A program made the translations under genes and the position numbers. From Chlorokybus atmophyticus (lineage: Eukaryota > Plantae > Mesostigma and Chlorokybus algae), in the NCBI GenBank assembly GCA_009103225.1, contig RHPI01002918.1, positions 3,165 through 67,164 on the forward strand: DNA of 64,000 bases, read 5' to 3'. The stretch's first letter is position 1, and every line of letters starts with the position of its first letter. The notes beneath the pieces are model-generated. The model did no database searches. It saw nothing but the letters and a program-made list of their open reading frames with translations, and had not been told where the DNA came from. Below are positions 1 to 64,000 of the stretch, piece after piece.

Positions 1-1473
1 CGGATAGCCCTTCCATTTCACTAAGAACTTGCGTACGCCATGCACAAACTTCTCACCAAGGATGTCTTCTACCTCCCACTCGGGTTCACCGTCCGTGCCA
101 ACTTCGGGGGGTGGCCTTTCTGGCGGTTGTCCTCGATATGCTTTCAGAAGGGAGACGTGAAAAACGGGGTGCACACGCATGGTGTCGGGTAGCTCCAACT
201 TGTACGCCACGTCCGAGATAACTTTGCTGACCTTAAATGGTCCCAACCAGCGTTCATTCAGCTTGCGAACTCCCGTACGCACCTGGACGTGCTTCGCGGA
301 GAGTAACACAATGTCGCCTTCCTGAAACGTGAGGTGTCGGCGATGCGCGTCCGCGTACTGCTTCTGCCGATTTTGTGCCACCAATAACGCATCCCTAGCT
401 GCCTTGTTAATGTCCGCGCACTTTGTAAGGAAGTCATTAGCTGCCTCCACACGCACGTCATGTCGTCGCGGTGTCCATGCCGTCAACGGTGTCAATGGAT
501 GTTGCCCGTAGTTCATAAGGAAGGGAGTGACACCTGTGCTTGCATTGTGGTGGTTGTTGATCGCAAACTCAACCAACTCAAGCAGCTCCTCCCAATTGTC
601 TTGTCGCGCGTTAACGTAGCAACGCAGCATGTCCTCGATCACACGGTTGGCCCGCTCCGTTTGCCCATCAGTTTGCGGGTGGAATGCCGTGCTAAACTTC
701 AGTGTGGTACCCAGTGCACTATGCAGCGCCTCCCAAAACTTACTTGTAAAGCGCGGGTCGCGATCATTCACAATGCTTTGTGGTAATCCATGAGAACGAA
801 ATACATGCTTCACGAACAAGCGTGCTGCCTCCGGTGCCGTGCAAGACTCACTACACGGTGCCAAGCGTACCATTTTGCTGGTTTTATCGACGAACACAAG
901 TATAGCGTCGTACCCTTCTTTTGTCTTTGGTAGCCCCGTGATAAAGTCCATGGTAACTTGCGCCCACTTGGACAATGGCACAGGGAGAGGTTGCAGCAAC
1001 CCACCTGGCTTTTGGTTGCTTGCCTTCACCCTTTGGCATGCGTCGCACAACGCCACGTAGTCGCGCACATCGCGATGCATCTCTCGCCAGTAAAAACGCT
1101 GTTTTAAGCTTGCTAAAGTCCTTTCCAACCCTTGGTGACCAGCAATGGGCACATCATAAGCTTCCTTCAGCAACTTCACACGGATATGCGCGACGTTGGG
1201 GATGTACAAGCGCCCATGGTGCCACAGCAGCCCGTCGCGCATTGACCAGTGCCCACTTGTATTCGTAGCTGTATTTTCCAGCTCTTGCAACACTTTCATA
1301 CCCTCCGTGTCTTCACGAAGCACTTGCCGAATCTGGTCGGTCCACTCGGGCTGCACTTGAGCGAGTGCCTCAATTGCATTAAGCCGGCTCAGCGCGTCAG
1401 CAACACCATTTGACGTACCGGGCTTGTACTTGATATCGAAGTCAAAAAGTTGAAAGAACTCAAGCCATAACAT
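1..1473 (-). mobile_element. Ty3/Gypsy chromovirus pol fragment: RNase H C-terminal tail, integrase (zinc finger, DDE, GPY/F) and chromodomain; runs off the window edge
   Basis: Manual translation gives 491 stop-free codons: WLEFFQLFDFDIKYKPG..VADALSRL; AYDVPIAGHQG..CDACQR; TMDFITGLP; VNDRD..HPQTDGQTER (D-35-E); WLGPFKV..YKLELP..VHPVFHVSLLK; EWEVEDIL..FLVKWKGYP. RT and most of RNase H are absent upstream. Confidence 0.95.
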
Positions 1474-2069
1474 TCCCTGCAGTGTGTAATTTTTAAAGGC
1501 AGTTTTCAGCTTGAGTGGGGAAATGAGGGAAAACATGCGGGGCGGTTATATAAGCAAGGCCGTAGTATCTTAGCAAATTAGAATTGTGAATTACATGTCA
1601 TTATTCAACTTTTCACCTTGCCGTTTCTCAAGCCTCGACTTCACTTTTGCCCCGCTTATTACAATTTTAAACTTTATATGTCAAACTTGCTTTTCGCCTT
1701 CACGTACTAGGAAACAATATTATTAATACAAGGCCCTTTAATTGATAAACATACCATATAATGATTAATAGTGCATGTCAATAAATTCACATTGGCTCTT
1801 TCATATCATCGATTAAAACTGTGGTTGAGATGGCAATGATTATATTGAAGTCTCACGGATTGTGCGCATTTATAACAAGTTGCATGCAAACCACATATTT
1901 GTAAATGATGATATTAAATTACAAAAAGTCGGTCTTAACGGTTGCAAGAAATAGAACTGCATAAGCTAATTTGAGCCATTGATTGGCACACCACATCAGA
2001 GCAAAGATAATATTCGACTTGTCATTTTATTATGCATATCACAACGAGGTACACACAACAAGTTGTATG

Positions 2070-2613
2070 TAGAGCTGGGGCCATATCTAGGGTTGGGCAT
2101 AACCAAACAAACAACGAACAAAGATCTGAACAATAGTATTTATTTGGGGTTTATATAACCTTATTTTGTTTTTGCAAAACAAAATAAGCGACAATCTACA
2201 ATGACAGCAAACGAACATTTAATCACGAACAATGTTGCAAACGCAATCTTTGATAACACGTACATAATTAAAAGGCATACAATTATCAACATGCAATTAC
2301 ATGCACTATTCAACAAGCATTGCATCATTAAGGGCATGTATTTTGCCAGACAACATGTACATGGAAGCGTGTATTGGACATTGATGTACGTGGAGTCATT
2401 CTGCGTCACTAACTACGCAGAGTCACGCATTAATACAGCGTGACTATGCGTGATATTACGTGACTGCAAAAGGTTCGTTCCCTATATGCGCCATGAACAA
2501 GAACGTTTTTCCAACACTTATTTCGTTCAAATACACCACCATTGATGTAAGAACAAACGGAACGGTTTTGTTACTTCTTTGTGACAGAACATAATTGTTA
2601 TGTCCCAGCCCTA
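2070..2613. mobile_element. Non-autonomous hAT-type DNA transposon (MITE), 544 bp
   Basis: Perfect 8-bp target-site duplication GTTGTATG at 2062-2069 and 2614-2621. Imperfect TIRs: TAGAGCTGGGGCCATA on the left and TAGGGCTGGGACATAA (reverse complement) on the right. AT-rich, non-coding interior with hairpins. Confidence 0.8.
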
Positions 2614-3026
2614 GTTGTATGCCGACTTATAACCTGCAACCTGCAGGCTGTTACGGTCCTCAGAGCCTGCAGGGTGCTGGAAGGTCTTAGGACTTTACCA
2701 TCTGCAAGCTGAGGGTTTATTTGCGCCGTGCTGTTGCAGGCGTTTCCCCATCCAGGACCACAGTATCAGGCTGAAGGTCCTGCACCAGGACCTCCAGCCC
2801 CATTGGGTGGACAAAGGGTCAGATTCGGCCGGTCAATAACGAAACGGAAGGTCAATGCCCAACCCATGATTGACGTGATTGCAGTGGACAAACTGAATCA
2901 AAGCACTGGGCAGTGTTTCACTGTCGAGGTATTGATTCATTTCGGACGTGAATCAGTGAGGGGGTGAATAAACATCGATTCAACGTGCGCACGAATAAGT
3001 GAATCAATCGTGTTGCGGTCTGGTCA

Positions 3027-4636
3027 ATGGCAGGCATGGCGGCGGCGGCAGCGGTGGCGGTGGGCGGGGTGTCGTCATCGGCGTCGTTGTCATCATCATC
3101 ACCTTCGCCATGGTTGCGCCGTCCGTCTGGTCGCCGACTGGAGCGCAAGCGCGGCGCCGTGTCAATCGTGGCCAGGGTCGCGGAGCCCGCCCCTACCGCC
3201 GCCGCCTCTACCTCCACCTCCACCTCCACCGCCACCAGCAACAAGAGCGGCGGCTGGATAAACAGGTTGATTGAGACCGTTGCGCCCAAACCTAAAGTGG
3301 AAGAATGTCCAACAGACCAGATGGACGGCAAGCTCCGCATTGTAAGTGCCACGCTGCAGGCTACTGTCTGAATCTGGCTTGGTCTGGTCTGGCCTGGCCT
3401 GGCTTGTTAGCCTGTGCGTGTGGAGTTGAAACCCCAACCGTGGAACCGCAAGTCTCAACTTGACAAGATCTCGCAAATGCAGTAGAATTCTCTCGCTCAA
3501 ACTGCAATGCTTTCGACTGTTGTTTACAGCATTATAGTTTGAGCGATCAGGAGCATGAGGCGTTGCACACTGTGAAAAACCAATGATTGTTGTAGCAATC
3601 ACTGGTCATTTAAGATTGCTACCACAATTACTGGTTGTTTAGGATGACCAGTTATTGTTATAGCAATCACTGGTTATCTTGCGTTGCGGTTGTGATTATG
3701 CACACGCGCAAAGCAATGACTGATTATCTTAGGAAACCAGTTATTGCTACAATGATCGGTTATCGATTCTGTGACATTGCGTTTATGACATAGTGCACTC
3801 GCACAATGCCATGACATCACTCAATCTGCCTGCATACAATGGCCCCAATCACTCCTAATCTCCTCTGCCCCAAATCTCCAAATCAGCAAATAGATGCCAT
3901 GTATGCGGAGATTGCCAAGCGTCGCGCATTGCCTGCCTCTCGCCCCCAAATGCAGCCACAGTTGCGCAGCACGCGGCTGGTAATGTGGTTAACACACAAC
4001 TCACACAAACACATTGTCCGCGTTCATGAAACCATTGGCATTGTCGTAACAACAGGTTTGCAGTGAGGAGGAGTTTGATGAAGTATTGCATCAAAATAAG
4101 GAGCGTTTGGTGGTGCTGGACTGCAGCATGACATGGTGCGGACCATGCAAGATGGTGTACCCTAAGTACAAACTGTTTGCTGAGAACTACAAGGACGCCG
4201 TATTCTTGTACGCTAATGGCGACTCTACAGCCTCCACTGCGGTGCGTGTAATGTGTGCTTCTCTGTGTTGTTTGTTTGTGTGTGATGTTCTCGTTGCATT
4301 CTGTCGTGTGGCCTTGCCTCATGTTGTAAGCCTTATACACATGTAACATGCAGTAAGCTAAGTAGAGTGTTATTCCCCACACTCCTGCACTTGCCTGCTC
4401 TGTTCATTCGTGCACTGCAAACATGGAACTTTGATCAGGCATTAGACACTCACTTCTGAACTCAAGTGATGTGTGGTATTGTTGGCCAGGCGTTGTTTTC
4501 AAAGTTAGGAGTGCGAGAAGTGCCTGCGTTCTACGTGTTCCGGGACGGCAAGCTGGTTCACAAGCACACGGGCACAAACCAGGCAACATTGCGCACGGCT
4601 ATCATATCGCAGTTGAAGCCAGGGGAGGCGCGATGA
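3027..4636 (+). CDS. Plastid-targeted thioredoxin (WCGPC; f-type/CDSP32-related), 3 exons: 3027-3341, 4056-4241, 4490-4636
   Basis: Ala/Ser/Arg-rich transit-peptide-like N-terminus, then VVLDCSMTWCGPCKMVYPKY..NGD..LGVREVPAFYVFRDGK. All three exons join in phase 0 at GT-AG sites. Confidence 0.9.
3590..3755. repeat. Cluster of direct and inverted copies of a ~14-bp motif (TAGCAATCACTGGT / ACCAGTTATTG) in thioredoxin intron 1
   Basis: Motif near 3594 and 3661; inverted copies near 3647 and 3736. Confidence 0.5.
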
Positions 4637-5460
4637 CGCATGCACCATCTTGTAACTGTGTCTGAATGCGTATTGTCATAGCTTCGCTGCGTTGTCAGGT
4701 TGCGTGTTGCTGGGGGCATACACGAGCAGCAGTTGGTCAATTGGCAGGCGCATACTGTACTGTACTAGTGTATTGTATCATATTGTGCTAGCAGGCAACA
4801 AATTAGCCTGCCTCACAAAGTAGCAGTGACCAGTTAGTCTATTATGATGGTGTCCAAAAACAAAAACGTCGATTGCAGCTGTGTCCCTTGCCTGCAGTTG
4901 AAATGCAGGCTCAGCAACATATGCTATCTTGCTTGTCTCATTCTTGCACCAACACTAAGTTGTACCACACCTACTCCCTAGCCCGTTTGCTTGGTTGCTT
5001 GTGTGTGTGATATTGTGTAGCGCTTGCTGTTGCTGGTAGCTGCTATTTTATTGCCAGTCTTGCCATTGTCCTTGCACGTGCTATTGTCGTATGTTGAACA
5101 CAATGAAGGCTTGGCAAGTGCATGATTGGTGGTCGCTGCAATGAGCATGTGCTGTTGTTCACACACTGCGCACATGTATGGTGTGGCCCACTTCAACATC
5201 TGGGCGGCATGCTGTCTTTGCTGACCATTACCACATCATCAACTGTGCATGCAGTCATCATTTGCACAGTCTTGCTAGTCTTTGCCTATGCAGTGTGCAC
5301 AGCATCAAGCGCATTGCTCCCAACATCAGCACATTGAGCCATGTACTTGAATTAAGGTACTGTTAGAAGTCAGGCTTGCAGGGTGACAAGCGATATGTCA
5401 AAGGTGCGAGCGCGTATAAGAAAAATCAAGGATGTATATGGACATATGAGAGAAAGTGCG

Positions 5461-12675
<7,215 letters not shown>

Positions 12676-14438
12676 GGCTGCGACGCCGTGGCCGTCAGAT
12701 CCGGCGCAACCACCCCACCAGCGCTATCCAGCACCTTCGCTCCCTTGCTCCTCCCCTAGGCCCCGTCCTAACCGTCGCCGCCTCCGCGGCGGCCGACGAC
12801 GCCGCCACCCTCGCCGATGACACCGCCCAGCAGCAGCACCAGCGTCTGTAGCGTCCTGCAGCACTGTTGCTGCACCCTAATCTGGCTGCTCGATATCCGT
12901 CGTGCTGCCTCGGACATCGAACGCTGTCACTGTCACGGATGCCGATAAAGGGAAAACTGAGATGTACTCCTCGCAAGTGCGCGATATTGCACAGCAAGGT
13001 TTGAAAGTTCAAACGCCCCGGGCATTCGCGCCCAACTGTTCCTGCCAAAGGCGTGCACGTACACGGCAGCCTGCACTCCACAATGTTACAGGCTTTGATG
13101 GCGCAAACTTTGCACTGCATACGAGAACTCAGCGATTATTAACCTTAAGATTGTACTGCCTATACGTACGGTTGACAGTTCCGACAATACGAGAGCAATG
13201 TGTATTGTTTCAGATGCTTCATTGCTATTGTTGTTATGTTATGCTATTATTGCAACTGTTGCAATGATGTCAATGTTTAAACAGTGGTGCTGCCACAAGC
13301 ACAACAGATTGTAAGCAAACATTACTGCAATACATCCTTATTTATGTTGTTACGTTTGGTAGCATAAACTTACATCAATAATATCTAACATAATTGCCAT
13401 TGCCAATCAAATGATCAATGATAGGTCTTGGACATCGGCAATGTATAGGGCTTGTTGAATGCATGTATACGTGGTGCTGCATCACACATGCTGATATATA
13501 TGCGCACTTGGTTGCTGCACATGCTACAGTCATATGCACACGCTCAAAGCATTCACCATTATCTTCATTTTTACACCACCGCCAGGCTATGTGCTCTACC
13601 TACTCAGTCTAGCTACCCTCCACATGCACAGCCCCGAACAATGTATATGTAACAATTGATGTATGTTTATTATTATCTCTTATGATACATCAATATCAAA
13701 GACATTAAGATATTGGTATCGTAATGATCATTGTGTAATTGCACAATCAACTGTTGACAGGCGGTATCAATAAAGCATGCATGGTTACAAAAGTCTCGAC
13801 TTATGATAAGCTTTTCTGCCATGGTAGTAATGCGTCATATGACTAAACATATGTGCTGGGCCCACCACATCCGATGGTGATGTTATGATCCTCAATACTC
13901 ATTACGCAATGGCTATTGAGACAAAAAGGCTTAAGTTTATTGTTGTGCAACAATTGAATCAAAAAAGACTTTAAGACTTGAATTATGTGCAAAACAAAGT
14001 ACATAAATATCAATGTGTACTTTATGTTAATAGGTCCCTTGTGAAGTCAATGTTGTCACGTGACGGCCTAATATTGCGTGCAAGCCACAAAACACATACG
14101 ACATACTAAAAAACCCTATCCTTATATGAACCCACTCTCCACCCTCCCCGACCATGCACGAGCTAAATGATCAAGGAATCATACGATATGAACGCACTGA
14201 AGGTCTCCGAAAACTGCGCACGGTTTATAGAATACTATTCAACACCGGACCATGTGACGCAACATGTTAATATATTCAAAAAAACTCAGGCTTGACATAC
14301 CATCTATGTGTACATATAAGGGGAAGCAAATAGCATTGTGAAAGGCAGGTCAACCAGCAGTCATCCAGCAAACGACCCACCCCACTCGGAGTACATAATG
14401 ATACAGGCTAGCTACGCGCGCTGAGAGGATACTTGTTG

Positions 14439-15720
14439 TCACCGTCTAGGCAGAGTTAAAACCACATCCACCTTCCTTCTGCCCCACTGCCTGGCCGCAG
14501 CATGCGTACGGTAGTAAATGTCAATGATGTCTGGACCCCTATCACAACACCCGGTGAGCTGAACAATGCTGAACACATGCAACGTTACCAACCTTGCCAT
14601 ACAACCGCGCACGTGCAGCAGCTCTTACCTTATGGCACCACCCCTATCCTCCACCCTGCCCCAACCCCAGCCTGGCACGTGCATGCGTGTGCCAAAGGGG
14701 TAGTAAGTTGTGTCCGCCGCTATAGTACCCACCTGAAAGCAGTCGCCAAGTGATGTAACTAAGGCACAATTGCAAATGCTGGGCACATATGTGCAACTAA
14801 CCACTGCATCCCCTTCCAACCACTTGTACCTCATAGCACAAAGCAACAAATTGTTAAGGAGGTTTGGACTGCACTTACTGTTGGTTCTTGCAATCTGCGC
14901 ACCAGCTGCCAAGGCCGGATAAGCAGCGCAACGCACTCCATCAGGCCGAGCGGTCTTCGTGGGCGAGTGAGACTGGCAGTAAGACCGTCATAGCGACGGC
15001 CTGTAGTGGTGAACTTCTTTAACCCAAAGCCTGGGGGCTTACTACTGGCAGCTGTGTGCGACATAAGTTGGTAGGCAAAGCTTATGCACCACGCAACAAC
15101 GAGGCTATATTGCCTGCTACATGGTAGAAGACAGGAAGAACGGAGGTTAATCACATACGAACCTCTCACCTGGCTGGCGTACTGCTAGGTGCGGGTGTAT
15201 GGCGAAGTACACGGGCAAGCCGGGAAGGACAAGCGCCCACTCCCATGAACAGCACTGCAAACAAGGCCGGACTGTCAAGCGTACACTCAAGCCGAGTAGC
15301 TGCGACGACTGAGCAGGCTGCGAGGTGGATTAGCAACTACAAAACTGCATGTCAGCAGATATGTAGTGACAGGGCTGCAGCGCTTGGTTTGTAGTGCCAA
15401 CAGCTGACTATAAGACGCGCACACCACTTTGCAACATGTGCATGCAACGAAATCAGCGTACAGAAAGCGGCCTGGTTATTGATCACTTGGAGCACTTGGA
15501 GCAAAAGCCAACAGCTGGTTCAAGCGCAGCAGCTTCGGGGGGGCGGGGGGGTGTTCAAACTGCTGTTAGATTGACTTCCGCTGAGCGACGCGGTATAGGA
15601 GCTAGCAACATTGGTTTCAACAGTGATGACAGCAGCAGCAGCAGCAGCACCAGCTTACTTCACCTGCTGGCAGCTGCAGTACGCTGTGACCGTCAACCGC
15701 CGCCGCTGCTCAGCCGCCAT
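14439..15720 (-). CDS. 3D-domain (Asp-Asp-Asp, MltA-like) protein, ~173 aa, 5 exons: 15720-15664, 15254-15170, 15051-14879, 14732-14629, 14538-14439
   Basis: Spliced product MAAEQRRRLTVTAYCSCQQCCSWEW..GRRYDGLTAS..GTIAADTTYYPFGTRMHVPGWGWGRVEDRGGAIRGPDIIDIYYRTHAAARQWGRRKVDV. Exon phases are consistent; three aspartates lie in AAD, EDRGG and IDIY. Confidence 0.85.
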
Positions 15721-15821
15721 AACAGCTTTCACTGAGAAAAGCACAAGCGAAGTGGCAAACGTCTGTTACAAACTGGGTGGTACCAATCAAGCTTTGCACA
15801 AAACAGGCCCAAGCTTGGCCT

Positions 15822-15847
15822 GAGCTGGGCCTGGCCAGGCCCAGCTC
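15822..15847. promoter_or_regulatory. Perfect 26-bp palindrome containing site-II-like TGGGCC/GGCCCA, between divergent genes
   Basis: GAGCTGGGCCTGGCCAGGCCCAGCTC is its own reverse complement and lies ~100 bp upstream of the 3D-gene ATG. Confidence 0.5.
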
Positions 15848-16159
15848 CAAGCTCTCGGCAGCCGAGCACTAACGTGGCACTGTGCAGGCAAGTCTAAATA
15901 CAGCGTCGGAATACGAGCTATAGTAGATACCTGCCGTCACTGCGTTGCACATCAGATACCGAGTGTATGTGCGGAAGCCATGTAGCATTAGCTTCAGTCA
16001 TAACGCACGTAATAAACCCTAGCTTGCGGACTAACCCATCACTAAGCTGCGGCGGCAGCGCAGGAGGTGGAGGAGGACGGGGACGAGGAGCTGCGGGTGC
16101 AGGTGCAGGAGAATTTGCTACGCAGGGATGTCGTGGGCGGCTGGCAGCGAAGCACGCAG

Positions 16160-19100
16160 ATGAATCCGCCCTATCAGGAGGACCCTGGGGTTAGCGGATC
16201 GGAGCAGCCTGTTGAGGAGGACGAGGGCAGCCCTCATGCGGAGCACAACCACCATCAGGTAGCCGCCCTTGCTTGCAGCATACACAAGGTATACACAAAC
16301 ATTTGCAGCAGTTCCTCTGCTTATTGTAGGTTGGGTAGATCTGCTGCACCTGTTCTGCATACACAGTTGCTTTCGGCGACGATTGTTTGCCACCTGTGTT
16401 GGTGTGCACCCGAGTCTAACTGTGACGCAAGGTACTTTGATGACTGTGACTACTCATGTGTCAGTTGACACTCGCATGCGCTTAGCACGGCGACTATATG
16501 TGCAGCTTAACTTGTTGCTTTTCGATTGCAATGCGCTCCACTCTAGTATACGCAAGCACGATGTCAATCGATTCGTGTGCATTGCAGGTGGTATACCAGG
16601 ACGTTGTCTATCAGGATGAGGCGCACATGGAGTACCGAGAGCATCGGGACACAGATCAGGCATACGATAGGCATCCCATGCATGAAGAACAAGCGTACAA
16701 TGTAGCGGAAGGTCACTATGCCCCGGCAGAACAAGAGGTGACTTGTTGTGTGCTGTCACACCTGGTTTAGGGTTGATGCTGCACAATGCACGCACCAGTG
16801 TCTTGACATTAATGCATGCGACACGGATCAGGATCGCGAAAGATCAATAATCTCACTTACAATCCAGTTTAAGACATGGTATGCCATGTTGTCATTGTGT
16901 TTCAGTTGCAGCATAAGCTACGAGTCAAATACAGTGACGGCAGTGTCAGATTGCGTTGTTTGCGCGCATGCCTGGACTGTTGTGGTCAAGTGAGTTGTCA
17001 TTTTGCAGGCGTACCATGAAGGTGAACCCCATGCACACCATGAGGGTTATGAGGACAGTCAGCATGTTCAGTATGAGCAGGATGTGAACGGACAGATATA
17101 TGGGGACGCACATGGCGACGTTTGTCACCAGGATGCTGATCAGGTATACCTGACATACCATATCATTCACAGTATTGCGTGATCCGGTTACAGCCTATGA
17201 CAGAAAGCATATCGTACTTAGGTGTATGCTTCAGATGCTCATGGCCAACAAGAGTATGCACAAGAAGAAGGCACTCACCCGCAGTATGCTCAAGAAGCCA
17301 ACCCAGGCCAGTCTGGGTATGACCCACGCCAGTCTAGATACGAGCAAGAAGGTCCCAGCCATCCCCAATACACCCAAGAGGACCACAGCCAGCGCCAGTA
17401 CACGCAGGAGGACCCAAGCCAGCTCGGATACCCGCAAGCAGAGGACCCAAGCCAGCCCGAATACCCGCAAGCAGAGGACCCAAGCCAATCGCACTACGTG
17501 CAAGAAGACCCCAGTCAGCCACAATATGCACAGGAAGACCCGAGCCAGCAGGAGTACACGCACAACGACTCCACCCAACAGGAGTATGCATCCGAAGAGA
17601 TTCATCAGGAGTATGCGCATGAGGATGCAAATCAGTCGTATGCACCTGATACCGGGCAGAATTACGTAGATTATGCAGAGGTATGTATGTGTTAGGATAT
17701 GATCGCTGTGCTGTACGCTTGCGCCAGTCCTGCATGAAGCACAGTGTTTGCAAGCAACGTAATTTCATACATGCGTGTGACGCCTTTGAGTTTTGCAGGT
17801 GGATCCCGATCACCAGCAGGGTCAACAGGAGCAATACCTGCCAGAGCAGCCCGTAACTGCACAAGTGGCATATGAGTATGATCACCAGGTCAGTATGTAA
17901 TGCAGTGCAAGAGTCTTGCTGGACAGCTTCACCACAACGTTTCTAGCGCAGTGCATTTTGCTTGAAACCGCACACCAGTGATGTTGTTGTCATCACTTAA
18001 TACTGATTTGTTGCAGGGCCAGGAGTTGGTGGACGCAGAACCCATCGCAGCAGAGCCAGACCATCCGCACCAGTTGCAGTGTTACTCTCCTGCATTGGAG
18101 GTGTGTGCAGTGTGGTGGGCATTCATGGTGTGTCCATCTCCAGCGCAGGCGCGTGAACAGATCTTTTGCAATCCTTGTTCAGGAAGCGCAAGAATTGCCC
18201 GAGAGGCGGTTGATTCCAGGTCGCGTGTGGCGCGTGCCACCTTTGCCATCATCGCGGCAACCCGCAAGCACAGAGCCAGAGCAGGCGGGCATGGATGGCG
18301 CGCCAGCAGAGCCAGCGCAGGCTGGCCAGCTGACAGGCTGGGGCGGGCATCCCATACCTTATGCCACAGTTGTCACAGCACCTGTGAAGCAGGCCACTGC
18401 TATCTGGGGTGCAAGGCAGGTATGTGAATTTTGAGTGCAGTTTGTTCTTTCGACTACTCCTGGTTTGGCTCAGTGGTTGTGCGCATGGCGAGTGCAAACC
18501 ATGTGTAAAGGTGCTGTTGCAAATGCAGGTGAGGTACATAAGACACACGGAACCGGAGCCTTTGAAAGGGAAACGGGTGGAGAAAAGGCCGTTTGAGGCT
18601 GCACGGCAGTTTGTTTGGAGTTTGCAACTGCCCAGCAGATTGGACTATCAGGTGCAGCATTCAGGACGTGCGCACTTGCACTACATCTTGTGAAAACAAG
18701 TGCTGAAGGTGTCCTCAATCAGGACTGGGCGAACTCTAGCGAAAGGCCACCCGACATTCCCAAGAATCCGGACACCGCATATGCCAACCGTGGTTGGGTA
18801 TCGTGGCCTGACTGGCTTGGCACCGGCCTAGGTGTTCCCGCAAGAGTCCGCAAACGCACAGCTGATGAGTATCGGTGAGTTGCCCAATCTGAGCTCTTGT
18901 ACTTGTTGGACTGTTGGTTTGTTTGTAGTAGTGCAATCAGTCGTCATTGACTGGACTCATGCTGGGCCCAGACCTTTTGAAGAGGCACGGCAGTTTGCAT
19001 GGGCTATGGGTTTCGCAAGCAAAGACCAGTTTCGCCAGTGGTCCAAAAGTGGGGAACGGCCGCCTGATTTTCCCGGAAGACCTGACATGGTGTACGCTTC

Positions 19101-20243
19101 AGAGTGGCTATCTTGGGCTGACTTCTTAGGTCAGACACATGCTGTGTCTAGAGACAGACACTGTCTATTGTTGTGCCTATGCTACCGGTGACTTGAGCAT
19201 TGCTTGGCTTGATTATTGTTATAACAATATGACATGTTTGCAGGGAAGCAGAAGGGCAAGATAAGAACAATACCTAATAGAAAGAAGCCCAGGATAGAGT
19301 ACCGACCTTTTGAACTTGGTCGCGAGTACGTGCGCTCGCTAGGTTTTAAGCAGCCCGAGCAATACACACATTGGGCTCGGTAATGTAAAAACACCTAATG
19401 CTTCAAACAACCCTCCTGCATGTAAAGCTCATAGTGCCTCATCGTGATTGCATGCTGACATGTGTTCTCGCTTCCAGTAGTTCACGACAGCGGCCGCGAG
19501 ACATCCCCAGGTTTCCAGAGATCAGCTACGCATATTGCTGGACTTCCTGGCCAAACTTTCTTGGTATGCCATGCGGACCAGCCTGTGTATTTTTCAGCAA
19601 CCTTGCACTCGCAAGCACAAGTAGTGCTGATCTATGTGACATTGTGGTAAAGGCACGGAGAAGACACCGGTACCACCAGCGCGCCGCTCCATACCCTTTG
19701 AAGAGGCGCGGGAGTATATATGGCAGCTGGGCTTCAAGGACAAAGATGAGTATCGGGCGTGGGCATCAACAATCGATAGGCCGCGCGGCATACCCAAGAA
19801 TCCGAACGAGGTATGTATGCATGCATTGCATGCATGTTGTGCTTGCATGATTGTTGTGGTGCTCACAAGCATCCGTTGCGTACAGGTCTATGCGGATGAA
19901 GGCTGGTTGTCTTGGGAAGACTGGCTTGGTAGTGAGAAAGGAAGGCGTGCCAGAGTGAGAAGGAGACGAGGAACAGACGTGCTTCCTTTTGAGCCCGCGC
20001 GCGAGTATGTCCGCACGCTTCACTTTCGAGGTGCGTGAATGATGTTATGACTTGCAGCTGCGATTGGCATCAGGTTGGAAGGTCAGACAATGGTGTTCTG
20101 CAGGTAAGGATGATTACAGGGAATGGAGCAAGCGAGGTGATCGTCCATTGAACGTGCCGTCCAGGCCAGACATCATCTATAAGGACCAGGGATGGATTGA
20201 TTGGCTGGATTTTCTGGGGAAACCTCAGCGGTATGTCAAGTAG
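16160..20243 (+). CDS. Protein with a long E/Q/D/Y/H-rich low-complexity N-terminus and five ~55-aa repeats resembling the integrase repeat unit (INT_rpt, PF14882); start and end uncertain
   Basis: Multi-exon with GT-AG sites. Repeat consensus PFEeAReyvw.LgfkskdeYreWs.s..RP.diPk.P..vYa..gW.sW.DfLG occurs five times in 18585-20220. Basic linkers RVRKR and RRARVRRRRG. A donor at ~20231 may extend the gene to ~21083. Confidence 0.75.
17250..17640 (+). repeat. Coding tandem repeat (~33-36 nt; (Q/A)EDPSQxxY) in the integrase-repeat gene
   Basis: QEDHSQRQYT-QEDPSQLGYP-QAEDPSQPEYP-QAEDPSQSHYV-QEDPSQPQYA-QEDPSQQEY. Confidence 0.85.
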
Positions 20244-21324
20244 GGAAGAGCACTTGTAACTGCAGTTGTCTTGTTTCGAAACTTAGAGGTAGTTTCGCAC
20301 TTTTGCGTACCTTCACAGTAGGCACCGCCACATTTAGTTGATTGGCAAGACATTGCAGCTATTGTATAAACAGTATTACGCATAGGTTGCTGTAGTATAT
20401 AGCGACAGCACTGCACATTGCACTGTCAATACAGTTGACAGCATGCTGCGCCATGTATGTGAATACGGTTGCAGTGCTGGGCTCGGTTTACTGGCAGTGG
20501 CTCTCATACACCGCAGGTTATGCCTATATGAGAATCTTGGTGTTTGCTTACTTGGGTTGTCGTATACATGATCGGGTATACAGTATTGTATAGAGTACTG
20601 TTTGTGCAGCATTGCATTAACATGTGTGTCGTGCACAGCTGCCTCCCATGCATGATGTCTGCGCGCGGCATATCACATGTTGCAGTCGTCAGTCTTATGC
20701 AAGCGTGTTGTGTATTCTTACTGTGTGTCACTCGCACACCCACACGCACTGCCACTACCATGCGCACATGCGCACGCGCTCACCATTTAGGTTCAACAAC
20801 TGGCAGCCACCACAGTCGGCAACTGCTCATGCTGGACTGTGCCAGTGTTTGTCAGGTAAGAGAAGTGCAGGGCCATGTTCATGCACGCAAAGATGTGCTG
20901 GCTGTTGGTGTGGCTGGAATCACAACCAGCAACGACAACACTGTACAGTAGCAAGCCAAGTTCAACAGCGTTCCAACGACCGTATCTGCTCGCAGCAACC
21001 CACAACGACCACCAGTAAGTGACAACCAAACCACGCATCCAGCAGAGCTCGTCGGCAACACACAAGAGAGAGCAGTACAGTAGGCATGGACATTGGACTG
21101 TGGTTGTGGTTATCTGTTTCAGTATGTGAGTAGCACAATACATTATATGATTGAGGTTACAATACTGTTGTCATGTATGGACACCGGTTGTCTTGATGTC
21201 TACTTCGGTAACACATCTCCTCGTATGCAAGGCCGATTGACCTTCAAACAACTCAGCCGCATATGTGACATGCCAGCATTCCTAGCCCAGAGTGCTTTCA
21301 AAGCGGTGTTATTGTTGCATGTCA

Positions 21325-23863
21325 CTACTGCGAACCAGCCTGCTGGTAAACCAACAGGTACGCCTGTTCGCTAAGCACGCGCGAGACGGGCACTTGTGAG
21401 ACAAAGTCATCGTCAAACCGCAACCACTTGCTGCCAGCGTAGCGCACGGACGCCGTATAGTGGCCGCCAGAAGGCTGCTTGCCATGGTGGCATACTGTGG
21501 CCACAAGATTGTACACAACCTTTCTGCGGCGCGCAAGCAGCTCAAGTGGGAGTGACAGCGTTTCCAGATATGAGACGGGTTTGTGCACCTTGCTGGAACC
21601 TTGAGCCGAATAAGCGAACCGCATGAGGTGCAGGATCAGCACCCGTGGCGGGCTTTCAATCTGCAAACTCTTTCTGGCAGACACCTCTCGCCCCGCACCT
21701 CCCGCACGGTAGCTCTCGAGGTTTTCTGGAATGGCCAGGGCGTGCAGTGCATCTTCCACAGAGCAGATCTGACAAGACCAGAAAATAATGCGATCAGCGC
21801 AAAAACTCCTTTCAACCAATACAGCTGAATCCCAGCAAAATGTACTCTGATTCTGTGCACCAGACTGTCTCTCCGCGCTACAGCACGTCAGCATGCATAC
21901 TGGCTGGGAACGCAACAATATACCTCGTCAGGCAGTATGTTGAGCTGCAGCAATGTGAAGGGCTGGAGGGTTGCAGAAGACTTGGCTCCATGGCTTTTCA
22001 CTGTGCTACGCAGCGTGCCACCAAAAATAGACATTACTGCGGACTCGCCGGCAGCGTGACGTCGTGTTATTGCTGTGCGCTTGCCCTTGCTCACCTGCGA
22101 GGGGAATGCAAAGGTAGGTATCCAACAACTCTCAGCGCTGCTATATAATGTTGCAACCCACCTCTTCCCACTCATCGTCGTCATTGCCAACCACTAGCGG
22201 TGGTGTGGGCGCGGCCTGACCACCTGCAAGAGCTTGCATCTCATCGTGCAGGTTATCCATAACCAGACTCAAAAACTCCTGAGCGTCTTCCTGTCTAGAC
22301 TTTATCTGGGTGCCTGCAAGCACAGCATGCACACATTGGCATGACAGAGTGAATTACAAGATCACATCTGTTCCAAGTGGTTCCTTAGGTTGACCAAAAG
22401 CAGCTATTGAACACACGCATCACAACCATACGAACACATGAACAACATATTGGAGCACACGCAACAGCATACCTGGCTTATTAGGGCGCAATCGAGCAAC
22501 TACTGGGTCGAACATTGATGGTGCAAAAGGGTTTCCTGTTGTGATGACTTCTGCATCCTTGCCATCATCTTTGACAGCTGGAGTTTGCGCCTGCACCTCA
22601 TTGTCAGGGCAAGCCTTCCGAAGTTGAAAACGCACGCTGCACTGCAACTATGCCTGTACACGTGTGTGCATGTGACTAGAAGATTACTGCCCAGTAACTG
22701 ACCTGTGGCCCAGCTGGGACAAAGAAAGAGGCAAACTCTTTGAAGGCTACTAGTGTTGGCGCACTCCCCGGCAGCTGCTTTTGTGCCTGCAGTGTTTGCA
22801 GTAGGCTGGCGAAGGGTGTGACTGCCAATAGTGCCTGCTCACAAAGCAACATGTAAACCACTTGGTTCGTATCAGGGCACATCCTTTGGCCTGCTTTCAA
22901 CACTTGACTCCACTGACATGAAGTTGACAGTATAAAGCAGCGCGTAGTGTGATGTTGTTGTGTGTGGTATAACTCGCTGTACCTGCAGTGTTGCATTCGC
23001 AAAGCAAGTGTTGCCGGTGTTGATGAGACCCCGTGGTTGGAAAACAGCAGCGTTGGACAGGATGTTGCTCGGCCCATGGAGCAGCAGCTGCTTGAACTTT
23101 GCTTGGCGAGCCTCTTCATCATCCTGCAAACTTGTGTGATGCGAGGCGACAATGCACGTCGAAGTCATGCGTTAAGTGCATCATACCTTCACAGCAGGTG
23201 CATGGTTGGAAGCCCTTTCCTGACCTCGCTTTGCTGTTGGTGGCTGTGACACGCACAATTGGTCGGGATATTCATGCAGAAGTGTTGCGGTTATGACTTT
23301 GGTATGGCCACAACGCACACCAGCTAAAGTACCAACTAATCCTCAACGCAGCGCTACCTGTGAGTGCTGGGCATGGTGATGGCCTACAGCAGCGGCCCAG
23401 GAGACTGGTGCAGGCTTGGGCGCAGCCGGTGCTGTTGTAGGAGGCTGCACTAAAGCCTGCTGCTGTGCAGCAACTTGTGCTGTTGAAGCCGCAGCATGGA
23501 CAGCTGCTGAAGTGCCTGGTGCCTGTGTCATAAGCAAATTGAATATGATGGGCAATGCCGTCAAGATCTCGACAATGGCGACTTTACAATGACACCATGC
23601 AGATCTCGTACAGCAGGATTAGCAATACCTCAGACCGCTGTTGTTCATAATTCTGTTCTGGTGCGACTTGCTGAGCTGGAACTGGAGTGCCTGCAGGCTG
23701 TAATGTGATCAAGCTTAGCAAATTAGTTGCCCCCAATGCATCGCTTGGCATGCAAAACAAACGCTGTCAAGACAACTACCTCAGTGTGCAGTGTGGGTCC
23801 GCTAAGCTCTGCCCATTCTTGTGTTGTGAAGTCGCCAAAAAGGAAGGTCTGCATGGCAGACAT
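21325..23863 (-). CDS. UBP24: Ubiquitin carboxyl-terminal hydrolase, USP10/Ubp3/UBP24 type, multi-exon
   Basis: N-terminus MSAMQTFLFGDFTTQEW; Cys box QPRGLINTGNTCFANATLQ; RQEDAQEFL; His box HHGKQPSGGHYTA..WLRFDD..AYLLVY. Confidence 0.92.
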
Positions 23864-24462
23864 GTTGGAAAAATGCACATGCAAGCTGGCACGGCGGATC
23901 AGATCGTCAAACAGCGCATTAAGCAATCCAAAGGTTGATGAACTGAGCAGAACAATGCATTGCCGAGCTTGGCTGCGGTCGACACGAGGATTGTGAATGC
24001 AGAATGCACTTGATTTGCCGTGCCACACGTCTAGGTGAATTGCACACATGCAAAGAGTGAAGGACATGGATGCATTAATCTGGGAGCAGCTGCAACCATC
24101 GTGTGGAAGCTGTGCATGCATGCACCCCATCAGTCCTAAGTTCAGTACTCCATCGCGGCAGACCACAGCATGCAGCTGAAGAGGCACATGCCGACATCAT
24201 ATGTATTACAAACTCAACCGCAGGCAGATCTCCAACCTGCTCTGTCATCGGCGTGCAACCTCAGGCTGGGACGCCTGTCATTGAAGCAGCAATAGCACCG
24301 ATTTGACTTGCGATCCAAGCAGCAGGACACTACAAGTTCGCTACAAGAAAGCTTCACGGCTTCTGGACCGCCTCCTCCCACTCCCTTTTACCCACGCCTA
24401 CACCACCGCCGTCGCCACCCTCGCCAACACCACCGCTCGCTCTGCCACCTAGTCTTAGGGGC

Positions 24463-24634
24463 TAGGGTTTGCTGACCTTAACGTTAGCAAGAGTACTTAC
24501 GTTTGACATGTTAGGTACCACACTGGATGCTTACTCTTCTTCTGCGCTGATGCAGCAGATGTAGCACACGTTGCAGATGTTCGTTATGCAGCGTCCCGCG
24601 CTTTTTTGTCGTTGGGCTCAGCTCCAAACCCTAA
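24463..24634. promoter_or_regulatory. Oppositely oriented telo-boxes in the UBP24/CLASP divergent promoter
   Basis: TAGGGTTT at 24463-24470 and AAACCCTAA at 24626-24634, followed by GGCCAGGCC repeats. Confidence 0.55.
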
Positions 24635-24739
24635 TTTTGAATCCGGCCAGGCCAGGCCGGGCGGCGTTCCCTGGCGAGACTAGGCCAGGCCGGGGTTTGA
24701 GTGAGTCGGACAAGAGTGGATGTGTGTATAGCAGATTAG

Positions 24740-27700
24740 ATGGACAGTGCGCTGGCGCTGGTTTTTGAGAAGGATACAAAAAAGCGGCTACAGGTGAGAA
24801 GGGCTTGCTTGCGTGCTGGCCTGCTTGCTTGCTGGCCTGCTGCCTACTGGTCCAAGTTGATGGCCCAATGACGCTTGTACGTGTCATGTGTGTGGCTGTG
24901 TGTGTGCGATTGCTACGCAAAGGGTGTTGGCGAGTTGCAAGAGCTGCTATGCAAGAATGGTGCGTCTTCGGCGAGCTTGTTCGCTCCCAGCAACTTTCCT
25001 GCTTTGCTGGAAGCGCTGCTGCCGCTGCTGAAAGACAACAACTTTAGGTCAGACTACGTTGTGTGTTACTTGGTATGCATGCATTCCCTTTTGCTTACAA
25101 TAGTGCGTGCCCATGTGCTGATCAATGCACTGTGCCACAATACGCTGGATTTGCTCTCCTGTCAGTCTAGTTACTTATCTTGTCATGACTACGGTGACAA
25201 GAAGTTATATAAAGCACTCGCAATTATGCTGTTAGCGATAGCATTAGCATGCACGAAATTGACCGCATTCTGGTGATGCTGGGCTTGCCCGTAATTGGCT
25301 TGCCCGTAATGGGCTTGCTTGGACACCAGCACAGGCCGCTGGTTTGAGGAGCAGCAATGTTATGCGATGTGAGGCAGCTGCAATAAGCCCAGCTGCAGCT
25401 GCCTCACAACGTACCATTGGTTCTTGCATGCAGCATGTGTGCTGCAGCTGACGCTGGGTGCATGGTGGTAATCAGCGGCTCATTACGCAATTGCTATGTT
25501 GCCACTGCGTATCATCATGTTAAAACATGGGGCGTCTGTGGTAGTTCATCTGGCACGGTTGCAGCCGCAGTGTATGCTGTGTTCATACGAGTGCGTGTAT
25601 TCATGGATACCGCCCGTGTTAGGCATGTACCACATGCTGTGTATTAGAACCATGGAGCTTATGCATAGTCTTCATAGCTGCATACGATAAGGCGGTGATG
25701 CATGCCAATGACTTGTTTTTATGTGCAATGTGTTGTACTGGCATTGACGACCCATGACATGCTACCAGGGTGTGTGAGGGTGCCTTACTAGTCATCAAGT
25801 CGCTTCTACCTCGTACCGGAGAAGCAACCGTCCGCTCTCAACTAACCAAGCTCCTTCCTCCTGTGGTTGAAAGACTTGGTGATGGAAAGCAACCGGTTCG
25901 CGATGCTGGCAGGCGACTCTTGTTGTTGCTTATGCAGGTGCTTGACCAACCACTAGGACTCTTGGAGGGATCTGAAGTAGATTGAGAAACGTGTTATGAC
26001 AACTGCTGTTTGACTGACGTTTAACTTGACGATTAGGTGGTGGGTGCCCTGGATGTGTTCGAAAGGGTGGAAGCACTGGGGTTTGAACACAAAAACTGGC
26101 GCATAAGAGAGGAGTTGACCCGCACGATCGCAGCTGCCGCGGCTCTCTTCTCCCCTCGCGAGTTGCCACATCAAAGGATTGTACCGTGGGTATGTCATTG
26201 CGACTGTTGATGTCCCATTGCACACATTGTCAAGAGCATTACATACCTATGAAGGGTAACCATGCTGCACGTTGCCTTGGCTTGCTGGCAAGCTACATCA
26301 CCAAGCAACGGTTTGGCAGATGGTCAAGTTGCTGGATGACTCAAACAGCGCGGTGCGGGAGGCTGCAGTGGCCTGCCTGGAGGTATTTGTTATGACTGAT
26401 AGCCCTTTATGTGTATACAATTGGGTCTCTCTGTGAGAGATAACCAATGGCATCAGTATAACTCAGCCCTGACATGTTAATGGCGGCGATGATGCTTTCA
26501 CAAGCGAGCGTGGCTGGTTGAGCTCACTGATAGCATGTAAGATACAGTTCTCAACTGTTGTTGCTCAGGAAATGTACACCGTGAGCGGCGTGCAGCTGTA
26601 CAATGCGCTCAAGCAGTGCACCATACGCCCCGCCCAGGTACCCAACCGTGCCGCTTCTCAATCTCCTCAATGCCACATGGTGTTTCTAATCGTATACTCG
26701 GTGCCTGGCAGATGAAAGAGATTACTACACGGTTCAATCAGTTAAGGCCTTTGGAAGAAGCGGCACGCGAAGAGGAGGTGTCCACGGCACCTGCTGAGAT
26801 ACGCACACTAGCTAAAACTGGTAAGCAGCATCAAGTGCCATGTCTGCACAAAGTCCGAGGACAACAGCTTGTGCGTGCATCCCTGATTTTATGCCCCCCA
26901 TGATCACCTCCGTTTTATCTTAGATTTCCCATGAAGTTGCAACTGTTGTATAGCAGCATATCAGCACTGTTAGTATGACACACAAGCCTGCCCAAAAAGT
27001 GTTGATGTTCTTGCTTTATGCCATAACTTGCTGTGCAGTTCGCACTGCCGTGCAGCCGGAACGACCGTCATCAGCTCCAGCTGCAGTGGACAAGCCTCCT
27101 GCGACACCCGTGTCAGCTCGGCGCAAGAAAGACTTATCGGCAACAACACCAACAAGTAGGTTGTCAGCTGTGGAGAGCATGTGCTTGACCTATTAGTAGG
27201 GACACGCGAGCAGCAGTCTGCCTGAACACGCATGCTTGTTGCATGCAGTAAGGAGCGTGGACAAAGATGACATTGAGGCCGCCGAGCCGGTACGAGTTTA
27301 CACTGAACGTGAATTGGCCCGCGAACTGGAGAAGATCAGGGATGAGCTCAGCGCGAAGACTGATTGGTCCATCCGTCAGGCCGCTATGCAACGGCTGGAG
27401 GGCTTAGTTCTTGGAGGTATGGCAACTAGGGGTGAAGTCATGTTAAGTACATACGCCATGTGGAAACTTCAAGTACAGTAGTTGGCACGTGCAATGTGAG
27501 TATCACTTGTTGTAGGTGCAATGAAGCGTGGAGTCACAGTTTGTTTGATGTTGTGGCAGCTCATACCATTCATCTTAGCTATAGCTGAGTTGCATGCATC
27601 CTGGCCCCAGGTGCGACGAACTTTGATGCATTTCCCGCCATGCTGAAAGATCTGCTGCGCGATGCGCTCGTGCAACAGATTTCTGACCGGCGCTCCAGCA

Positions 27701-30700
27701 TTGCAAAACAGGTCAGGATTGGCATCGACAGATGGTACAGTCTTAGAACGTGTGCTTTGTGTGCATGTTTGTTCGGCGGTACGAATAAAGGGCGAACTCA
27801 TGTGAAAGCAATGCTCAGTACCTGCCTTGCCGATGTAGGCCTGCCATCTCGTGAGCTTTCTGTCCCAAGAGCTGCAGTCCTTGTTTGAGCCTCTGGCCGA
27901 AGCCTTGGTTCCAGAGTTGTTCAAGCTCGTGGTTATTACCGTTCACATCATGGCAGAGTCTGGCGATACGGCTGTGCGCACCGTGCTTATCAACTGCAAA
28001 TGCCCTCGCCTTGTACCTGTCATAGCCAAAACTGCGATGAAGGACAGAAGCTCAATCCTTCGACAAAGGTACTATAAGGGAGGAATTCTTGACCAATACA
28101 TTAGATGTATCAACATTGACCACAGTGATAACTGAAATAATAAGCAATCTTGATTGTAGAGGTCGCTATCAGCTCACAATACCTGAGCATTATGCTCACA
28201 GGTGTTGTGAGTATGCTTTGTTAATGCTCACTGAATGGGGAGAGGCGCCAGAGATGCACCGGTATGCGGAAACACTTGAAGAGCTGTCGAGAGCTGCTGT
28301 TGCTGATGCTGTCAGTGAGGTATGAGGGGCATGGCTGGCAGGTATCACGTATGTGCGGGCCTTTCTCTCTCGTTATCATGACATCCACAATGCATCGTAG
28401 GTGCGATCTACTGCAAGGCATCTGTGCAGGGCAGTCATTGACCTTTGGCCTGAGCGGGCACGGCGCTTCATTGCGTCCCTTGACCCCAGTACACAGAAGG
28501 TAAGGTGTTACATGAGGGCCAGTTGTACTGCACACACATGCTGTTGACAATGTATCTACTTTGCATGCAGATGCTCGATGAAGAACCCAACAGAGCAGTC
28601 ACTAAATTAGCCAAAGCCAGGCTAAGTCACACAACTGCACCAGCGAAATCTCAACTGGTGCAGAATGTGCCCGCCGCTGCTGTCACTGCAACAGCGCCAA
28701 AGAGTACAACTGGCATGCACAGTTCTGCACTTCGTCGTGTTTCATCTGCCGAGCTGGTTGCAATGCCTCCTCCAATGGAAGAGGATACCTCATTCAAAAA
28801 AGGTGCGGTTAACGAGTTGCTGTGTGCTGGCGACTTGAAGTAGCTTCTGGCATCTCATTTGTCAAATCATGGAGCATGCGTGCTCTTCACTTTGGCTAGC
28901 ATGTGCATGTGCATGTGCATGTGCAGGCATACTACACTCAGCATGTGTGTTGGCTACTCACACATATATCTGCGTTCAGTCTGCGCATTGCTGTTGATGT
29001 ACAGCCGCAACAGATGGCTCGCTCTTGTGTTGTGCAAACTGCTTTCGTGCAGGTCTTAATTGTCTGCGAAAGTCAATGGCTCCCGGCGCAGCCATGCGAA
29101 TTGAGGTAACGGAGTCTCCGGTGGCAGCAGTGCCCAACTCTGCCAGGCCCGATCCGAGTAACAACATCAGGCCCGAATTTGTGCGAGCCGACCGTGTCAC
29201 GCAGCCGCAACCACAAAGCTCGTCGCACAACGGCCCGTTGCACAACAACAGCAATCATGGTTTGATGTTGCCCCGCCCTACTGTGAATGCTGCACGCCGC
29301 GTGCCGTGTGCTGAGCAACCGCGCATGGAGACACATACTGCCGCGCACCATGGCGGGGGTGAAGCGCCAGTTCCATCTGGTAAGCATGTCTTATCAAAGG
29401 ATGTTTTAAAGTGTCAATATGGTCTTGGCACTGTCTTTGTTGTAAATCATGTTGTTTCAATGCAGTGGAATGCACAAATGAACAACATCCAGCTCCCCAT
29501 CATGCAGTCATCTGTGTGCATCATTGTGGAGAGTATAAGTTGGTGCATTACTGTCGCTGATGCATCTCATTTGGGTTGCAGCGAGCGGGCCCAAGCGGGT
29601 ATTGCGTAGTGAAGCCTCATCACTTGACGACGGAGAGAGCTTGAGAACAAGCCAGCGCTTGAGACCGCCAACTTCTGACGCCGCATTGGAAGAAACCATG
29701 GCGCATGCAATGGCAACGCTGCATGCGCAGGGTGCGACATGGCAAAAGCGTGTCGAGGCCTTTGACCAGATCAAACGCTTGCTGGGAACTTTGCGTGGCA
29801 TGCACGAGATGCGTTCGCACCTGGACAGGTATGCCATTCCTCTTAACTGCTGCACCTGCAAGTATCAAAGTGCGCATGCCATGTAGACGCAAAGATACCC
29901 ACTTGCTGATGTGATGCTTGCCGCTGCAGATTGGTAGTACTGATAGAGGAGCATCTCAATGATGCGCATCATCGCGTAGTCCAAGCAGTGCTTAGCACGC
30001 TCTGCGAGTTGATCACTACATATGCTGCCCCACTTGAGACTTACCTGGATCGGCTGCTCCCGCATGTCTTTGGACACTTGGTGGACTCCAAGGTATCCAA
30101 TTGCGTCAACTTCGTAATGATCTCACCAGGTGTTGTCAACTGAGCAAGGGAGCATTGCACCAAGCAGTGAGCATACAAAGTAGGGCATTGGTGGTGACCG
30201 TGGCAATTGTTGTTTTAATCCGCTCTTGCTGCCTTATGCAGGAGCATAGCAGAGCATTAGCAGCTGAAGTGCTTGAGGTTGCAAACGCCAACTATGCTAG
30301 CGATGTATTGTTGCAAGCTCTTGTCAGGTCTCTTGAAGTGCAACGCCCTCCCAAAGCCAGGACCGGTATGCCATCCTGCATCGTAGACAAGTCATATGCT
30401 CGTGATTCTCACAATGTGGCTTTGCACAGGTGTTTTAGAGTATGCCTTGCATGCGCTGACACAAGCAACAGCGGGCTCACGTCCGCTGACCGCGTGGGTG
30501 GCACGCGTTGCGCCGCTCACAGCAGACCGGAATGCGGATGTCCGCAAGGTCGCCACAGCGAGTTTGCTACAGATATATGCGAAGGTGGACAGCACTGCGG
30601 TGCTAGGTTACCTGTTGAGTGCTGCAAGCGGAGAGCAGGTATTCGTACGGCCGCTGCCAATGACATCACACACGCACGTGCACATGCACACGCGTGCACA

Positions 30701-32632
30701 CACAAGCCCATGCGCATGTGCACACGCAATATCAGTAACCGCGGGATAATGGATGTGTGCATGGCAGGGAGCGCTGCGAAGGCTACTGGCTCAAAGCATT
30801 CCCAGTCTCGAACACGACATCATCAACTTTGCAAAGCACAAGCAGCGGACAGTTGCTGTACATAGAACAGAAGCCGCTGAGTGCGCCTCAACTTCCAACG
30901 CCTCAACCCCTTGCGCATCACCCACGCAGTCCAAAGCAAGCGACCCTCACAGCATCGCGAGTGACAACAGTCATCCCTTGACAGACCTCAGCAACAGACA
31001 TGATGCGGTCGCCACCCCGGATGGCGCATGCGTCGGTTTGACCATGGAGCGCCTTGCATCTGGAGGCTACGGCTGGAATGAACGAGAAAACAGCAGTCCA
31101 TTCAAGCCACTGCTCCGCACTCCTACGCAGGTTCGTTACCGTTGTTGCCGTGCACTACTTTTGGTGTTGGGATTGCAACCCACACACACTGTGCAGACTC
31201 CTGTCAAGGCGGATTCCCCAGTCAAAGACGACGCTCAAATAGGGTCTTCTCCTTACACGCATGAGGCGGATGCGGATTTTGCGCAGCAGGAGCGCATGCT
31301 GGCTTCAGTCCCTGAGCTTGTGCGGCAGGTATGGCTTCGTAGGGTTCACGCATGCATACGCTCTGATTTTGCATGCAACTTACTTAGGCTGTCATGGCTA
31401 TGAACCAATTGGATGTCCGGTTGATCACCTCGCGCAATGCGTGATGGTTGGTTGCTTTTTATGGTGACACTCTTGTGTGCAGATGGATAGTGCATTGCCC
31501 GCCATTTGCTTGCAAGGTCTACAGAGCATCCTCAACCTATCTGAATCAGACAGTCTTGTGTTGTGGCAGCAGGTACGGCAACAATGCTATCAACACCAGA
31601 GACAGAGTTGACTGGACAAGCATTGCATCAACTCTGACCTTGTGCATCCGCGTGTTGCTCGCAGAGTCTGGGCCAAGTCCTGTTGATGGTGCTGGAGACG
31701 CTCAGCGCCGAGAGTAGCGATGCGGCTGTAAAGGAAGCCGCGATCCAAGTCATATCGCAGCTCGCCAACAGACTGCCGCAAGGGCTGGAGGACTTCCTGG
31801 AAATTGTGGTGCACAGGGTTGCAGCACTGTTGCAAGACCCTCATCCTGAGGTATGCAATTGCACAGGGTTTTGATTAACCCAAATGCTTGTGCCTTGATG
31901 AGCTTGGGTATCATGTAGGTGTCGCGGGCAGCTGACAGCGTGCTGGAGGTGATGTGTTCACTACTGCGGCCGCTACGTCTGCTTCAGGTAGCGCATAAAC
32001 GTATCTGCGCACACACGTACAGAGAGACAAACACCCACCCACCCACCCACACGCCCACTCACCCACATGCATAGAGATGCACGCACACACGCACACATGC
32101 ACACTGAATCATGCATGCAAGTGTAACACATGCATCTGATGCAGGTCGTTGTGCCATTGGTGCTGAGTAATGACGAGCATCTTCGCATCGCCGTGCGCAT
32201 GCTGGACCGCGTGTTGGCTCGCTTGCAGCGCGACGATCTGCTGACACAGGTCAATGCACTCTCATGATGTTGTCCAAAGTGATTCCGTTTGGAAATTGAC
32301 ACACATGATGCACCTGTATGCCAAGTTGCACACGTGTACTCACTACCAAACCTCTGTTGCTGCAGCTCCCGACCGTGATGCCCGGCCTGATCCAAGCCTT
32401 CAACAACGCGAGCGCGGACGTGCGCAAGGCGGTGGTGTTCTGCCTCGTGGACATGCATGCCCGTGTCGGCGGGGACGCGCTCATGCCGCATCTGACCCCG
32501 CTGTCCGCCGCGCAGAAAAAGCTTGTCACCATATACATCGAGCGACGCCAGCAGCAGGGGTCACAACAATTGGAGCAACATGAACAACCGTCCGTCACCG
32601 CGTCAACGTCGGGGCCTGTTTTGGTATCTTAA
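24740..32632 (+). CDS. CLASP: CLIP-associating protein (CLASP; TOG/HEAT repeats), multi-exon
   Basis: MDSALALVFEKDTKKRLQ; LLPPVVERLGDGKQPVRDAGRRLL; DWSIRQAAMQRLEGLV; ISDRRSSIAKQAC; C-terminal NASADVRKAVVFCLVDMH..LSAAQKKLVTIYIER. Confidence 0.95.
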
Positions 32633-33172
32633 GCACATTGGCTAGGCCTGGTAGTAGATTGTTTTGAGTGTACAACTGTATTTTTGTCAGTCAGCACAAA
32701 AGAACAGTTACACTGTACTGTGTTTGTGCGGGCGCTGCAAGCCCATAGGTAATGATGAGATGTTGTAAGCCATGAGTAGGGTAAGTGAAAAGTTATGTAG
32801 CTTATCAACACGAGTGTGTGCACGCATGGCTGGTCAGGAGACCAGATTAACTGCACGAGTGTGGGAATGCTGCCAGAGATACTATCCATGCCTTTGTACG
32901 TCAGAGTGGCGGTTTGCAGACACAGACACTGTTTGCGATGCATTGAGAGCGAAACTTTCCACGGCAGGCATGTGGAGACACGGCAGTGACATGCTTACCA
33001 TCTTGTCATTCAACAACTATTGCTTCAAGTTGCAGCTTCTCGGCAAAGGCTGCAGAGCTTGATGGGAAACATGGAACAGCCTATCTTGGCCAAGATAGAT
33101 GCTTCAGGTCATAGCGAAGACACATGCACGAGTAACGCCCCACAACACAGCATCGCATCAACACGTTTGTCT

Positions 33173-36100
33173 CTACAACTCATCGCGGAGCTCAACCTGC
33201 ACCACCTCAATCCCGTCCTCATCGCCCTCCACACCCTCCGCGCCCTCCCCGACCAGCACGAGCGTGTTGGATGCGTGCGTCCCCATCCCCTCCACCTTGT
33301 TGTCTCTCACGACCACATCCTTACACTCCTTCAGCCACACGATCGCCTTGTGGTCCGCGCCGTGGTCCTTGCCCGTGTCGTCAATGTGTTGCATGTGTGT
33401 GTCGACGAACTTGTTGTTGGTGATGGATACGCCCTTGGCGCCGACCACGCCAATGTCCACACCGCACCCGTTCTCGATGGTGTTGGACTCGATGGTGATG
33501 TCTTGGATGGTGTAGTGCAGGTGTGTTGATGGTGTTGTTGTGATGGAGCCAGCAAGGCTTATTGCGCCAGCTTGTTTGGACCACGGAGCGCTGCAGAAGC
33601 GGGCAGCGTCCGTGATGTGGTTGTTTCTTATCACCTGCAAGGTGACATGTTGTGTGTATTTGTGCATGCGTGTGCCTATAGACAACTCGTCTTACCACAT
33701 TCTTGACTAGAGCTGCGGCGCCTTCGGGCACCTCAGGGTCCACTTTGATGCCGCTCGGGCCGATCAGAGTGTTGTTCTCCACAACTCCATCACTGGCCTT
33801 GATCAAGATCCTATGCCCACAAACCAAGAAGCCAACATCTAGACTCTAGACTCAAGCACAAGTGCCTCACTCACCAAATACCAACATCCCTGTGAGTACT
33901 CCTCACACACACACATATCCACTCACCTCCCAACACTGTGCATGTAGTTGTCCCGAAACCCGAACCCATTCCCCTGTCTATCCGGACACACCACCGACAT
34001 CCCCACCTCAAACCCAAGATCACCCTCACCCTCCATTTCACCTCTGACCCATCCATCTCCAGCCAGACTCCAGAAGCTCCACGCCTGCGCCTGTTCGAGG
34101 CTGTGAAGGGTGTCCGCGCTGAGGTGCAGGGAGGCGTCGATCTTGGAGACGGGTGTGGCGGAGGAGAGGGTGAGAGAGTGTTGTTGGGTGGAGGGGGAGA
34201 AGAGGTGGTCGCCGGGAGTGAGGAGGGCGCAGGGGTCGCGAGGGATGAGGATGAGAGACTTGCCTGAGGGAGTGCGTGTGTGTGTCTGTGTCTGTGTGTG
34301 AGTGTACACGCACGAGTGTGCTTGCGCGAGTGTGCTTGTGCGAGCGTGCGTGCGCTAGCATGCGTGTGCATGTGGGTGTGTGCAGATGCGAGCATGTGTG
34401 TTGGTGCGCAGGCGTTGGTGCGATTGCGAATGTGACTTGAGCTTGTGAGATACACCCACCCACACCCACACGCCACCCCAACTTTCACTCACCTTCCGCC
34501 GCCCCGACCACCCAGTCCATGCTGGTGACGCTCCATCCGTCGTCCCCGCAGTGCTCGATGCGGCACCCCGTCGCCTGCGGACCGTGACGAGGCGAGTTGT
34601 GCAGGATGGCGTCCCAGTTGGTCGCAAGAAGACGGCCCTGCGTTTGGAAGTTGTCATAACTGTAAACAGAGAAACACGCAAACCAGCACGTGCACACACA
34701 CATACAAGCACACGCGCACGCACGCAGAAACACACACAGATATGCACACACAAGAGAGCGTATGCGTCCATGCGAGCACACGCACACGCACGCACACAAT
34801 CTCTCTCAACTGAATCCGCTCTCGGTGCCACATTGACGCCGACCAGTTCCGTCCCTCCCTCTCCCGCCGTCTCCACGAGGCCCATGCCGGGCGCGGCGCG
34901 GATGGACGCATCGACCAACTTGATGCCACCCCTGAAAAAGAGAGAGTATAGTTGATGAACCGATGGAGAGAGTGAACTACTACTTCCTCTTTCTCTCTTG
35001 CCTGCAGTGTTCTATTGCCATGGCGTGGGGGATGCCGTCGGGGGAGCAGCCGTTGGGGTCGCTCAGGGAGATGAGGTCGCCAACCTGAGAGGTGTGGGTG
35101 GGTGTGCGTACTGTGGGCGAATGTGCATCCTTATGAACGTGTGCGCACTTGCATGCGTGCGTGCGAGTGGGTCTCTGCTGGTGGATGTGTGCGTGCAAAT
35201 ACATGTGTGTGTGCGCGCGTGCGTGCGTGCGTGCGTGTTGTCACTGTACTGCTTGAGCACTCCTGCTCCAGGACCCACCTCAGCGAAGGAGCAGATGTTT
35301 TCGTGTGTTACGCGCACAACAGTCTCAGAGTCCATTTCTGCCTTTGCGCCCCAAAGGTAAGGCATGCCTGTCTACATACCAACAAAGCAATGTGTATATT
35401 GCTGTGTTCATGCCCATGGTACATTGTCGCTCGTGCTCACATACTTTGCGGTAGCGAGTGCGTGGATCCACAATGTCAATGCGGGTCCACGGCTGGCGCG
35501 GATATCTTTCATCAAGCTGTGTAACAAGTCGAACATCAGACAGATAATGACGGTGACCTGACACATGTTGGGTTGACTTTCAAGCACAATGAACAAGGCA
35601 CAAGAGTAGGCGGCTTTATGTGAGCACGTGTGCAAAAAGCCATCAGCAACCTCACCGATACATAGATGCTGCTTGAGTCTGCATCAACATTCGCAATCTG
35701 CACACACCACATATGAGCTCAGTGTCTCAGTCACACAACGCCAACCTGAAGTTTGCATGTGGTTGGATGCAGACGTAGTGTTGTTGCTGCTGTTCAAGCA
35801 ACACAACAAGATTGTGTATCATCGAACACACTCTGACCTGGCCTTGTGTGAATGGCAGAGGATCATAGTCGATCTCAAGCCCCGTTATAGTCACATCCTT
35901 GCAATCCCTGAGCTCCAAACACCTTGTCTGTACACCGTCATCACCACCACCATCACCACCACCATCAGCACCATCAGCACCATCACCACCAACAACAGCA
36001 ACATCAACAGCACACACACCTGTTTTGTGCACACGAATGTGACATTCGTGGCGTCGATGTGGAGGTCCTCCGCGCCCTGGATGAGAATGTGGATGGCGGG

Positions 36101-36204
36101 GTGGGGGGCCTGAGGGGAGAGGCGGTAGGTGCCTGGGGGGATGGTCACCTCATTCTTGCCATCTGAGAGAAACGAGGTGAGGAGTTGGTTCAGTGAGTGC
36201 ATCA

Positions 36205-36238
<34 letters not shown>

Positions 36239-36289
36239 AGTGCCTTGGATGGCGGCGTTGATGAGGGCGAGGGGGTCGTCAGCTGCCAT
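33173..36289 (-). CDS. Right-handed parallel beta-helix protein, GH110/GH28-clan glycosidase-like, multi-exon
   Basis: VTIPPGTYRL..IDATNVTFVCT; VTITGLEIDYDPLPFTQG; GRLLATNWDAILH..CRIEHCGDDG; RILIKASDGVVENNT; repeated IxNNxI/IESNTI/ITNNKF turns. No signal peptide is visible. Confidence 0.7.
35935..36010. repeat. Degenerate trinucleotide repeat (CAC/CAT/CAA) within an intron of the beta-helix gene
   Basis: caccaccaccatcaccaccaccatcagcaccatcagc.. lies between the exons ending CTKQ and starting TRCLEL. Confidence 0.7.
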
Positions 36290-38030
36290 GTTGCCGATGG
36301 TGAAGGAGAAGAATGCTGTACAGCAGAAATCGCTTCTGAGCCAGTGGACTATATCACAGTCAAGCGCCAACTGTACCGCCTAAAGCATCATCTAGTTGTA
36401 TCTCTCGTGACAACTGTCATGTGACGTGACAGCTCCCTGATGTGCGGTTGGGAAAAAGCCAGTCTCTCTGCTGTGAGGTGATGCGCATGTGTGGAGGGTG
36501 AGCCTGGTGCTGATGTTACAGCCCAGGCTCACCTTGTGTGATGTGCACTGAGTGAGGGAGCATTACCCGAGGTGTATCAGTAGAAGGTGAGGGCCCCTCA
36601 CCCACTACTGCTACGAACAACTGGAAGAAAACAGAGTCAGGTGGGTCTCGCAAAGTGACTGCGGACTGGAGTGGAAGCTGAGCGAGCTCCAGTGCAGCTG
36701 AAATCTGGGTGTACAAAGTTTCAGTCGTTATGACACAGCATAGACACAAGATGGCGACGGTGTGCTGGGTAGGCAGCTACGCATGCTAGCATGGCGTTGC
36801 ACATACACTCCATTGTCTCATGCTTGCACATAACATGCACATTTACCACCATGGTCATCACAATGATGGCATGCAGTCATCAACATGGGCATTCGCTTCT
36901 GCGAGGCGCCCTGTGCAAGCCGCTGACGGGGCATAACTACACGGGTTGGCAAAAGGGCTCGGTGACATGGCTGATCTACAAGTTGTTGGCTCACCCACCA
37001 CAACCGGGTTGTCTTGCTGGCGGGGGAGCGTGTGAGCGCAAATCTACAGGTTCGTTTGTTGGCTAGCATGTTGTTTGGGCCAGCCCCCTGTAGCTTTTGA
37101 TTGTTGCTTGCTGCTGCCTGTCTGCCTTGGCTATCCTGCACTGTTGAATGTAGACCAAAATTACGAAACAAAGTTGCTATATTTTTGAGATGCAGCTCTT
37201 ATCGATAAATCCAATTCAGCTGGTGAGCAATCGTTGCAGGTTTCTGCCTTGATTGACTGCTATGCGTTCTAATTTGCGCATGGGTGCGCGTGTGCAAATG
37301 TGAATCGGCATTTTTGCCATGGTCGTGCGTAATGCACCCGCTGTAAGTATAAGGTATTGTAATTCATGCAAGCAAGCAAGCAACCATCATCACCGCCCCA
37401 TCATATATAGCATAAACAACAGCAAAACTAGGCCAGGGGGTATAGCTCTTTTACCAACTACCGCTAGGACATCCTCTAGCCTATGTGCGTGCTATGTGCA
37501 ATGCAATGGGACCCAGGCCCAGGCAAGGGTATTGACAACATAACTGGTACAAGAAGTAGGTAGCGTGTCATCATGATGTACTCGCATGGTAAATGAGGTG
37601 TAGCAAGCTACTGCAAACGGCAATGCAATTACTAGAGCTACATTGCAAGCTTGCACTTATCTGATACGCTTGCATGGTAATACAAATAATACATCTACAT
37701 ACAGAACTTATGTGCACAGGAAGACGCTACAATGCATCAAATGCCGTGCATCGAGCCACTGTACAACAAAGTTCATACCACAGCAAGATAAACACATGTG
37801 AGAACAAAACAACTGGCAAACTCACACACAAAAAGAGTACCTCTTTGTACGTGGCAGTATCAGTCCAACAATCAGAGCCAGCAGTGGCAGGTTATCTGAA
37901 CTCATGCAGAGCGCAGGACTGGCACACGTTCAGCCAGCATGCACCAAGAGAGTATGTACAACACCAAATGTACACATGGACCAAAGCTTACACCAATACT
38001 GAAGGCTCAGTAGCTTACTTCCACGGCAGA

Positions 38031-41000
38031 CTATCTCTTGCGCCGCTTTTTGTGCCGTTTGTCATCTTCACTTTCACTCTCGCTCTCACTTTCGCTCTCA
38101 GACTCGCTGCTATCAGTGTCAGTGCTGCTGTCCGTGTCGCTGCTTTCAGTGTCAGACTCGGAGCTATCGCTGCCGGATGGCTCGGCCGGGCGCTGCTGCT
38201 GCATGATGATCTTGGGCATGTTTTTGAGGTACTCGCGCAGGCTGTCGGTGAGGCCGCCTAGACCAATGGAGGTGAAGTAGTTAATGGCGAAACGCGTGTT
38301 CTTCGGCGTGTCTTTAGGGAACAGACCCTCGAAGCTGTCCTTCATGTAAGGGTCGTTGAGTCTCTCGTTCAGCTTGCGCAGGCCGAGGTGTTCTGACAGT
38401 TCTTGGAACAAGATCTTGATGAATATGCGACTGGAGCTGGTGGTGTCTTCCTCAGTCAATCTGATGTATGCCAGAGTGGTCCATGGAAGCGCGTCTGTCG
38501 CCAGCAGATGCGCATAGAACTTAGCCACATTACGGAGCTTGTTGGTCTCGAGCCTGTGTATCATCGCATACTGCTTGGCAAAGCAATCGTCAAACAATTG
38601 CTGGTATATCTTGTTCAACCGGCAGAAGCGCTCCCCCAACAAACCATAATACCGCAGGTATGTGCGCTCCTGTAGAAATGACAGAACATAAGCAACATGC
38701 AGTATATGAAACTAAATTCTGCGGTGCAAAATCCCAATCCCTGCGATCTCCACAACGTACCTGAGAGCAACATTCAAGCATCATGGTGCACAGCTCGATC
38801 TCTTGACCTGGAGCCAACTGAATCTTCATCAGCTTGTGACCAGCTTCTTCAAAATCAACAGACGACATGATGGTGAGGTAGATGGTACGCCGCAGGTTGA
38901 CGAGATTTGTTGCCGTTTCATCTTGGATGCGCATCTGCACACAACAGCTGTCAGTCGGATGCCCCCACCAACCTATGCTTCGGTAGATGCCACTCAAACA
39001 AGAGAAGCAGCATGGCGCACAGTATGGCGAATAACCGTAAGTAGACCAGTCAACATGATGTACGAGCACACCTTTTCCTCGTCTTCTTCCTCATCTTCTT
39101 CCTCTGACTCCTCTTCATCGCTGCCTTCCTCAGATTTCTCTTCTTCTTCTTCATCCTCAACGTCCAGTATCTCTTTCTTGATAGCTTCATACTTCGCTTC
39201 ATTCTCCGTGTAATTAGGATCCACCTGCAAAGACACAATGTCAACAGACTGCGAGCACACGCCATCACGCACAGCAAGGGTAACAGGCGCATGCGTAAGC
39301 GATGGCGCGTACCTTGAAGACGTCCAGGTTACTTTCCGGGGTGAGCTCATCGTCCAGTGAAATCTCATGAGTGATCTGATCTTCCTCCTCAACCAGGTCC
39401 AGGTTCTCAGGGACACCTGGGTGATCCTTGAAGCCGCCCTTTCGCACCTGCAGAGACAAGAAGTTCACAATGCAGTTGACAAAAGTGGTCACATGAAGAA
39501 CAAGAACACATTTTGCGTTTAAGCCCTACTCACCGCAAATAGGCCTTCTATCATGAACTGCACTCGCTTGTCGATGGTGCCCTCGTGCAGGATGCCACGG
39601 AACCGCTCAAATATGGAGTGAAGGCCAGTGGGGCTGAGATCTTGTAGCGTCTTGCCACACTCCTTCACAAAAGCAACAGCAAGCTCCACGCTGTCGTCAG
39701 TAGGCCGCTCCAGCAGCAGTGCCAGAATCTGAAACAACAACCGCCACAAACCAAGTTTATTGACATAAATGCACACTCTTGTTGCTCGATTTAATCAACA
39801 ATGGCGTATTTAGCACTTACCTCAAGTGCTAGCAGCTCGTGAGCGACATGCTGGTTTACGAGATGAGCCAAGAACACAGACGCTGCCATGCATACAGGTT
39901 TGTCGTTGCGCTTGTATGCTCGCCGGAACTGCAATACAGCCCTTTTCAGCAACAACTCTCCAAGCTCCGGGAGCTTGGTATTTACAACTGCAGCCAATGC
40001 TGCATAAACGGGTGTAAAGGCTGGAGACGCCATCTGTGACTTCATTAACGAGCGCGCAAAAAGTCCACGCCCGCGCACCAAGTTCTCCGACAACAACTCT
40101 GGTAGCAAATTGGCCAGGTTGCTAGTGTTAACCTAGATTCAGTCACATAACAGGTTAGGAACACTGCATAAGCGCATGTCCAACACTGCAACAGCAAAGG
40201 TGCTCACGCACCTTGTTCACCAGCCCGTTGATGGACTTCCTCAATGCATCCCATGACATGCGCTGGAACTCAGCACTAGCCTTGTCGTCAACGTCGCGCA
40301 TCATTTGGGCCAGCTTGAAAGGTGGAACATACACACCACCCGTACGGCCGGCAGGCACAACCTTGCGAACTGGCTTTGCTGGCTCATCTTGCACCCTGGC
40401 ATCTGAATCGCGCGCAATCTGCAGAGTCTAGGGTCAGAGTGACTACAACCGCAATGCATGTATCCTATGAGTTGCTAGAAGACAGTGTGTCGTGCATTGC
40501 CAAGGCATTAGTCACGAACAAATGGTGGACGTAGTCATACATAGCATGCTGCATAACAAAAAAACTGGCAACACAATACAACATGGACAGCAAGAAATGC
40601 AGAGCGTTTACTTGACGGCAAACGCGCATGCACACTCTACACGGCCAACCACAGAGCGTGACATGTCTGGTAGTAACTTGTCGCAAAGCACACTACCACA
40701 ACTGAGCAACATGGCATGCCTGAAGCAAACAACTACTGTTATCGCAAACGCCATTCACCAACATGAACCGGATGCGCACAACTGATTACACCTGCTTGAC
40801 GCTTGATGTTAGAGCTACAACCATGCATCACCGATACACCGAAACGAGAGGTTGTAACGTCCGCAAGGTTGTAACGTCCAGGAAGGGCTCAATGTACAAA
40901 CAATGTAACTGAAACTCACAGAAGTACACCACCTGCATGCAATATGCTGGCAACTGGCAAGCAATGCAGTGATCGCACAAGAGTTGCATGCGCTCATACC

Positions 41001-41680
41001 TCTTTGGTAGCGCCGTTTGCTGCGGCTCCATCGTTTTCATCCCCATTCCTAGACCTGTAGCGGTCCTCCTTGACATCATTGCTGCGGCGCTCCGCACGAT
41101 CATACCCATCCCTGTCAGTGCGGTCGCGCCTATCCCTGCCCCTGTCCCTCTCCCTCTCATCATAATCACGATCCCGACCCCGCTCCCTGTCTCTGCGAGA
41201 GTCCCGGTCCCGATCCCTCTCCCGGTCTCTACGACGGTTCCTCTCCCGGTCTCTGTCACGGTCTCCATCTCTTTCCCTCTCTCTATCCCTGTCTCTCTCT
41301 CCGTCCCTATCTCTGGCCCTGTCTCTCTCCCTATCTCTATCCCTATCCCTGTCGCCCTCCCTGTCTCGCTCCCTGTCTCCCTCTCTTCGCCCCTCCCTTC
41401 TCCTGTTCCCGTTGTCACCATCATCCTGGCGCTCCCTCCCTTCGTCTCCCTCTTGACGCACGTCGGCGGCATTATCATCTTCCGCAGCCTTCTTCTTCTC
41501 AGCTTCAGCGCCGTCGTCCTCATTGTACACATCGGCTACCAGGCCCGGCTCCGCATGCTCCCCCTCCTTCCCATTGTCCTTAGCAGCCGCAGGCGATGAC
41601 GAGGGGCTGGCTTCTCCTTCCTCGCTGTCGGAGGAAGAAGAGCTTCGGGAGGACGAGCTCCGGCTACGCCTCCGGGCCAT
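38031..41680 (-). CDS. CWC22: Pre-mRNA splicing factor CWC22 (RD/RE-rich N-terminus, MIF4G and MA3 domains), multi-exon
   Basis: [28 protein letters not shown]; [33 protein letters not shown]; [17 protein letters not shown]; [25 protein letters not shown]; [19 protein letters not shown]. Confidence 0.97.
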
Positions 41681-41746
41681 TGCACCCGACGACACCGCGA
41701 AGGCCGCCGCGGCCAACGCCAACGCCGCCGCCGCTCACCAGCCCAC

Positions 41747-41850
41747 AAACCCTAATTTTAGCATGCAAGGCCTAAGCAAGCCCTAATTGCCGTTTGGTCG
41801 TTAGACTCGGTCAACTCTGACTGAATCAAGTCACGGATTTCAACCCTAAT
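41747..41850. promoter_or_regulatory. Telo-box cluster in the CWC22/sulfite oxidase divergent region
   Basis: AAACCCTAA at 41747-41755, AAGCCCTAAT at 41778 and AACCCTAAT at 41842. Confidence 0.55.
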
Positions 41851-42642
41851 TGCTGCTCAAGGGGCATGTAGCGCCGATATCTGCGTTTGTACGGCTAGAC
41901 TGAAATCTAATTCACGTAACGTGGTTGTCTTTAGCTACGTTGGCATCGCCTATGTCGCTGGTCATGTCGCTGGCTATGTTGCCGCCCTCGAGGGCTGTGG
42001 CGGGCTATGGCGGGCGATCCGGACGCTTTCTGACGCAGAGCTTGCTGGGGGGGTACAACGCGATGCACGCATGTTTTTAGATCCTGGGTGTCTGTGACAC
42101 TGCTGTAGCATAGATCAGCTTGTCGTGAAAGCACTCTTGCAAGCATTTGCTTTGCCTTATGGTCAAGCTTGGCAGCATGGTGCAAGCTGACTGGCAGTGA
42201 GGTATTGCAGCCGTCAACAACTGGTTATGCGCCTGGTGAATGTCTGCATCTATGCATGAATCTTGCAAGATGACTCGAGTAACAGACCAACCATTATCCA
42301 ATATGCCCTCCAAACCTGGTTGTCTAGCTACCTGGCTGCACAATGTGCTCGAAGTGTTGAAATTGATGTCTCTGGAGACAACTCTACTAGAGCTAACTGA
42401 GCTGCTGTAAGTTGGGCTTGGTTGCTTTGGTTTCCTGGAGCGACCACTGTTTGCTGACCTCGAATGCTTTGGTTCCTAAGCATACTAATCTGCCAGGCAA
42501 ATTGAATTAAGTTGACGGTGGGCCATTGGTACTGGGGTTGTGCTTGTAATTGACAAAAAGCAAGGTCACCATGACAGTCATTCAGCGTACTGTTGCAGGC
42601 ACTGAATGCGCTTGGCCAAGTGTCAAGTGCTTGAGAACAACA

Positions 42643-45546
42643 ATGCGCACCACACAGCTGCTCCGGCATGCCAGTAGCCTGAAGCAGGCCATTGCAGCAA
42701 GAAGTGCACTGCGCGTGTCCAGTGCACTTCATGTTCGCAGCTGTACCTCGGCTTCACAGCATGCAGAGGAACCTTCCAGCAGCACCTTTGTCTCAACCGC
42801 TGCAGCCGTTGGTGCAGCCGTTGGTGGCATTGGCACGCTGCTGCTGTCCTACTCAGTAAGCCGTTAGATGACAGCTGTCACAGTACTTACTGCTGTTATT
42901 ACTTATGTTGGACACATTGCGAGTCGTTGACTTGTCTGGACTTTATGTATGTTGTCTACAGTGGGCTAGCCAGTCTGTAAAGGCGGAGGCAGCCAAGACA
43001 ACGCCAGCGCCCGGCAGTGTGATCTCCGGCTTGCCTGAGTATACTCGCAAAGACGTGGAGAAGCATGCAACTGATCAGGACCGCATATGGGTCACATACA
43101 AGGATGGTGTCTATGACATCACAGATTTTGTAAGTGATGTCACAAATGTATAATTCAGGTCTCAAGCTTACATGCACAGTACTTGACCAACAATTTTACG
43201 CTGAAGGCCGCGTTGCCAGGTTGATGCGCATCCAGGCGGACGCGGGAAGATCACATTGGCAGCTGGCGCTGATATCGGGCCCTTTTGGGCGATGTACCAA
43301 CAACATGCGAATCCACAGGTGCGAGTTCTGCTACTACAGTTGCCATGCACTCTTGTGCACACTGGTAGAGTCCATCTTCATGGCAACATGTACTGATTGC
43401 CTTACTAGACACTTGATGTTGTGTTGTTTGCATGTGGCAATGCTAACAGCAAACCCGATGGTACTCGCAGGTGCAGGATTTGCTAGAAGAACTTCGCATT
43501 GGTAACTTGGCAGCAGCTGACCGCGCAACAAAGGTAGGCCATGATGGTTGCATTTTGTGCTGCCAGCCACCAGTTGCAGTCACTAGTAAAGGCATCATGC
43601 ATCTACTCGCGCAATTGCCAAGTTGTCTTCTTCGCTCAGATTGTAATGGAAGACCCGTACAAGAATGAACCACCACGGCACCGAGCGCTTGTCGTGCGCA
43701 GCCAAAAGCCGTTCAATGCAGAGGTGCCATACACGATTGCTGCCGAGCAATTCAACACCCCGAACGAGTTATTCTACGTGCGCAACCATCTTCCTGTACC
43801 CAAGGTGAAGGCGGTTGTACGAACTTCCCAATGTAAATGTGACTTGCAAAAGGTGGGAGTTGTTCATGGTGGACATGCGGTTGCTACAGGTGGATGCCAA
43901 AGAGTACGAGTTGACGGTTACCGGTGAAGGCGCCAAGCTGCTGAAGCTCAGCCTTGATGATCTGAAAACCAAGTTCAAGAAACAATATGTGACCAGCACA
44001 GTTCAATGCGCTGGTGAGTGTGCACTCACCGGCATTCACAATGTTGCAACGGCGATCAATGGATAAGAGTCTTGTGCTGCACTAGGCAATAGGCGCAATG
44101 AGATGACGCGACTGAAACCTGTCAAGGGTGGTGAGTGGGAGTTTGGCGCCATCAGCAATGCGACGTGGGCTGGCGCAAAGCTGAGCGACGTGCTTGCTGA
44201 GGCTGGTGTCGACCTCAATTCAGGTGCACATACAGCTATATGCATAGGTGTATGAGAACCTGCTATTCTGGTTGAGTAACACACGAATAGTAGCTTGATA
44301 TCCTGGTGTTTGCCTTCCATTGCAGTGGCTGCAGGTGTGCAACATGTCCAGTTTGAAGGTCTTGACAAGGACATCAGCAGCATTCATTATGGAGCTTCCA
44401 TACCAGGTACACGTTCAATGGTATATGCTGGTCAAGTACAACTTGATCTATGCGTTTTTCAGATGTGGGTTGTCTTACCCCACTGCTTGCCTTGCAGCCG
44501 ATAAAGCCCTAAACCCTTTCAACGATGTCATTCTTGCCTATGAGATGAATGGCGAGGAGCTGCCCGCAGATCATGGCTACCCTGTCAGGGTTGTAGTTCC
44601 CGGTGTTGTTGGGGCGCGACAGGTCGGTGATGACCTAGTCTCTGATGAACTGGATGTTGTTGGGGTGGGCTATGTGATTAAGCAAGTGTCTTGTTCTTGT
44701 GAGACACACACCATGGTTCTTGCTGCCGCTGATGGCGTGTCAATGCGCGTTTGTGATACCTTGCAGGTGAAGTGGTTGTCCAAGATAGTCACCAGCTCGG
44801 ACGAGTCCTCGTCCCATTGGCAGCAGGCGGATTACAAGGCTTTCTCACCCAACGTTGACTGGGATAATGTTGATTGGAAGGCAGCGCCTCCCATTCAAGA
44901 TTGCCCTGTCACCAGTGCCATTTGCGAGCCTCTACCCGACACACACGTTCCTGCTGGGTAAGTGTAATGTGCTGCCAAGCCATTTAGAACCTGTGCACAT
45001 GCATACCTGTCTCTGTGTGCGTGTGTCGTTGAGTGTGTGCACAAGCTGTCAGCGTCTGACAATTCACACACACAGGACCTATGAGCTCATGGTCCGAGGG
45101 TATGCTTACTCGGGAGGTGGGAAAGGCGTGATCCGCGTGGACGTGTCTGGTGACGGCGGCAAGACTTGGCACACGGCTGATCTGATCAAACCTAAACAGC
45201 CTCCAGGACGTGTCTGGGCATGGACCCAATGGAAGGTTGGGTTCGATAGCTTTTTCCAATTCCCTGCTATGCATGACGCATGTTGTGCGTAGCAACAGGG
45301 CGTTGTAAACATGCCAAGTAATACACTGTATTTCTGGTATGGCTTTTGCGTATCGTTGGTGACTTTGATGACTGCTCGCAGGTTGACATTCCGCTACCCA
45401 AGGATGCTTCAGGCAAACTGGAACTGTGCTGCAAGGCCGTGGATGAGTCTTACAATACACAGCCGGAGTCCATCGCACCGATATGGAACTTGCGAGGAGT
45501 CATCAACAACGCGTGGCATCGCGTACCAGTCGTAATTGAGAAGTAA
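42643..45546 (+). CDS. SUOX: Sulfite oxidase of animal/Chlamydomonas type: mitochondrial-like presequence, hydrophobic segment, cytochrome b5 heme domain, Moco domain and dimerisation domain
   Basis: b5 [33 protein letters not shown]; Moco [19 protein letters not shown]; TVQCAGNRR; [22 protein letters not shown]; [18 protein letters not shown]; [14 protein letters not shown]. Ends VVIEK, with no PTS1. Confidence 0.95.
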
Positions 45547-45829
45547 AGGATCGCACCATCTGTCTGACAGCAATTGTGACTGCCTTGAGCACTAGTATAC
45601 ACCTGATCTCCTCACACACTGCATGTCCATGATATCAAGAGCGACCAACCTGAAGTTGTGTGAGCTTGTAGAAGCTTATCACGAGCTACGGATTGCACAC
45701 TACTGTTTGTGTTGTGCTTGGTTTTCCAAGCAGTTCTGTCCGTTGTTGGGAGCTATATATCAAAATAGTTTGCGCATTTGCGAATGTGTGTACGACATAT
45801 AGGATGCTGGGATGTGTGCATAAGGGGGG

Positions 45830-46317
45830 GGTTTACGAGATGAGCCAAGAACACAGACGCTGCCATGCATACAGGTTTGTCGTTGCGCTTGTATGCTCGC
45901 CGGAACTGCAATACAGCCCTTTTCAGCAACAACTCTCCAAGCTCCGGGAGCTTGGTATTTACAACTGCAGCCAATGCTGCATAAACGGGTGTAAAGGCTG
46001 GAGACGCCATCTGTGACTTCATTAACGAGCGCGCAAAAAGTCCACGCCCGCGCACCAAGTTCTCCGACAACAACTCTGGTAGCAAATTGGCCAGGTTGCT
46101 AGTGTTAACCTAGATTCAGTCACATAACAGGTTAGGAACACTGCATAAGCGCATGTCCAACACTGCAACAGCAAAGGTGCTCACGCACCTTGTTCACCAG
46201 CCCGTTGATGGACTTCCTCAATGCATCCCATGACATGCGCTGGAACTCAGCACTAGCCTTGTCGTCAACGTCGCGCATCATTTGGGCCAGCTTGAAAGGT
46301 GGAACATACACACCACC
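45830..46317. repeat. Exact 488-bp direct copy of CWC22 segment 39853-40340 (exon-intron-exon)
   Basis: Same length and no mismatch seen by eye, intron included. Bounded by a G-run on the left and by N plus a G-run on the right. Confidence 0.9.
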
Positions 46318-47350
46318 NGGGGGTTAACACGTCTAAAATCAGGCTGCAGGCAGCTCGCATGCGCGCATGTGAGTTTCCGCAGCCCGACTACTCAACTCCT
46401 GCGGCTGGAGGACGGAGAACGGCGGAGCACACAGCCAGCTGCCTCAGTTGCCGCCTGGCCGCGCCCTGGCCCACTTCCGCTCTCGCACTATTTCACAAAG
46501 GGACACAAGGCACTACAGTGTAGTGTGCGGCAGTGTACCGCCAACATCTTCTGGCACCAAGGACGGTGTGACCGTGTCTTTGCGGCAGCTGTTGACAGTG
46601 ACAGCAGCGGCTGCTACTTGCCGCCATCAAAACGTTGTCAGTCACATGATGTGACAGTGATTTTGTGCATCTGTTACCGATGCTGCGTTTCGTAAGCTTG
46701 CACTGTCCCGTCAGGTCCTGTGCTGGGCTGTCGTGTCTCTTTTCGTATACAGGAAGCGCAGGAGCTGATTGTTGGGGTCAACCTCGGATGCAGTATTTCG
46801 AAAGGAGCGCCGAGGGGCAAGTATGCCCACCCCAGTAAGTTGTTGAGTGGCTGGATGCATCTTGTTCGGCCGTCACCTAGCCTCCCCTACACGCACAGGT
46901 TGCACAGAATGTTGCAAGCAATTTACAGAGGGGCCAAACCTTATCGTGGGCATGGCCACTGTAGGGTGTGTTGAGGTTGGAGGTCGAGCTTGTTTGTCCA
47001 ACCACGCAGGCATGAGTGCGTTTGTGCATAGACATGCTGCAACCTGTCTTGGTCAGGCTGCTGACACTGTTAACGTGGGGCGCACCGTTGGGTGTCACTC
47101 ACCAGTATGCTGCAGTTACTCCGGTTGGTCCACTGTCTGTCTCCAGCATTGATGCAACATACTTTAGTTGCTATCCCAGGGTGTTATTCCAGGTGTCATG
47201 TCGAATGTTGTTGCGCCACTGGCGTTTTGCGTCCAACCTACTTGAGAATCATGCAATTGTCTGGTTCAACCCGCTATAACACTCGTGTTTCTCTATTCCA
47301 GCAGGAAACGCAAGACAATTCAGCTGTCCGTTTGTCTTCTGCAAGACAAC

Positions 47351-50300
47351 ATGGCTTCCGATACAACCATCACCACTCAAACAGCACCTGATGGGGAGCA
47401 AGCAACACTGGATGATGACCTTTGGTTCTTTCAAGGCGCTGTGATTATGCTGAACGAGATGGTGCACATCAAGCTTGATGCAAATCTGCTCAAAATTCTC
47501 TTAACAATGACATCCTCCCCGGCTGGCGCCAGCCCCATCTCGCATGCTTTGAACTCAGAAAGCAGGTGGTTCACAACTATTGCTGAAAGGTTTCAAGTCA
47601 ACATCGATGTGCACTGTGGCACCAGCAACGAAAAGTTCACCTCACCTGGTGCATCACGCCATGCCCATGTGGAATGTGATCGTGCCTCAAAGATGTTTGA
47701 TTACCACTGGTGAGTGGTTGGTAACTCCCCAACCCAGCCAGTCACTCAAGGTGCATGAAACATTTACCTGTACATTAGCTTCCATCAGATGTTGTAGACG
47801 TTAAGCACCCGGTTGTAACAGTGACAACTTTGAGTTTGGGGCGCCGTGGCCCACAGGACAGGTGTGCGGGTACGTCACGCATTGCAATTGGCCATGACTT
47901 TATTGAAGTTAGCTGGTTGGCGGCTGACTCTGCAGTGTACGGCAGGTCCCCACCACAGCACGCAACACATGCACCTGGTGGGCTTGGTGCAAGCACCAGC
48001 AACGTCGCACACATCAAGCAGGAGCCTCAGCAGCACTTGCCAGCTCGCAGCGCTCGAGACCAGCAGCGCAATCGCTGGACTGCTGACAAGCGCAAGAGGC
48101 AATCTCAGGTAGGATGTATGCCCTTGGTTCATGAGCGTGTGCTGTCTGCACATGTGGCCATGCATGTACACATGTTTTCTTTGTGTTGATCCCCAGGATA
48201 CAGCGCGCTTGATTGAAAACTCTGAGGCTGATGCAAGTCAAGAGGGCCGTAGGTTTGCTCATGGCAGTGTCCCAAAAGCAAACATGCGGTACACTCGCAC
48301 CTTCTCCCTCAGAGACTGGGAGCCATATCTGAAATCAATTCATGATCCATCGAGACGAGCAAAACTCATAGCTATGCTCAGAGACTATCATCGCCTCAGC
48401 TATGATTTCAAGATGGGGCGGTCGTACCGCGATGCAGTGGGGTTTATGGAGAATGTGGTGAATGGCATCGATAGTTGGCTCGCCACTGACGACTCTCTGG
48501 ACAGAACCAAGATAATGCTCATAACGTCTCCAACACAAGTAGGCAAAACAATTGCTGCAGCGATGGCCAAGAAGGCGGCCCAGCCCTATGTGGACTACGT
48601 TGTTGTGGTCACTGTGGGTGTTCGGATCCAACTGCAAATCATCAAGCGCTTCACAGCGTGGGGAATGGTGAGAAGTGTATGTTGTCGGCTTGCTCTGTCC
48701 CTCCGCAATCTCTTACTCAATTGGTCGCGCAGGACTCGCACAATACACGGCCTTCAATTCAACCAGTCACTGGTGAGAGGCTCGTGGTGACACGCAAGAC
48801 GGTTATTGCAGCAACGAGTGCACAGTTGAGCAAAGTGATTGACTACCTGACGAGAAGAGAAGGCGTCTTATGTCGTGATCTTGGACGAGGCTGATGCTGC
48901 CCTTCCTGGCACCAGAGCCAAACGCACCCAGTACGAGAACAAGGTCATGATGCTGCTCGGGCAGGAGGCAGTTAACCGAGACGTCACACTCGTCCCGCGG
49001 CTGGTGTTGTTCATCACAGCAACGCCTGTGCCGGTGTTCTTCATGATGAGCAGGTTTGGCATGGATTCTGATGATCCCAAGACGGACATTCTGCAAGTCC
49101 CGCCCACGCGAGACTACGTCGGAATCCCCAAGCTGAATGTCGTGAGCGATGGGGATGGACGGAGCACCTACCTCAACCCGAAGGAGAAGGTCCTGGACGG
49201 TGGAAGGTTGACCAAGAAGTATTGTGACTTGATACACCACATGGTAACAAAGGCACGCAGTGAACAGCAGTTCTACGGCCACCTCATACTGATGACCCGC
49301 TCCTACATAGATGAGGTGCGCCCCCCCACCCCCCACCCCCCGGCCCCCCTCTCTCTCTCTCTCNNNNNNNNNNNNNNNNNNNNNNNNNNNNNNNNNNNNN
49401 NNNNNNNNNNNNNNNNNNNNNNNNNNNNNNNNNNNNNNNNNNNNNNNNNNNNNNNNNNNNNNNNNNNNNNNNNNNNNNNNNNNNNNNNNNNNNNNNNNNN
49501 NNNNNNNNNNNNNNNNNNNNNNNNNNNNNNNNNNNNNNNNNNNNNNNNNNNNNNNNNNNNNNNNNNNNNNNNNNNNNNNNNNNNNNNNNNNNNNNNNNNN
49601 NNNNNNNNNNNNNNNNNNNNNNNNNNNNNNNNNNNNNNNNNNNNNNNNNNNNNNNNNNNNNNNNNNNNNNNNNNNNNNNNNNNNNNNNNNNNNNNNNNNN
49701 NNNNNNNNNNNNNNNNNNNNNNNNNNNNNNNNNNNNNNNNNNNNNNNNNNNNNNNNNNNNNNNNNNNNNNNNNNNNNNNNNNNNNNNNNNNNNNNNNNNN
49801 NNNNNNNNNNNNNNNNNNNNNNNNNNNNNNNNNNNNNNNNNNNNNNNNNNNNNNNNNNNNNNNNNNNNNNNNNNNNNNNNNNNNNNNNNNNNNNNNNNNN
49901 NNNNNNNNNNNNNNNNNNNNNNNNNNNNNNNNNNNNNNNNNNNNNNNNNNNNNNNNNNNNNNNNNNNNNNNNNNNNNNNNNNNNNNNNNNNNNNNNNNNN
50001 NNNNNNNNNNNNNNNNNNNNNNNNNNNNNNNNNNNNNNNNNNNNNNNNNNNNNNNNNNNNNNNNNNNNNNNNNNNNNNNNNNNNNNNNNNNNNNNNNNNN
50101 NNNNNNNNNNNNNNNNNNNNNNNNNNNNNNNNNNNNNNNNNNNNNNNNNNNNNNNNNNNNNNNNNNNNNNNNNNNNNNNNNNNNNNNNNNNNNNNNNNNN
50201 NNNNNNNNNNNNNNNNNNNNNNNNNNNNNNNNNNNNNNNNNNNNNNNNNNNNNNNNNNNNNNNNNNNNNNNNNNNNNNNNNNNNNNNNNNNNNNNNNNNN

Positions 50301-52815
50301 NNNNNNNNNNNNNNNNNNNNNNNNNNNNNNNNNNNNNNNNCTCCCCCTCTCTCTCTCCCTCTTGCTTGCGCCTCCTCCCTCTCCCTCTCCCTCTCCGTTT
50401 GCAATGTTGCTCTCGCTGCCCCGCTCTCTTCATCTTGCCCCTCTCCCCTTACACGCACATGCATGCAAGCAGATGGGCGCACCTACACGCACCTGCACAC
50501 TCAAACACGCATTTACTTGTCTTCCCCCTTCTGTGGCTTGCCCACCCCCCACCCCCCATCCCCCCTCTTCTTCTCTCTCTCACTGACATGCAGCTTACTG
50601 CAGGTGAGACGAGCAATCCAATGTCAGTTCAAAGAGAATAACAAAGATCCAATCGTCAGCATACTCAAGTACACTTGGCGTGGAGTTGAGGTGTACTACC
50701 CCGATGGACACTCCACCCACTTTGCAGCAGTAAGTTGTCAAACGGTAGGTAGTATGCATTGTCTTTGATGGCTATGCTAACTGTCGGTCTGCTTGCAGAA
50801 TGACTCTGGCGTTGCCAAAGCCACAATCACAAGCAAATGCGTTGTGTCTCTCGCTACCCCGCAGCTCATGCAGCGTGGCGCCAATCTGCCAATCTTTGTC
50901 GGGCAGGACAGTGCCACCCGCAGCTACCCCATAACACATGAAGCTCTCAATGCAGGCCCAGCTTTCACCATAGAGAACCTGTTGCATCTGCTCGGGCGCT
51001 GCACGGGCAACAGCAAGCAGGTGCTTGATGACATGGAAGTGGACGCACCTTTCATACTTTGCTTGGAGGGAGATCACAAAGCCGCAGAGAACTTGGCTAA
51101 TCTGACAGACATGATTATTGAGCTCATCAGACAGGTACCGAGTGTTACATGCGTATGCATGTCACGGTATCACAGGCCAGAATGTGGCCTAAATGCCCCA
51201 GCAACTTGCTGCCACGCATTCCATTCAATAATATTGCATGCAGGGCTACACCATCCAGGCGGCACTTGAGAAACAAATGCCGGCCAGCACTTACAATATA
51301 TTTTTATCGAGGATTCAGCTCGGGCCTCGCAGCAGACCCATGCAAAAGGACTTGCCTTACGTGCAGAAATTCGACCCCAGCCAAAAGGACTCCAACGCAG
51401 AGCATTTGTGCAAACTGAAGTTGGCGGAGGTTGCTGAGAACTTGACATTCCTTGGTGCACTTGATTTGACAACTGTGGGGCTGCCGTTTCCTACCACCAG
51501 TGCTGATGTCGGGAAGGTCATTGACTTTGCCAGAAACAAAGCCAAGGGTCGTACACTCCATGAAGACATCCGCATGGTGGCAAAAGCGAAGCTAAGAGCG
51601 GCAGGGCATGAAGACGCTGCAAATCTTAACATGGATGCAGAGTCAAGATTGCATGTTATGTCCGCACAGGATCTGTTGCCAGAACTCGCGCTGGATGAGA
51701 TTGAGCGGCTCATGAAGAAACCAAAACCTGGCAACCGGGTGCGTGCCATTCACAAGACACATACTAGTGTCTAGTTCTGCAGTTAAATCACCTTACCCTT
51801 CATGCAGGTGTATGAGGCAGTGGCAGATGCATTTGGCAATCAGGAAAAGTTCAGCAAGGTGATCTTGATACGAGACAACAATGAACTGAAGGTGGACCCG
51901 CGTGAGAAGTACCCGAAAGGCGTGCTGTATTTCCGGCCATTCCACTACCAAGATGAGATATTCTTTGCAATAGTACAACTCAAGCCTGCAATCAGCTCAC
52001 TGCGAGGCAACATGAGCGTGTGGTACCATGTGGCGTTGGTAACAACCGAGGCGGGGTCGCCGACAGTGGTGAAGGAGCGGAGGTTGGAAGATGTCAACCT
52101 GCACATTACCCCGACAGTCATGGTGTCGCTCACCTACCCGGTCCCGCCCATTCCAGATGATGAGACTGAAGCCGACGAGGTGCTGCAGGCGCATGCTTTA
52201 TGTTGTGCAGTAATGTCATTCCAAAAGCACTGTGCTGACACCAGACGCTGGCACTCACAATGTTGCAACGTGATGTTTCATGAAAGGTTGTCGATGTCAA
52301 TGAAGAGGACTTGACGGAGGCCTCGTCTGATGCGGAGCCACTGTGTGTGAGTACTGTCACAGTCTCCCGCTATCTTTGCTGACAACTCTGTTCCTAGGTT
52401 AATAAAAGGCGTTGCCCACGTTATAGCCTTGCTTGTAGCCCTGACTGCTTGGTCTGATATGGATGTTATAACTGCAGTTGAAGGTTCTTTCCATGTGCAG
52501 GACTTGCAGCATCTTGTGGATTTGGGAAACTTGCGGCGAAATACGGATATAAGCAAGCTGCTATACGCTTTGTGGTCCCTGCACAATGAAGACAGCACCC
52601 AGCTCATCACATATAAGCGCCTTTGTCGCATTGGCTACAACCCGAGGCCCAGCAATAGCAACACCATCAACACGCGGCTCGTGAAGAAATACCGCGTGCT
52701 GCGTCATGTATCTGACGCATGCTTTGCGTTGACTGCGTTTGGTTTGCGGCTGATGCAGCGCCTTTATTATCCTGATGAAGCACAGCTCCAGCAAACAGGA
52801 CAAGAAGCTTCTTAA
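47351..52815 (+). CDS. Large uncharacterised SF2-type ATPase/helicase-like protein with probable C-terminal winged helix; apparent frameshift near 48860; spans an assembly gap inside an intron
   Basis: Motif I ITSPTQVGKT; Ia VVVVT; Ib-like VIAATSAQLSKV; II VILDEAD; III FITATP; PPTRDYVGI; V-like LMQRGANLP; VI-like ENLLHLLGRCTG; C-terminal LLYALWSL..TINTRLVKKYRVLRHVSDACFALTAFGLRLM. Exons are linked by GT-AG sites. Confidence 0.65.
49364..50340. other. Assembly gap (N run) flanked by CT/C-rich sequence
   Basis: Continuous N run. Confidence 1.
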
Positions 52816-55696
52816 AGCGTGATACTCTGCTTACAAACCCTGGTTGTGTGAGTGTTACAAAGCATTGTGTAGCAAGTACTACTTGCATGCTTCATATGTA
52901 TGTTGCCTTGATTGGTGGAGTTTCTACGAAAGAGTTGTGCGACATCTTAGAGACATTGTCATAATAGTGCCGTTATGGGCAACGATAATGATATGACTCT
53001 ATGACATGCAATGAGATGATGACCAAGGGTCAGCAACCACAAGCAGTCAACATGTCAAGCATAGGACAAGTTGTTGTATCATACAACAAATGGCTTATAA
53101 GTAGCAGGGCCAGTCGGTGGGACATGGCAACATATGTCAAAAGCTTCAAGATGTGCTTGAAATATATTGCGCAACTTTCATGTCTATTACGTGATCTCTA
53201 ATACAAAAAATGCAAGCACATAAGTAGCATACTAAGTGCACTAGCCCCGTATCACTGTTGCTATAGTCAACCACAGAGGGTGGGCAACTACTTTGTACTG
53301 CAGTGAGCAAGCCGTCTACCAGTGGCTCACACCATGCACACCATGCACACGCAACAGCATGCAAGGTATGGTCAACGCATACAAGACAACCATAAACCAT
53401 AGACAAACAACACATTGAGTGGGGGCCACTGTACTAGCGCTATGTGCACTAGCTAGACCAGTGGAAGGAGTGGGGCTGAGAGTCCTGAAGGCACCAGGAA
53501 GGGTGAAGGATCACCTGCCAGCACAGCGCAGCATCTGCATATACAACCATTTGGTTTGCTAAGTCGTAGCATGTGATGCTTACACACGGCTGATGCATAT
53601 TGCCGTTGCCGTTTGCTGTATTGCAAGGGGCTATGATTGGCGGCTAAAAGCTTGGGGGCAGGGGCTGGTCATATCAATGGTTGTCAGCGGCGGCGGCATG
53701 GCTGCCATCATAGACAAATTTTGATGACTCTTCGTTTGCGCTAATGCTACTTACTGCTAATCTCATCTGCATTGGTAACGCAGATCATGGCAAGACCAAG
53801 TGCTGCCCGCCGGTCCTACCTTGCACGCATGCACATAGGAACCATCCCCTCTAACTTAGCCTAGTTCAGCTTCGGTAGTTGAGGTGGTTTGCGCGTGTGT
53901 ACACAAATGCGTGTGCGATATAAGATCTGCAATACACATACTCGCACGTGGCATATTTAAATGCGCATTTATTGTTGCATGTCATATGAATATACACGGC
54001 ACAATCCACCATCACATGGCTTGTGTAAGAGCGTAGAGTCTAGCAATGGCAAAAATGGTATTAACCACCGCTAGGCTAAGTGCTCATTATGTCAAGTTAT
54101 CTACCCCGAGCATGCATAGTTTGCATGCTTGCCGTTTATACACAGGTGACCCCTTAACAGGTAAGATTCTCGAAATTCAATATCCATACACAACACAATG
54201 CGTTTTCATATATGATTGGTTGCATGTCCTTGGTTTCAAAAGCTGTGCCTATCCTGCGCTTTGCAAGTTATAATTGTTCACTGCAACCTTGACCGCCTCA
54301 GCATGCCTCGAATTGCTAACCTGAGGGTTCTAGTCCAATGTGGTTTGGTTTCAGGTCATGTCTTAAGCTAGGCTAGGGTTAATGTTGGTGTAAGCTCTGT
54401 CTTGGCCCCTGCTAATTGAGTGTTTATGTGCTAGATGTTACTGTGTTTGTTGCCAACAAACACAAGCCGCTTGTGAATGATTGGCAATGCCTGTAACCAT
54501 GTAGAAACGATGGCATTCAATAAGTCACATGCTAGCTGAATGCGCCTGCCTTGGGCATGCGTGGTGAGGCTGTGTGTGTGTGTGGTTGCAAACTTTGTCT
54601 GCCTCATCTCACCCTTGATTGGTGTGCTTGGTTGTTTGCTACGTTGCCCTATATAGAAGCACACCCATTTCCCGGAGTGTGCTTTGCGCAGCTCCAAGTC
54701 TGTTAACTGTACCATGATGACTCTGTTTGGCTTCCAAGCCGCTTTGTCATCCCTCAAGTTTACCATATACAACCACTCGCCGGGCAACGTGCATGGTTGA
54801 TGTTAGGCAGCAGGTAGTAGCAGATCGGCAAAGCCACGATGAGCAAGTTGCCCTACAGCGATTTCATGCCACTGATTGCAACATGACGAAAAATAATCAG
54901 CCATCATGTTCTGTCCGCCACAGCATAATCATTACGGGCGCTTAAGTGCAAAAACGCCTACCATGCCATAATACCTATCACATTTTATGTTGAAAATTGT
55001 TCGCTGAATGATGACAATTGTGCGATATTAAGTGTGCGATTGTAGAATAATGTAAAGTAAACTGTTAAAAGCATATAATATAATATACATGATATTTGCA
55101 CGGTTACCATGTATAGTATTCGGTTTTTGATGGCTCGAGTGAACCCTTTTTCGTTGGTTGATTATTGCTATGAGTATTATTATCGCTGCTATGCTTGCCC
55201 TGATTTGCTATGGCTGCATTACGGCACTGATTCGGTGCTGCCCATTGGCTTTGCTCTTTGTGCACATAAACACAAATATACCTTCAATAAGCACAAGGAG
55301 TCCGTAACTCACTACACGACTATTACGAACAACCACAAGCGTAGGTCCACAATAATTTGTGGATGTAAGGGTATGAACTCATCGAGAGTAACACTTAGTA
55401 TTATAGGAGGCCCCTACTAAGATGAAACACCGTGGCGCGTAGCGCTGCTTGCGTGGCATCTGATTCATTTCAGCGCATAGATCTTTGCGCACCTTACTGC
55501 TGACTGACCAAAAAACCTTTGATATCACTATCATCAGACTCTACATCTTCACTGGCCGGCTGTACCAATGCGTTTATCACACTATATATTATTGCGAATT
55601 GCGCTGACCTCAGTTCTTTAACCGTGATCGTACCGGCATGCGAGTTTCTGCGCCTTACTTTGTGCTCAGCAGCGCGCTGTTGTAGTTGTGGCCATC

Positions 55697-57094
<1,398 letters not shown>

Positions 57095-57704
57095 ACAGGA
57101 CATCAGTTTCTTCCAAGTGCTGATAGGCTTGAGAATAGTGCTTAGTGTAAAAGAACGAGTTTACCCTGCACAGCATTGTTCAATGCGTTATTGTTACCAT
57201 TGCAACAATGCACAAGCAGCCATGGTAATTCATTGGGTGTGCAACAGGAGGCTTCGCATTAGCTTTTTGTACGTTTGCAAACACTGTGGTCATGGGGATG
57301 TTGTGAGATGTTTTGCCACCATGAACACCATTGAGATGTCGCGCACCTTGCAATTGCAAATTCAATGACGCCGTGCAGTGGCAAGTACATTTGAAAACCT
57401 TTATAAGCTGTATGCATTGAACATGTGGAGAATGTGTATATAGCCCTGTGCAACAACGAAGGTACAGCAAGCTAAGCAATACTCTCCAAAACTGGATTTA
57501 ATAAACGGTACAGAATGGGAAGGTGCAAGGGTAAGGTACAAGGGTTCTATGTGCAGAGACATGTAACTGTGACCTATCCGGCATAATATGATGAGACTGT
57601 TACTGCCAATAAATGCTTGGTGCAAGCAGCCGTGCAAACAGAAGCTGACCGATCTCATTAGCGGACAACGCCAGCTGAAGCTTTGACTGCCAGCGTGCTG
57701 CATC

Positions 57705-60700
57705 TCATGCAAAGGCAGTGCCGACGAAACGCACAAACCGCTGCGCATAGCTGTCGGGGTCAATGGCGGATATGGTGTTCCCGTCCTGGAACAAGCTCTT
57801 GTACGAGTGTTCAAGGTGCTTCGCAATGTTGTACTCCTGTAGTATGTCAATAATGCCAAAGAAGAGCACCACATCCTGGAGTTCATTCTTGGGGCACTGC
57901 TCCTCCTTGTCCTTGTACTTCATGGGGATCATTGTTGCCGCCATGTTAACGCCGAGCTGCACGCGTGTCTTGCCATAAGCAAATGCAAGGGCATCTGTAC
58001 CACCCTGGCCCACGGAGATTGGCTTGATATTGGCCAGTTGCATGCTAGGACTCGTCGTGAGAGAGCGCTGCGATGACTTACGGTAGCTGAGGCTGAGGTT
58101 AATCAGCTCGTCTTCGCTCATGGACTCGCGACGCCAGCTACGCATGACCTCAGTGGTCTTTTCCACCTCTCTCAACTTGCGCACATGGATACCGAGCAGC
58201 AGGCTGTAGTCCATGATGCGCTGCTCGGTGAGGAAGTCACAGTCGGCTTCCAGCTGGCGCAGCAGCTTCTCGCGCCATCCGGTTTCAAGCTTGAAGTACC
58301 ACTCAAGGTCTAAGTCTTTGAGGATAGTGAGCTCGTTGCGCTTCGCCGTGTCTGTCAAGCGGCCGAGAGTGGAGCCCTTTAGATCAAAGCGCATGTGCAT
58401 CGGGAGCTCTGATCGGAACAGGTTGCCCATTACCATGAAGCGCACTTTGCGGCCTTTGTGTGGTTTGATACGATGCAGGCCGTAGAACTTTGTGAGCAAC
58501 GTGTCATCGTACTCCATAACTTGACGGAAGTAGGCCGGTAGCATGTTGAGAAAGCTGTGCATCTCATGCTTGCGCATGGTCTTGATGATAAACCGGTCAT
58601 CTGCACTCAAAAAGAACACACTGCCGCTCTTGCCCGGCGACGCGAGTTCCCTCAAGGCTTGGTCCCCGCACAACGACATCATGTAATCTCCAGCGTCAAT
58701 TGTGAAACGCTCACGTAGTAACCTGTTCAGAAACAAATCAGTGCAACGAACCATATCATGTCACCATTCAACTGCTGACAGACAGTTACAAGAAAAACGT
58801 GTGCAGTAGTACACCAAAGCCAACCTTAAAAGCATGAGATGTGGGGAGCAAGCATCATGAGCTATCAGGCGAGCCAAACATCACCTGAACACCATTGGGC
58901 AGTAGTCCTTCCACTTGAAGTCTCCGGATGGATGTGGCGGGGTTTTCGAGCTGCCGTTGTGGGGGAACCGCTGAAATAAGGTGGCCTTGGAGCTGAAGTC
59001 CTCTTTTGTTAATGGTCTCAAGGGTACGGGTGTAATTTTGCCAACCGAGTAGCGAATACCAAGCTGCCAGCATAAACAGTGTTAATGTTGCAACAACCAC
59101 TCTCCAGCAAGCATGATCTGTACTGGCTTGCCAAGCTATTGACGGCGAACAATAATAGCGCTGCTGCATTCAACCTACCTGTAGATTGAGCATCAAGTCA
59201 TAGCTGCGATGCCCTTTGAATATAGTTTCTCCTGCCCTCTTCACATTGACACGTCGCCGTCGTCGCCTCCGAGTCTTGCGGTGCAACCTGGGGAGCTTGT
59301 CCAGCATCTGTGTAACCAGCCAGTGTCAGTGCAGGCGGCATGCACCTAGCACGCATTCAAGTAAAAGCTGCGCTAACACAACAACAAGCACGCTGCATCA
59401 ACGGACTCTCAACATATGGCAGGGGTGGCTCACGCTTGTAGGGTGGGACGCAACAACTGATATCATACTTCAACACGTACCTCCACAACTTCATTGACAA
59501 GGATGCCATGATGATATTCCCTCCGCAAAACTACAGGCTTTTCGCCTTCCTTGCGCAATGAGTGCTTGCTTTCGGCATTGTCACCTGATTTGTTCTCTTC
59601 CATAGATGAGGCCCCATTGTCGCGGATACTTGGCATGCCTTCCACCTCTGACTGCGGCGCTGGCGACAATCGCAGCCGATCCAAGGCAGCCTCAGTCCCC
59701 GAGTCTTCCCTTCCAGATGGTGCTGAAAGGCTGCGATGGTGCCAACGACGACCAGCACGCGGAGCTGCATAAGACACAAATACATCAGCCATTACACTTC
59801 AGAATAGAAGTCAGAAGTCAGGTAGATAGTCACCTGCCATACTTTCCCCTAGTTATCCTTCCCCCCCCANCGCACACATAAGACCACATGACATGATCGT
59901 CAGGCTTGGCGCAAAGTACCTGTCTGAGCGCCACTTGGATCTCCACTCTCGCTTCCACTCGTGTGCTCATTCTCTGCTTCCCCATCCGCTTCGGTGTCTA
60001 GACCCGTCTCATCAGCCTCCACAAGGGGGTCGTGCAGCTTTTGAAGCTCCGTAAGCTCCAATTTGTCCTCCAGTGGGTCCTGCTGACTAAAAGCGCGAGT
60101 GGTCTGCTTCAGGTGCCGTCTGGCTCTCCGAATGGACAGCAGAACCGCAGCGTAATACGTGCCAGTGCCTGCAGCAACCCAGTGTCATGCAAGAAGCAAC
60201 CATTCGGTTCCTTGAGTCACAAGGTGCATATGCATATGCACAAGCAATGCTGACAAACACGGTGATGTAAGTCAGCACTGCAGATTCTTGGACAAAACTT
60301 GCATTGCCAGCAAGGGCGCAGTCACCCACGACTTGTGTGTTGTCTAGTCATGAGCAATTGCAGCGTGCGGGGTCGGTAGTGGTGTGTGTGTGTGNNNNNN
60401 NNNNNNNNNNNNNNNNNNNNNNNNNNNNNNNNNNNNNNNNNNNNNNNNNNNNNNNNNNNNNNNNNNNNNNNNNNNNNNNNNNNNNNNNNNNNNNNNNNNN
60501 NNNNNNNNNNNNNNNNNNNNNNNNNNNNNNNNNNNNNNNNNNNNNNNNNNNNNNNNNNNNNNNNNNNNNNNNNNNNNNNNNNNNNNNNNNNNNNNNNNNN
60601 NNNNNNNNNNNNNNNNNNNNNNNNNNNNNNNNNNNNNNNNNNNNNNNNNNNNNNNNNNNNNNNNNNNNNNNNNNNNNNNNNNNNNNNNNNNNNNNNNNNN

Positions 60701-62808
60701 NNNNNNNNNNNNNNNNNNNNNNNNNNNNNNNNNNNNNNNNNNNNNNNNNNNNNNNNNNNNNNNNNNNNNNNNNNNNNNNNNNNNNNNNNNNNNNNNNNNN
60801 NNNNNNNNNNNNNNNNNNNNNNNNNNNNNNNNNNNNNNNNNNNNNNNNNNNNNNNNNNNNNNNNNNNNNNNNNNNNNNNNNNNNNNNNNNNNNNNNNNNN
60901 NNNNNNNNNNNNNNNNNNNNNNNNNNNNNNNNNNNNNNNNNNNNNNNNNNNNNNNNNNNNNNNNNNNNNNNNNNNNNNNNNNNNNNNNNNNNNNNNNNNN
61001 NNNNNNNNNNNNNNNNNNNNNNNNNNNNNNNNNNNNNNNNNNNNNNNNNNNNNNNNNNNNNNNNNNNNNNNNNNNNNNNGGGGGGCGGGGGTGCAAGGTA
61101 CTCACCATGCTTCAACCCGCTTGACCATGTGCCTTCATAAACAGACCCGTCTGCCCATGTGAAGCGACCTGTGCAATGGGTTGCAACTGAGGACTGAGGC
61201 TTGGGATAACAAGTTAACCCAGCAGCACAAGTCGTCTGCACGCAGTCATCCAAAGCAGCTGCGTATGACCTTACCTTGGCCATCCTCTTTGTTGTTTTTC
61301 CATTCGCCATCATATCTGTCTCCATTCGCCCAAACAAAAGTGCCTCTGCCTGTCATGCAGATGGAGGTGTGATTTGTGACACAGCTGACTGTCTGAGAAG
61401 ATGAGCACCCAACATTGCATGCTGCTTGCTTTCCCAATGCCACAACCTCCGCCTCATGCTGCGCACTTACCAGACATGCAGCCTGCAACCCACTCCCCAC
61501 TGTACTCGTTTCCGTTGGCCCATCGGAACCGGCCAGGGCCTGTGAACTATATGGTTGGCATTGGCACCAATTTGCCAGCTGCTTCAAGCTAACAGCCCGT
61601 AATGGCACTCACCTTCGTGCATGTCATCTCGCCACAATCCTTCATATACATCTCCAGACGAGTATCGCTTGATACCAAGCCCTGGAAGTACGTAGTGGCT
61701 TCAACAGTTTGTGCCAATACCGCAAGCGAGTCAGAAATATGAATGTCTTACCATGCTTTTGGTCTTTGAGCCAGCTACCAATGTAACTCGCCCCATCCAC
61801 TGCTATGTAGGTACCCATTCCCTTCATACGGCAAGATTGTTGATTCCATTGCAAGCAGGTGCGCAAACAACTTGGCAATTGCATGCGAGGGGAATGCGCC
61901 CTTACCTGCATATAACCATCCACCCAGTCGCCCTCGTACTTTGCGCCCGATGCCCACGCATAGCTGGCCAACCCAATGCAAAACAAATCAGTTAATAGTG
62001 CAAATCACACCAAAGCCGCAAGCCAACCCACTACATACAATGCAAACAGTTTGAACATTTTTGCGCGAGACAGACAGCAGCTTGAAACCACACAGTTACC
62101 TGCCCCTGCCGTACTGCTGGCCTTCAATCCAGTCACCATCATACCAGCTGCGATCAGCCCAGTCATATTTGCCCTTCCCGTGCGGCTGTTGCAGTACATG
62201 CATGTCAGTCAAATGCCAATGGAGATATCAACATCAAACTGCAAAGAAGATGGCATGAGTTTGCAAACCTTGCCCTCCTTCCACTCGCCAACGTACACAT
62301 CACCATTGTCAAACTTCTTTGTCTGCAAGCAACAGAAGCCTTGCTCACTGCTTATGACCAGACATGACACGTGTGGAATGGCAAAGGTACTTCGCGCCCC
62401 TCGACTTCATTCTTGCACAACAGTGCTGACATGACATGGTGCTGATGTAGCGCAATTGTGCAGGCGAGCAGTGCAGTCAACTGCGGCTGGTACGAGAAAT
62501 GCATCGTGACCAGACCACTTGGCGAAATAGCTGCAATGCACAACCATGCAGCACAGAGAGTGCCTTCGAATTGCCAACCCGCAACAAACTACAAACACCC
62601 TCCCTTTACCTATGCAAGAAGCACATTACAATGCAGCATGATGAGCTGTGGGTGCTTGTCTGTCAGTGTGGACGCAGCGTACCTGTACATTCTTCTTTTC
62701 CACCCCGACCTTTTTGGCATTGCGGTAAGCGTTGAGAGTCTCTACGAACTCCAGGTTTGAAATGTTGAGCTCATGGTTGGATGTCAAGCTTGTTTGGATC
62801 GACACCAT
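57705..62808 (-). CDS. PIP5K: Phosphatidylinositol-4-phosphate 5-kinase, plant type B (MORN repeats plus kinase domain), multi-exon
   Basis: MORN repeats NGDVYVGEWKEGK, HGKGKYDWADRSWYDGDW, WANGDRYDGEW, WADGSVYEGTW; kinase SPGKSGSVFFLSADDRFIIKT, FDLKGS..LKDLD, MDYSLLLGIH, FGIIDILQEYN. Confidence 0.95.
60395..61079. other. Assembly gap (N run) in a PIP5K intron
   Basis: Continuous N run flanked by (TG)n and a G-run. Confidence 1.
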
Positions 62809-64000
62809 GTGAACAACGCAGCGCCACAGCTACGAGCAGCAGCAGCTGTCCCGCCTTGTGCTATGCGCAACTAGCGTGCAATGCAGCACCTAACTAGCCA
62901 GAGAGCGACTGGCAGTGGCCTGCCCGAGGGCGTCAATCACACGTCCAGCAGCAGGAAAGCCGACGGACTCAACGTTAAGACCAAGCTAGCCCCAAGCTAG
63001 GGTGGGGGTCAAGAACCCTCCCCCTCCGCACCTTCTACATCCCAAACAATCTACGGGGCAATAAAATCGCGCTCAGGACAAGAACGCAGCTTCCACAGCA
63101 ATTTGCCAAAATCACGCAGCCGCTCCAGCTCGTTTTGCCGCCTCTCCACAGCCGCAACCCAATCCCTCCTCCTTTTTCCTTCTTCAGCTGCAAGCCACAA
63201 GCAGCTAGCTAGCGGCCAACGATTGAAGTGCTACGCTGCCTCTGTGCAAGGCGCAACAACGCCACGTTCGGCAGCAGATGCCGCCTATCGGCACCCGCCC
63301 TGGAACGCTCCGCCCCTTGACGTGACAGCTGACAACACGGTGGCGGCGTCGTTCAGCGCAGGGGAGGAGGCGGCGGTGGCCACTACAGCGGTGGGCCAGC
63401 ATGCCAAGCCAATGAATTGTGTCCTGTCCGTAGTGTAGATGTCAGGGTCATCATTTCAAATGCCAGCAACTTCTGTTGTGTTCTATTTGCGCCTGCCCGG
63501 CCACCTGCCAAGTCCGATGATGACAGCTGGCGCTCGTCCCCAATAGATGTATGACTATAGGAGTTTAAAGCTCGGTTTTGCTTGCAGGTACATCATTCAT
63601 AAGTGATGTTAATCAAGTTGCATTGTACGAAGACCGACGCAATAAGTGTCATGCACTTCAACAATATAATGTTGGCCCAACATTGTTAAACAATGTTGCA
63701 CGGCTGCTAAATAACAGCCACGCCTTGGATGGTCGCGCAGCTTAATTTAAATAGCCTCGTGAGGAATTTTTTTGCTTAATGTATTAATGAGTATTGGTCG
63801 AAGTTGGTGGTCGTGTAAGAATGTAATGCACATCACATTTGACGAATGTTGAAATTTTAATTGATCACATGCTTACGATATTGTTGCATAATTTGGTGCG
63901 ATTGGTTGCGGTTAAACTTCATCGGCATCAACTGATTTAGTCGTAAAGGTTTATTAGCACATGTTAAATGCAAATCATGGTTCCAAAACAAATGCTCAAT

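Follow-up and report, generated by a model that had tools for sequence, protein, structure and literature searches.

Among the described systems, the DEAD-Z1 motors are close to the gene presented here. The H subunit of CglI and NgoAVII is such a motor, an SF2 protein in which two RecA-like domains are followed by a DNA-binding C-terminal region, and in the CglI and NgoAVII operons a C5 methyltransferase gene adjoins that of the motor. A glutamine replacing a glycine in Walker A is a hallmark of DEAD-Z1 motors (PMC5861437), and their motif VI shows a short Q-x-x-R spacing (PMC5861437). A further described case is DNMT5, a C5 methyltransferase fused to an SNF2-type ATPase, which occurs in diatoms, fungi and green algae (PMC9998398). 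The function of the DNMT4-type enzymes of diatoms is unknown, and accessory proteins may be needed (PMC9998398).

The gene analysed here lies in a 64-kb stretch of DNA from the alga Chlorokybus atmophyticus (hereafter the window) and, judged from its sequence, belongs as a divergent member to a family of microalgal SF2 (tandem RecA) ATPases that has no name. This family has in common with the DEAD-Z1 motors the SF2 type, the two RecA-like domains and the glutamine in Walker A (T430, Q431, G433 and K434 are invariant in the family; the window copy reads TQVGKT). A counterpart of the DNA-binding C-terminal region is putative, and a C5 methyltransferase gene adjoins the ATPase gene in relatives, though not in the window. 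In contrast to the DEAD-Z1 motors, the family shows no match to the Z1 profile, its motif VI has the ordinary spacing Q-x-x-x-R (Q793 and R797), and no nuclease subunit was seen; moreover, its members come from eukaryotes, have spliced genes and in some cases carry chromatin-reader domains. In DNMT5, too, an SF2 ATPase is tied to cytosine methylation, and the kinds of organisms are the same. However, its ATPase is of the SNF2 type and part of one polypeptide, whereas the family ATPase is the product of a separate gene, belongs to an unrelated SF2 family and has no SNF2_N or Helicase_C match.

Gene structure and motifs of the window copy

The gene model comprises ten exons and nine introns on the + strand at 47351-52815 and runs from the ATG at 47351 to the stop codon at 52813-52815. 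The original prediction of a spliced algal gene was borne out: all nine introns have GT-AG boundaries with consistent phases, as in a nuclear gene. The modelled features, including the one intron that contains an assembly gap, are as follows:

47351..47709, + strand: exon 1; open reading frame with start codon at 47351 and GT donor; N-terminal region, no family or profile match
47946..48108, + strand: exon 2; linker, basic and of low complexity; AG and GT at its ends, entered in phase 2 and left in phase 0
48197..48667, + strand: exon 3; motif I (Walker A), here as the variant T-Q-x-G-K-T, plus motif Ia
48733..49315, + strand: exon 4; ILDEAD, ITATP and PPTRDYVG (motif II/III); one frameshift
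49316..50603, + strand: intron 4; GT donor and AG acceptor; contains the assembly gap 49364-50340
50604..50729, + strand: exon 5; profile positions 425-451, weak but colinear
50799..51134, + strand: exon 6; motif V (MQRG...) and motif VI (..LLGR..)
51244..51738, + strand: exon 7; C-terminal region, no profile or family match
51808..52179, + strand: exon 8; C-terminal region, no profile or family match
52287..52346, + strand: exon 9; short acidic linker
52501..52815, + strand: exon 10; stop codon; putative winged-helix tail of the original prediction

About 1080 codons across the ten exons stay open save for one frameshift in exon 4, and as assembled the gene is not a single open frame. The length of exon 4 is not a multiple of three, although the exons on either side are in phase. 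The shift is either a mutation or an assembly error; the latter may apply because the draft assembly contains gaps and, near the gene, one join artefact or more. The run of N at 49364-50340 lies wholly within the modelled intron 4 and is flanked on both sides by C/CT-rich low-complexity sequence. Across this gap, the last residue aligned to the family HMM corresponds to profile position 406 and the next one to position 425, with 13 unaligned residues facing 18 profile positions, and the spacing from motif III to motif V is about 108 residues in the window pieces and about 115 in the relative P0001. This continuity and the nearly equal spacing show that coding continues over the gap without a hidden exon. 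Several exons (~300-600 bp) had been considered long in comparison with those of most neighbouring genes, a view contradicted by PIP5K, another gene of this window, one exon of which exceeds 1 kb. Its MORN and PIP5K domains together suggest an alga of the green lineage.

All motif strings given in the original prediction were found at their places and in their order in the + strand translations, PTQVGKT in exon 3, MQRGANL and LLHLLGRCTG in exon 6 and FALTAFGLRLM in exon 10. Motifs I, II, III, V and VI follow each other as expected of an SF2 protein, and the window copy has an intact Walker A, DEAD and motif III as well as the arginine of motif VI. Searches of all ORF pieces with Pfam, NCBIfam, PADLOC and PHROGs yielded sub-threshold P-loop matches only, in exon 3 weak ones to ResIII, DinG and terminase; the gene was searched exon by exon, at a sensitivity below that of a whole-protein search. 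Nothing scored above the gathering threshold for DEAD, SNF2, ResIII or Helicase_C (PF00270, PF00176, PF04851, PF00271) in window pieces or relatives, the best matches below the cut-off being ResIII with E = 0.25 in a window piece and DEAD with E = 0.0045 in one relative. The gene thus fits no eukaryotic DEAD-box or SNF2 family, in agreement with the original prediction. PDB sequence matches of three exon pieces (E = 1.3, and E = 0.009 for a viral nucleoprotein fusion with no relation to the gene) were taken as chance, and a word search with one exon piece found no match among the proteins of 85-270 aa that it covers.

An unnamed family of microalgal SF2 ATPases

A scan of 1.84e9 representative proteins gave one relative, which was matched by the second frame piece of exon 4. 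Starting from this relative, about 30 clusters of "hypothetical" proteins were recovered (P0001-P0032), including a nuclear protein of Chaetoceros tenuissimus and proteins from marine or freshwater metagenomes, encoded on contigs whose neighbouring genes are eukaryotic. Their alignment contains 30 invariant columns, located at the SF2 motifs. With an HMM built from independent relatives, the motif II/III piece of the window was matched at E = 9e-23 and the motif V/VI exon at E = 5e-7, and five window pieces, both frame pieces of exon 4 among them, are colinear on the profile. Because these matches are significant and colinear, the motif set of the window is more than a chance assembly. Exon 3 corresponds to profile positions 148-197 (E = 6e-5), and exon 6 was matched at E = 1.4e-4 among the 1372 open stretches of the window. 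By BLASTP, the second piece of exon 4 matches relatives with E down to 1e-11 and exon 6 matches P0007, P0003 and P0002 with E about 1e-4; exon 10 weakly matches the C-terminus of P0001 (E = 0.17).

No other member is as divergent as the window copy; its best relative is about 34% identical to it along one exon piece. It keeps 17 of the 26 invariant residues that could be placed (5/7 in exon 3, 8/10 in the second piece of exon 4 and 4/9 in exon 6); MAFFT dispersed the Walker A piece, which was left out of the alignment, and misplaced short or divergent fragments, and three placements were used. Exon 6 no longer has the family's S-F-R in motif V, and in motif VI an H occupies the Q column. The C-terminal 410 residues match neither the family nor any profile, and the last four exons have no significant similarity to the family HMM.

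The AlphaFold model of the relative P0004 (pLDDT 72) contains two beta-alpha-beta domains in the tandem-RecA arrangement of SF2 proteins. Together with the ordered motifs, this model supports the predicted SF2-type ATPase: no search placed the gene in a known eukaryotic helicase family, and the tandem RecA fold was not missing. By homology of both halves, this fold should apply to the window protein as well. Foldseek matched the P0004 model to the Pol theta helicase domain, RecQ/BLM, Mfd, DEAD-box proteins and ISWI at a probability of 1.0. These solved structures have the tandem-RecA core in common with the family model, but with 10-14% identity and TM values of 0.2-0.5 none of them stands out and the likeness is at the level of fold only; the family profile matched no helicase among PDB sequences. 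Ranking highest by structure are uncharacterised SF2 proteins from giant viruses of algae and protists (Heterosigma akashiwo virus 01 A0A1C9C5C9, Chrysochromulina ericina virus A0A0N9QIR2, Mimivirus AB-566-O17 A0A1X9VNN5 and the unnamed entry M1I2R9), with E = 1e-13 to 3e-11 and a target TM of up to 0.62, the next viral match being at 2e-8. However, these are only 11-14% identical to the family and are absent from the sequence-pattern matches in virus contigs. The comparison with PDB covers no Z1 motor, since the entry for H.CglI (6F1S) consists of the C-terminal domain only. At the C-terminus, the P0004 model ends in a helix-helix-strand-strand unit; the single-sequence fold of exon 10 was uninformative (pLDDT 48.5).

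The methyltransferase partner and the competing explanations

Sixteen related loci, those with at least 3 kb upstream, were informative for gene order. At nine of them (L001 from Chaetoceros, L002, L005, L006, L008, L014, L017, L019 and L020), representing at least eight diverged lineages, a C5 DNA methyltransferase gene lies head-to-head with the ATPase gene; at one further locus it is on the same strand, and six loci are without it. Where both genes could be delimited they are 0.3-0.6 kb apart, and the ATPases of paired loci are 27-48% identical, one close pair excepted. Apart from the pair nothing is conserved, the neighbours being ordinary eukaryotic genes that differ at each locus. For its catalytic domain, the partner has its nearest counterparts among DNMT1-type enzymes and M.HaeIII. 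Neither the family members nor their neighbours showed a nuclease domain. P0006 carries a bromodomain (E = 3.8e-16) and one member has a weak, sub-threshold PHD-like match. With 9/16 informative relatives, the partner does not define all members of the family. The 64-kb window contains no PF00145-like methyltransferase (best tblastn E = 3.5), and its ATPase lies at the same distance from members with and without a linked methyltransferase.

Our preferred reading, to which we assign a probability of roughly 0.55, is that of a resident, intron-containing nuclear gene which is a divergent member of the unnamed microalgal SF2 family. The functional link of the relatives to methylation, which belongs to this reading, we infer solely from gene order.

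Alternatively, the gene could be a decaying pseudogene without present function. The frameshift in exon 4, the invariant residues lost in motifs V and VI, the missing partner gene and the lack of a close orthologue in the 1.84e9 representative proteins would be in line with this. However, the remaining frame is open throughout, the nine introns are canonical and in phase, Walker A, DEAD and motif III are retained together with the arginine of motif VI, and the shift itself may be an error of the draft assembly. We consider decay unlikely, though it is the strongest of the competitors.

Somewhat less probable still is the original proposal of a DEAD-Z1-type restriction helicase that was acquired from bacteria or a virus, gained introns and could serve in genome defence, here taken as the motor of a module resembling restriction-modification. 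The glutamine Walker A common to the family and DEAD-Z1 motors (PMC5861437), the C5 methyltransferase partner of the relatives, which recalls the CglI and NgoAVII operons, and the giant-virus SF2 proteins as best structural matches speak for it. Against it, PF10593 was found neither in window pieces (E <= 1) nor in P0001 (E <= 1) nor in ten full-length relatives (E <= 0.1), and PADLOC and NCBIfam gave nothing; the motif VI spacing is ordinary, a nuclease domain was seen neither in the family nor next to it, and the window copy has no methyltransferase. No sequence relatives were detected in prokaryotes or virus contigs either. The scan of 185,579 prokaryote species genomes, which used one motif pattern only and is weak evidence, returned no relative and thus lends no support to a bacterial origin.

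Membership of the gene in an unrecognised mobile element, or in a fragment of an endogenous giant virus, compatible with the remote structural likeness to giant-virus proteins and the patchy, rare occurrence of the family, is very improbable and for this window already largely refuted, since virus contigs scanned with window pieces and with the family alignment held no relatives, composition and codon usage are host-like (RSCU r = 0.73 against 0.74 between host genes, counted over all exon pieces pooled, including both frames of exon 4), the gene stands between host genes for a Mo-cofactor oxidoreductase and PIP5K, no flanking or terminal repeats surround it and the window has no second copy, the sole nearby repeat is an assembly-join duplicate, and related loci have varied ordinary host neighbours.

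A possible ATPase for cytosine methylation in microalgae

Based on the preferred reading of a resident family gene, the family proteins could be ATP-driven DNA or chromatin translocases that act with the partner methyltransferase. The translocase may open DNA to the methyltransferase or, alternatively, couple methylation to movement along DNA. Such a pair would be a two-gene counterpart of the ATPase-coupled methylation represented by the SNF2 domain of DNMT5, by DDM1/LSH-type helpers and by the translocating CglI-type H subunit. The window copy is best taken as a paralogue or orthologue that departed from the pair. Unless the assembly is in error at the frameshift, this copy has either changed its role or begun to decay. 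This departure is suggested by the absence of a methyltransferase in 64 kb, the lost S-F-R and Q residues, the unrelated termini and the frameshift.

It is tempting to go one step further and to envisage an unrecognised two-gene module for ATP-dependent methylation or genome surveillance, kin by descent to DEAD-Z1-type prokaryotic or giant-virus motors, with the window gene as a lineage-specific offshoot that left the pair. Such a descent is hinted at by the glutamine in Walker A and by the structural likeness to viral proteins, and we regard this wider view as tentative, with perhaps one chance in a handful or slightly better.

Although the SF2 fold is ordinary, the family has no name, Pfam model or studied member. 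Taken alone, the window is the more modest result, an outlying and possibly broken copy without a partner. Of the conserved pairing with a C5 methyltransferase across at least eight diverged algal lineages, we found no mention in the surveys of microalgal and eukaryotic DNA methyltransferases (PMC9998398, PMC12344493) or in further literature searches. An ATPase dedicated to such a partner would offer a concrete candidate for the accessory protein that the DNMT4-type enzymes of diatoms may need.

Gene structure across the assembly gap

The gene at 47351-52815 had been recognised by a set of variant SF2 motifs, and all seven of the quoted strings were found by ORF translation on the plus strand, in the place and order claimed. 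The observation therefore stands, and our analysis adds one frameshift to it. The gene could be modelled in ten exons with GT/AG borders at 9/9 introns and with consistent phases between the exons, except for the length of exon 4, which is incompatible with the frames on both sides and thus implies one frameshift in the assembled sequence. The gene was searched exon by exon, with exon 4 as two separate frame pieces.

Gene model of the window gene
47351-47709, + strand, exon 1
47946-48108, + strand, exon 2
48197-48667, + strand, exon 3
48733-49315, + strand, exon 4 (one frameshift as assembled)
49316-50603, + strand, intron 4 (GT donor, AG acceptor; holds the assembly gap)
50604-50729, + strand, exon 5
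50799-51134, + strand, exon 6
51244-51738, + strand, exon 7
51808-52179, + strand, exon 8
52287-52346, + strand, exon 9
52501-52815, + strand, exon 10

The run of N (49364-50340) lies inside the modelled intron 4, amid C/CT-rich low-complexity sequence. In the alignment to the HMM of the protein family described below, built from independent relatives, the piece before the gap reaches profile position 406 and the alignment resumes at 425 in the following exon; the 18 positions in between face 13 unaligned residues at the ends of the two pieces. The spacing between motifs III and V is also similar (approximately 108 residues in the window's pieces, approximately 115 in the relative P0001). This continuity and the matching spacing show that the coding sequence is unbroken across the gap, with no hidden exon.

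An unnamed algal SF2 family and its comparison with Z1 motors

When the motif II/III piece was used in a word search, nothing was found within the length range of the method. An exhaustive scan of 1.84 billion representative proteins revealed a single match, P0001 (E = 1.4e-5, 34% identity), a protein of 996 aa from one JGI metagenome, which has the variant motifs of the window gene in identical order and to which four window pieces align colinearly. Word searches with its residues 400-996 yielded ten relatives, and those with the family alignment sixteen further clusters. None of the relatives carries a protein name. One, GFH47348.1 of the diatom Chaetoceros tenuissimus, is encoded on a 1.3-Mb nuclear contig, and one cluster contains an MMETSP transcript. 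The family alignment has 30 invariant columns, every one at SF2 motifs (G-x-T-Q-x-G-K, D-E-x-D-x-x-x-R-T, S-A, R-x-x-S-F-R, P-T and Q). Against the family HMM, the motif II/III piece of the window gene scored E = 9e-23 and the motif V/VI exon E = 5e-7, while exons 1-2 and 7-10 had no matches. The window gene keeps 17 of the 26 placeable invariant columns; S-F-R of motif V and Q of motif VI are lost.

Chromatin-type domains are fused N-terminally to the ATPase in some relatives: a bromodomain in P0006/P0015 (E = 3.8e-16), a weak PHD-like finger in P0001 (E = 0.012), and a precomputed PF04690 match in P0019. In metagenome assemblies, genes of the family are often called as several short adjoining products (e.g. 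615 + 117 + 173 aa), for example at locus L002 (7980-10841) and in the clusters of P0017, P0028 and P0030. Such split calls in eukaryotic contigs suggest introns or frame breaks.

In the AlphaFold2 model of the relative P0004, based on a ten-sequence alignment (mean pLDDT 72), two beta-alpha-beta domains span approximately residues 27-230 and 268-414; the model also has a helical region and ends in a helix-helix-strand-strand unit. Foldseek against the PDB returned SF2 helicases at probability 1.0, among them Pol theta helicase, RecQ/BLM, Mfd, DEAD-box proteins and ISWI, none of them prominent; the comparison is silent on Z1, since the DEAD-Z1 motor is absent from the PDB. Of the prototype H.CglI, the C-terminal domain alone was crystallised (PMC5861437).

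At the sequence level, the window pieces gave nothing above threshold in Pfam, PADLOC, PHROGs and NCBIfam, and Z1 (PF10593), DEAD, Helicase_C and SNF2 found no match among them. The Walker A exon alone showed faint P-loop matches (ResIII, E = 0.25; DinG, 0.01-0.03; terminase, 0.014), and a PDB sequence search with the window pieces returned chance rows only. The ATPase core of the family members likewise matches no model in Pfam, PADLOC and NCBIfam. The tandem-RecA fold of the relative and the unmatched eukaryotic profiles support an SF2 ATPase that belongs to none of the known eukaryotic families.

The original prediction likened the motifs of the gene to those of bacterial restriction helicases with the Z1 domain. 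DEAD-Z1 motors are characterised by the Z1 profile, a glutamine in Walker A, Q-x-x-R in motif VI and an H/H motif with a loop (PMC5861437). The Walker A glutamine in place of a glycine is common to these motors, the algal family and the window gene. In contrast, the Z1 profile PF10593 is matched neither by the window pieces nor by the family. Motif VI has ordinary spacing in the family, and the window gene has H in place of its Q. The likeness to Z1 is thus a lead which falls short of membership.

Genomic surroundings and origin

In gene-dense nuclear DNA, the window gene is flanked by a gene for a molybdopterin oxidoreductase at 44.3-45.3 kb and, on the - strand at 57.7-61.3 kb, by a MORN + PIP5K gene. 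The combined MORN-PIP5K architecture would fit an alga of the green lineage. Neither a second gene copy or flanking repeats nor RNA families were found in the window. Codon usage is host-like (RSCU r = 0.73 between the window gene and host exons, 0.74 between host sets), with GC3 of 0.60 vs 0.67 in host exons. No sequence relatives were found in the virus contig collection with the window pieces or the family alignment. In the comparison with predicted viral structures, the family model had its four best matches at E = 1e-13 to 3e-11 (next 2e-8) and 11-14% identity; all are uncharacterised, namely proteins of Heterosigma akashiwo virus 01, Chrysochromulina ericina virus and a marine Mimivirus, and a fourth entry. 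A search of 185,579 prokaryote species genomes with one motif pattern found no relative. The earlier interpretation is supported in part: the SF2 ATPase outside known eukaryotic families is retained, while a bacterial source and a recent viral or mobile origin are, like Z1 membership, not supported, and the winged-helix tail is putative.

Several features of the assembly were noted in this region. A 488-bp direct duplicate (100% identical) is present at 39853-40340 and 45830-46317, the downstream copy approximately 1 kb upstream of the start of the window gene. As this copy stops precisely at a single N (46318), the duplicate most likely arose as an artefact of joining in the assembly. A very long (CT)n/(GA)n microsatellite at about 56070-56500, adjoining a single N, lies in or beside a small unidentified gene (55.7-56.7 kb), and a second assembly gap (about 60390-61070) is inside the MORN + PIP5K gene.

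Pairing with a C5 DNA methyltransferase gene in relatives

In Chaetoceros, the ATPase gene is head-to-head with a gene for a PF00145 C5 DNA methyltransferase, with 317 bp between them. The pairing is repeated on a 52-kb eukaryote-like ENA contig, and between the two loci the ATPases are 33% and the methyltransferases 31% identical. A scan of metagenome contigs yielded 22 additional loci. The pairing was counted over the 16 loci whose upstream flank was 3 kb or longer: the methyltransferase was on the opposite strand in nine, at 0.5-2.6 kb from the ATPase homology, and upstream on the same strand in one, while six had none. Where both genes could be delimited, the head-to-head pairs are separated by 317-621 bp.

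Head-to-head loci (PF00145 methyltransferase and SF2 ATPase)
L001 (Chaetoceros), 5173-11025
L002, 5422-10084
L005, L006, L008, L014, L017, L019 and L020

An exception to the head-to-head arrangement is L026, with a same-strand methyltransferase upstream of a weakly matching ATPase fragment (458-1252 and 3047-4128).

With the exception of one close pair, identity among the ATPases from paired loci is 27-48%, which implies at least eight diverged algal lineages. Otherwise, the surrounding genes are of ordinary eukaryotic kinds (GH47 mannosidase, Cys-tRNA synthetase, ferredoxin-dependent bilin reductase, BTB, RING, NIF phosphatase, prenyltransferase, ZIP transporter and aspartyl protease, among others). 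Since these differ at each locus, the methyltransferase and the ATPase form the sole conserved unit. The catalytic domain of the partner is roughly as close to DNMT1-type enzymes as to M.HaeIII; DNMT2 scores weakly, and there is no DNMT3 among the matches listed. Such an ATPase neighbour is mentioned neither in the DNMT surveys PMC9998398 and PMC12344493 nor in what wider literature searches returned.

A C5 methyltransferase is absent from the 64-kb window. On the best reading, the window gene belongs to an unnamed algal family of SF2 ATPases associated with methyltransferases, of which it is a divergent member that lacks the partner gene and may be decaying. The pairing in its relatives is the main new result, and this methylation-linked gene context recalls the motors of restriction-modification systems.
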